From Podarcis bocagei (Eukaryota): a stretch of DNA of 64,000 bases. The notes beneath the pieces are model-generated. The model was given only the letters and a program-made list of their open reading frames with translations. It did no database searches and was not told where the DNA came from. Below are positions 1-64,000 of the stretch, in pieces. A program made the position numbers and the translations under genes. Within the stretch, counting starts at the first letter, position 1; every line of letters starts with the position of its first letter. The stretch lies in assembly GCA_964188305.1 (NCBI GenBank), contig OZ076885.1; one strand, given 5' to 3'.

Positions 1-598
1 TCATCTGATCATTGTGCACGGTTATTCACAACAGAAACAGGCAGTGAAAACATATTCCAGGACCAAGGCTACCATCCTACAAATATTTACTTGGGAGTAA
101 GTCTCACTGAACTTAAAGGAGCTTGTATCTGAGTAAACATGAACATTATCAAGCTATAAGCCTTTACTCAAATTAACATTGTCCACACACATGTTCAAAT
201 ATTTAACCATAATCATTAGCTTGTTCCATTGTAAACAAGAGCTGGCACTAGTAAGATCCAGTATATGGGTTGCATCTAGCTAAGTCATACTAAAGAGTAG
301 AACAACTGGAATCAGTGGACTTCAAATATTTCAGTGGGTCTACACCGAGAATGACTTACTTGAATTTAGCCCTAGGCCTCCAGGTAGACAAGTGATGTAT
401 TATTCAATTTCTGCCAAATCAGCTTCCATGCACAAGCAAAGCAGTTTACAGTAGTCAATGGCTCCATATATACACAAAGCTTAGCCAATTTATAACTTTA
501 TTTGGTTTGGGGGGGAAAGCGCTCTCTGAAACCTGACAGTACAGGAATCAATGGACTATAGCATCAGTGACCATCAGGCATATTTGCAGGCTAAGAAC

Positions 599-858
599 TG
601 AGGAGGAGGAGGAGTTTGGATTTGATATCCCACCTTTCACTCCCTTTAAGGAGTCTCAAAGCAGCTAACATTCTCCTTTCCCTTCCTCCCCCACAACAAA
701 CACTGTGTGAGGTGAGTAGGGCTGAGAGACTTCAAAGAAGTGTGACTAGTCCAAGGTCACCCAGCAGCTGCATGTGGAGGAGCGGAGACGCGAACCCGGT
801 TCACCAGATTACAAGTCCACCGCTCTTAACCACGCTGGCTCTCACACCACACTGGCTT
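599..858 (-). mobile_element. Squam3-type tRNA-derived SINE
   Basis: Reverse strand reads GAGAGCCAGCGTGGTTAAGAGCGG...GGTTCG...GATATCAAATCCAAACTC(CTC)n. Confidence 0.8.
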
Positions 859-1724
859 CTGATGAGTGTATCCTACAGGATTCCCTCCTTAATAGAAAAA
901 AAAATGCTAGATTTTTTTTTTTGAGGCATTATGTCTCTGAATACCAGTTGCTGAGAACTATAAGTGGGCAGAGTGCTGTTTCACAACCAGAACCTGAATT
1001 TGCTCCCCATGGGTTGGGTACTGTGAGAGATAAATACTGGACTAGATGGACCTCTGCCCTGACTCAACAGGCTCTTTTTCATATATATACACCTTTCCAT
1101 ATATAAGCCACCCTTTCCATAATCTACTGAGGGGGGGGGGACATTGAATGACTATCTCAGAACAACAACAATAACACCTATATTGATTGCAGAGGGAAAG
1201 TGCAATAAAAGCAAGCCTTGACACTGCTCTACTATTGTTGTCCTGTACGCCAGTTACAGAGTTCTTTTTATGTGGCAAATATACCGTAAATAATAATTGT
1301 TTTTCCAGCCTTTGGCTACATATGCTTTGTGAGCCACAAAATTGCTACTATGAAATGTAGGCCAGCCTAGGCTCAACAGAGCGAATATAAGAACGAGAAA
1401 GAGAGAGGGGAGGGGGATTCCATTGAAAGACTTATGAAACTCGTCCAATCCATAGGTCTGGGTCATTGAGACCGAGTCCTCCAACAGTCCAACAAATGGG
1501 ATCCTCTCGTAACTAAGGAGACCCCACCTGGCTGAGAGAATAGTTAAAAGGCACTGGTACTGAATGGCGGTAATCTACCTTGCCCTCCTCTAATCAAAGT
1601 ATTTTATTTTGCACCCCAAGTGTTGAAGTCTAAACCACCATTTTGGGGAATCATCCAGGAATGTAACTGCAGGAAGAAATCAAAAGGGCAACCAGAGAAT
1701 ACACTGTAAACATGCATGTTGGTA

Positions 1725-2104
1725 GCCGAAGAATTTATGCTTTTGAATTATGGTGCTGGAGGAGACTCTTGAGAGTCCCATGGACTGCAAGAAGATGAAA
1801 CCTATCCATTCTTAAGGAAATCAGCCCTGAGTGCTCACTGGAAGGACAGATCCTGAAGCTGAGGCTCCAATACTTTGGGCCACCTCATGAGAAGAGAAGA
1901 CTCCCTGGAAAAGACCCTGATGTTGGGAAAGATGGAGGGCACAAGGAGAAGGGGACAACAGAGGGAGATGGTTGGACAGTGTTCTCGAAGCTACCAACAT
2001 GAGTTTGACCAAACTGCGGAAGGCAGTGGAAGGCAGAAGTGCCTGGCGTGCTCTGGTCCATGGGGTCACGAAGAGTTGGACACGACTAAACAACAACAAC
2101 AACA
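1725..2104 (+). mobile_element. BovB (RTE) LINE, 5'-truncated 3' end
   Basis: Encodes ...GHLMRREDSLEKTLMLGKMEGTRRRG. 3' end GGGGTCACGAAGAGTTGGACACGACT with (AAC)n tail. Confidence 0.9.
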
Positions 2105-3264
2105 GCTTTGTAAACGTGGGTTGTTGGAACAATTGCAATACGACTGGCAAGACATTTGATGGCAGAGCCACAGCCGGCCTTGTATGATCTACAGAGAGAA
2201 CTGTGTCAATGCAGGTCTTATCCAAGCACCTCTTCACTGCCATTTCTAAGGCTTGGAAATGGGGGTTAGATGACCCTCGATCTAAATCGACTGCATGCTA
2301 TTCTCAACTGCCCCAAGATAAAAGTAAATGGTTCCAAGAGGATATTATTTCCTTGACCGCCTAATATATACAGGCAAAGTTCCAATTCTTTTAAAAAGGA
2401 TGATAAAAATGTGATGATATTTAAAGATTTCCTGTACACAGACATCCCAAGGATAAACTTGAGGTGTGGGGGGTGGTGGAGGAAACCACAGTTTGTTTAT
2501 TTTCAGTCAAAGTTATTTTGAGAAGGGCAAGATTTATTTCATTGTTGTTAAGGTCACAACAGCAGACTTTGTGAATACAAGGTATCTGTATTACCCACAA
2601 TTAAACATTAGGTACACTAGTATCGACCACGGGTGGAAGCTATAACGAAATATAGTAAAGGTCCAGCATATGTTAGACAAAGGACAAAGGAATGACAGTA
2701 ACTGACCAATTTATCTGGTGGAAACTCACTCAGCTCTTAAAACACAAGCTTGTTTTACACACAGTTATCAAGGACGTTCCGATCCCATCTACCTCAACAT
2801 CTGTCTATAAGACTAGCATTGTGGAATGCAAGTCCTACCACACCCAATACTTGGTCAGGCTGATTTGGGCTGATGGCAGGCTGGTGAGCCAGAAATTCAC
2901 CATCAGTACTACAAACTGTAGCCAACCAAATTATTCAGAGAGGTACACAAGAAAAGTTTTATGGCCCATCCCCTGTTGTGAGTCCCCAGTATCTGGTAGT
3001 CAAGAGATTTACTGTCTTTCAGAATGAGAAAGAAGCCTCAGACTTTGCCCTCCCCACACCTAATATATTATCCATATATCTATTTTTAAATAAATAAAAA
3101 GATACTGAAATATCCTAAGCCAATGGTTTGCTTACTCTGTAAACACAGAAAACAAAGCAAGCAAGCAAAAAACAGCAATGCTCACAAACATGTGGAAAGC
3201 AGATTTCAAATTATATTGGTATCTTACAAAAGAAGACCAATTGATTAGGCAGCACTAGGAGCCA

Positions 3265-3583
3265 CCCAGTTGTGGCAGACTCTGGGGTTGCGGCACTTAT
3301 CTCGCTTTATTGGCCGAGGGAGCCGGCATACAGCTTCCGGGTCATGTGGCCAGCATGACTAAGCTGCTTCTGGCGAACCAGAGTAGCACATGGAAACACC
3401 ATTTACCTTCCCGCCAGAGTGGTACCTATTTATCTACTTGCACTTTGACGTGCTTTTGAACTGCTAGGTTGGCAGGAGCAGGGACTGAGCAACGAGAGCT
3501 CACCCCGTTGCGGGGATTCGAACCATGACCTTCTGATCGGCAAGTCCCAGGCTCTGTGGTTTTACCCTCAGTGCCACCCACGT
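3265..3583 (-). mobile_element. Sauria (Squam1) SINE
   Basis: GGTCATGTGGCCAGCATGACT core, TACCTATTTATCTACT, and reverse B-box GGGATTCGAACC. Confidence 0.88.
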
Positions 3584-3727
3584 CTGGAAGTAGCCACTGA
3601 CAAATACACTGTTAGGTGGAAAAGCACAGAAAAATTATCTAGGCTTTTAGGGAGCTTCCTAAAATGTTATTATAGAATAAAATACACTAGATATCAACAA
3701 GCTGCAGCACTGATTTAACAAAGAACA

Positions 3728-3897
3728 ACGGTGCACAGACTTGACAACTGGAGCCAACAGTAAAGTGTACAATGCTTTGACTCAAACAACTTGAATTCCC
3801 CCCTCCTCTGTCACGGTGCACAGACTTGACAACTGGAGCCAACAGTAAGGTGTGCAATGCTTTGACTCAAACAACTTGAATTCCCCCCTCGTCTGCC
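3728..3897. repeat. Tandem duplication, two 85-bp units
   Basis: ACGGTGCACAGACTTGACAACTGGAGCC... starts at 3728 and again at 3813, with few mismatches. Confidence 0.9.
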
Positions 3898-4197
3898 AAA
3901 TGGCAAAGTAAAAACAGGAGTCTCAAACAACTCCAGAACCAGATTCCACTTTTTTTTTTTAAGGGGGAAGTTTGGCAAGGGATTTGCCTCTTTTCAATAT
4001 TCTTAAACCTCATAACAAAAGCCAAATAGAGGTTTTACAAATATTGCAATTAGAACAGTAAAGGAAGCAGGGGGAAGTACACACATTCCACAAGACATTT
4101 AGAAAGGCCCATAATTTATATGTGCTTATTTGCTAACCCTAAAAACATCTGAGCCAAGAAAGAGGAGACATGCCAGATTGTAAACAGAAATAATATA

Positions 4198-4366
4198 CCG
4201 TATTTTTTGCACCATAACACTCACTTTTTTCCTCCTAGAAAGTAAGGGGAAATGTCTGTGCGTGTTATGGAGGGAATGCCTACGGGTGGCATGCCTACGG
4301 ATTTTCCTCCTCTAAAAGCTACGCGCGTATTATGGTTGGGTGCGTGTTATAGAGCGAAAAATACTG
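4198..4366. mobile_element. Tc1/mariner-type MITE (TIR CCGTATTTTT.GC.C.ATAA)
   Basis: Terminal inverted repeats flanked by TA. Confidence 0.8.
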
Positions 4367-4962
4367 TATATAGTGGGCAAAACTGAGAGACAGTCAATGG
4401 GAATTAATTATTCAAGGATACAGACTCTATAGAATAAACTTCCAAGCATTTTGAAATCCTAAAAGATCAGTTCAGAATGTTTCCCATTGGCCATTATCTG
4501 CATGGTCAATATGAGAGGCTACTACTGGCGAGTTTTTCTATGGACATATTTCATATTCCCCCAGCTCTCTCTTTTTTCACAACTATCTCCTGGGGATGCC
4601 TGACAAAGAGGAAAGCATAAGGGAGAGTTGAAGATCCCTTATCTGAAGGAGCAGACCTCTATGAGGCCCTGATAAAGACTTGGTAATGACACTAGCATAC
4701 AAGAGAATATGTTTTTATTCTACCAAAAAATAAATAAAAATCCTGTCATATTTCAGTACAGTTCATTTACAAACCAGTTCAACAACAATGGTCCCAACGC
4801 AGCTCTTTGACAGACATCTGCCAAGAGAACAGGCATTGACATATCTAAAATTGTCCCAAAAACATCCCTTATTCTGTTGGTCTGTGTGTGAGAAGGGGGG
4901 AGGGGAGAAAATATGTATGTTTGATCTGAGAAAGTTATGCATGAAAATATGGCCCGTGTGTA

Positions 4963-5183
4963 CAGTGGTACCTCGGGTTACAGACGCTTCAGGTCATGCG
5001 ATTTCGGGTTGTGCACCGCGCTGAACCCGGAAGTACTGGAACAGGTTACTTCTGGGTTCTGGCGCTCGCGCTTTGCGCATGCGCAGAAGCGCCAAATCAC
5101 AACCCGTGCGTGCGCAGACGTGGTGCTGCGAGTTGCGAACGCGCCTTCCACACGGATCATGTTCACAACCCGAGGTTCCACTG
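4963..5183. mobile_element. Tc1/mariner (Tigger/pogo-like) MITE
   Basis: TA|CAGTGGTACCTCGGGTT...AACCCGAGGTTCCACTG|TA. Confidence 0.88.
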
Positions 5184-6194
5184 TATGTGTAATCGCAAAG
5201 GAAGAGGGATATGCATTTGGGTTGAGAGAGTGGGGAGATTTATGTATGGTTGGGGGGGCGTGAAGGAAAGAAATATGCCTGTGTGCGGTTTGTGAGAGGG
5301 ACATATGTATGTTGGGGGTGTGTGAGGGAGGGATACAATTTTGACAGGGGTACAAAGTAAGTATTAAAAACTCATGCATTATATCTACTTGTTTTTGAAG
5401 TGCTAAACGATGTACACCTATTTTTCAAGATGAGAGATGAAACATCAGATCTCAGCTTGCTCAGTAGCTGATCTGGGACAGCAGACCAGAGAGAGGGTGG
5501 GCATCTCTGCAACTTCACTGGCCGTGCACTAGCACACATTCAGCCATTCAATACTCACAAGCCAGAGGCATGTGATATTGGAACAGCAGCAGCCTACAGG
5601 ATCTTTTCTGCACAACATCTGGGCAAGAGCAGTCAATCTGAGCAGGAATAATCTGCTATTTATGCAGCAGTATTAAAGGCGTACAACCATTTCTAAGTGA
5701 AGCATGCAGTGGGAGGTAGCATACAACAAGCATAATTCCAGGGCATAATTCCAACCCTGGCTTGCTTGAGAAACCAACATCCGAACACTGTTGATACACA
5801 CATTTTGTGGGCCAGCTACAGAGAGCTGCCCAACTCCTGTCAAGCCACTGACATATTACAAGTCTCTGCTTCTCTGGTCATTCCAAAGCCACTTCCCCCT
5901 ATACATTTTTTAAAACATAATTTCAGTAAAGTAACATAGGAAGTGAACATATTTATATGAAGTCAGCTCATATTTTTTATAAAAGACCTTATGTGACAGC
6001 CAGCTCTAGCACGATAAACACTTCTACAGCTTGGCTCTGATGGAAAAACCCACCACAGAAGCCTCTCTTGTGCGGCAAGATAAACATGACCCATCTTTGG
6101 TGGCTGCTTTTCTCAAGCGGTCTTTCTTTGTAAAGGATGCATTATAGGGTGCATGAAAACAAGATGTTTTCTGTGAGGGAAGTCTTCATGCATA

Positions 6195-8007
6195 GTCAGA
6201 CTAAACTGATCTCGTTTTTTGACAGAATTACAAGCCTGGTAGATGAAGGGAACGCAGTGGATGTAGCCTACCTTGATTTCAGCAAGGCATTTGACAAGGT
6301 GCCCCATGATATTCTTGTAAAGAAGCTGGTAAAATGCGGTCTTGACTATGCTACCACTCAGTGGATTTGTAACTGGCTGACTGACTGAACCCAAAGGGTG
6401 CTCATCAATGGTTCCTCTTCATCCTGGAGAAGAGTGACTAGTGGGGTGCCACAGGGTTCTGTCTTGGGCCCGGTCTTATTCAACATCTTTATCAACGACT
6501 TGGATGATGGACTCAAGGATATCCTGATCAAATTTGCAGATGACACCAAACTGGGAGGGGTGGCTAACACCCCAGAGGACAGGATCACACTTCAAAACGA
6601 CCTTGACAGATTAGAGAACTGGGCAAAAACAAACAAGATGAATTTTAACAGGGAGAAATGTAAAGTATTGCACTTGGGCAAAAAGAATGAGAGGCACAAA
6701 TACAAGATGGGTGACACCTGGCTTGAGAGCAGTACATGTGAAAAGGATCTAGGAGTCTTGGTTGACCACAAACTTGACATGAGCCAACAGTGTGACGCGG
6801 CAGCTAAAAAAGCCAATGCAATTTTGAGCTGCATCAATAGGAGTACAGTGGTGCCCCGCAAGACGAACGCCTCGCGAGACGAAAAACTCGCAAAACGAAA
6901 GGTTTTTTCGTTTTCGAGTTGCCTCGCAAGACGAATTTCCCTATGGGCTTGCTTCGCAAAACGAAGCTTGCCCCGCAAGCTCCGGGGACAGCGCTTCTTC
7001 CCCACTGTCCCCGGACCTCTTTTGAAGCAAGGGGCGGCGGGGAGAAGCGATCTTCTCCCCGCAGCCCCAGGTCTGGGGACAGCGGGAAGCGCTTCCCGCT
7101 GTCCCCGGACTTCTTTTGAAGCAAGGGGTGGGGGGGGAGAAGCGATCTTCTCCCTGCAGCCCCAGGTCCGGGGACAGCGGGAAGCGCTTCCCGCTGTCCC
7201 CGGACTTCTTTTGAAGCAAGGGGCGGCGGGGAGAAGCGATCTTCTCCCCGCAGCCCCTTTGCTTCAAAAGAGGGGACAGAGCGGCGCTTCCCCTCTGTTC
7301 CCGGACGGTCTCCATAGGAATGCATTGATTGATTTTCAATGCATTCCTATGGGAAACCGTGCTTCGCAAGACGAAAAACTCGCAAGAAGAAAAAACTTGC
7401 GGAACGAATTAATTTCGTCTTGCGAGGCACCACTGTATAGCATCTAGATCAAGGGAAGTAATAGTGCCACTGTATTCTGCTCTGGTCAGACCTCACCTGG
7501 AGTACTGTGTCCAGTTCTGGGCACCACAATTCAAGAAGGACACTGACAAACTGGAACGTGTCCAGAGGAGGGCAACCAAAATGGTCAAAGGCCTTGAAGC
7601 GATGCCTTATGAGGAACGGCTAAGGGAGCTGGGCATGTTTAGCTTGGAGAAGAGGAGGTTAAGGGGTGATATGATAGCCATGTTCAAATATATAAAAGGA
7701 TGTCACATAGAGGAGGGAGAAAGGTTGTTTTCTGATGCTCCAGAGAAGCGGACACGGAGCAATGGATCCAAACTACAAGAAAGAAGATTCCACCTAAACA
7801 TTAGGAAGAACTTCCTGACAGTAAGAGCTGTTTGACAGTGGAATTTGCTGCCAAGGAGTGTGGTGGAGTCTCCTTCTTTGGAGGTCTTTAAGCAGAGGCT
7901 TGACAACCATATGTCAGGAGTGCTTTGATGGTGTTTCCTGCTTGGCAGGGGGTTGGACTCGATGGCCCTTGTGGTCTCTTCCAACTCTATGATTCTATTC
8001 TATGATT
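6195..8007 (+). mobile_element. CR1 LINE, 5'-truncated ORF2 (RT), interrupted by a MITE
   Basis: [33 protein letters not shown] and KFADDTKL motifs. In-frame stop near 6386. 3' tail CTATGATTCTATTCTATGATT. Confidence 0.95.
6846..7435. mobile_element. Tc1/mariner-type MITE with internal palindromic tandem array, nested in CR1
   Basis: TA|CAGTGGTGCCCCGCAAGACGAA...TTCGTCTTGCGAGGCACCACTG|TA. The CR1 sequence resumes exactly after it. Confidence 0.92.
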
Positions 8008-8942
8008 ATACACAGTATATGTACTGTATATGTGAAGCTTTCCTTTTGCAAATTCACTCCAGGGTCTCACTGTGAAAACTTGGCACCTGCATTCTTAATG
8101 CAGCACTACCAACCATCTTTGGCTTCTCCTGCTTTTACTTATGGCAAGTGGTTGCCCAAGATACTTGGCAAACCTGATGCTTAGTCACTCACTCGTTTCC
8201 ACTCCCAAATGCCTCTCCAAAACAACAAACATCAGCTCTTCTGAACAAGCAAGCATAGGATAGGCTGCAATTAAGTCTGATTCAACTACATCATTACACC
8301 TTTTACATTTTGTACAACAACTTTCAAGAGCTCAAGATGACTTATTGATAACTACTTTTCTCTATTGTATAGAACAGGGGTCAGATGGAGAGCCTCTGCC
8401 CCCCAGAAATTGTCAAACTGCAACTCCCATAATGCCAAACCATTGGCTAAGCAAGCTGGGCTAATGGGAGCAGGAGGGCCGCAGGATCCCCACCAATGGT
8501 CCAAAATGATTATCCACAACTTTCTCCCCCCCCCCCAATGCTTTCTGTTTTGTTTTAATATTTATGCAAAGTCTTTATATGTGCTGTTTTCACACCCTAG
8601 GAATCTTGTCCAGAAGGGCAGTGTGGGTAATTCAAATCATCAACAATGTGGAATAAGTCACAGGATTATTTTAAAAATATATTAAAAAGAGTAGCCCCGC
8701 CGACTTAACTTTCTTCCTTAATCACTTTTGGAGTTCGTGCACACCTCCTAAATATTCAACAACTAATTCCTTTAGTTTGTCTCCCACTCGGTATGCCAAG
8801 CTTTAAAACCCTGTTGCTGGGCGGTGGGGACTAAGACGCAGCTTCACATATTCCCTTATACCCAAACACCTTCCGAAGCAGTTTTATTTTCAAAATACCA
8901 TTCCCCTCGATTATAATTCTGGTTCTGAAGCCATCCACTAAC

Positions 8943-9030
8943 CTCTAGCAGTGTTGAAGAGGGAGAAGATGCATACGCAGGCGGCGGCGGCGGCGGCGGG
9001 GTAAGGCAGGAGCCCCCTCCGCCGGGACAT
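8943..9030 (-). CDS. ITGB5: First coding exon (signal peptide MSRRRGLLPYPAAAAAACVCIFSLFNTAR-G) of probable integrin beta-5
   Basis: ATG at 9030 inside a CpG island. 88 nt = 29 codons + 1, then donor AG|GTTAGT at 8942. Signal-peptide-like with a phase-1 end, as in ITGB5 exon 1. Synteny downstream of MUC13/HEG1 on the same strand. Exon 2 not recognised within 1-8942, so the identity rests largely on synteny. Confidence 0.75.
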
Positions 9031-9620
9031 GACGACCGCAGCTGGAGAAGGGGGAAAATAAAAAGGCTCCTCGAAAGTCTTTTGTGCAGCTGCGCCGGGA
9101 GAAGGGGAGAGAGCGGCGGCGGCGGCGGCGCTGCTCCTTCAGCAAAGGCCACCGCTAGAGCGGCTGCAGGCACCGGTCGGCTCGGCCAAGGGAAGAGGCG
9201 CGATCCTGGGCATTCCTGCCTCGTCCGGAGCACCCAATGCAAAAGATAAAGGGGTGCGCGCGCGTGTGTGTAAAGAACGAGAGAAATGGGGGAGAGAAGA
9301 CACTGCCTCCTTCCTTACACCTCCACAGCAGGCTCCATCTCGCGCAATGCTCGCCTTGTTGCGCCCGCGACGCCGCGCACTTCTCCCGGGACTCGAAAAG
9401 TTGCGCGACTCCTCATCCGCCGAGCTCTCCCAGGCCCTGCCTTAGCAGCCTCTTCAACATCTCCGCCTGATTTTGCATCTGAATTTCTGGCTAGTGGTTT
9501 GTGCTCCTCTCTCTCTCTCCGCGTCTCCTTTCCTCTTTTTACTCTCTTTCCAAGACTCAGCAACTTACTTCCTACAGGATCTGAATGGCAAATCTCCGCC
9601 CAGCCTGCCCAATAGGCACC
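8960..9620 (-). promoter_or_regulatory. CpG-island promoter/5'UTR of the ITGB5-like gene
   Basis: Abrupt GC/CpG-rich stretch with (GGC)n runs around the first exon, in an otherwise CpG-poor region. Confidence 0.75.
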
Positions 9621-9788
9621 CGGGGATTTTTAACTCTCTGTAGCCCGATCAGGATGCACCTCCCCGCCTCCGATCACAGCATTAAGTTCCTAATCTAAAC
9701 TAAAGGCTTTTTTTAAAAAAAAAAGCTAAATAGATCTATGGATTCCAGGTCAAAAGTAAGCGAGTGCATAATAAACTTGTTCTAGATT

Positions 9789-9935
9789 CAGGTAGGTAGC
9801 CGTGTTGGTCTGACGGTCGAAATAAATAAATTAAAAAATTGTCCAGTAGCACTTTAGAGACCAACTAAGCTTATACCCAGAACAAACTTTGTTGGTCTCT
9901 AAAGTGCTACTGGACAATTTTATTTTTTATTTATT
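9789..9935. mobile_element. Penelope-like element remnant with inverted repeat
   Basis: GGTAGCCGTGTTGGTCTG head, inverted CCAGTAGCACTTTAGAGACCAAC pair, 17-bp direct repeat TAAACTTGTTCTAGATT on both sides. Confidence 0.8.
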
Positions 9936-10267
9936 TAAACTTGTTCTAGATTGCCACAGCATTAAATGACAATCATATATGCATACTTATTATTTGAATA
10001 AAATTGCGACTCGGGCTGTATACACACCATACATGTAAAGCGCGTCTCTCTCTCCCCGCCCCCTCAAGAATTCTGGAAACTCAGCTACAATTCCCAGCAC
10101 ACTTAAACTACAGCTCCCAGGATTTGGTGCCTGCGTGTGCTTTAATTACATTTGGTCGGTACGCAGCTCCAGTACTGAACTTAATTGCCCTTCAGTTACA
10201 TGGTAATCATGGATGTAGCGGGGGGGGGGGCGGACAGAGAGGGGCAGCTGTCCCCCCCCAATCAATA

Positions 10268-10622
10268 AAAGGTAAAGGTAAAGGGACCCCTGACTGTTAG
10301 GTCCAGTCGCGGACGACTCTGGGGATGCGGCGCTCATCTCGCTGTATTGGCCGAGGGAGCCGGCGTACAGCTTCCAGGTCATGTGGCCAGCATGACTAAG
10401 CTGCTTCTGGCGAACCAGAGCAGCGCACGGAAACGCCATTTACCTTCCTGCTGAAGCAGTACCTATTTATCTACTTGCACTTTGACATGCTTTCGAACTG
10501 CTAGGTTGACAGGAGCTGGGACCGAGCAAAGGGAGCTCACCCGTCGCGGGGATTCGAACTGCCAACCTTCTGATCAGCAAGCCCTAGGCTCTGTGGTTTA
10601 ACTCACAACGCCACCCGCGTCC
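10268..10622 (-). mobile_element. Sauria (Squam1) SINE, full length
   Basis: (AAAGGT)n tail at the left end, tRNA head at the right end, homologous to the 3265 copy. Confidence 0.9.
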
Positions 10623-12437
10623 CCCCATCAATAAATACCAATAATAATAAAAAAATAAATCAATCAATACCAATTAAAAAATACATAGCAAACAGAGATT
10701 CTGCCCCCCCCCCCAACAAAAGGCCAGCCCACCCTAACAAAAATCCTGGCTATGCCCGTGATGAAAATGTATGCTGCATTACTTTTCAGTTATCTCAAAA
10801 TGCGGTAAGCCAGACTTGCTGCTTTTGAAGGCACACCTACCCATTTTGCTGAGTGAACCCTGGACTTCTACCCCAAAGTGGTGCCCTGAGGGCATCATTA
10901 ACAAGGCCCTGCCATGCCCAGTGACTTGGAAAAACCCTCACTGAACTCACTGAAACTTTATTCTGATAAAACTTATACAAGGCTATTGGACTGTAAGGTA
11001 TTGATTTGTGGTGTGCAATTCTAAGGTAATGCCCTGGAGTAAAGGTAACCTGTGTATTATCTTCCAAGTACACTTTCCTGCAGGGTTAGGTAAACCCAGT
11101 ATCAGCCTGTCTCTGTCCACTATTTTAAGGATCAGACTGTTAAGTACTTACATCAAAGGCAAGGCTACTCACTTTGTAGGCCTGGAACGCTTTGTAGGCC
11201 CTTGATAAACAAGCTAACACATTACTGCATAAGTAAATGAAAGTAAAACAAGCTGAAGGGTGGATCCTTTAACTCCAACCCATAATAACTGGAGTCATTA
11301 TTTAACTCTATAATTACCAATTACTGCACAGATCTTCTCCCAGTCCCCTAGAGAGAAATGAGTGTGCCGTTTCAAAAATAGCTCAGCTCCTCAGCAGACA
11401 CAACAGCTCCCGAGTGTCCCTGATCAGTCAGTGCATACCTGTACACATTGGATAAATGACTTCACGCTCGCATGACAAGTAGTTAAAGCTTATTGCCTAC
11501 TCTTCCTGGCTGTGAACTGCTCTGGTCTGGTCTGGTCATGATTGGTACTAAATTAGGAAGCATGCAAAGAATAGGGGGGGGGGGAGAAATTTTGTGACGT
11601 ACTGAAACTATCAAATATAAGTAAAATTGGCCCCTACTAGAGATTATGTGAACTTAAAAGGAAAGATCAGGTAGAGTGCAGGTATTCTATTAATCACCAC
11701 TGCTCTTCTTCTAGAAAATGAGGTGCCAGAACTCACCCTTGTTCTCTTATAATGGCAATGGCACCCATCTGAGAGGTTCCAGAACTGAGTTTGGGTGAGT
11801 TCCAGCTTTAAAAAAGCCCTGCTCTTCACATATTCCTGAGCTGCCCTTGCTTATGGTGTGATATATGCTCTATCAGCAATAGCCAACAAGGTCCAGATGT
11901 TGTGGACTCCAGCTCCCATCATTCCTGCTGATTGGCCATGCCAGCTGGGGCTGATGAGAGTTGTAATCTGAAACATCTGGAGAGCTCCACATTGGTTAGC
12001 CCAGCTCATCAACTGTCAGGCAGACATTGGTTTTTAGGGTGCCACGAGTCTCTTTGTTGTTCACACTGTTCACACTGTCCTATAACTGTTCTATAATTTT
12101 GACTCTGCTAGACTTATTGCTGTGAGCCTTGCAATTCTTACATGCGGGGGGGGGGCATATAGGAAGATATGTCTTGATGTATCTAGTCCAGTAACAGTGA
12201 ATTCTCTTGGGACAAGCCCAATAGCTATTTCCGCTGATAACACAAAAGATGACTTGCTGTGCATGTTTACTTGGAAGTAAGCCCTATTGTGTTCAATAGG
12301 ACTTACCCCCAGTAAGTGTGCCTAGGACTGCAGCTGCAGCTGGTTCATCTCTAGTTTGCTGATAAGTGCAAAATCTAAAAGCCATTTGCTTACAAACTAA
12401 AAACAGCAGCTAATTGCTGATTGCCCCATGCTGTTCA

Positions 12438-12683
12438 CCGTATTTTTCGCTCTATAAGACACACCAGACCAGTTTTGGGAGGAGGAAAACAAGAAAAAAA
12501 ATATTCTGAATCTCAGAAGCCAGAACAACAAGAGGGATCGCTGAGCAGTGAAAGCAGCAATCCCTCTTGCTGTTCTGGCTTCTGGGATAGCTGCGCAGCC
12601 TGCATTCGCTCCATAAGACGCACACACATTTCCCCTTACTTTTTAGGAGGGAAAAAGTGAGTCTTATAGAGCAAAAAATACGG
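12438..12683. mobile_element. Tc1/mariner-type MITE, same family as 4198-4366
   Basis: CCGTATTTTTCGCTCTATAAGAC ... GTCTTATAGAGCAAAAAATACGG. Confidence 0.8.
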
Positions 12684-12824
12684 TAAATCACAAACAGAAA
12701 ACATGTCATAATTCCTTATGTAATAACCAAGTGTTTCGCTCTTTCTCCTTTTCTTGCTACTCTTCTGCCTGTTTTAACAAGTACCTACATTTTTTTACAT
12801 CGTATTTATTGATGGATTTATTTC

Positions 12825-13190
12825 AGATGGTTCAGTTGGGTGGGAAGGAAGAAGGGAACGAGGCAGCAGGTGAAGAGTCTGCTTCACATTCAGAACGTCC
12901 CAGTTCAGTTCCCCAGCATCTCCAGGTAAGGCTGAGGAAGCCTGCTGCCTGAAACTGTGGAGAGCCGCTGTCACTTAGTATAGACCAGGGTTTCCCAAAC
13001 TTGGATCTCCAGCTGTTTTTGGACTACAGTTCCCATTGTCCATGACCACAGGTTCTTCTAGCTATGGATGATGGGAATTGTAGTCCAAAAACAGATGGAG
13101 ACCCAAGTTTGGGAAACCTTGGTGTATACAGCACTGGGCTAGATGGACCATTTGTATGACACAGTATAAAGAGTGGCTTCTTACTTCCAG
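12825..13190 (+). mobile_element. Degraded Squam2-like SINE interrupted by a hAT MITE (12986-13121)
   Basis: CCAGCATCTCCAGGTA...CTGGGCTAGATGGACC SINE body. The MITE has long TIRs CAGGGTTTCCCAAACTTGG and near-TSD GTATAGAC/GTGTATAC. Confidence 0.7.
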
Positions 13191-15499
13191 CGCAGCTGGT
13201 TGTGTTGTGTTGTTTTGTTTTGTTTGTAGCCTGGTCATGTGCTACTTGGTCTATCTCATGTATTTTATAAGTGTCGGTGGCTTTGATTCAAAAGGCAGGA
13301 TGTGAATCTACTGAATAAATAAATAAATGAAATAGCCTAGCAAATATTCTTAGGTTCACTTACAATTTAAAAGTAATCTCCCTACCCCATCCTTTTCTAG
13401 TCTTCCTTAAGCATTGGGATACATATTTTACATTGTGAAACATTTTGGACAAGAATTATAGGGGAAAGATAATAATAAAATGCACGAGCCCCTCCCCTCC
13501 TGGTCTGTGCCCCTCTTACCCGCCCAGGTTTAGTCATATCATGTCCCAGCCGCTGTCTAAAAACAGTAGCTGGCAGAAAAGTAGCTGTTCCTCTGCCCTT
13601 CCTGTAATTTGAGCACCAGGCTCTTCTCTTAGGCTAAGCAAGCTAGGAAGCTGCCAGTCAAAGGATGAATTAATATGATGCTGATGGACATACACCTCAC
13701 TGAAGTGCAGTCAGTGTCATGCAGATCTCAGCATCTCTCCCACTGAACTAGTTCATGAGCCAGTTTTATAGAATACATGCCACGATGCAATGGAAATCAT
13801 TCTGTGCTGCGTGATGATATATGGAGGGTGGAGGGTTTTTGGTGTTTGTTAAAACAAGCTTGTGGCTTTAAGCCAATCCTTTAACTTAACATGGATGGCT
13901 CTTCAACAGCAGTTTAATCATCTTGCTTGTCAGGAAAGACAAACATTAATACTCCCAGTGCTTGCATCGTTGGCTCAGTTAGCCGATCTCTCACTTCCAT
14001 CATCCATATATTGCTTTCTCCCTCTCTGTTAAGACCAAAGTGGCTGCAAATGAAGCCTATGAAAAAAGGAAGAGTTTCAGTTCAACCATGTGTAAATTGC
14101 ATCCCAAAAAAATCACAGGAAACAATATGCTTGGAGGAAGAGGGCTGTTGCAAGTTTTTAATTAGGCATTTGGGAGAAATTACTTGGAAAAGAGATTAAG
14201 GTTCTGATCCTATCCACACCTAGCTGGCAATAAGTCCCATTGAACTAAATGGGGATTACTTCTGAGTAGGCATATATAGCATTGCACTGCATAGCACTTT
14301 TGTATGGCTTCATACGTGTGTGTTTTTTTAAGGATCACAGGTATTTGAGGAAGAGACATTCTTTGGAATTAGAAAAAAGTAGTAAGCATATTCTCAGAAA
14401 CCATATGAAAAAACAGAAACTGTTGGAGAAATGTCAGGCCTGTGACCTCCAAAATCAACACCACCCCCATCTCCCCTAAAACACACACACAATTTACCAC
14501 TTGACAACGAGGTGGCAAATTTCCACTGTGCTTTTTTGTTCTGTCCTATGTACCACAGGCCCATGGGCCTTGCTTCTACTTTTTGCTGCTATAGCCAAAT
14601 TAAAAATACTCGTATCGGGAGGGCCAGCTGCCAGCTCCCTATTGATGGCTAAGGAGATGGTATGTTCTTATGGGCAACATTCTGTGTGGCCTGAGCTGAG
14701 ATTCCCTAGAGATCTTCAAATAAATCCTTCCTAATTGCCCACAGTGATGGGGGCCAACCAGCATGCATGTTGTTGTTACTCTGGAGGATTCAGCAGGAAG
14801 CTGGGAGCAGCTGCCAGAGAAGCATTGTGAGAACTTCTCGCATTCCTGCACATGCCAGCACTTAAAATGAGCCATTTGTCTTTACAAACACGATAGCTGT
14901 TGGGAAGGAGAACAGAAAACTGATCTTGGGCAGATGCATTAAAACTGGATGGTTCCACTGGGATGCTGTGGAAATGTGGCACGGCTGTGGTTTTGTAGGC
15001 AGGTTCCAGCGAAAGTGATGTACAAGGCAGGGCTTGAAACACAGGGCTTTGGGGCAGATGCCTTTAATATATCAGGAACAGTATAATAGTAACTTATGTG
15101 CAGAACCAGCGGAAAATATATTGTTGCGGAACCTAGTAGTTTAAAATGATCAGCATTATCTACAAACAAGTCTGTGCATTTTTCTATATAATTCTATATT
15201 TTAACAGCACATATAAGCAAAATCACATAAAGCCAGAACAACCCCCAGAATGGGCCCACATGGCCATCCCTACCTGTCCAATGTCGGTGCTGAGAGGGCC
15301 TTGCCTTGCGCTGTGCAAGGTTTTTAAGCCCCTCGTCCTTCTCACTGGGCTCTGGGAAGGCTGCATGAGGGCTCTTGCAAGATTTCAGAAGGCCCTTCCA
15401 GGAGTTTTTACCTGTAAGATGCAAGTCACCTGTATAGTCTAGAAAACTGGTGTATTTGAGGCGATAGTCTGCTTTTTGGTTATGAATATAAGGCTGACT

Positions 15500-15852
15500 G
15501 TAAAGGTAAAGGGACCCCTGACCATTAGGTCCAGTCGTAGGACTCTGGGATTGTGGCGCTCATCTCACTTTATTGGCCGAGGGAGCCAGTGTACAGCTTC
15601 TGGGTCATGTGGCCAGCATGACTAAGCCGCTTCTGGCGAACAGAGCAGTGTACGGAAACGGCGTTTACCTTCCCGCCAGAGCGGGACCTATTTATCTACT
15701 TGCACTTTGACGTGCTTTCAAACTGCTAGGTTCCCTGCAGGAGCAGGGACCAAACAATGGGAGCTCACCCCATCGCAGGGATTCAAACCGCTGACCTTCT
15801 GATTGGCAAGTCCTAGGCTCTGTGATTTAACCCACAGCGCCACAGCAACCCA
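15500..15852 (-). mobile_element. Sauria (Squam1) SINE
   Basis: Same consensus as the other two copies. Confidence 0.9.
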
Positions 15853-16544
15853 CAGGCTGACTGTATTTTGTGGTAAAAAGAAAGGCAACTTTGTACTAAG
15901 AAATGCAGTTATGAACTCAAAACAAATGATTCAAAAATAGGCTTCATTTACATGTAGTTATTGCAGTATTTGGATTTTAATGTAATTTGGATTTCATTTT
16001 AATTTCTTTTACAAGGGCATGAAAGGAGAGGTGAACCATGGTGGGAGTTTGTAGTGGCATCCGATTGTCCCGTTCTTCAGCTTTCCTGATCAAGTATCTC
16101 AAGAAAACACTTGTGCTGGCCGGGTCTTCGATTTGGTTTCTGTACTCAAACCATGTCACTGTAAGACTATTTGAATATGAGGAAACAGTAGGTGATATAA
16201 TCATTCCTGGACCCCACAACCCAGTTTGTGGACTAGCTAAGTCAAAAAAAGACAACAAAGCCAGCATTTAAATATTTATTTATTTATTGGTTGGCCACAC
16301 TACAACAGAAGGTCTCCAGGTAGCTTGCAAGGTAAAAAGAAGAACGAGAATAATTCATACTTATAAATAAATAAGATACAGGAAATACTATTAATGCAAT
16401 ACTAATACAGGATCAAAAAGTTCACTTTCAAAACAGAGCAGAGGAAGACAACTCAGCAGCCATAGTCAAAGTGAACTCATTATGGGCATGATTTCAGGTG
16501 TGGTGATTTGGATATATGGGTAGCAAAAGTAAGACTTTTGTAGC

Positions 16545-16731
16545 CATACCCTCCAACACTTCTCTGATGAAAACAGGTACATTCCATTCTATATCTGTCA
16601 ACATTTCTCCAATGAAAATAGGGACGAACTAAGGAAAATCAGGAAATTCCGGGATCAAATCAGAAACCAACCAGGATGGCTTCTGTAAATCCTGGACTGT
16701 CCCTGGAAAAGAGGGACACTTGGAGGGTCTG
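16545..16731. mobile_element. Non-autonomous DNA transposon (MITE)
   Basis: Inverted ends ACCCTCCAA...TTGGAGGGT and internal GGGAC/GTCCC repeats. Confidence 0.6.
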
Positions 16732-17399
16732 TTTTGGGGGCTGTGCATCATAAGAAGCTATGTTTATTCCATGAGAAAATGGTATCCTTGCACCAAAAGT
16801 TTCAGGAACACCAGAACTCAAGTTTGTTAACGAGAGTTATAGTTAATGATAGAGCACCATCTTGTGGCTGTTCATAATTTTTGCAAAGCAATTTCTGCAT
16901 TTTTTGGATAAGAACAACTTGACATAAAATAACTGTGGTGACGTATTACATGCTTTTATTTAAACACTTATAGCAAGTAAACAACTTTAAACAGTTTCTT
17001 AGGGAAAGCATGACTGACACTTGATTAAATCTGTGCGTCATAATTAAGAGTCATCAAGTAATCTACAAAGACATGAGCATTTCTATAGCAGGCCAAGAAC
17101 AAGTTGTCATTCAGGCCCTGTTGGAGCCAGGCTTCTAGGGGCCAGTGATATCTGCCTACAAACCATCAGCAACTGATCGATGCAGATACAAGTACACACA
17201 CTGTGCTGTGTAGATTCCAGAGTTAACAGCTAACTTTGGGGAACTGGTAGTACTACTCTTGGGATCTTTACTGAAGACAGTTCACCCACACACACTGATA
17301 GGCTTGGCTTGGTCATGAACACCTTCCCTACTTTGGGGGAGGTTAGCACTGACCCATAAAAAACCACTGTGTAGCATGTTTACCCTAGAGAGGTAGCAA

Positions 17400-17431
17400 T
17401 GACAACACAGGGTATTGCAAATAAATTTATT
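17400..17431 (-). terminator. Candidate MUC13 polyadenylation signal
   Basis: AATAAA on the minus strand (tttatt 17426-17431) with downstream TGTGTTGTC. Confidence 0.45.
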
Positions 17432-17701
17432 TACAAAATAATTTTAAAAGGGGGGCGTTGTGCTTAAGCATGCTGCTGGAGATATATACCGAGTTAAAAG
17501 GATTAATGGTACATTACAGAGGTCACATCACCAACTTGTGTTACCTGGACCGTTCACCTAGTTTCTAAGGCAGAGATACAGGTAATATTTGTTGAAAACA
17601 ATACTAAAAAAATAATCCTTTAAAAAAGACAAGAAGAAACGAATCAGCCTTTCTCTGGACTGAGACTAGAGCTAGTGCCATTTAGGTGGCATGTCGATCC
17701 T

Positions 17702-17728
17702 TCAGAAGTGATTAACAGGATTCTTCTT
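17702..17728 (-). CDS. MUC13: Probable MUC13 terminal coding exon (KKNPVNHF*)
   Basis: Acceptor tacag, phase 0, TGA at 17702-17704. AATAAA at 17426-17431(-) followed by GU-rich sequence. The polypyrimidine tract is weak. Confidence 0.45.
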   Translation of the reverse strand, partial: KKNPVNHF

Positions 17729-18716
17729 CTGTATTGTGAGCACTCTAATTACTAAACAGCAGTGTCACAAAGTAATGCTCACATTCACAAACATCCGCAG
17801 TCTCTTATGGCTGAACTCAGAATCTGTCTCTTGATGACATTTCAAGCCAGGGATTCTATTAAACAATGTAAAAAAAAAAGAAAAGAAAGGAAAATAATTT
17901 AACAGGTATAGATGCAGTCACAAGAGTTCTGTTGCCTAGCCATATATATTACAAAACATGCTTGTTCTGTTTCCTTCCACTAGTCACACCTCTACCATTT
18001 CAAAGCTAAAAGTTAGTTCTGTGCTAACAAGCCACAAATACTTCATTAAGTATCACTTTTGTTGCTATAATTGTGTTATTAAGATTATCTCCCCTGTTAC
18101 CTGAACTGCAATGTTCAACACTAGTTATCCAAATTCACCAGGTGTCCCACAGCAAGAGCCAATATTAGAGGCAAGGCAAGGCAGGAATCTGTCCAGGGGA
18201 TCAGTGCTCTAAGGAAGCTGGGTGTTGACTTTCCCATTGGAGTTCAGTTCCCAGTTACAAATGCTGTCAACCATTCAAGGCTTCCAGAGCAAGAGCTGCT
18301 AACCCTCTGGCTTTTTTCTTTGACTCATTGCATGAAAAGCAAATGTCCAAGCAACCGTGGAAAAAGTGAGAAGATATTGTAGTTCTTGTAGCCATCACTC
18401 AGGTTCCAGCAATAGCTAAACAGCTCAAGGAGATGGGATATTGCAACTTGGCAAAAAGGGGAGATAGTTTCTAAGCAGTTTACAAAATAAACGGAATCAA
18501 TGGGCAAATATTTAGGGTGGGTAGGTGGGTGAGAGCACCCTTAATTCTTCTAGCTTTGGAAGTCTTCCCCTCCCCTATGTTGTGGCTTTGTTTTACCTAC
18601 TGATTGATTTATGGCAACTTATTTTACTCTATTGTATATTTTGTTGTAATAGGTTGTTTTCCGCTGCGGGGACTTTTGTGCTGAAAAATAGTACAGAAAG
18701 GAATTGTAGTAGCCAT

Positions 18717-18765
<49 letters not shown>
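18717..18765. repeat. (AAC)n microsatellite
   Basis: Read directly. Confidence 0.95.
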
Positions 18766-18767
<2 letters not shown>

Positions 18768-18838
18768 CCGGAACTGTGAAAGGCACAACAGTGCACTAGA
18801 AATGAGCAGCATGAATCTTTACTAAAGCAGCCACTTAC

Positions 18839-19085
18839 ATTGTCGTCGTCATAGTCCCGCTCAGGAACGTAAGCCTTGTTTGCTGCACCTGCTTCACGGA
18901 AATTGCCTCCTTGGTTAGCTGTGGTTGTGCTGGTTGCCTCTGCAGGATTTCCAGCTTGGACTCTTGGGAACATCCTCTGCTTTACAGCAGGGTTGCTGTA
19001 AGAGCCATTTCTAGGAGTTTCTCTTGTGGTTGAATAATCATTTTGTAGCAAGCTCGTTCTTTCAAGTGAAGGCTCTTTATTTCTT
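18839..19085 (-). CDS. MUC13: MUC13 exon 11, cytoplasmic tail
   Basis: RNKEPSLERTSLLQND...MFPRVQA...NKAYVPERDYDDDN, 247 nt, phase 2-0, GTAAGT donor. Confidence 0.87.
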
Positions 19086-22000
19086 CTAGGAAGGAAGGAA
19101 GGAAAAGATGAACACATCTTGGTCTTTTCCATACCCTGATTAGCCTTCCTGTATTCCCCAAAATATGGAAGTAAGAGCTAGACCATAAAAAAGGCTGATC
19201 GCCGAAGAATTGATGCTTTTGAATTATGGTGCTGGAGGAGACTCTTAAGAGTCCCGTGGACTGCAAGAAAATCAAACCTATCCATTCTGAAGGAAATCAG
19301 CCCTGAGTGCTCACTGGAAGGACAGATCCTGAAGCTGAGGTTCTAATACTTTGGCCACCTCATGAGAAGAGAAGACTCCCTGGAAAAGACCCTGATGTTG
19401 GGAAAGATGGAGGGCACAAGGAGAAGGGGACGACAGAGGACGAGATGGTTGGATAGTGTTCTCGAAGCTACCAGCATGAGTCTGACCAAACTGCGGGAGG
19501 CAGTGGAAGACAGGAGTGCCTGGCGTGCTCTGGTCCATGGGGTAACGAAGAGTCAGACACAACTAAACAACTAAACAACAACAAATTCCCAAAAATGCAA
19601 ATTGGACACTTTCCTGAAATGAGTGATAATGAATAATCACAAATAGTGCTGCCATGCAAAACAATGGCCAGGCAGGGTGCAGCTGATTGTATCAGTTTAA
19701 GATGATAAATGAGTATTTTTGGCAACGGCTGCTACTGGGGATACAGGAGTAGGCCTGTGCCCATCAGGAAACCCAAGTTGTTCTCTTATAGTATTTTGAT
19801 ACAAATGCAATAGGAGAAGTTAGACTAAAGTTACCAGATTTTTTTTAATGAATCCGGGGACACTTTTCAACTTCAATGGATTTTGTATGGGGACTGATTT
19901 GTAAATCCGGGGACTGTCCCCAGGAAACGGGGACATCTGGTAACCTTAAGTTAGACTCAAGTGGCCACCCAGTGTTATAAACTTTACCGTTACGCATATT
20001 CAGACAACTCAAAGAGCCGTCATTTGTACCTGATTACTTTGTAGATGAGCACTCCAATTAAAACTATAATAACAACTCCACATGCAACAGATACTCCTAC
20101 GAGGGCTGCCAGGTAAACTGAAAAGAGAATGATGATGATGATAATTTGTTATTTATATGCCACCCTTCTGACTGGGTTACCCCAGTCATTCTGGGCAGCT
20201 TCCAACAAATTAAAACACAATATGACATCAAACATAAAAACTTCCCTGAACAGGGCTGCCTTCGGAAGTCTTCTAAGAGTCAGATAGTTGTTTATTTTAT
20301 TTAATTGCACACATGACCCTCTTGTAATATATACATAACATGTTTTATAAGATGAAAACATTCAGCTATTCAGAACAAATCTGTCAACTTTCAGTTCTCT
20401 CAGGTTCTCATTTTTCCAATCTTAAATTCCGTTCTCCACATATTTCCAGAAATTTGTGTGGGATTTCAAAAATCTAATTATGAAAATTACTGGGCATTTT
20501 ACTGTAAAATTATCCTAATGAACAGGATTTTGTATGCAGTTTTGACCAATATACATATTTTTGCAAGCTATTTTCCTCAATATAGTGCATATTTGTATGT
20601 TATTTTCTCTAATATAGGCATTTATATGTACAGTTTACTCTAATGCATGTGTTATTGTACACATTACTAACCTGAAAAACATCACTGCAAAATTTGGAGA
20701 AGTGTGAATTTTGAAGGATAGCTGTGTTTCAGTTCACGTATTGTTTTGAAACATGCAAATTCAGTAAGTTTGCCTTTAAACACAAACTGAATTAAATTAA
20801 AGGTATATTTATCGCTGTGAATTCATTGTCCTAATTCTGTTACTATGAACTCTGCTCAACTTGCCGATAATGGCTCTGGGCTTTATATAAAAACCACCCC
20901 AAATTCATGCTTACCTTCTTTACAGTCTTCCCCAGAGTAGCCAAAAGCACACCTAAAAACAAAGAAAAGGTTACACAAAGTGACTACTGCACATGACATC
21001 CAAACTATATGGGGATTGTCCATATGGTGATAGTAACTACCAAGAAGGAATAGAACAGAGGGACTGAAACACTTGTCTTTCTGTAGCTCAAATTATCTTT
21101 TCTGGCCATCACAGCCTCAAGAGGCCACTGCCACTCTAATTAACCCCCCTCCAATTTTCTGTGCCCCCCATTTTTTTTCTTTCAGTAACAAATTGGGGGG
21201 AATGGAAAAATGGGGGGAGGGGTCCTCAGCACCTCCCCGTGCCTTCACATCTTTATCCTCCCTGTAGCAAAACATCAAAGCACTTAGAGCAGGAGTAGAG
21301 AATCATTTCCAGTTCAAAGGCTTCATCCCACATGCCAGTGGCAGGCAGAGCCAGAAGCAAAAAGTGGGAGGAGCAAGAGATGTTCTTTGGGGACAGGTAT
21401 GGCCTGGGCAGAATCCCGAGGGTCAGACAGAAAGACCTAAACAGCTGCATTTGGTCTGTGGGCCTGAGATTTCCCACTCCTGCTTTGGGAAAGGCCAGGG
21501 AGAAGCATCCCCTCTTACTTACTCCTGACATTTGTCACCCTCTTTTTGGAAACCAGACTGGCACCGACACTCTGGAACGTTTTCCGCTGTCATAATACAG
21601 TGTTGATTCTTTTCTGGAGAGCACTCAGTGGACTTGCAAACTGCATTGAAAGTGGAAAACGAGAGATAGTCAAATATAGCATTGTACCATACCAATGGAA
21701 GTCAAAAGTACTTGCTGCACAAACACAAAATATGTGGCAGGAAAATCACAGTGCAAAACATTTCCAGGTTAAGGGGGATGCAAACATTTATTTTATTTTT
21801 TCCTGGAAGCAAATGACAAGGAAAGGAGAGCTCAATTTCTGCTATACTCCACTGGAAATGAATATGTAGGGCGAAATTGGGAAGACGAAATAAACAGCTT
21901 TGTAAATTCAGCTATAAACCCCAGACATGAAGGGGGAAAGTAAGAGAAATGCTATGGGATAAAATATTCAGGGTGGGTGCAATTCAGGATGAATGCTCAA

Positions 22001-23937
22001 TAAATAGGTAGTCTGAAGGAGCCGAATGACGGCTGAAAGCAGAGATGAGAAGGGTGAGAAAAGAAAGCGCACACATCTGTGATAAGGCCTTACGTAAGCA
22101 AGCTTTGTCCTCAGGATTCATCTTGGCAAGACTTGGACGACATTCACAGGTAGGATGAGAATCACTGTTTGTGTCGCTGCATATCGTAGTTTTTCCATCA
22201 CAGCCGTAAACAGCACACTGTGATAGATCTAATACGGAGTGCAACAGCAGAGAGAGCAACATCACTTTAAGCAACAGTTATTTCTATATGTTAAGCACAA
22301 CTTAACAGCGGAGTCTTTCAAGGAAGGAAGCAATTAACAAGGGCAGCTGGCACATGTGTCTTCAGTCAGTAGCGGTTGGTGGTCGGTGTGGGGGGTGGAG
22401 TGGCATTGCTTACCTGGCTTCCTAATATCCTCACTATTTCCCCATCTCAGGAACTATCAGTGACACTCAGTGTTAGGATGCCCGGTGAGCAGTGCTGTCC
22501 TGTTGACTGCTACTGCCTACAGCTGTGGTGGGCAGAGCCTCTAGAGCTTATGTACACAGCACCTGCATGAATGTAAAGCAGCAAGCAGGGCGCTTTAAAC
22601 TTTGGTCACTAGCAATTAGTCTCCAGTATTTTCTGTGCTCTAGGGCACCAAGCAAGTTAGGCTGTATTTTGGAAAAGGGTACCCTCTGAGCTTCACTTGT
22701 CAAGCAAACTGGAATAAACCATTGGCTGCCGAGCCAGTTTATCAGCCTGAGTAACTTGTAGACAGTAGTCTGTCTTCTCTCCTGGCTGTGACCTCACATT
22801 TGCCTCTGGCTCTTGGATCCTCATCGATCTTATTTAGTGCCTGCCCTCTGGCACAGATGTGGCCATTTTGATTGCTTTTCTGACCATGTACCTGCATCTC
22901 ATCAGTGCCCCATGTGACCCTGTCTTGGAGCTAGCAAGGTCTGACAACACACCAATGTGTCAAAGACATTGTTCCAGTAGATGCCTTCATCCTGTTTACT
23001 GTTCTTTGGCCTGTCACTATGGTAATTATTTGTCCTCCAAACCTCAGGTAAAACATCTAACAATATACTGCTTTGGGGGTGAAAATATAGGAAAGATACT
23101 TAACTCTCAGATTAAGATTGAAACTTTCCGGTACAACTGAGAGCAGCAGGAGATTTTGTGTAAGATCTCACATACACACCCACTAAAAACTACTATTAAC
23201 ATAATAATAATTTAGACAGCAAAACAGGTTCTGTCACAGAAAGTCTTGGCTTGAGAACAGCATTGGCATGCTATTGGGAATTATAGAACAGCAGCAACTG
23301 GGGTTCTGGGGTGCAAAAACTTATCTATAGGGAGCAGCAGTATAATTCTGTAACTGTCAAAAACAGTACAATTACTTTATCCCAACCAACAGGAAGAACT
23401 TGGGGTTGGTTTTTATATATATATAGGCAGGAAATGAACTTAGTGCTATTGCTGTTTAATGTCCTCCCTAAGAGGTGGAAGAATTAAATTCACCTATCTC
23501 TGCTAGGCTGGACTTGATTGACTGGTCGCAGTTCATCTCAGCAATTAAAGTAATAGGTATCTACTACTGGGAAGAATGGGACTTTGGTCTCAAGAGGAAG
23601 GAGGAACGAGAGCATTCCATTCAGCAGAAGGAGCACTTTGGGGATAGGGATTTCTCTATAGACTACTTAGTAATAACACTGGTGTAGGATCATGTAAGGA
23701 TTCTGAAAATATAACGGTACTTACTCCGATCGAACTTGATGGCATTCGAACTATTAACCTTCTCCATCCATACTTGAGGTGTTACTTTTGTGTTTATATC
23801 AAACAAATTGATTAACGTAATGTTGACGTTGCTTGCGGCTTCGGCCTTACTCAGCCTTTTTGATGCTTGTGTAGATTTTCTGAAATGTATATACATACAT
23901 ATCTTAGAGATACGTTAGCAATATACTCTCTGTGTGT

Positions 23938-23984
<47 letters not shown>

Positions 23985-26900
23985 ATATATGGGTACCTTA
24001 TGCCCTTGGTCCACCCAAACACTATTGTAGACACCAGCTAAGTGACCTAACATATTATTCATTAGATGATGCCTTATGAGGGGCTACCCCACATTTTGTT
24101 CAAAAAATTGCTTTGCCCAGGTAAGTACCATAGAGTTATCAAAATTTTCAAAAGTAGAGAGTCGGTGGTTTGGCTTTTGAAAAACGGGGGTCCTCAGTAA
24201 TTAGCTAATTGGGAACCATTGCTCTAGAGTACTAGCAACCTTGATTCTTCCAAGTGTGGCTCCTTATGTAGCCAAAATGATGACACCATCCAAGCCCAAG
24301 AGGGAGGTATCTGCAGGATAGGGGAAACTCCCAAGATTTGCAAAAGTGGGGAAAAAAGGTGTTTAGAAAAAGAACCCTAATTGTGGGGCGGTGGAGAGTC
24401 TGGTGAAGACTGAGCATGCTTACTGGCCTCAAAATACTGGCTGACAGTCCGAGATAGAAAACCAGAAAACCCGGGGGGGGGGAGGGACAGAAAGGCATAT
24501 CCTTGAAAAGGGCATGAGCTGGAATCCTAACTAGGAACATTCTACACTGCAACATTTTGTTGAAGGCCCTACTGGCTATGTATATATTAAACTTGCCATA
24601 CTTACTTTATGCTTATAATGACTGTTTCCTGGTAACTTTTCTCATCTTTGAATATTTCACTGAACTGTAAAACATGAATAAAAATAAGGATCAGTTTAAA
24701 GGAGGCAGAAAACATAGAAAAACAGATGGGGGGGGGAATGACAAGTGCAAAACTGAATCCCAAAGCAGTAGCCCATGTACCCCTTCCAGTCCCCTATTTC
24801 TTAGAGGTCTCCCATGGACCAGAAGCACAACTTGTGAGTTGTGTCAGTAATGAGTCATGCCTCCAATGCAGTAGGCACAACTCTATGGAACCCCCTCTCA
24901 TTAGAAATCAGGCAGGCACAGTCCCTGCAAAGTTTCAGGTTATAATGGTTTTTATTTTATAAGGCATTTGGAACTCTGAACATTGTTTGAGTGTTTCTGT
25001 AGTCTGGTGTTTTGATCTAAGTTTTAAATTTTGTTGACAGTAGGTTTTATTTAGAACTTGCACACCAATCTCTTGAAGCAGAAGCACCTTGTGTTTTAAG
25101 TGCTCTTGAATGCTTAGTTTTTGGAACAAACAGTAGCTTAAAAGTTCCTCTTTCATGCTGCTTGGGCACCTCTAGGGTGCTGGAGGCAGGGAGCCTGCTA
25201 CAGAACGAGCGATGGGTCTTCAACCCCCTGCAGCCCGAGAACACTATACAGTGGTACCTCAGGTTAAGTACTTAATTCATTCTGGAGGTCCGTTCTTAAC
25301 CTGAAACTGTTCTTAACCTGAAGCACCACTTTAGCTAATGGGGCCTCCTGCTGCTGCTGCTGTGCCACAGGAGCACGATTTCTGTTCTCATCCTGAAGCA
25401 AAGTTCTTAACCTGAAGCACTATTTCTGGGTTAGCAGAGTCTGTAACCTGAAGCGTATGTAACCTGAAGTGTATGTAACCTGAGGTACCACTGTACTACT
25501 GCTTGCAGTAAACAACTACCAGGAAGGTAGCGTAGAGGCTCTACCCTAGCCAGCAAACCACTTCTTACAAGATGGCAACTGACACATTGCAAGCAAAGAC
25601 AAAACATTTACAGAGCTCACTTGTGTGGCGCTCTGAGTAGTTGAATATATATTTATGTCTTCAATCCCCTTACCCATTCTTCTACAGTGGTACCTCAGGT
25701 TACATACGCTTCAGGTTACATACACTTCAGGTTAAAGATTCCGCTAACCCAGAAATAGTGCTTCAGGTTAAGAACTTTGCTTCAAGATGAGAACAGAAAT
25801 CGGGCTCTGGCGGCGTGGCAGCAGCAGAAGGCCCCATTAGCTAAAGTGGTGCTTCAGGTTAAGAACAGTTTCAGGTTAAGTATGGACCTCCGGAACGAAT
25901 TAAGTACTTAACCTGAGGTACCACTGTACATGTTTCCCAAGGCAGTACTCTTTCATTTCCACTCTTGCCTCCATATTACAAATTAATTTTCAGATGTGAT
26001 GTACTAGATAGGAAGAAAACTGGGAATAAACTTCATTTGCATGTAACAACAAACCCTGCTTGACCATGGTTTTGCTCAATGCAAACTGAGTTGCTGAGTA
26101 ACTCCCAGATGTTATGTTAGCTCTAGAAACGGACCACCATTCAGCTTCATTCAGATGTACTCATATACTGATTTTAAATTATGTCATATTATTTATTTTA
26201 TTTGTATTGCTTCTTTTATTTCTTATATTGTGTTTTATTGTATTAGAGTTTGAATTCCATGGAATGTAAATGACAATGCAATACCATAAAAGAAGCAAGG
26301 AAACACTATTTAAAATCATACCGGATCTAACATAGTGCATTACAATTTGTACAACGTGCAACTCACAAGTGGTGCATCAAGAGAAAAGAGTTTTGTAATT
26401 GCTGCTCTGGAAGCACACACAGGTTTTAAATGATTAAAAAAATTCAGCAGAATGTATGTGCAAAAATAAAACTGATATTTACACATGTATCTGAACTGCC
26501 CATTGGATTAGTTTCCTCCCCTATTTATGTTCAGTGGTGTCTTGTATAAATTGATAGTGAGGTTTGCACCATTTCAGAACTTCATCACCTCTTCCAATCA
26601 AGTCAATCACCAAGTGAATAATCAAAGGGGGAGCTGGCTTGTGGGGCAGTGCAGTCTCTGCCATGGCCAGGAGAGGGATCAAGTGTTCCCAGGGCTTCCT
26701 TCTTTTGCATGGCCCAGAGAGATCTTGAGAAGGGGCAACAGGCTCTTTAAAAGGAATTGTGGGTCCTGACCTTGGCCGCCTTCTTTTCCTTTATTTTCTA
26801 GAACTTCATAACCACTTCCAATCAGTCTTGCCTTACAACCACTAGGTTTGATTGGGTACAAACTGGCCCTCAAATTTGAAGGCAATTCGAAGGAGTTTTT

Positions 26901-29900
26901 TTATGCGTGGAAATAGCCGAGATAGATCACAACGCTGTAGACAAGAGTATCATTTTAATACAATTATTAAGTGGCATTTTCTGGGTATTAAGTAAGCTTG
27001 CATTACACAAACTTGTTTCTCAACTATAGGAGAAAATGTCAGTTTAAATAAAAGTAGTATCTGCACATGCAGACAAAATCTGGTTATAATGTGTATGTCA
27101 AAAAGCACCCTCAGTGAACTTTTTCTCTATGCAGTTTAATCATACTCGCTCTGATATATCTATGAACAGCAAGAAATATCTATATGCACCTATGTCTTTA
27201 AAAGAAAAAGATGTAGAGCATTAGTTTATAACAAAGAGGATATACAATGAAAGAAACTTACAATGTTGGTGACACTGTGGTATAAAGCTGCATAAACTTC
27301 AGAATGAATATTTTCCATAGCTTGATCATATGGTTGCATCAGAATGAATTCTCCTGGAAATACTTTGCCTAAAATTACAATGGATCTTATATTAGTCATA
27401 TAACGTCTGGAAAATCAAAATGCTAGACTTGCAATTTGTCAATGTATGCTTTTTTTGAAAAGGATATAGCGTCCTGGGTTAGACAAGAAGCAGAAAAAAA
27501 ATTCATGATTCTAGGATTTGTGTTAACAAAGAGAGAGAATGCTAGGCATTGGTGAATGGATGCATATTAGTGTTTTCTTCAGACATAGATAGGTAGCCGT
27601 GTTGGTCTGCCATAGTCAAAATAAAAAAATTCCTTCCAGTAGCACCTTAAAGACCAACTAAGTTAGTTCTTGGTATGAGCTTTCGTGTGCATGCACACTT
27701 CTTCAGATTGGTCTTTAAGGTGCTACTGGAAGGAATTTTTTTATTTCTTCAGACATGTTCAGCATTCACTAAAACAGAAGCATCATAACAGAAGCATTTC
27801 TATTCATTTGAACAGAGCCACACAAGAGATAAATAAATGCATAACTCACCTTGCTGGCAACCTGATGTGTTCATATAGTAAAATCCATAAGGACATTGGC
27901 ATGAAAAGCTTTGGAACAGATCAATACATACAGCAGCGTATTCACATGGTTGGTCAGCACAAGTAGGGGGTCCTAAAATGAAAACCATAATGAGAACAAG
28001 GATTTCCACCCCTCCTTATAGATTATACATTAGTAGAACTTATAAAGCCCACCAGATCCATTGAGAGTGCACAATGGGGCTTCCTCCCCTCTCCTCCACT
28101 GTACATACCCCTCACCAGCCTCATATCTGCTTCAAAGAGTTGTATGACACACACACCCCAAGCAGATTTAGAGGATGTGTCTGTTAGGATTCTTTTCCCG
28201 TGTATCACATGACGGTGTATGTTTTAATTCCACATTGTGGGAAGTGACGGAGAAAGGATGTTTGGATTACTGTGTTTCCGTGATGTAATAATAATAATAA
28301 TAATAATAATGATGATGATGTAGGACATTTGTCCTTTGTTCTTTCTCTTTGCTGTCTGATACTGAAGAGGAAGGAACTGAGTTATGATGCTCCGAGTGTG
28401 TATATGTAAATAAATGTAGTTTAGCCAAAATGCTGCGCTACTGAGTCTGTACGCTGACTGCCTATACTCTGCTGATCCTGAAGTGTGCTGATTCCTCTAA
28501 GGTATCAGGCGCTGTGATGTTTGGGCTGGAGAAAGATTTTGAATCTCCCAAATGAACAACCAGGAGTGAGAGAACATGCCAGTCAGGCATGTGTGTCTGC
28601 CAGACTCCTATTCGTGTGTAGGACCTCCTGACAGTGCCTGGGGACGGGGAGAAGAGGGAGAAATATTCTGTCGCGAAAGCAGACATCCTTGGCAAAGTAA
28701 GCTTTGCCATTTAGTTAGTGTCTGGTTATTTTGAACAAAAAAAGCCAGGAAGCAGTTGTGTAATGATTACCTGATGTAGTTACTATTCCTGCAGTTGCAT
28801 TTGGGGAAGTTGGAGCATCCGTTGAGTTTGTGAGCATGGAGACACTTGATATTTCTGTGGGCATGGAGACATTTGATGTGTCTGTGGGCGTAGAGTCACT
28901 CGATGTATCTGTGGCCGTGGAGACACTTGATGCTTCTGTGGGCATGGAGACACTTGATGCTTCTGTGGGCATGGAGACACTTGATGCTTCTGTGGGCATG
29001 GAGACACTTGATGCTTCTGTGGGCATGGAGACACTTGATGCTTCTGTGGGCATGGAGACACTTGATGCTTCTGTGGGCATGGAGACACTTGATGCTTCTG
29101 TGGGCATGGAGACACTTGATGCTTCTGTGGGTGTGGAGACACTCGATGTTTCTGTGGGCATGGAGACACTTGATGCTTCTGTGGGCATGGAGGCACTAGG
29201 TGTTTCTGTGGATGCTGTGGTATTTGCTACTCCTGAAGGTAAAACAAATAAAGGGGAGAAAAGCACCACATCTCTGTGTGTCTAATCTATCTATCTATCT
29301 ATCTATCTAAACAACAAATAGCAATTACTCACAGAAAGAGTAAGAGAACTACTGTCATAAGCAAGTACACTTATTCAAATCTAGAATAATTAATGTAGCG
29401 TCATTTGTTTCGGCCATAGTGGAGTTTTGGTTCACAGTTGTGGTCCAGTGTTTAGGCCGTACATATTGTCTCTAGTGGGCTGTGGGAGTGGGCCTCAAGC
29501 CTGCATGACTCCCACCACACAGGCAGCACTTTCAGAGCCTCTGGATGTAAACACCTGTATGAAGAGGCCCTGGTCCCATGTGATACATATGCTAAGGAAA
29601 AGGAGTGGACAGATTGTCAGAGTGGGGTCTACTCATGTACATATATATGCACATTGGCCACAGTTCTCACTGAAGGCTCTGTGTGCAATACTGGAGGGTG
29701 AGTGAGCTGAGGCCTTGTCATGTGTAAGAGCCAGACTTCAATTAAAATGTATTTATAAAATATTTTACTCCAAAATAATGCTCAAAACAAAAACAAAAAA
29801 TAGACTGTGGAGCAGTCTAAAATAGACAAACTGCAAAACATTTATCAAATCATTAAAAAACACACCCACCCAAATATTTGAAAATGTAGAGAACAAATAG

Positions 29901-32900
29901 TACTCAATTACAAATTATATTTCAAAATTTCATGCCCAGGACAGATGTACAAAAACACAGTAACATAGGAAGCATATATTGAATCAGACCACTAGTGCAT
30001 CTAGCTCAATATTGTCTACTCTGTGCTAACTGGCAACAGCATTTTCCTAGCCCTACCTGGAGATACATGCAAAGCAGCTACTCTAACTAGTCTATTAGAA
30101 CAGGTTGGCCCAACTTTTCATACTAAGTGCGCCACAGGTGTACTTAGACACGGAACCCACAAGCCACACACTGCCTTGTCATGCAAGGGGGAGAACAAGG
30201 CCAAAATTTGACATGCCCTTCCCAGCCCTTGTGTTGCCTTTCCAAAGCCAGGTAAACGAGGTGCTGGGTTTGGGGAAGGAGGTGTGAGGCTCTGGCAGGT
30301 CCTAGAGCCCTCTCATCTGCTTCCCAAAATTGGGAAAGCACGAACTAGGCCTTGAGAAGGAGGTGGGAGGACTCTAGGACCCTGCCAGAGCCCTCATGCC
30401 TCCTTCCCAAATCACAGTGGCTGAGGGCCACTAAAAAGACTTCAAGGGCCACATGCAGTACCACAGTAGATGAAGCAAATATGTGACCTTCCTCGAGATA
30501 TGTGGAGCCCAGAACTGTTGCGGCTTTGGAGGATAAAACCACCCTGTTGAAATAGTCCTGGAAGTCATTTAGCAGGCTGTTGAAAATGTCGGGGTACAAC
30601 TCAGCTTGCACTATAGGCTAATATACCTGCATGAAGAGGCTAGATAGAGAAGAACCTCCAATTTTCCTAGACTGCCCTTATGCTGATCTCAGGTGCTAGG
30701 CAGCTCATTTCCTACTTCCTACTTCTTCATTCTTAGCTTGTTAAAGGAGCGATCTTTTGTGTGCCCTCCTGCTGAGAACAAAAAGCAAACATGGCTCCTT
30801 GTATATTTCTATCTTAGCTAGAAAGAACTTTCCTATCAAGTATAATGAATATACTATCCTGTAATGAACCTGGCTTTGTTATTTTCCTAAACTCAAGACT
30901 CTCAGTGTGATTTTATCCAGGGTAAAGTGTGTTCCTTCAGCAGTGATTCAGTATAAAATTCAGCATCAGTATAGACACCATTGGTAAGGAAAGGAGTTGT
31001 ACGCGCTCTGAGGCTGCCTCCAATAAAAGCTGGACTTAATAATTCTGCACAAGATGCAGGTTACAAATCAGAACAGTTCTACAAAGAGTAGTAAATTTCA
31101 ATAATCAAAGTGGAAGGCTACCAAAGAATGAGTAACGGTAGAAAGTTCTGTATCCTGGAGAAAAGTGTCACTATGACATTAGTCAGAACTGATCAAATGT
31201 TATCTCACCCACAACTGACACCTCAGAATCAAGTAGCAAAGCTGATCAAAGATCACATTTGTGCTGCGCATCTAATCAGATCTTTTCTGAAACCCTGGAG
31301 AACCACTGCTATAAACAATACTGAGCTGAGTGGACCAGTAGTCTGACTTGCAAGTGAACTGTGACACATTTTATCAAAGGGGCAATTAAAACCAGACTTC
31401 TTCCAATATTTTTTATTATTATTTAAAAAGACTCATTTTTCTCAGTGTGCCCTGATTTTATTCCCTATATAGTTAAGAGACTCTGCAAGACCACACCCAA
31501 TTATATTATACTCATATTAAGAAGAATGACTAATAAACACATGATACCTGTTTATAACTAGAAACAAACTGAGATCTCCTAATCTGATATTGGCACACAA
31601 GGATGATGTAAACATTCTAACTGACTGGAGAGAAAGGTGCATAGTTCTCTGTAGTCTTAAAAATCAGCCTTGTGAGATTTTTCACAACTCAGTGTGACAG
31701 GACATGGAGGAGAAGCAAGATAACACTGTCCATTGTCATGAAATTTGTTTAGCTTTTTACACAAATGTTTCTCTCTTTTTCATCATGCAAATTACAACTC
31801 TAAAACTGGAACTCACAAGAGCTGACATTAATATTATTGTCAAGTAAATTTGGACAATGTAAATATCCGAGAAGCCAAATTTCAAACTGGATGAAAAGAT
31901 AAAGCTTAATTCACAGTATAGTAGTTCTGTTATATAACTTGGATGTGAAGTGTCTGTTATAAACTGTTAACCTGTTCCAGCAAAGGAGATTTACCCCCTA
32001 GAAGGAAGCTATTGCATGCATCACTGCCACAGGTGAAAATTCTCATCCCTATCTGCATTCTGATGATTTTCCAGGTCCCGTTGAACTGACTGCATGTAGC
32101 TTTTTAATCCAGATAACAATGCACAGTACCATCTGGGGTCACTTGGGGTCACATATGCGGTTACTAGTTGCATGCAGCTACAACTGGAGCCTATATACAT
32201 ATTTTTTGTTTCCTTCTGTCTCGAGAGACATTGCAATGTGCCTCCTGTGGTGAATCACACCTCTGCATTAGCAGCACTGAAGTGACCTCCCCAGAGCAGA
32301 AGCCTGGGCATGTATATGGAGGTCCTGGGCTGCCCAGATGACAAGACTTGGCTTTGCAGATGTAGCCCAAAGGCAAGGAGAGCAATACGTCTGGCACCAG
32401 CTTAGCTGCAGGAGTTGCCAGAAGGAGGCATACAAGGCTCTATCCAACCGTCTTAGGGACTCCACTCTGGATTTGTGTAGGGTTCACTCCTTAGCTTTTT
32501 CTTCTTCTGACGATATCCCATAAGGCAGTGGAGGTTTAGGATCAGAGTTTTCCTTCTCCTAGATGGGCTACCCTCCCTGTCTGACAACCCCATCTGCCCC
32601 TCACTTCCCTTTACATCATGTGCAGAAAACACCTTCCTGACCATTGGACCCACTATTGGTCTCCTCTGCTCAATCTGCAAGAGCCTGTCTTTGCTTGCAG
32701 GGAAAGTCCCTAATTCACCGAAGGTTTGAGACCCATTGGCTACCCTCACCTGGTTTAGCCAGGGGTAGAAACTCAGTATGCGGATGATACCCAGCTCTAC
32801 CTCTCTTTCAAATCAGAACCAGTGAAGGCAGTGAAGGTCCTGTGTGAGTTTCTGGAGGCAGTTGGAGGATGGATGGCAGCTAACAGATTGAGGTTGAATC

Positions 32901-33705
32901 CTGACAAGACAGAAGTACTGTTTTGGGGGGACAGGAGGCAGGCAGGTGTGGAGGACTCCCTGGTTCTTAATGGGGTAACTGTGCCCCTGAAGGACCAGGT
33001 GCGCAGCCTGGGAGTCATTCTGGACTCGCAGCTGTCCATGGAGGTGCAGGTCAATTTTGTATCCAGGGCAGCTGTTTACCAGCTCCGTCTGGTACGCAGA
33101 CTGAGACCCTATCTGCCCGCAGACTGTCTTGCCAGAGTGGTGCATGCTCTGGTTATCTCCTGCTTGGACTACTGCAATGCGCTCTACGTGGGGCTACCTT
33201 TGAAGGTGACCTGGAAACTACACCTAATCCAGAATGCGGCAGCTAGACTGGTGACTTGGAGCGGCCTCCAAGACCACATAACACTGGTCTTGAAAGACAT
33301 ACATTGGCTTCCAGTACGTTTCCGGGCACAATTGAAAGTGTTGGTGCTTTAAAGCCCTAAACGGCCTCGGTCCAGTATACCTGAAGGAGTGTCTCCACTC
33401 CCAACGTTCTGCCCAGACGCTGAGGTCTAGCGCCGAGGGCCTTCTGGCGGTTTCCTCGCTGCGAGAAGCCAAGTTACAGGGAACCATGCAGAGGGCCTTC
33501 TCAGTAGTGGCAACTGCCCTGTGGAACACCCTCCCACCAGATGTCAAAGAGAAAACCAACTACCAGACTTTTAGAAGACATCTGAAGGCAACCCTGTTTA
33601 GGGAAGCTTTTAATGTTTGACAGACTATTGTATTTTAATATTTTGATGGACCCTGCCCAGAGTGGCTGGGGGAACCCAGCCAGATGGGCGGGGTATAAAT
33701 AATAA

Positions 33706-33762
<57 letters not shown>

Positions 33763-34149
33763 TATTCTACTGGGGTTGATGTGCGGGATTTCCATATAGT
33801 CAGAAGTACAACCCCTTTCGATTGCTTAGCTAGTTACTTAAAAGGCAAAGTTCTGGCCTAAAGCTTCAGATGTGGTTAACACAAAACAGTTAACTGAAAA
33901 AATAAGAAAGAAATTGGATTTCATTGCAAATCACCACGACTGCCGTTCATAGATCATGGATTAATAATTGAAATGCAGAAGTTGACAAATCCAGTCCTTC
34001 TAAAGAGAAGGAAAGGAACCCAGAAATACAATGGGTTTATCCCACCCACATAACTGGTATTTAACCATCTTTCAGAGAAAAGGTTGCCACTTACCTGCCT
34101 CTATACAGAAGATAAACCATACAACGGTGAGGAGAACACAGCCTTTCAT
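18839..34149 (-). CDS. MUC13: Mucin-13 gene model: exons 34149-34095, 29232-28771, 27972-27850, 27368-27262, 24664-24606, 23879-23725, 22228-22094, 21640-21523, 20952-20915, 20117-20030, 19085-18839 (1587 nt, 529 codons, plus terminal exon)
   Basis: Order is signal peptide, Ser/Thr/Pro tandem repeat, EGF, SEA-like, EGF-like domains, TM, cytoplasmic tail. All introns GT-AG and frame continuous. Motifs GKVFPG...HS..Y..L, F...F....Y.ETVI and CAFGYSG.DCK match mammalian MUC13. Synteny between HEG1 and ITGB5. Confidence 0.92.
19170..19583 (+). mobile_element. BovB LINE 3' fragment
   Basis: Near-identical to the 1725-2104 copy. Confidence 0.9.
19826..19948. mobile_element. hAT MITE
   Basis: TIR TAAAGTTACCAGAT/ATCTGGTAACCTTA with perfect 8-bp TSD AGTTAGAC. 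Confidence 0.88.
20030..20117 (-). CDS. MUC13: MUC13 exon 10, transmembrane helix
   Basis: VYLAALVGVSVACGVVIIVLIGVLIYKVIR, 88 nt, phase 1-2. Confidence 0.9.
20145..20295 (-). mobile_element. L2 LINE 3' fragment
   Basis: Reverse-complement similarity to the 3' end of the L2 at 33560-33700. Confidence 0.65.
20350..20800 (+). mobile_element. AT-rich non-autonomous DNA element, with a related copy at about 47325-48228
   Basis: Shared blocks such as TTGAAGGATAGCTGTGTTTCA and TAAGTTTGCCTT. Confidence 0.55.
20915..20952 (-). CDS. MUC13: MUC13 exon 9
   Basis: CAFGYSGEDCKE, 38 nt, phase 2-1. Confidence 0.9.
21523..21640 (-). CDS. MUC13: MUC13 exon 8, EGF-like
   Basis: LCKSTECSPEKNQHCIMTAENVPECRCQSGFQKEGDKCQE, 118 nt, phase 1-2. 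Confidence 0.9.
22094..22228 (-). CDS. MUC13: MUC13 exon 7, EGF-like
   Basis: LSQCAVYGCDGKTTICSD...CECRPSLAKMNPEDKACL, 135 nt, phase 1-1. Confidence 0.9.
23725..23879 (-). CDS. MUC13: MUC13 exon 6 (SEA)
   Basis: KSTQASKRLSKAEAASNVNITLINLFD...AIKFDR, 155 nt, phase 2-1. Confidence 0.87.
23940..23978. repeat. (AC)n microsatellite
   Basis: Read directly. Confidence 0.95.
24606..24664 (-). CDS. MUC13: MUC13 exon 5 (SEA)
   Basis: FSEIFKDEKSYQETVIISIK, 59 nt, phase 0-2, GTAAGT donor. Confidence 0.88.
25249..25493 (+). mobile_element. Tc1/mariner MITE (about 242-bp family)
   Basis: TA-flanked TIR CAGTGGTACCTC.GGTTA. Confidence 0.92.
25685..25926 (-). mobile_element. Tc1/mariner MITE, same family, inverted relative to the 25249 copy
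   Basis: Internal sequence is the reverse complement of 25249-25493. Confidence 0.92.
27262..27368 (-). CDS. MUC13: MUC13 exon 4, start of SEA-like domain
   Basis: GKVFPGEFILMQPYDQAMENIHSEVYAALYHSVTNI, 107 nt, phase 1-0, GTAAGT donor. Confidence 0.9.
27586..27743. mobile_element. Penelope-like element remnant with hammerhead core
   Basis: Same family as the 9789 copy. Flanking direct repeat TTTCTTCAGACAT and an internal inverted repeat. Confidence 0.82.
27671..27708 (-). ncRNA. Minimal type-I hammerhead ribozyme core (helix I truncated)
   Basis: Minus strand reads AU-CUGAAGA-A-GUGUGC-AU-GCACAC-GAAA-GC-UC-AUACCA. Confidence 0.65.
27850..27972 (-). CDS. MUC13: MUC13 exon 3, EGF-like domain 1
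   Basis: GPPTCADQPCEYAAVCIDLFQSFSCQCPYGFYYMNTSGCQQ, six Cys, 123 nt, phase 1-1. Confidence 0.92.
28182..28633 (+). mobile_element. Solo LTR in MUC13 intron 2
   Basis: TGTTAGGA...TCCTGACA ends, 5-bp TSD GTGTC/GTGCC, internal AATAAA near 28409. Confidence 0.72.
28771..29232 (-). CDS. MUC13: MUC13 exon 2, mucin PTS domain with 9-aa repeat PTEASSVSM
   Basis: 462 nt, phase 1-1, acceptor ttcag and donor GTAATC. Lies within ORF 28715..29269(-). Confidence 0.9.
28830..29200. repeat. 27-bp coding minisatellite (about 13 units) in MUC13 exon 2
   Basis: Unit GGGCATGGAGACACTTGATGCTTCTGT. Confidence 0.95.
32310..32761 (-). mobile_element. RTE-clade LINE 5'-UTR fragment
   Basis: Minus strand reads GGCTAAACCAGGTGAGGGTAGCC...GGTAGCCCATCTAGGAGAAGGAAAACTCTGA, motifs recalled from RTE-1 5' UTRs. 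Confidence 0.6.
32762..33765 (+). mobile_element. L2-clade LINE 3' fragment (RT C-terminus)
   Basis: YADDTQLY, NRLRLNPDKTEVL, LDYCNAL and IQNAAARL motifs, with (TTA)n tail. Confidence 0.92.
34095..34149 (-). CDS. MUC13: MUC13 exon 1 (signal peptide MKGCVLLTVVWFIFCIEA-G)
   Basis: 55 nt, hydrophobic signal peptide, donor CAG|GTAAGT, phase 1. Confidence 0.85.
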
Positions 34150-34199
34150 TGTTGCAGTTGCTCCCTGCTAATCCTACAAGGAAATGTTTTCTCCCCTTC

Positions 34200-34390
34200 G
34201 GGTTAGTATATTTTAGATCATAGTTACCAGTCCAGAGGTCAACTTTTTATTGACGTCAGAACTGTGAATGGATTCTATCGCTTAATTTATGGCTGGTGCC
34301 TTACTAAATGTTGGGATAGTGTTTACGTATTACGCATGCTCCCAAAGACCAAATTGATGGTGGTTTAAATACTGTTTTATTGGTAGTATA
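34200..34390 (-). promoter_or_regulatory. MUC13 proximal promoter motif cluster (DR1/HNF4, CDX, CRE)
   Basis: AGTCCA-G-AGGTCA at 34229-34241, TTTTATTG at 34245-34252, TGACGTCA at 34251-34258, TTTATGGC at 34286-34293, TTTTATTGG at 34375-34383. All lie 80-235 bp upstream of the ATG. Confidence 0.6.
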
Positions 34391-35195
34391 TACCAATATT
34401 TTAGGTTTTTGTTGTTGTTTTTAAAAAAAAACTTGATGACTTGATGAAGAAAGCAGGTATTAAAATACTGTGATACATCAAACATTACACGGCCCTGTTG
34501 ATTCTAGGTAGCAGGCAAACAAAGCAGAAGTTCACAAATCATTTCTGTAGATAGTTACGGTAAAACCCTTGAGATTTTAAAGCATATACCTGCACCAGAG
34601 CATTATGATAAAGAATATTATACCCTGTCCCATAGCATATTGAGTCTGGTAGGATGTTTTTTTCCAAACACATGCAGAAATTCTGGTGCACATTTGTTGC
34701 TTCTCGACCTGCAAGGGCTCTTCCATCCATTTCAGTGAAGGAAGCAGGTCCATTTGGGTCAGAAGTGCCTATCCGCTAAGATGAATGTGCTATGGGGTGC
34801 ATAAGGGACTCAGGAAATCAGGGCTTGTGCCTGGAAGCACTTCTCTAAAGATTTTGCCAAAGTCTTGGTCATTTTGTCTCATAACCATCCTCCTATGTAA
34901 AACAAGAATTTAAAGTTGCTGCAACAAATTTCAAATCCGGATGAACATCCTAGAAAAATGTACACTGATCCATATGTTGCCTCTCGTGCAAATTATTTCC
35001 CGGTGGTTAAAGTCCAGGTTTTTTATCTCCAGGTTAAGCTTTCACAGACTGCAGCAGGTGTTTATTGCTATGAAACTAAGCTCTACTATTTTTTACAGCT
35101 ATCCAAGTATTGGTTTTGTTTCCTTGTACTACTTAGGACCTTGAACTCAAGATGAACTGCCCTGGAATTAGGTGCTCCGTTTATTTGCAATATTA

Positions 35196-35437
35196 CAATG
35201 GTACCTCAGGTTAAGTACTTAATTCGTTCCGGAGGTCTGTTTTTAACCTGAAACTGTTCTTAACCTGAAGCACCACTTTAACTAATGGGGCCTCCTGCTG
35301 CCACCGCACTGCCAGAGCACGATTTCTATTCTCATCCTGAAGCAAAGTTCTTAACCCGAGGTACTATTTCTGGGTTAGCGGAGTCTCTAACCTGAAGCGT
35401 ATGTAGCCTGAAGCGTATGTAACCTGAGATACCACTG
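35196..35437 (+). mobile_element. Tc1/mariner MITE (about 242-bp family)
   Basis: TIRs and TA TSD. Confidence 0.9.
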
Positions 35438-35880
35438 TATATTGACACTATTGTCATAGACCAACCTTTGCTCACCTGAAAGCCTTGCAAGCGTACTGGC
35501 TGGGACTGGCAGAAGTTGTCCAACCATTTGGAGAGCAGCAGGTTGGCAAAGGTTTGTGTTTGCAACCAAAAGATGGGTCAGGGTATTCAGGACAAACTGC
35601 TGCGGAGAAGTGACTAGTGAGGATGGGCTGGGAGAGAGAAGGTTATGTACAAAGATGACTTTAACACCCTCTCCTACCTGCTGCTTTTGCATAGAAATTG
35701 CATCCTCCATTTTGCTCTGGTGGAGCATTGTTCATTGACACCCCTGGACTTTAAAACTTCCCTACCAAGAGAGGTTGGTCTTGCTTCCTGCATTTTGTCT
35801 TTCCACTTCAAAGCCAGGAACTTAATAAAGATTAAGATCTTTAGAGGCTGGGATACTAGTTTTTAATTTATTGCCTACTG

Positions 35881-36365
35881 CAGTGTTTCCCAACCTTTTT
35901 TGGGCGAAGGCACACTTGTTTGATGAAAAAAATCTCGAGGCACACCACCATTACAGCCCCGTGACGTCAGCGCACAGCGTCACGCCGGGAGGGACGCACG
36001 AAAGTGTAAGTTTCAATTTTTTCCCTCCCCCTTGCCGGGGAACCTCCAAGCTTTGGGGGGTGGGGGGGAGGAGGCAGCAAAGCAAGGCAGGAAGGAGAGC
36101 GCGGCTTGGCTGGGTGAGCTTTGGCAGGGGCAGGGAATGAGAGCTGCGAGGCGGGCGCTGTGGACGGAGGCGCTGCCCACCGAGCTCGCAGGCAGCCAGG
36201 CAGGCAGACGGCGAGAGCCCCGCGCTGGGCGGCCTCTCCTCGCCGCCGCCACCCTGCCTCTCGCCGCCCGACTCGCCCGCCTCCCTCCAGGCAACATCTC
36301 GCGGCACACCAGGCAACATCTCGCGGCACACTAGTGTGCCGCGGAACAGTGGTTGGGAAACACTG
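35881..36365. mobile_element. Non-autonomous hAT element with GC-rich cargo
   Basis: TIR CAGTGTTTCCCAACC/GGTTGGGAAACACTG with perfect 8-bp TSD GCCTACTG. Confidence 0.93.
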
Positions 36366-37499
36366 GCCTACTGTAACTATACACAACCCTTTGTGTTTGC
36401 TCTTATTTGCTCTTTCCGCATTGTCTTTTTATTATGCTTTACCTATTGTTTAAAATATTTCTAAACTGCCCCTCACCCAGTCAAATTCTGAGGCAGAGAG
36501 AACAATGGGCAAGAATAAAATGATCCATATCAAATGCAAACCATAAAACACCCCAATTCATAACAGCAAAATAAGAGGCAGTCACTTGACTTATAAAGCA
36601 CACTGAGGTATGCTTTATTATGCTTCTTACTGTTTTGTGGTGGTTTGCTTCATATAGTGTTATATTGTACTGTTTTGCAAGCAGGTTTGAACTTCATAAA
36701 GAAAGGAAAGATTTAAATCTTCTTTCAATAAATTATTCCTATTGAAGAGCCATGGTTGCAACAGACCTACTGTCAACAAAAAAATGATTATATAAGAAAA
36801 ATATAGATTTAAATAAATCAGATAGTTGCATCTCATGTGATCAATTATTTTTGATAAAACTTTAATACAACTTGAGCATGGACAAGCTATCTTCCCGGAA
36901 GAAGCCAGCAGAAAACAGGTGCACCTAAATCCCACTGTAATAAGTGTATTTTTTTTCTACTGGATTTAATAGAACAGGAATGCAAGCCTGTCTAATTATG
37001 CCTTACGTCGTTGTCCTAGGCTATAAGAAGCTAGTAAACCACTGTGTGCAGCCTCAGCTCAGAATGATCTGGAAGACCAGTTCTGATCATGGGCCCAGGC
37101 TCCTGGGGGCCAAGGCACTTTGGGCCCCCTCAATATATATATTTTTGGATGGGCTGTCCCCCCCCCCCATTTTTACTGTAAGGTTTATAATTATGAAAAA
37201 AGCACCTGTTCTCATTTTCTGAATGTATAATATATTTTTCAAATATGGATTTTACAGCTACAGTAGATTTGCCAACTTTTATAACCAGAATGCACCTGCT
37301 TATTGAAATACTATCTCCTCCCCTCCCTTTTCAGGAGCCCTAGAATATTGAGGTAGAGAAAAACCTGTTGTAGCCATTACCTATCAAACCTTTCAGTGGA
37401 GACTTTTGAGAAGTGTATTATTTAACTTTTCTCCATATGTAAACGGAGATGCGGATGCTGTCTTGTTTGCATGTACCAATAAAAACTCAGGTTCATAAT

Positions 37500-40400
37500 A
37501 TTATTAATACTTTTATTGTATCATTTTTATTACGCTGACTACAACGCCAGAAATCAAATATTTGGATGCTGGTATAAAAATAATCCAAACTTTATACTTT
37601 ATACTTTGGAACTACAGTACTGTATAATTAGTGGAGGCTGCAAATAAGATACACCTTTAAATAACACTGTGTTGGAAACATAAAATAAACAAAACATCTC
37701 AGAAGTTATGTTCACAGGTATGCAAAGCTGAAATCCAGAACAAAGTACAATAGACAATTGCAAGTCAAACTAACGGTACATTCAGAGTCATTATGAAGAC
37801 ACACAAACAAGGCTTTATCCATCTTGTCTGAAAGACATGGTAGACATCACATACATTTTTGACTGGTAAAGATGAGAGTGACTTCCTATTTTGCAGTCCT
37901 GCCAAATTTAGTTGTTGTTGTTTTAATGGAAGAAAGCAAAGCAAAACAAAACAAAACCCTTAGCAGATTTCATTTAACAACCAACAACACTGTAAAGAAA
38001 TATAATATATTGGATGTTGTAAGATCATTTTCCTCCCAACATTGGACAGAATGATATAGCAGAGATAGAACTCTCTAATAAATGTTGTAAGCTTTCTAAA
38101 GTTTGTGCAACATTCCATAGGCCTTCCTATGAAACAACTGACCACGAGGTCTCAATAATAATTTAGGGAACATTCCAGCTCTCTGCATCCCCCCCCCTCC
38201 ATCCTGGCAGAGCTTTATGGAATAGCAGAGCCCACCTCTTCAGCTGCAGTCCTGCTGCACACAGTGGTGAGGATGGCAGGTGCTGGGACAGCATCTCAGG
38301 CTGGCTCAGCTCCGCCCTCCCCCCAAAAGTCCAGTTTGGGGCTTTGTGCTGGCTGGTGGTGGTGAGGGTGTTACTGGCTGACAGAAGAGGAGCTCTGAAG
38401 GTGGCATCCAGCAGGAGGCCAGAGGAAGGACACTTCCGCCCAGCCCAGCCACCAGCCCAGCACAAAGGGAGGTTGGACTCCTGTGTTTTGCTGCAATCCT
38501 AAGCCGACGACCTGGCAGTAAGCTCTACTTAATTCAATAGGACTTACTTCTGAGCCGATATGGTTAGGGTTGCACTGTTATATCTGAACAAGAATCCCAA
38601 ACACATGACCGTTTTTGACTACAAACTTAAGCCTCTATCCCACTAGGTCCAATGGGACTTCGGTCACATAACTGCGTAGGCTCATAATCATGATGATTTC
38701 TGCAAAATACTGTAGTGTAGTGTTTCCCCCATTGTACTACCCATCACAGATTTCAGTATCTCACTGTCACCAAATATAATAAAATATTAGCATAACTGAT
38801 TTTCCAATTAGTAACTAAGACATACTCATTCATTTCTACTAAATAAATAAATGTTTTGAACTCCCCTTTATACTGTTCCTCTTGTTGTTGCTTCTTCTAT
38901 GTGGCATCACAGTGGGGCTCTGAAGAGCTTCCACCAAGGACACTTTATTATTCACTTTTGAATCCACAGCAAGTTTGACCCTAAAGGATCTTAGGAACTG
39001 TAATTTGTTGAGAGTACTGAGAATTCGCTCTCTCGTAAGAAATTCCCAGTTCTGTACACAGAACTACAACTCCCAGAGTTCCTTTAGCTGAGGTAATCAT
39101 TATTCAGCTAGTCTGTGGGCTGGTTTGCACGTCGCATTAAATCACAGTTAAAATAAAGTTAAAAGTCATTAGGTGCTCCACTGCCACTCCTTCGCTTTCC
39201 ACTCAAAGGGAAAACAAACCAGAGGCTTGCTTCCTGCTACATGCAACCCAGCCCTCGTGATGGTAAGCTAATAACAAAGCTGTATCCCTTGAGGTCCACA
39301 TGACCTCAGAGGAAGGAATGCCCATGCCCAGTTTTGGCTGGTGCACCAATTACAATTATTTCTGGTCAGAGATAGCTTGGCCACAGTTATGTATGTCCCG
39401 GTGTGCATAACTGGTTGAACTATGTGGGACTGCCCTTCAAAATGGGCCAGAAACAACAACTAATGCAAATTGCAGCAGCTAGACTGCCAGTAGGTATCTG
39501 GAAAAGCTCATACAGGACACCAATTTTGAAACAACTACAAATCTTCCAGGCCATAGTTAAGGTGCCTGTGTTAGTAATTAAAACCCTTAACGATCTGGGT
39601 CCCAGGTATCTAAAATAATGTCTCTTTCCATATATTTTTCCATAAGGTCCCCAGAGTTGGGCCTTCTCAGGGGTAGTCCCGTTCCTTTGGAGCGATCTCC
39701 CCTCTGAAGCCTGCCTCACCACCACATTGTTGTCACTTCATCACTGGGCTTTCTCAGGATTTTAGGGAAGCGGTTTTATTTGTATGGAATTTACGGTAAG
39801 TTTTCAGGCTTTATTATTACTAATTTCGGTTTCAATTCTGTGTAGTCCTGCCCTGGGGCCTTTGGGTGAAGGGCAATCCATAAATAGGGTAAATAAATAA
39901 AATAAATAACAAATAAACTTTGGATAACCATTGTGGCTGGTTAGGTAGGAAAGAAACAATACACAAGTGCTTGTTGGCACTTAATGGGAAGCCGTCCTCC
40001 ATGGTGTTTCCTCCTCCAAGTGGAAAAGGAAATAGTAGTGGTGGAGCACCACAAGTGCTCACTTTAAACCATAGTTTAAACTATGGTTTAAAGGGATGCT
40101 TGGACGAGGCCTGTAATATAAGATTATGACAGAAAGCGTTGAAAGTTTTTACAGGTGAAAGTTTTTACAGGTGGCAACTGTTTTGTCAGCTACACCTTTC
40201 CATAAAAGTGGGCATAGTTATGGGTCATTCCCCTTGTCATCCAAAGCAAAGGTCCTGATCCAAAGATTCCTCCCATGAAGGGAATATGGCTGAACATGTG
40301 CTGCTTCATCTAGATTTCTGTGTACACACCCGCCAACCAGATGGCTGGCAGTATCAGCTCTGTTATAGCTGGACTGCACTGACCACTGGGTATAGCTCCC

Positions 40401-43107
40401 CCGCCTTTTCTTTCACCCCACACGTGAATCATCCTTGCCAGATCAAGGTGAACAAACTCCATTTCGCATCCGGCTTCCTTGTGTGGCAATGCAAGATCAG
40501 TCTGTGGAAAACACCTGATGATTAATTTTACATTTGCGGGGGGGGGGGAGCTTTTTACAGTACAAAGTACAACCTGAAGCAATTTGCAATACAGAAAGCA
40601 GTAAAGTGACCTGAACACAGCTGATTTTTTTAAAAAATAGAAATATTGTTCCCAAATAATTTCAAAAAGCAGAATAGGTACAGCTAGAGTAAGAGGAACT
40701 AGACTACTCAGGATATTTTCCCCAGTCCTTTTCTGCTTGCAGACGTGGTTGCTGTAGTTAAGCTTGTGAATTTAGCCGTCATACAGAATGGTATCTTAGC
40801 CTATTCTATGACTAATGAAATCTGAGGTTGGAGCCTCGAAAATGTCATGGACTATAGTTACAGCTGAACTTAATTCATAAGATAACATGGTCACAGAGGG
40901 TAGTTTTATCACTGGCAATTAGCCTATGTATTCAGAAGTGGTACACAGACAGTGTATGTCTCTCCCACTCTCTCATTCTCCTTTCTCTCCCACATCCTTG
41001 GATTATTTCCTTGTTTTTTGTGCCTTCTGGTGAAGTGCATCCTTTTTCACAATTCTGAAGTGGTTGCTATGGGATACAGGAGTGCAGGATAAGAAACACC
41101 TCTGGCCTGACCCAATCTTCCCCCACTCACCCAATCTGAAACAATCACATGCCGCTCTGCAGGCTAGGTCTCTCACTATTAATCACTGCCTCCAAATCCT
41201 TCATGATTAAGCTGCAAGCGTCACCACTCAGCCACCCTGCAGCTTCCTGCACACTGTACAAAGTCCTCTTTTCTCATAAAACCACACCTTCTTTAGAACA
41301 TTCAGAGAGCAAAAGTTGTTTTGCATTAGGAAAAGCCATACACAAGAGAACTTGGGTCTGGGTTCAGCTACATATGATGCCAATCCCACTTAAAATGCTT
41401 CCTGGTTGCTTTCTTCCACGGCTACCTGGATAAAAGTTAAGCCATCTTCTCTACTATATCTTATCTCCACGATATGGAATGGGTCAGGGCTAGCCTTGCA
41501 GGTGGGGAAAAATGTTGCCAGGGATTGGGAAATTCTAAAATAAATAACTATGGGAGGTGAGCTATTTAGTGTTGCAGTGGGTGAACACCAGGTCCCTGGT
41601 TATGTGGATGGGAGGAAGAAAGGCAAAAGCACGTTTTTCTTCAGCAGCAAAGGGATGGACATTTTGAAAATGACAAAAAAATAAATAAATGAGAAGATGT
41701 CTTAGGTTACAACTCAAGACACCACAAAAGGGCATTCTAGTATGCCCTTCCTTTTCCCATATGGAAGAACGTGGTTCTGGGGCCAACCACAATTTACAAG
41801 TGACTTGGAATCCTGGTTTAAGTGCTAGTAAAGGACAATGAGTTAACCAAAGGGAAAATTTGAGTTGGTAAGCTGGTTGTATGCCGTTTAAAGCAGCTCT
41901 ATTAGCTCAACCTCTTGTGGGGTTTAGTCTGGTAGCAGCAGTGCACTGAACAAGCACAGTTTGTTGGTCTCATATCACGGTGATTAGCCTAGCTAAACTA
42001 AAAGTGAACAGTCAGCTGCCTGTGAAATTCAACAAGCATCCCAACCAAATTTGGGGGCACATGTTGTGGCACTTCAGGTATTCTCAGCCAGAGTTTCAGA
42101 TTCCTATCACTTTTTCCTCTTCTTGATCTGATGATTTCAGGATTTTATTTTCTGAGCTCAAATTTCAGATACTGTAAACCTGAATATCATTTAACACCCC
42201 CCCCCATTTTTACTGGGGGCAATCCTCACCCACCATTTGGTTACACACACACACACGTGTGGTTCTATAGTATGAGACCAGCATACATAATCAATTCACT
42301 AAGAGTTCACGGAGGAAGAAAAAATTCATGGCTGGAGAAGGCATGGGCATGGGGCAATGATTACTCTTCATGAGACAATGGTCAATAATAAATTGGGGGC
42401 AAACAGAGGGCAGGAGCAAGCACCATTGCAACTGAGTCAATACACAACTGAATGACAAGACAGGAAATAAGAAGATGCATTATCCTAAGAAAAGAAAAAG
42501 GACCCTGAACGTTGCACATTACACATAGAACCCCCATTCTTAGGCCACATTCCCATACGCACCCCCAGCATTCTGTGACTATCTCATCAGTACCCATTAA
42601 TAGATACCTGGTGACAGAGAAATGGTTCTTTCCATAAAATCCACTCAACGCAGCTTTGCATAAAACGTGGGCAACGCAAACACAGCACTAGTTGTTAACT
42701 GTAAACACAACACACTTTACTGGCGTTAGATTTAGAGTGTCATCCACAGCGTTTGTTAGCTTTGCTTTAGTGATCTACTATCAAATTCACATTATGTGAC
42801 ACAATTAGTGATAAGGAAAAGATGCAGAATGTACACATAGGAACTCCTTTAAGCTTCTCCCTTGCCTCTTAGACAGGCCTGTGTGCTGACTTGCTCTTTA
42901 CACCTGCCTTCCCATTGCTGTTCAACAGCAGCTACAAATGGCTCCTTTAGGACAACCCTGTTCAGTATCCTCCAAGGGTTCAAAGTTTCCTTTCTGTATA
43001 CAAACTATGCCAGCATCTGAGCTGTATAATTAATGTGTACCCAGAAAACAATTAGCAGGCAATGGCCGATGTTCCATTCACTTTCCCATGTCTCTCCTGC
43101 AATTCCA
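37500..43107 (-). other. HEG1: Probable long HEG1 3'UTR with candidate polyA signals at 37512-37517 and 37526-37531
   Basis: AU-rich stretch with few recent repeats after the stop codon, ending in tandem AATAAA on the minus strand. The end point is inferred. Confidence 0.4.
39380..39910 (+). mobile_element. Old, degraded L2 fragment
   Basis: Remnants YVGLP..MQIAAARL and KTLNDLGPRYLK. Confidence 0.6.
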
Positions 43108-43257
43108 TTAAAAGTAATCTCTTCTTCTGCTGTCATCACTAACAAAGGAAGGGTTGTATTGGCCAGGGTAGATGCAGGAGTGTCGGGATCCCGGAAGACC
43201 TGTGTAAGGTGGGTACAGCCCGTTTCTTTCTAGTTCAGGGTTCCTTGGGTTGGTTGT
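43108..43257 (-). CDS. HEG1: HEG1 terminal coding exon (KRIT1-binding C-terminus ...SRRRDYF)
   Basis: 150 nt, 49 aa + TAA at 43108-43110, phase-0 acceptor ttctag. Confidence 0.95.
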   Translation of the reverse strand, partial: TTNPRNPELERNGLYPPYTGLPGSRHSCIYPGQYNPSFVSDDSRRRDYF

Positions 43258-46200
43258 CTAGAAGGGTAAGACATGGACACAGAAAGGAAAGGGGAAAATG
43301 GTTCAATAGTCAGCACTTATCCTTTCTGGGATTTTAATAATAATACATGAAGGTACAAATGCTTCCAATAGATAATATGCTCTTCTAATAGAGATTAAGC
43401 AGATGTGTTCAATAATAATTGTTTGGGCATTCTAGGCCACCACTGAGGAAAAAAATAATAGCTAGTGATCTGTTTGGGTTTTATGTATATAATGCACTGC
43501 TTTGAAATTTTCGATGGAATTGTGGTATATAATTTTATACACACACACACATATATATAAATAGATAAACAACATTATCATGAAATTAAAACAAAAATCA
43601 GAGCATAGAAGCAGTTACTATTATTATGTCTATATACTGCCACCATGCATGACAAAGGTAAACACAGTAATATCTCTGAATCCCTCTTTTCACTTTTATT
43701 TCTCATTCTCTTCCAAACCAAAAAATCTGGAATGCCAAAGCTTTGGAAACAGAATTATACCAATCAGATGCAACCTAGGAAAATATATTGCTGCCCAATA
43801 CTTCCTTAGCATACCGGAAAGCAAGCTTCTCCCACCAGTTGTTACTGGCATGAACAAATCATAGCCATTGCAACCCAGACCAATGAGTACATAGAAAATA
43901 CAGCACATCTGTTTTGTACTCTGATGCACATGTAGATATTATGGAGAACGCCTCCAGGGCAGCTATTTTGGGTGGAGCACAGCCAGGTAGGAATCAGTGA
44001 TGTAGGACAGTGTTTCCCAACCTTTTTTGGGCAAAGGCACACTTGTTTCATAAAAAAAATCTCGAGGCACACCACCATTACAGCCCCGTGACGTCAGCGC
44101 GCAGCGTCACGCCGGGAGGGACATGAATTGCTAGCAAATTACATAATCACCTCCTTGAGGGCTGGCTCATCTTCTCCGAAGGCAGAACCCCATTAATTAA
44201 CAGGACAGACTCACACCATAGCCAAGACGAGGGGGGAAAACCTCAGTCATGCACAGTCATGCACATGTGGGGGCTAAATGAGGACGAAGACCGGGCATAG
44301 AGCAGGGTTCAAATCACCCCACCTGGCCAGGACAATCCCTGGGTGCTCCCTTGGGCCACTCGCCTGACCCACCTCGCAGGGCTGTTGTTGTGAGGATAAC
44401 ACAGGGAGAACCACGCGTGCCCCCGGGAGCTCCTTGGAGGAGAAAGCGGGCGATGAATGCAATGCACGAAATATATGAGAGGCGACCAGGTTTTGCAGGT
44501 GAGGGGCCCCCGCCAGCCTCCGCTTCCAACACCCGGCGCAACGACGCCGAAGTTTCCCCCCGGGCTCGGCTCGGGGAGCAGCGCTGCTCCCCCCCGGCTC
44601 CCCTTCGCCCTCCCGGCTCTCTCTGCCGCCCACTGGGGACCCCCCTCACCTGCCAAGTCCGGAGCGCCGGTGGAAGTTGCATGCATGCATGCAGGGCGCC
44701 GCGTTGCCATTGCATTGCACTGCACTCCCTGCAACGCCTGCACGCATGCATTGCCTTGCACGCCCGCCAAGGGGTCTCCCCGCGGTCCGATGCGTCCCCT
44801 CCGGCGCGGATGCAGCATTGCAAAAATACCCCCCCCCGACGCAGCCCTACCTGGGGGGCAGCCTCCGCCTCCGCCGCTCCGCCTCCGCGGGGATCCCCGG
44901 GCTCCATCCTGCCGCCCGATCTCCGCGGGGGCGCAGGCAGGCTGCGCGGGGTCTGCGCGGAAGAGCCCCTGCCCGCCCGGCCGCCGCCGCGCTCATTCCA
45001 TGGCCGGGAGAAGAGCGCTTCTGTCAGAGCTGCTTGAAGATCCCAGCTCACAGAGGATCACGCTAGCCAGCGATCATTAAGTAAAAGTCTTTATTGAATT
45101 ACAGTTTCCATTCTCACGCTGCTGCGCGCAAACTCTACGTCTAGTAGCTAGATCGGCGAAGCTCCGTCTGAATCTCCGCCCCTTGTGCACCAACTTAATA
45201 TCCTAGCCTTGCTCCACCTTTTCCGCCTGACTGTCCTCCTCTGGGTCCCTCTACCCCCCGGGGCTTCTTCCTTCCGGGATTCTTCTGACGCTGACCCGGA
45301 CCCTCCTGCCTCCTTGCGCCGGGCTTTAGGACCTGGTTCCCTTTCGGGGCTGCTTACTGCGCCGCCTTCCTCTGCATTTGAACTTGGCGCGCGCGCCCAA
45401 CCTTCCACCTTCCTCTTAACCGTTTCTTCGCTCCCCGATGGAGGTGTGGCCACTCCTGACTCATGCCCTCCCTCCTGTGGCGAGCTGCCAGCGCTTCCCC
45501 CCTGGCTCCCTTCCTCTTCCCTGCTTCCTGGCGGTGACGCTGGTCCCGATTTCCAGCTGCTCCCCCCTGAGTCCCTTCTGGCTCTATCTTCCTGGGGTGC
45601 CCCCCTTGACCTGGCCACTGGTGCTCCTTTCTGTGAATCCTCTGATTCACTGGAAAGACTAGGAGATCTCGGGTCGTCGTCATCACTCATCTTTTCTTCT
45701 GCCTCCTCCCCTTCGCTCTCTGTTTCCTCCCTTGCCCGTGCCTCTGCTCCTAAACCCCTGACAGCTTCAAACAAAACGCCCGGCCCGCCAGGCCACGCTG
45801 GGAAACGAAGTTCGCGCACCCCGCGCGGGCGCGGAGCCCAAGGGCGAGAGGACTACGGAGCCCGGCAGCCCCCGCGCCGGGGACGGAGGGGGAGAGGCCG
45901 GGTGCAGGGATGGAGGGACGGGTGGGCGAGCGAGTGAGTGAGTGGCAGCCGCCAAGCCTTGGCCGAGAGCCAGGAAGGGCCTCCCCGGAGGAGGAGGAGG
46001 AGGGAGGCGCAGAGCGGGAGGGAGGGAGGGAACCCCAGGGGTCATCTAGTGACGGCGCCCCAATCAAAAATTTGACTTAAAAAAAAAAATCTTTCGAATT
46101 TTTTAATTTTTCCCGCGGCACACCAGGCAACATCTCGCGGCACACTAGTGTGCCGCGGAACAGTGGTTGGGAAACACTGATGTAGGAGATACAGTATGCT

Positions 46201-49200
46201 GCTATCATTGTCATATGGCTGCTAATCCCAGAGATTATAGGATGAAGATAAAGGAGACCTGGATACAAATTTCCACCCAGCAATGAAGCTCATTTGATGA
46301 ACTTGGGCTAATCATTCTCTCTCAGCATAACTTAGCTAGAGAAGGGTGGATTCCATTGATTTATTGGGCAAAGGGGAGGCTATGAAGGTAATGAACAATA
46401 TTCCTGGCCCTACCCAAGGCCAAGATTTTAGTAATCTGTCATACTAGAGAGACAAAGACATCACTGTTGGATGTTATGGGGATTGTTACATCATAATTCA
46501 TGTACTATTTTGATGCTATAGCGGCTGTATGCTCTGTGGCAGCCTGTAGAAGGCGCGCCTACCTGCATGCATAGACATAGTTTTGCCACTAGGTGGCAAT
46601 GGACTTAACTGGAGCTAGGTGAAGTCGAACGTTTCCTGTGTCTGTTCTGTTCTTTATGGAGAGAGACAATAAAGTTCTCATTCAGCTGAAACCTTCCATG
46701 GCAAGATCGGCATATGAGGCCTGCAGGAACATACACTGACTGCACAACAGCCCCTGCTCAAAACCAATTATCTTGACTGTAACCTTGGTTATATATCATT
46801 GAGTATATAACCTTTGGACTTTTGTTAAAACGCACATGTACAAGCTGAGGATTAGTTACCATATAGTAAACATCTGTCATCTGTAGTAGGTTTTTAGTGC
46901 TCCCATTCTCTTGCATTTCAATGGTTTCTCTCCCCCAGTCTTGAGCTCGAGGGTTTTTGGGATACTCAGCATATGGCGACATCTGGAAATCTCCACTTTT
47001 GAAGATGAGTTTGCTTATGTCATTTTTATTCTTCCTGGGATAAAGAAAGAAAGAAACATTTATATGCAAACCATATGAAAAGGACAGGAGATAGCTATAA
47101 AACTCCCATGCATCTTTTTCATAACCATAAGAGAGCCAGTGTGGCATAGTGGTTGAACTTGGATGAGGGAGACGCAGATGCAAATCCTCACTGAACCAGC
47201 CATGAAGCTCATTGAATGTTGAATGTCCTTGGGCCAGTTGCTCTCTCTTTCTGCACAGCCTTGCTTACAGGGGTGCTGTGAAAACACAGTTATGACTGGG
47301 GTGGGGAATAGGGGTACGCAGATATGTTTCCACATATGTTTGAATTTTCTTTTTAAAAAACCTCATGAAACATCATAGTTTTACTGCAAATTTCTCATAT
47401 TTTTTGGTATGAAATGTTGCCTAGTATAGTGGTACCTCGGGTTAAGTACTTAATTCATTCCAGAGGTCTGTTCTTAACCTGAAACTGTTCTTAACCTGAA
47501 GCACCACTTTAGCTAATGGGGCCTCCTGCTGCCACTGTGCCACCAGAGCACAATTTCTGTTCTTATCCTGAAGCAAAGTTCTTAACCCGAGGTACTATTT
47601 CTGGGTTAGCGGAGTCTGTAACCTGAAGCGTATGTAACCTGAAGTGTATGTAACCCGAGGTACCACTGTATACTCATTTTTGCAAAGACATTTCATTGAA
47701 TATAAGCACATTTTGCATGTTATTTTCATGGATATATGCATTTCCATGCACAGTTGACCCCTTCATGGATCACTGCCTTGTTGTGGCGAAGGGGCTTGAA
47801 TAACTCAAAGAAGCTATGAGCTATGCCATGCAGGGCCACCCAAGACAGACAGGTCATAGCCGAGAGTTTAGACTAAATGTGATCCACCTGGAGAAGGAAC
47901 TGGCAAACCACTCCAGTATTTTGCCAAGAAAACTCCATGTACATAAAAAAGGAGAAGCTTTGAGAAGAAAGTGAGAGTTTCCAAGGCATGCTCTGGTTCT
48001 CATGGGGTCACGAAGAGTCGAACATGACTAAGATGACTAAACAACAACACTGTTGACCCTAGTGTATGTGTTCTTGTACGCATTATTTGGCTAGAGAATT
48101 GCATCACAAAATTAAGGAAAATTTCTTTGAAGGATAGCTGTGTTTCATTTCATGTGTCATTTCAGAAAGTGCTTACTAAGTAAGTTTGCCTTAAAATGCA
48201 AAGTGCACCAAATTTCTCTTCCATCCTTAGCAGGGAGTCAGATACTACACTGCTCTAGTATGCTCTTCAGATAAATGGTGGTGGTGGTGGGGAAAACAGT
48301 GACAATATCCCTTTTTTTTTTTTTTTTTGAAAAATCAAAGAAGCTTCTGCCAGATCTTACTTGTGCTTTTCAGTATTTGTGATATCTGTCAAATACCGCC
48401 AAAACATTTATCTTGATATGGTTTATATACAACTCTGAATCATTTGGACATTATTAATTTTTGCACAATCACAAGAAACATTTTAAAGGTGCAATTTCAT
48501 TCAACGAAAGTATAATCAATAGATAAACAATTTCCCCATGATGGGTATTTAGCGTTTTATTTTAAAAACAGGCACTTGGCTTAGGATACCTACTGGCAGC
48601 ACGTGACAATGAGAGCTATCGCCATGATGAGCAGAAGTCCCCCTCCAGCTGCTGCGATCACAATGGTGATGAGCTGATACGCTAAAGCAAAGAACAGAAA
48701 CAATATTGCTTCGATGGAAAATTGTTCATCTTTTATGTATAGGCAATAATGTGAAACTGTCACCTTCTTGATGCCTGTAAAGATTCCCTTATCTATAACC
48801 TCGGAGATGCTCTTATGTCATGGAATGCCTACAAAGCCACCATCAGGTATGGGATAAAGATTCACTGATGTAGCTTAGCTTCTTTGACAGAACTGGAAAA
48901 ACTAGTTAGCCTATGAGGAAATGCTCACACAGAGACAATTAACAGGTACTAGTTGATATACACATATTTTGAAACGTCTGAACTCATTGCTGGCTGGTTT
49001 ACGGATTCAATTCAGTATGCTGTACTGGTTTTGTTTTGACATATAAAGAACTAAATTGCCTGGCTTCAAATTACCTCACAGAAATTCTCCTTCTGTATGA
49101 ATCCTCCCACCCAGACAATGAAGAACTTTCAACAGGGCCTGCTGAAAGCACCATTTTACACTGACACCACGTTAGCTTTCAGTTGATGAAGGCCCTTCTT

Positions 49201-52200
49201 TGCTGTGGCCCAAGTACTCTGGAATGGCCTCTGAAAGAAGTCTCATAAGGCTTCCTCTCTGTATTCCTTCCAGGGTCAGGGTGGGCTCTCTTTTTCACAA
49301 TGTCTAAAAATTAGGTTTGATAATTTTTTTCTGTTCTGCTCTATTTGTACAGATCCGTTAATACTGCTTGCTTAGACATCTGTTGGTTTTAAATGAATGG
49401 TTTTTAATGTGCTATAATTTGACTGCCTTTAAAGCCTTGGTCATACACTGTTTTGGAAATCTATTGTTGAAAGACCATATAACTTATTGAAAGAAAAGCA
49501 AAACCAGTTCGGGAGTTAGAGGTGCTAGACCAGATACTCACGATTCCCACAGTTGAATCCTCCTAATCCAAATGGGCAACTGAAACAGGAAGAAAAAAAT
49601 TCCAATCAATTAAGTGTTAATTGAACCAATATGAAAGTGATCAAAATGCATTAATGGCTGGTGATGGCAATGAGCAGGAGGGAAAGGAATGTGAAACAAA
49701 GAAAACAGATTTCTATAATTTACTGTACCTCACACAGGTGTCATTCACAAGTTTATACCCATCTTCACAAGCTAAAAGAGAAAGAGAATGTCCATGAGCA
49801 CATCTCAGAAAGATAATTTGCTGGTATCCAAAAAACTACTTTAGGTGAACTCGGTGCATTTTTATTTTTTTTACATCCCTGCCCACGTTAAACAGCAAAC
49901 GCTTGTGAAAAACTGCTTTTGAAGTTTCAAAAGTGGGTTTCCACTGGGTATGGCCAGCAGCTGCTCTTCAATCAACACAAGCACATCTTGGGTCGTCCAG
50001 AATCAATTGCACCATTCTGTTATATTCTGGCCAATAAATATGCACAATCAGTAGTGGCTGGCAGGGTGGTGTGGATGGGACCCAACATTAGTGAAGAGGG
50101 AGTTCTAACACAAGCCTGGTTCAAACCTTGGTTCAGCTCAGCTTAGAGAACCAGGGAGGAACAGAGTGGCGGAGAGTTCCTCTCAAGGATACAGCACGTT
50201 TATTCAGTTTCCCTAAGGCACAATTTGGCTTTCCATGTAGTGTGGAGCAGCTTACAGAAAGAGTGAGAGAAAGCAGTGAGTGAAGACCTTGAAATATGAA
50301 CTTTCAATTTTTCACCAACTGACATTGAATTATGTTTTATTGAAGCTTTTAATAATGTTTTTATGGATACATTTTGCTGATTTGATTCTTCTATGTTGTA
50401 CACCCCCTTGATATATTCTGACAAAAGTGTGGATTACAAACAGCGCAAATAAATTAATAAAAATAAGACAATACTAGGCAAGTAACTTGATGCATTTAAA
50501 CCAGCTGGCCAGTGGAGGTCACTCTTAACACACAGCAATGCTGCATATGAAAAGACTTGCAGCGGTGTCCACATTTCACTCAAATACATCTTTAACCAAA
50601 AGCAGCCTGTGCAGACAGCAGTGTTGAGCAGAGGAACAGGGGTAAAGGTGGGGAGGGGAGGAGGCATGGGCTGGGCGGTATCAGCTTTTCAACATCGTGG
50701 TAAACATCGCAGTTTGGCGATATACCGTGATGTTGAAAAAACAAGATGCATTGGCCTCTGCCTGTGAGACACCAGGTGAAACTGCCCCAGCTCTCGCCTC
50801 GAGAGCTGAGATGGTTTCTCCCAGGGCTGCAGGCTGGGACAATGCAGCTTGTTCATGCAACTCAGCTGGGGAGAGGGAACCCCCCCCCCCCCGCTGAGAT
50901 GGCTTGCAGAAACCAGCTCCTTTAACTGCTCAACTGAGGCAAGGGCAGCTGCACACTCCTCCATCAAGCAGTTTAAAGACGCAGAGGGAGGAACAGGCTG
51001 TATCGGTGGTTCCGTTGTATGAGTACAGAGTGGGATGGCGATTACACTCAGCGATATATTGGTGGTGAAACTGCCAGTGCTCCTGAGTCCCTCTGCTAGC
51101 AGCGCCCGCTGGAGGAAGGAACTTTTGACTCCCTCCAGTGGACACAGCTAGCAGAGGGACTTGGGAGAGATGGTGGTTTCACCTGTGATATACAGTGGTA
51201 CCTCGGGTTAAGTACTTAATTTGTTCCGGAGGTCCGTTCTTAACCTGAAACTATTCTTAAACTGAAGCACCACTTTAGCTAATGGGGCCTCCTGCTGCTG
51301 CCGAACCGCCGGAGCACTATTTCTGTTCTCATCCTGAAGCAAAGTTCTTAACCTGAGGTACTATTTCTGGGTTAGCAGAGTCTGTAACCTGAAGCGTATG
51401 TAACCTGAAGCGTATGTAACCCGAGGTACCACTGTACTGCTGAATGAAGCTGACATCACGGTCTGCTCCTCATACCGATCCTGGGCAATATATCGATATA
51501 TTGCCCAGGCCTAGAGGAGGCTTTCGCCTCTTTGATTATGATTCCCATCATCATCCCCTTCGTGGTATATAGGCACACTTAACTTTTCCTTTTCAGGGGG
51601 AAGAGGGGGGAAAAAGAGAAAATGTCCATGAGAACACCTCAGTAACAGAGAATATATAGAGAGAAAGAGAGAATGAATACATTAGATATCCAAAAATGAA
51701 CTCAGTCTAAATCAGCTGGGAGTGATTTTGAATTTGTTTTTTAATGGCTAAGGGCAAAGGGTTTAAGTATCATCACTATTCCTTTGCTCAGTGTCTCAGG
51801 GTCGTATCCAACACTGAGTGGGGAGTTCCACTTTTGCAGTGGGACGTCCCCTTCTCCTTTCCCTATGTACCCTCAAAATCTGATCTGGAGGGTTATCCAA
51901 GCCTCTGGAGCAGATTTTGAGGGTGCTCAGGAGACTGCAGGGCAAAAGGACGAAGAGGAGTTCTGTTGTGCAAAGTGAAGTCTGCTGCTCTAGTGGGATA
52001 GCAGCACTGGATACAAACTAGAGTTTCCAGAGGCTGTTTTTGGTTTACAGATTTACATGTCGTTTCCGCCTAATGGCACATATTTAGCATTCACAAGGTC
52101 CCAGAAGGCATAGGAAACGAGAGGCAGAATGCATGCTTTGCATTCAGAAACTCCCAGGCTGAATCCTTTGCATCTCTGGATAAAATGATCAGTTAGCAGG

Positions 52201-53455
52201 TAACGTGAAAAACCAGTCCCTAGGACCCCAGAGACCCACTGCTATTCAGGATAGACAATGCCCGGATAAATGGAGAAATAGCCTGGTGGTATAAAGCAGC
52301 TTTCTATGTTGTTTCTAATACTTTAATCTGTGGCATTCCTGTGGATTAATAGTGACCTCTGCTAGTCAACTGGTTTAAATCAATGCTGAACCAAAGACCC
52401 ATCCCTGTACATTTCAGGGGGTTTAAGGGAATGAGGCCAAACCCATGCCGAAGACTGGGGGAGGGTGAACATTTGCAATGGGAACAGCAAAAGTTCAGGA
52501 AACTTTTAACAAGTAGTGAGGATTTCCTCCTCTCCCCTTCCACTGAACAAACCTGAAGCACTGCTGCAAGTTCAGCAACAGTGTGGAGTGAGCAGTGGAG
52601 CCTGCATTGTCGTTCCTATGCAAATACAGGGCTTTCAATGCTATTTGTTTAAATGCTGCATTTCATCTTTATGTTATAAATTAATGGATTCTGTTATTTA
52701 TTTAGTGGGGCCAAAATTCAGATTGTATTTTCTATCTTTAGTTTTCAAGGAGATGGCAATCCTCTTTGATTGTTATTGGTCACATTTATATGTGGTCTAC
52801 AGAGCTTAATAAAGATAAGGAAGGTAGGAAAAGTGAAAAATGAAACTCGGTTGCAGCTTACCAGCTAAGTTTTGCTGGAGCCCACAAGGCTAAACAATTT
52901 GCACACAGTGATTTTAAGTTAGGCCCTACACATTCCTTATTGGCAAACAATTATGTGGTGTTCCAGCTCTGCCCTTTATGTATCATCCATAAAAGGGACC
53001 CCTCTACTATTCAAGTGAGCAGCTTAGAACAGTGGAATGAGCAAGTTAAATAAATTGCTGCTATGCTTGATGGAAGGCGGGGGAGGTCTGGCACCTTGCC
53101 TCCCCCCCCCTCTGAGAATGTATAAAGCGCTAACTCCAAAACATGCTATTATCTGAAAGCCAGAAACCACTTTTTCCCCAACACTGAAACACATCTGGAT
53201 ATTTTTTTTCTGCTGTGCAGTGAACCCAGCCACCCACCGTGTCTAAACACAACCATTTTCAAAATGCAGGACACATCAACAGAACGCTTGAGATCCAGAA
53301 CTCAAGACAGATAAACAGGCAGGTAAATCTGCATCTGTTAGACAAGTACAGCCAAAGTTTAGGTTGATTTCATGCAGAAAATCTCTGGAACCAAATGGCA
53401 TTATAAACTTGGCAGGGAAGCTCCTTATTAAGAGTTGGCAGCGTGTTGTTCTTCA

Positions 53456-53494
<39 letters not shown>

Positions 53495-56400
53495 AAGCTA
53501 CTTTCTCTCTCTACTGTTCCCTGACCCTGCATAAGAGTCACATATACTCCTCATTCACTCGCTTGCCCTGGCAGGACTTCAGAAATCTAGCTCTGGCTCC
53601 TCCCCAGGTGCCATGAACTCCTGAAAATTGCCAACAAAGAGGGCATCCTGGACCATAATTCAACCATATCTCCCAGTTTTGCTGGGATTACTAATGTAGG
53701 TATCCCCAGAGCTGGTCAAGGACACAGCTGTTGCTTAATGGGGCGCTTGTGTAGGAGTTCCCAACCAATCTAGAGTGCTGCAGAATTTAAGTTAAACCAA
53801 CCTTGGTGTTGCTGCACTTAACTCTGGCCTGCTCTGGTCAAGAGAGGTTCAGAGGCTGTAGTCTGGAGCAAGTGGAACTGCATGTTGTCCAGTTTGTGGC
53901 TGCTGCCAGCAAATGACTGAGTGAATTGGTTGATTCACTCCTGTGTCCATAGAAAGGTGAGAGAGGATTCCTCTCAGAGGATGGGTGGAGGAAGAAGCCT
54001 TGATGATCTTGGGAATGGAGGGGGTTGGTGGAACACAGATAGAAGCTGGATGATTGTGGAGCAAAGAGAGAAAGGCGTTGGATGGGGATGGGGGTAGAAG
54101 GATGTTGGATGGCCATGCAGAGAAGAAAAGGAGCTGGGGGTTATGGGGGGAATAAAGAGAATAAAGATATAAGTGAAAGGAGCTGGTTAGGGAATAGAAA
54201 AAGAAGCACAACATCCCAAGTGCCAGGGACCATACTCCCCAGAAATTGTGGGGCATCTGTATCTTTTAAAGTAAAATTTATTTTGGGATTGAGGGGCCTT
54301 GGAGCATAGGAAGAGGTATAATAAGGTGCTGTCTTGGTTTTGGCCTCCACTGATTTGATAAATCACAAGTGAATGTGAGATTCTACAAGAGGTTTTTAAT
54401 TTTTGTCTTTATGATGATTTGTTTTATAATTTTACTTATTATATAGATGAAAGCAGACTGACGAAGTTTCCTATTCCAATGTTGGAAATGGTCCATGTGA
54501 ACAAAGCAACACTTTCAGGCTAATGCTGAAGGTGTATTGGTCAGGGGCGCCCCCAGAGTGTGCAGGGAACCAAGGGGACGGAAATCAGGATCCGTGTTCA
54601 TGTTTGAGCCTCTGCAAATTCAAACTGAATGCCTGCAGAGAACTACAGAAATAAAATGAGGGTTATCTCAGAGTGAGCACAGATGTCAGATTTCCGAAGT
54701 TCTTCTGTCTCTCCATGTTTAATTAATGTCTGAGGTGTAGACTAATGGAAGGTCACCGCGGCTACTTCCATTAACAGAAAAAGTGAGGTCATATTTCTGA
54801 AATCTAGACAGGGTCTAGGCTACATCCACATGGCTTAGTTAGCATGGAGTTCCTAAACAAGCAGTGGGGATAGTATTTTATTTTGGACTGAACTGGATTC
54901 AATCTAAAAGCTATCCAATAGGGTAATTAAATGCGACTGGATCATGTTTCTAAATGTGTTATCTGCTTTTCAGGATGAAAAAGCAATTCACACTTTGGAT
55001 CAGCTCAATTGGAACATTGTGAAGGATCCACCAAAACAGCCTGTGAATAAAAAGCAATTATCTTTTTTTTACTTCCTTTGGAGATCAGACAAAACAGAGA
55101 CAGAAATAACCGCACTATGTCATCTCTAAAAACTGAACTTTCGCCACAGGCATATCAGACCCCTCCCTGGCCTGCCCCCTTTTTATTCTTTTCACTGGAT
55201 CTTTCTGGCTTACACAGCATGCTGTGTAAAAGGATAATATTATTGCTGCACTGAGAGCAAGCAAGAGACCGTATCCCCAATTTCTACTGTAGAAAAACGA
55301 GCACTGGGAGAAGGAAACCTAAGCTTTTAATACTTATTCATAGGGCTTAGCACGCATAGAAATACAAGAAATCACACTGATCTGCGGAATATCCTTTGAA
55401 CTGGAACCAAAAGATTAAAGATGAACCCCAGCGATCCAGCTGTACAATGCATAATACCTCTGCAGGAATGATCCAGTTTGTTGTATTTGAAGTATCCAGC
55501 CTGGCACTTGCAAACTGCAATGCCGTCCAAGTCCACACACACAGAAGTTTCTTTGTCGCATTCCGGATCTTTGTGTTTACACAGACCGCCAACTATTGCA
55601 AAAAAAGAACATTGGGAAGGTCATTAACTAGGCGGAGGGAAAGTGCACCTTCACTGGATTCTTTCTCTACAGATATCAGAATTAGATATTTTGTGAGCGA
55701 GGGATGGGGAAAACATGTGGCCCTCCAAATGTTGCCAGACAGCAGTTTACACCATCCACAGGTTTCCTACCACTTGCTGGACCCTTGGTCTCTTTTGAAA
55801 TGCCACCATTGCTAAGGTACCAGGCTGTACAGCTGTTGCTCATCTCTTAATGACAAAAAACCTAACCAGCTGATCTTGCTAATCCAAGCATTCCCAGTGT
55901 GTTGGTTATAGCTGTGTACAGTGGTACTTCAGGTTAAGTACTTAATTCGTTCCAGAGGTCCGTACTTAACCTGAAACTGTTCTTAACCTGAAGCACCACT
56001 TTAGCTAATGGGGCCTCCTGCTGCCACTGCGCCACCGGAGCACAATTTCTGTTCTCATCCTGAAGCAAAGTTCTTAACCCGAGGTAATATTTCTGGGTTA
56101 GTGGAGTCTGTAACCTGAAGAGTATGTAACTGAAGCTTATGTAACCCGAGGTACCACTGTATACTACTAACTACTGTTGTAATTTTTAGATCTGTGTTTT
56201 ATGTTATTTGTGCATGATTTTATGCCAGCGTAGACATCACTCATGCCCATGCCAGCGTAGATGTCACTGAGAAAAAAGTGCAAAGGTGCTGGGAATGTAG
56301 GCTTGGGAGAGCACAACTTTGACTGAGACTCTGCCCTGCCCTGTGATGCCTAAAATCTTCCTCATAAAGGCATATGGAAGGCATTGAAGCGTCACTCTTG

Positions 56401-58551
56401 GCAGGTGTAAAATGGCCATGATTCACCTCCATAAGGCAGCGTGTTCAGCATGGAAGCCTGGTAGACCTTTATCTTGGTATTGGTCATTAGCATCACACTC
56501 TCCCATACCCTTTTGAAGAGGCAAGCCATTGCCACAGATGTCTTCTCAATACAGTGGTACCTTGGTTTACGAACTTAATCCATTCCAGAAGTCCGTTCTT
56601 AAACCGAATCCGTTCTTAAACCGAGGCACGCTTTCCCTAATGAGGCCTCCTGCCACTGGTGCCCTTCCACCATTCAGATTCCGTTCTTAGACCAAGGTAA
56701 AGTTCCCAAATGAAGACACTATTTCCGGTTTTGTAGAGTTTGTAAACCAAATCGTTCTTAAACCGGACTGTTCTTAAACCGAGGTACTACTGTATGCTTG
56801 TCCAGCTCTCATTGATGAAAAGGTTGCTGGTTATGGTAGAGCCCATTTTCTTGTATTGGTAATTTAACTTTGTGGTTTTGTGTTATTTTGTGTTTCCTCT
56901 GTGCATCCTTAGTGGGTTGGACACTGAAATACCATTTCCCTTGCCAGTTCTGACTATGATCAGGTTTCCCTTCTTTTCCACTAAGGATTAGCATCCTTGA
57001 AAAATCTAACTGTTGGTAAGCTAATCAATTTAAAGATCTATATTATTAGTAGTACTACTGTTTTATTTTAAAAACCTGTACTGTCATCTCTCATCCTGTG
57101 GCTCTGAGAAGTGTTGCCCCATAATTTTGACAGGTTCGCACCACGTGGTCAGGATTCAATGCCGCACCTCTGACATGAAAAGCCTGTACACAAAGACCAT
57201 AATCCCACGGTGTGTCCCATATTTTACTTACAAGAATGTTTTTGTAGAGAGGCAAGCTTCTCACACATGTGAGAATGAAATCTTTATTTTATCCTATAGA
57301 GGCTTTCAAGAGGCTTTCTGTTTCAGTGAAACAAAGCTTTTCAAAGAGAGCTTTGAAGAAAGCAAGCTTTTTTTAAAAAAAAGAAAGAAAAGACAGAATG
57401 TTCTTTTGAAAACTTTCTTTTTAAAAAAAAAGAAAAAGAAAAAACCAACCCCAAAGAACAGTGTTTAACCATGTCTTTTTACCTCTGTGGAGCAGTGTAA
57501 GTTTAGAGATGAACTGGCAAGTCTGTGTGGGAGCCTTGCAGGCTCGAATGTGGCTTCGCACGGTGCTAGCAACCTCAAAAAGGGTGACGTTGGAGACCAA
57601 AGAAAAGGTGCTCAGGACAGACACTTGCATGATACCCAACTGCCTGTGGAAAGAGTGAGAAAATGCAAAGTCTGCATCATCATCCTGCAGTTGTAGAACC
57701 ACAACACTTATTTGAGAATGGTACAAATATCATACACACAGCATGAACACATTTTCCTAGTCTTGGCTTGGCAGTATGTGTTTGCCTGTGGTGCTTTATA
57801 TCAAAAAGACAGGGAGACAGTGCACTTCAGAGGCTGCTAGATTCAAAGCGCCTACCTGACCCTTCTCCAGGCAGAGCTCCTACCACTTTTGCAGGTGCCT
57901 GGGGGAAGACTAGGACCATGCCAAGGCCCTGGCTATAAAGCCAATGATGGTTGTGCTAGAAAATCTGGCATGCTTGATTCCATTAAGAATCTTCAGAGCA
58001 GGTGCATTCCTGTGACTTAGCGTGATGGCTGGAAGCAACATGTACATGCTTCAGGGAAGGGTTATGGGTTTGTTTTGCCAAATTGCACCAATTCCATGCA
58101 ATATAAAGAAGCCACAGGTTGATCAAGGGGAAAGGGGAAAAGAGCTTCTGCTCCTTTACAGTTGTGTACACGAGAAAATTTCAGGAGCGGCATCTTTTAT
58201 TACTCAACATGATAAACTGCTCCTGCCCAAATTCCCTCTTGTAGTTATCATTTATTATTTCTATAGCAGCATCAATGTTTGTGGCATTTTACAGGGTAGA
58301 TGAAGACCACAGCCTGTACCAGAAGGCTTCAATCTTCAATTGAGGTAAAGAGTTAACCGACTGAAGGAGGTGGGGAGAACCAGGGAAAGAATATGTGTTA
58401 TTGCAGTCTCTCTTCTTCCCAATTATTAATGGCACAGTACCATGGGTGGGGGGTGGGAGGGACTGTGGACTACATATCACAGTATAAAATGGTTTTTATA
58501 TGTTCTGGAAGCTTCTTGGAGTGGCTGGAGAAATCCAGCTGGATGGGTGGG

Positions 58552-58603
<52 letters not shown>

Positions 58604-58987
58604 GCTCTGGGGCAAGAGTTCAAATCAAAGCCCAGCCACCAAAAGTGATGGTTTGAATGTTTCATGATCCTTACCTGGATGCTTTAACAGTGGATGTGTA
58701 ATAGCCTGGCAATGTTGAAAGAGAATTGTTCAGCTGGAAAAAAAATTGAACATTGTATTGGTTTGTTTGTTAGCAAATTGAGCCAGGAGCAACGAGCTTC
58801 GCCATCATGCCATGGATCCTAACCCAGCTGCACCAGGTAGCTGGGCTGCCTCTGCTCACTTGGTGTGGCCCCTCACCACCATTCCGCCCCCCAGTGTGCA
58901 AGGAGATCCTGGTCACCCACAAATAGCAGCACATGGGGACATGAGAGAGGAACTTGGCCACCTATTGCAACGGAGAGGCATAGGCAT

Positions 58988-59024
<37 letters not shown>

Positions 59025-59578
59025 GGGTGCATGTGTGCTGTTGCAAGGGGCCCACATAAATCTGGAGCTGACTCTGCTTACACCTTTGAGGAGCAGAGAA
59101 GCTTCTAACTGTGAAATTTCCGAATGCAAGCTCATGGGTCACGAGAGGAAAAAGGCAAGAAGCAGCATGATGGGCAAAGTTGTCCACCGTGGACAACTTT
59201 AGGATGTGCTGGAGAACTTTCTAAGATCATTCACAAGTTAAAAAGACAAATTCTACTGCGCTGTAGGGCAGGCAAAGGTTCCAGCCATGCCCCTGATAAG
59301 AGAGCCTTCTGTAAAAGAGCTGGGCAAAGAGAAGAAGCCCCCTTATTTCTTCCAGCAAACTGCCTCCTCACAAGCTGCCACTGTCAGTTAAATACTATGC
59401 TTAAAAAGCAACTTTTGACACTTACCATGTTCATAATAGCTTCTTCAACTTGAAACTCTGAGTACTGCCCTCCAGTTGTGTTAAACTGGCCAACAAAGGT
59501 TCGAACTGAAGGCAAGAGGATAGCTTGTTAGCTACTTTAAGGGTTAGATCTCTCTCTCTCTCTCTCTCTCTCTTTCAT

Positions 59579-59610
<32 letters not shown>

Positions 59611-62600
59611 ATTGAATGCCAAGGAAACCTAACTTTTCTCCACAACAGTTAAATAGAAACATGTCTTTTTATTTAAATGGAAGCTTTGTTTCTAAGGCCC
59701 AAACTAGACATTACACAGCAGAACATTGTTAACTGCCAATCATACATTAATGTTAGAACACAGGAAGCTGCCTTATAACAAGTCAGGTGATTGGCCCATC
59801 TAGCTCAGTATTGTCTACAATGACTGGCAGTGGCTACTCATGGTCCTCCAGCCATTGTTGGACTGCAACTCTCATATTCCCGGACTATTGGCCATGCTAG
59901 CTGTGGCTGATGTATGGTTGAATCCAACAACGTAAGGCACATCTTCTCTACTCCTTTAAAGTCTTGAAGTATAAAATCATGGATTGGATAAGTTAGTTGA
60001 ACTTCGGTTTAATTGAAATTGATAACACAAGTTAAACATGACTGGCTTCAGTTTCATTGATCTCAATGAGAACCAGTTCCTGCAAACCAGCAAAGTGAGG
60101 TTAAATGTATTTCTGGTAATAAGAAGCAGCCGGTGCTAGTAAAACCTTTTAAAATAATAATAACAAATTAAGCTAAATGTGGCTTTATGTTTTATTAAGA
60201 AGTTTGCCCCCACCCCCGGTCCCTTCAGTTCTCTTACCTAAATTGCACTTTCCTTTCTCCATCTGGTAGCCCAGGGAACACATGCAATGGAACGAACCTT
60301 GTGTGTTAGTACATGTGGCCAAGGCCGGGCATGGATTAGACAGACACTCATCTACATCTGAAACAGAAGGAAAAAGCCACAGCCTTTCGAATGGAAGTCC
60401 ACCAATCCACTTTTCATTGCTGTAAAGCACTGATGTAAAGGGCTGCCATTATTCCTCCATTACCTGTACTGCAGTCCTCTCCCTGCCAACCAGGTGAACA
60501 CTGGCACTGGAATTTGTCCATCAAGTTATCCACAATGCATTTCCCATTATTAAGGCAAGTCTCTGCGGTGCACACATTAGCTGTGAAATAAAGCATTTGA
60601 AGAATTAAGTCAGGATCAACAGATGTGACCAAATTCACCTCTGAACCCCCACATTCAACAAGCAAGGTAGTGCACTGCACCTTTCACCCGCATGCACACA
60701 AAAGCTTCCTCTTCTGGTACCCAGAACCAACAAGTCAAGCTGAATAGACTATATGCTGCTGGGGTGATCACTCTCCAAAACCATGCAATAAATGGCTACT
60801 GCTGGTTTCCCAAAACACATGGAGAACTAGCTTCCACTCATCCTGCTGATCTGAGTCTCACTTCTGGCATTCTGAAGGTGGGGTACCTCTGGAGCATTAC
60901 CAGCAATGGGCACCTTCAAGCCAAAAAGAAGTGATGCGCTTCACAATGTAGCCTTACACCTTGGAGACAAAGCGCTATTCAGCCTACATCGCAAACATAA
61001 TTTTGTGCAACAGGCAGGCACAGCGGAAAGGACTTCAACCATAGGTCCTTGCCTTGCTTAAAAGCTGGAGAATATGGCCAGCAAACACTGGCACACTCTA
61101 TTAACTAAAGGAGTAAATGCATTATAAAATAACTATAGTACATAAATTATGCCACAGACACAAAGTTACACTATTGTACAACTGGGACATGCAACAAGAG
61201 GTTGTATTGTAGAGAGCTCCAGGGTTCTAGAGAGATGGGATAGCCATGCCCTTTTTTCCTGCAGATTCCATTTTATTATTCTAGATGATCCTTCCCCCAC
61301 CTCAACAAACATTCAACATTGTGTGGACATTGCTGGGTTGTTTTGAGACAGGTGTGACTGTGTCCCCTTTCAGTTTCATCCCCTATAGATGCTTTATGTG
61401 TGTGTGTGTGTTTTTAAAAAACTTACCCCCCCCCCCAATCTCCAAATAATTTTTGATTCTGAGCTCTGGAGTAGATGGTTTCTGTTTTTTGTAGAAAGGC
61501 ATAACCACTTTTTTTTTTTTAAAAAAAGATAAATCTACCAAATGAATTCCCATCCAAAAGTGCAATGATACAGCACCATTAAATCCATTTTTCGTGTTAT
61601 ACCCATTTCCATCATTTCTCAGAGAAGGCTTACCTTTTCCACGGGAAGCTGGAAATGTCCTTGGACTTCCTACCCATGCAAATGTAGTGGCTTTGGTGGG
61701 AACCGGTGAAGCAGAAACGGTCCCTGCAGTGGTTTTGCTGGAAGGAAACATTTTGGGAGGGTGGGCAGTAGTGGCTCTGGAATCAGTGGTTTTAGAAGCA
61801 GTGGTAGTGCTCGTTTCCATCCCTTTTGTGGGAGTTCCAGTGGCATAAAATGGCGTCTTGGTGGGAAGGGGAGGACGTACTTTCTGAGGCTTTGTAGTGA
61901 CCACATAATCCACGCTTGATGCCAACGTAGGCAATCCTAACGTTGTGTGTGCTATATTTACAAGGTTTTTTCCTGTGGTTACCCCCACCAAACTGAAGGC
62001 ATCCTCCAGAGTGGTTGTATATGGTAACGAAGCAGTTGTTGCTTTGGCTGTCTCTGAAACTGTGGTACTCTGGGCCCTGTACGTGGGAGACGTAGTCGGA
62101 ACAGGAGGCATTTTTCCAACCCTGGTCCCTGGGAGGGAAACATTTTGCCCCTCCAAGCCCTTGGTTTCATCTAGGGATACTGTCATATGTGACAAGTGGT
62201 CTGTGAGCTGTTCAGTAGTTTGGGTCAGAATAAGAGAAGATCCTGTTGTCCCCAGATCAGTGCTGTCCTTCAGTGGGTGTGTCCCAGTCTGGTTGCTGAA
62301 TGGCCTGTTGGAGCTTCCAGCTGTGGGTGGGTCTGTTCCAGTTGTCCCTTCAGATGCAGCCATAGAAACACTGCCTTCCAAAGGCTCACTAGGCTGCAGC
62401 AACGACGGTGTTGAGGAAAGAGGAGGCAATAAAGATGAGGATGGGGGCAGCGTGGGCAGTGCTGTTGGCGACTGCCTGCGTGAAAAAGTTGGCAAAAGTG
62501 TTTGAGGGGAAGGTGAAAGCAGGGTTGGGAAAGCAGAGGAAGACAATGGAAGAGGGGATTCTGAGGTCGAAAACAGAGTTGGCAGCTGAGTGGGTGGAAG

Positions 62601-63037
62601 TGAATCCTGTTTCAGTGACACTGAAGAGGAAGGTGTGAATGATAAGCCGCCAGCAGGTGTCAGTTCGGATTTCAGATATAACTGAGTTGCATGCAGCTCA
62701 CTGACTGTGGAAGAGTAGGCTGGTGTTTTCAGGGCGTGTACAGACAACGGTTCTGTTGACGGTGTGGAGAAACCCATGTTGCCGGAGGACATGTTGCTTC
62801 CTCTGATCTGGGTCACAGAAAATGAGGACCGTGCTGACTCTGAAGGGCTGGAAATTTCTGCATAAAAAGTGGAACTTTCTGATGAGTCAGCTGATGTGCT
62901 GCTTTTTGGAATAGACAGTAACGTCCTTTCTCCGCCCCTTGTGAAAGTGGTTGAAATGTACGTGCTGTCAGTATGAGAAACAGAGATTATTTTTCCAGTG
63001 TCAGTGCTACTCATTGGCTGGTAGTCTGTTCCAGTGT
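43108..63037 (-). CDS. HEG1: Heart of glass 1, 3' part: exons 63037-61634, 60580-60464, 60357-60238, 59505-59426, 58733-58675, 57643-57483, 55592-55458, 49771-49729, 49579-49542, 48681-48594, 47034-46860, 43257-43108. The 5' exons lie beyond the window.
   Basis: YISTTFTRGGERTLLSI in the Ser/Thr exon, two EGF exons, TM YQLITIVIAAAGGGLLLI, tail KNKNDISKLIFKSGDFQMSPYAEYPKNPR...YTGLPGSRHSCIYPGQYNPSFVSDDSRRRDYF*. All GT-AG and frame continuous. Confidence 0.96.
44008..46179. mobile_element. Non-autonomous hAT element (2172 bp) with captured CpG-island cargo and a nested solo LTR
   Basis: Same TIRs and subterminal sequence as 35881-36365, with perfect 8-bp TSD ATGTAGGA (44000-44007 / 46180-46187). 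Confidence 0.93.
45022..45763 (-). mobile_element. Solo LTR (742 bp)
   Basis: TGTCAG...CTGACA ends, perfect 5-bp TSD GCTTC, AATAAA on the minus strand near 45090. Confidence 0.85.
46472..46749 (+). mobile_element. Possible solo LTR containing a CTCF-like motif
   Basis: TGTT...AACA ends and internal AATAAA, but no clear TSD. Confidence 0.4.
46860..47034 (-). CDS. HEG1: HEG1 penultimate exon, cytoplasmic tail
   Basis: KNKNDISKLIFKSGDFQMSPYAEYPKNPRAQDWGRETIEMQENGSTKNLLQMTDVYYM, 175 nt, phase 2-0. Confidence 0.95.
47130..47310 (+). mobile_element. Degraded Squam3/MIR-like SINE
   Basis: GAGAGCCAGTGTGGCATAGTGGTT head and CCTTGGGCCAGT core. Confidence 0.6.
47427..47668 (+). mobile_element. Tc1/mariner MITE (about 242-bp family)
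   Basis: TIRs and TA TSD. Confidence 0.9.
47761..48047 (+). mobile_element. Bipartite (internally deleted) BovB-derived retroposon
   Basis: BovB 5'-UTR-like sequence (GGATCACTGCCTTG...GGAGAAGGAACTGGCAAACCACTCCAGTAT) joined to the BovB 3' end with (AAC) tail. TSD CACAGTTGACCC/CACTGTTGACCC. Confidence 0.75.
48594..48681 (-). CDS. HEG1: HEG1 transmembrane exon
   Basis: YQLITIVIAAAGGGLLLIMAIALIVTCCQ, 88 nt, phase 1-2. Confidence 0.94.
49542..49579 (-). CDS. HEG1: HEG1 exon
   Basis: CPFGLGGFNCGNP, 38 nt, phase 2-1. Confidence 0.92.
49729..49771 (-). CDS. HEG1: HEG1 exon
   Basis: ACEDGYKLVNDTCVS, 43 nt, phase 1-2. Confidence 0.9.
50666..51513. mobile_element. Non-autonomous hAT element hosting a Tc1 MITE
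   Basis: Imperfect TIR (ATGGGCTGGGCGGTAT / ATATTGCCCAGGCCTA) with perfect 8-bp TSD GAGGAGGC. Confidence 0.78.
51193..51434 (+). mobile_element. Tc1/mariner MITE nested in a hAT element
   Basis: TIRs and TA TSD. Confidence 0.92.
52095..52312 (+). mobile_element. Degraded Squam2-like SINE
   Basis: tRNA-like head and TATAAAGCAGCTTTCTATGTT tail. Confidence 0.55.
53456..53494. repeat. (CCAG)n microsatellite
   Basis: Read directly. Confidence 0.95.
55458..55592 (-). CDS. HEG1: HEG1 EGF-like exon
   Basis: GGLCKHKDPECDKETSVCVDLDGIAVCKCQAGYFKYNKLDHSCR, 135 nt. Confidence 0.93.
55919..56159 (+). mobile_element. Tc1/mariner MITE (about 242-bp family)
   Basis: TIRs and TA TSD. Confidence 0.9.
56552..56792 (+). 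mobile_element. Tc1/mariner MITE, related subfamily
   Basis: TA|CAGTGGTACCTTGGTTTA...TAAACCGAGGTACTACTG|TA. Confidence 0.85.
57483..57643 (-). CDS. HEG1: HEG1 exon
   Basis: QLGIMQVSVLSTFSLVSNVTLFEVASTVRSHIRACKAPTQTCQFISKLTLLHR, 161 nt, phase 2-1. Confidence 0.9.
58553..58602. repeat. (TTA)n microsatellite
   Basis: Read directly. Confidence 0.95.
58675..58733 (-). CDS. HEG1: HEG1 exon
   Basis: LNNSLSTLPGYYTSTVKASR, 59 nt, phase 0-2. Confidence 0.9.
58990..59023. repeat. (GT)n microsatellite
   Basis: Read directly. Confidence 0.95.
59426..59505 (-). CDS. HEG1: HEG1 exon (SEA-like region)
   Basis: VRTFVGQFNTTGGQYSEFQVEEAIMNM, 80 nt, phase 1-0. Confidence 0.88.
59548..59611. repeat. Compound (CT)n/(AC)n microsatellite
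   Basis: Read directly. Confidence 0.93.
60238..60357 (-). CDS. HEG1: HEG1 calcium-binding EGF exon
   Basis: DVDECLSNPCPALATCTNTQGSFHCMCSLGYQMEKGKCNL, 120 nt. Confidence 0.95.
60464..60580 (-). CDS. HEG1: HEG1 EGF-like exon
   Basis: ANVCTAETCLNNGKCIV...CQCSPGWQGEDCST, 117 nt. Confidence 0.93.
61634..63037 (-). CDS. HEG1: HEG1 large Ser/Thr/Pro-rich exon
   Basis: 1404 nt, phase 1-1, mostly within ORF 61383..63014. Acceptor ttttag at 63038, donor GTAAGC at 61633. Confidence 0.93.
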
Positions 63038-64000
63038 CTAAAATACAAGCAAAAATTATTATTAATTCTTAGCATGAAATTTCTACTGATACAGATTGGG
63101 GGCCCCAATAGCAGTAATAGTTTCAGATTCCATATGTAATAAAATTAAAACAAAAAATATCCATAAAAGTTTCATTTTTTTAAAAAAAGCCTCAAGGTGG
63201 CAATTATTGGTAACTTCTGTTATCATTTTATATGAATTCATGGGCATGGGAGGTCTGATGGCTTACGTTACAACTGTACACAGAGAGAAAAAATCCTAGA
63301 CAATAATCATGGTAGGAAGGAATATTAACAACAATTAACTAAGACAGCAATAGGCTATATACTCTTCTTGCCAATATCTTCTTGTTCTTACTGAGAAAAA
63401 GTGACTATTGAAGTAACTCACAATATTGGACTGAGCTTCTGCATAAAATGAGTTGTAAATACGTCATTTTATGTTGCCAGCCGATAAGAGATGGTGAGTA
63501 AATATCATTAAACCAAATGGGATTTACTTATGACTGGACATGCATAGGATTAGGTGTTAAGACTGCAATGCTATACATGCCTATTCAGAGGTAAACCCCA
63601 CTGGGGGTTACACTCAAGGAAGTGTCCACAGGATTTCAGTCCAAAACTAACCCTAACCTTTTACATTTATTGCTTCATTTCGCTTTTCTCTTACATACTT
63701 TCTAAAAAGTGCCAAGGATAGCTTATGACAATAATCAATAACTCAAAACAAATTCCTTAAGTACAATTCACAGTATTAAATCCAAACTTTTTTTCCTTAA
63801 ATCTCCTAACTAATATCAACAATTACTTCATCCTAACCTCCTTAAGATTTGGAGAAATGTTTTACAATGCTTGAGCTATGGCTCTAAGATTGGCAAGCTT
63901 TTCTGGGAAATAAATTCCAGAGAATTCTTTCAGCTCTTCTAGTCCAGAATGCTCCCAGCTGGGGACCTGATGAACTCACAAATCTGTCTGTTCTCTGACG

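Follow-up and report, generated by a model that had tools for sequence, protein, structure and literature searches.

Does a transposon in the last intron of HEG1 supply the first exon of a soluble KRIT1-binding micro-protein, or is it carried there as a passive passenger? The locus lies in a window of 64,000 nucleotides from Podarcis bocagei (contig OZ076885.1), which was the whole stretch of DNA analysed. An earlier note on this DNA had proposed that promoter-like transposon DNA leads to a short coding exon which, after splicing to the terminal HEG1 exon, would give a 68-aa protein able to compete for KRIT1. The locus is a Pack-type hAT element with a potential chimeric first exon, and this class of element is already known in animals. 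We consider it probable that the element is a passive passenger of the HEG1 intron and that HEG1 is made normally; the soluble HEG1-tail micro-protein appears unlikely. The coordinates of the features are collected in Table 1.

Table 1. Features of the HEG1 3' end and of the intronic hAT element (positions in the window).
Feature	Coordinates	Strand	Detail or basis
Penultimate HEG1 exon, cytoplasmic tail, ...LQMTDVYYM	46860-47034	minus	sequence reading
Last HEG1 intron, phase 0	43258-46859	minus	donor ATG/gtaact at 46860/46859, acceptor tag/ACA at 43258/43257
HEG1 terminal coding exon, 49 codons and stop (43110-43108), C-terminus SRRRDYF	43108-43257	minus	translation
Non-autonomous hAT-type element, 2,172 bp, 15-bp perfect inverted ends CAGTGTTTCCCAACC	44008-46179	.	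sequence reading
hAT end common to both window copies, 98.6% identical to 36297-36365	46111-46179	.	local alignment
Other hAT end common to both copies, 96.5% identical to 35881-35995, includes TGACGTCA	44008-44122	.	
Second copy of this family (485 bp, flanked by the target duplication GCCTACTG), with the family ends and an unrelated GC-rich cargo	35881-36365	.	
CpG-island-like cargo, part 1, GC 0.725, CpG o/e 0.79	45764-46050	minus	
Solo LTR, 742 bp, TG..CA ends (TGTCAG..CTGACA), HEG1 orientation	45022-45763	minus	
180-codon ORF in the LTR (MSDDDD...), intact	45151-45690	minus	
Poly(A) signal (AATAAA) within the LTR, sense to HEG1, 5' of the putative exon, conserved in L001	45090-45095	minus	
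CpG-island-like cargo, part 2a, putative first exon, GC 0.789, CpG o/e 0.91	44851-45021	minus	
Donor GT of CAG/GTAGGG, 7/9 matches to MAG/GTRAGT, phase 0 from ATG 44907	44849-44850	minus	
CpG-island-like cargo, part 2b, GC 0.70, CpG o/e 0.81	44481-44850	minus	

HEG1 terminal exon and last intron

HEG1 lies on the minus strand of the window, and the span under study contained the 3' part of its last intron and the terminal coding exon. The acceptor of the terminal exon was read as ...cttctag/ACA, which gives an exon start at 43257. The last intron is in phase 0, because the penultimate exon ends with ...TAT ATG/gtaact at 46860. The exon start, the phase-0 acceptor and the C-terminus SRRRDYF, on which the proposed micro-protein depends, were all recovered as the earlier note had described them.

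The extreme C-terminus of HEG1 had been named as the binder of the KRIT1 FERM domain, and the comparison with the crystallised HEG1 peptide agreed with this. The last 26 residues of the terminal exon showed 23 of 26 identities with PDB 3u7d_B ('Protein HEG homolog 1'; E=9.4e-13), and the terminal YF was kept. A peptide of these C-terminal 26 residues (C26) is enough for binding to the KRIT1 FERM domain with a Kd of 1.2 uM, and this binding depends critically on YF (PMC3461514). A second partner, Rasip1, binds HEG1 at human residues 1327-1335 (PMC4733052). The Rasip1 site spans the last exon junction; a peptide made from the terminal exon would then lack most of this site and, because the site is cut at the exon boundary, might be KRIT1-selective.

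The intronic hAT element

The short terminal inverted repeats of hAT transposons start with YARNG. The ends of the intronic element, CAGTGTTTCCCAACC at 44008-44022 and 46165-46179, follow this rule, and they are flanked by an 8-bp target duplication without mismatches, ATGTAGGA, at 44000-44007 and 46180-46187. The presence of a hAT element in the last HEG1 intron, as claimed before, is confirmed by these 15-bp inverted ends and the 8-bp duplication. No transposase ORF was detected inside 44008-46179, either in the ORF list or with Pfam. The second copy of the family in the window also had an 8-bp duplication. The two copies were alike only in 115 bp and 69 bp of their ends, and their cargo was unrelated. 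At up to two mismatches, the end motif occurred five times in the window, compared with 0.25 occurrences expected by chance, and four of the five occurrences were exact, two per copy. The hAT transposon is more than a chance pattern.

The insertion looks young, judging from the perfect ends and duplication and from the 96.5-98.6% identity between the ends of the two copies. Because it looks young, there is no conservation that would argue for function. Among animals, 370 Pack-TIRs were reported in 100 genomes, with hAT as the commonest superfamily (208 of 370), and at least 30% of the Pack-TIRs examined were transcribed as chimeras (PMC8277862).

CpG-island-like cargo

CpG islands were defined by a length above 200 bp, a GC fraction above 0.5 and an observed/expected CpG ratio (o/e) above 0.6. 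Two parts of the cargo, 46050-45764 and 45021-44481, had this composition. The CpG o/e of the flanking intron was 0.12-0.24, compared with 0.79-0.91 in the cargo. Such a composition would fit a germline-unmethylated state or simply the young age of the insertion. The cargo had 70-79% GC, few stop codons and long ORFs on both strands, and GGGCGG motifs were located within 100 nt upstream of ATG 44907. The cargo may plausibly have been captured from the promoter and first exon of a host gene. For a source gene, no protein resembling the exon-plus-intron ORF was found in the word search or among 1.84 billion cluster representatives, and Pfam gave no family match for the cargo ORFs or for the LTR ORF. 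The region 44480-44290 gave the by-eye impression of a squamate SINE, a reading that was dropped when sensitive local BLAST turned up no further copy in the window.

The earlier note had described a CpG-rich promoter tract at about 46050-45770 'continuing' at 45020-44910. The composition of this tract was upheld and its continuity was not: a single cargo is split here by a 742-bp solo LTR.

The nested solo LTR

The identity of the solo LTR is new here and was missing from the earlier reading of a 'promoter tract'. A 5-bp target duplication, GAAGC, was found at 45768-45764 and 45021-45017. The LTR module occurred with the same boundaries in other, unrelated contigs, at identities of 90% (L001), 79% (L003 and L004) and 76% (L002). 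On L004, a Podarcis lilfordi chromosome, two LTR copies in direct orientation were 99.7% identical and bracketed a gene with RT (RVT_1), RNase H and integrase domains, and a duplication, CCTGA, was present around the whole unit. Because of its ends, the GAAGC duplication and the homology to these paired LTRs around RT and integrase, 45763-45022 is a solo LTR.

The ORF of the LTR showed dN/dS values of 0.18-0.19 between copies, compared with about 1-2 in shifted frames, which points to purifying selection among copies. For this ORF, no match of 90% identity or more was on record among proteins, and an exact look-up was also without a match. Beside the AATAAA of the LTR, further sense AATAAA and ATTAAA motifs were present elsewhere in the last HEG1 intron. 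An acceptor-like ttttgtttgaagctgtcag/G was observed at the LTR edge.

Putative first exon and frame match

ATG 44907 stands in the context GGCAGGATGG, with A at -3 and G at +4, and is followed by the 19 codons MEPGDPRGGGAAEAEAAPQ and the donor CAG/GTAGGG. Each element of the proposed exon, namely this ATG in strong Kozak context, the 19 codons and the phase-0 donor at 44850, is present in the DNA. The conceptual splice from 44851 to 43257 resulted in 68 aa with a highest 15-residue Kyte-Doolittle mean of -0.32; it contained no hydrophobic stretch, consistent with the earlier description of a product having neither a signal peptide nor a transmembrane segment. The caveat about two upstream ATGs also held, as both are real. 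ATG 45001 reads M-E-stop and is itself in a strong context (CCGGCCATGG), and ATG 44996 lies in another frame, which runs to 57 aa after the conceptual splice.

Donor-like sites were taken as those with at least 7/9 matches to MAG/GTRAGT on the HEG1 strand of the element. Five such sites were present in the cargo, and nine ATG/donor pairs were both open and in phase 0. A better donor, CAG/GTGAGG (8/9), was found at 44649, also in phase 0 from ATG 44907, and this pair is one of the nine. Because nine open phase-0 pairs occur in the same cargo, the in-frame ATG/donor pair is unremarkable, and it is no more than chance would give. The donor at 44850 and the strong HEG1 acceptor are each good sites. 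Most likely the ATG, the 19 codons and the donor would be a by-product of a stop-poor, GC-rich cargo.

RNA and protein records

In contig sets labelled as RNA, from three related organisms, 0.60-0.76 of the HEG1 3'-end words were found. The same sets contained 0.22-0.46 of the sampled cargo words, of which query the LTR alone makes up 0.39. Because the highest share (0.46) is above that of the LTR, some non-LTR cargo is in RNA too. Cargo-like sequence is transcribed somewhere. The shares are not specific to this locus, since the words could stem from the source locus or from further copies of the LTR. The shares of 0.37-0.46 were considered as evidence of exon expression and rejected as such, since the LTR accounts for 0.39 of the query and the words carry no locus assignment.

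The protein collections searched included ORFs called on assembled sequencing runs. A word search showed no chimeric HEG1-tail protein among the called proteins of 27-86 aa carrying the tail; this search and the word search with the exon-frame ORF passed over candidates of 87-134 aa. The HEG1-tail query matched a read-through fragment from a penguin and, from other species, two Logan fragments, and nothing else. The length-free search of the exon-frame ORF covered cluster representatives at 50% identity only (1.84 billion). The absence of a chimeric or exon-frame protein from these collections is a weak negative.

Explanations of the locus

In the passenger reading, a young non-autonomous Pack-type hAT with about 2 kb of CpG-island-like cargo sits in the last HEG1 intron, and its cargo is interrupted by the solo LTR in HEG1 sense. 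The ATG, the 19 codons and the donor are real motifs, which on splicing would be in frame with the 49-residue KRIT1-binding tail, and the whole element is probably removed along with the intron. If the cargo is transcribed, low-level and mostly non-functional chimeric or LTR-terminated RNAs would be expected, and no selected micro-protein. The architecture of the locus, the intron phase, the CpG content and the identity of the LTR are established, and we infer that the cargo lacks a function. We think it rather improbable that chimeric RNA of one kind or another could be detected.

The position of the start sites would matter for any such RNA. In an RNA from the 46050-45764 tract, the first ATG would be that of the LTR ORF, followed by the LTR poly(A) signal, and both would precede ATG 44907. 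Both upstream ATGs would be part of any RNA that begins in the LTR or anywhere 5' of 45001. A clean leader for ATG 44907 would result only from starts within 44995-44908. Counting against the passenger reading, the CpG-island composition, the GGGCGG motifs and the sense LTR could each act as a promoter. Three further observations weigh against it, namely the rate of chimeric transcription of Pack-TIRs (PMC8277862), the cargo-like RNA in relatives and the good quality of both the donor and the HEG1 acceptor.

Alternatively, the cargo may form its own short transcription unit, in which 46050-45764 drives an RNA that has its first ATG at 45690, the start of the LTR ORF, and ends at the poly(A) signal at 45095, so that neither ATG 44907 nor the HEG1 exon is reached. 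We regard this as unlikely. The sense strand is free of ATG between 46045 and 45690, and the AATAAA is conserved in L001, but the promoter is putative. The LTR ORF is intact and under purifying selection among copies; however, the protein records contain nothing that reaches 90% identity to it. The segment 46050-45075 would make up roughly half of the cargo query, which agrees with the RNA shares of 0.37-0.46, although these shares carry no locus assignment and may derive from the source locus or from LTR copies elsewhere.

The proposal of the earlier note was that a promoter in the cargo, either the CpG remnant at 45021-44908 or the sense LTR, gives a transcript spliced from 44851 to 43257, and that the resulting soluble 68-aa tail competes for the KRIT1 FERM domain. 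This we hold to be very unlikely. The motifs are exact and in frame, but frame matches are common in the cargo, and the ATGs at 45001 and 44996 lie upstream of the start codon. The CpG-island-like composition speaks for a promoter, but the upstream CpG tract is parted from the ATG exon by the 742-bp solo LTR with its sense AATAAA, and intragenic transposon CpG islands are usually methylated.

On the protein side, the exon keeps 23 of 26 residues of the crystallised KRIT1-binding peptide, including YF, and C26 is sufficient for binding (Kd 1.2 uM, PMC3461514). The peptide would be without most of the Rasip1 site (human 1327-1335, PMC4733052), which would make it KRIT1-selective. However, the 68-aa peptide would probably be disordered and is likely unstable, and selection or silencing would probably act against a dominant-negative HEG1 tail. 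Cargo-like RNA in relatives and the frequent chimeric transcripts of Pack-TIRs (PMC8277862) favour the chimera, whereas no such protein is on record in the collections searched. A functional decoy protein seems highly improbable. We give hardly any credence to its fullest form, in which the promoter of the cargo or LTR fires in endothelium and the 68-aa tail titrates KRIT1 from junctions as a natural, transposon-born, KRIT1-selective decoy.

It is also very improbable that the insertion perturbs HEG1 by intronic polyadenylation or exonisation, giving isoforms that lack the KRIT1-binding exon, because the sense AATAAA at 45095, the acceptor-like ttttgtttgaagctgtcag/G at the LTR edge and the several donor-like sites stand against other sense AATAAA/ATTAAA motifs already in the intron, strong canonical splice sites and the harm that loss of the KRIT1-binding tail would do.

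Significance

The solid result is structural: a young lizard Pack-type hAT family with CpG-island-like cargo, one copy of which holds a nested, sense-oriented solo LTR just upstream of a functionally critical HEG1 exon. The HEG1 intron is therefore a handy place to test how often such cargo works as a promoter. A chimera that was in fact made and translated would exemplify something rare, a dominant-negative micro-protein created by a DNA transposon, and its target would be HEG1-KRIT1, a well-mapped vascular signalling complex with relevance to cerebral cavernous malformation. The read-out to expect would then be the induction of KLF2/KLF4 (PMC8103725).

Comparison with known systems

The complex of the HEG1 peptide with the KRIT1 FERM domain (PDB 3U7D/4HDQ; PMC3461514) resembles the proposed one in the homologous 26 residues of the terminal exon, with 23 identical residues and the critical Tyr-Phe end. 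The binder known so far, unlike the soluble form proposed here, is either a synthetic peptide or a tail attached to a transmembrane protein. The cited HEG1 papers make no mention of a natural soluble HEG1 isoform. Alternative first exons initiated by transposable elements or LTRs are similar in having sense promoter-like transposon DNA and a donor upstream of a host exon with a strong acceptor; the present first exon is predicted from sequence motifs.

Retroviral accessory genes such as MMTV sag and HIV nef overlap the U3 part of the 3' LTR. The nested LTR module is similar in that it holds an ORF under selection, and the reading frame of the full-length P. lilfordi copy continues without a stop from the internal part into the 3' LTR. 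It differs in that the LTR ORF has no sequence or family similarity (no Pfam match).

The closest likeness is to the Pack-TIRs of Tan et al. 2021 (PMC8277862), in whose text no lizard occurs, and to plant Pack-MULEs. In these elements, as here, intact ends and a target duplication surround non-transposon DNA, and the second window copy, with family-typical ends and a different cargo, strengthens the likeness. Capture is deduced here from composition only, and the parental locus was not found. The cargo of the HEG1 element also differs in its size, about 2 kb compared with a median of 224 bp, in its CpG-island-like composition and in its nested solo LTR.

Sequence features of the hAT copies and HEG1

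In both window copies of the non-autonomous hAT family, the CRE-like palindrome sits within gtgacgtcagcgc.cagcgtcac of the conserved end. Potential enhancer or promoter activity may thus reside in the end of the transposon. The second copy carries a GC-rich cargo unlike that of the intronic copy, and ggcaacatctcgcggcacac is duplicated internally in it, adjoining one end. The degenerate match may stem from a related element that is older than the family. The open frames of the upstream HEG1 exons include a Ser/Thr/Pro-rich, mucin-like exon of 561 codons, EGF-like cysteine patterns and a transmembrane segment (...ITIVIAAAGGGLLLIMAIALIVTCC).

Features located in the window and in related contigs
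Feature	Location	Strand	Remarks
CRE-like palindromic motif TGACGTCA	window 44085-44110 and 35958-35983		conserved hAT end, both copies
Degenerate hAT-end match CAGGGTTTCCCAAAC	window 12986-13000		2 mismatches
Second hAT copy, 485 bp	window 35881-36365		~7 kb downstream of HEG1 stop codon
Upstream HEG1 exons	window 61386-63068, 60188-60683, 55375-55620, 48593-48817	(-)	open frames
LTR-family ORF	window 45151-45690	(-)	counterparts in L001, L002 (contigs with further LTR copies) and L004:10001-10540 (Podarcis lilfordi chromosome)
AT-rich flank	L001:1-278		flank of closest LTR copy, Logan contig

The ORF of the LTR family

The flank of the closest LTR copy contains an internal repeat of ~100 bp (ACACC..ATTCGAAATAAGCCCAATC) and has no relation to the window.

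The LTR-family ORF is protein-coding and under purifying selection. Comparison of three copies with each other gave dN/dS of 0.18-0.19, against ~1-2 for both shifted frames. The differences between copies were enriched at third codon positions (25/43 and 69/125). A Pfam search of the ORF matched no family, and the only relatives detected came from Logan contigs (assembled from sequencing runs) and Podarcis lilfordi. In the full-length element of the latter, the frame runs uninterrupted from the internal sequence into the 3' LTR, and in this the ORF resembles a U3-overlapping accessory gene.
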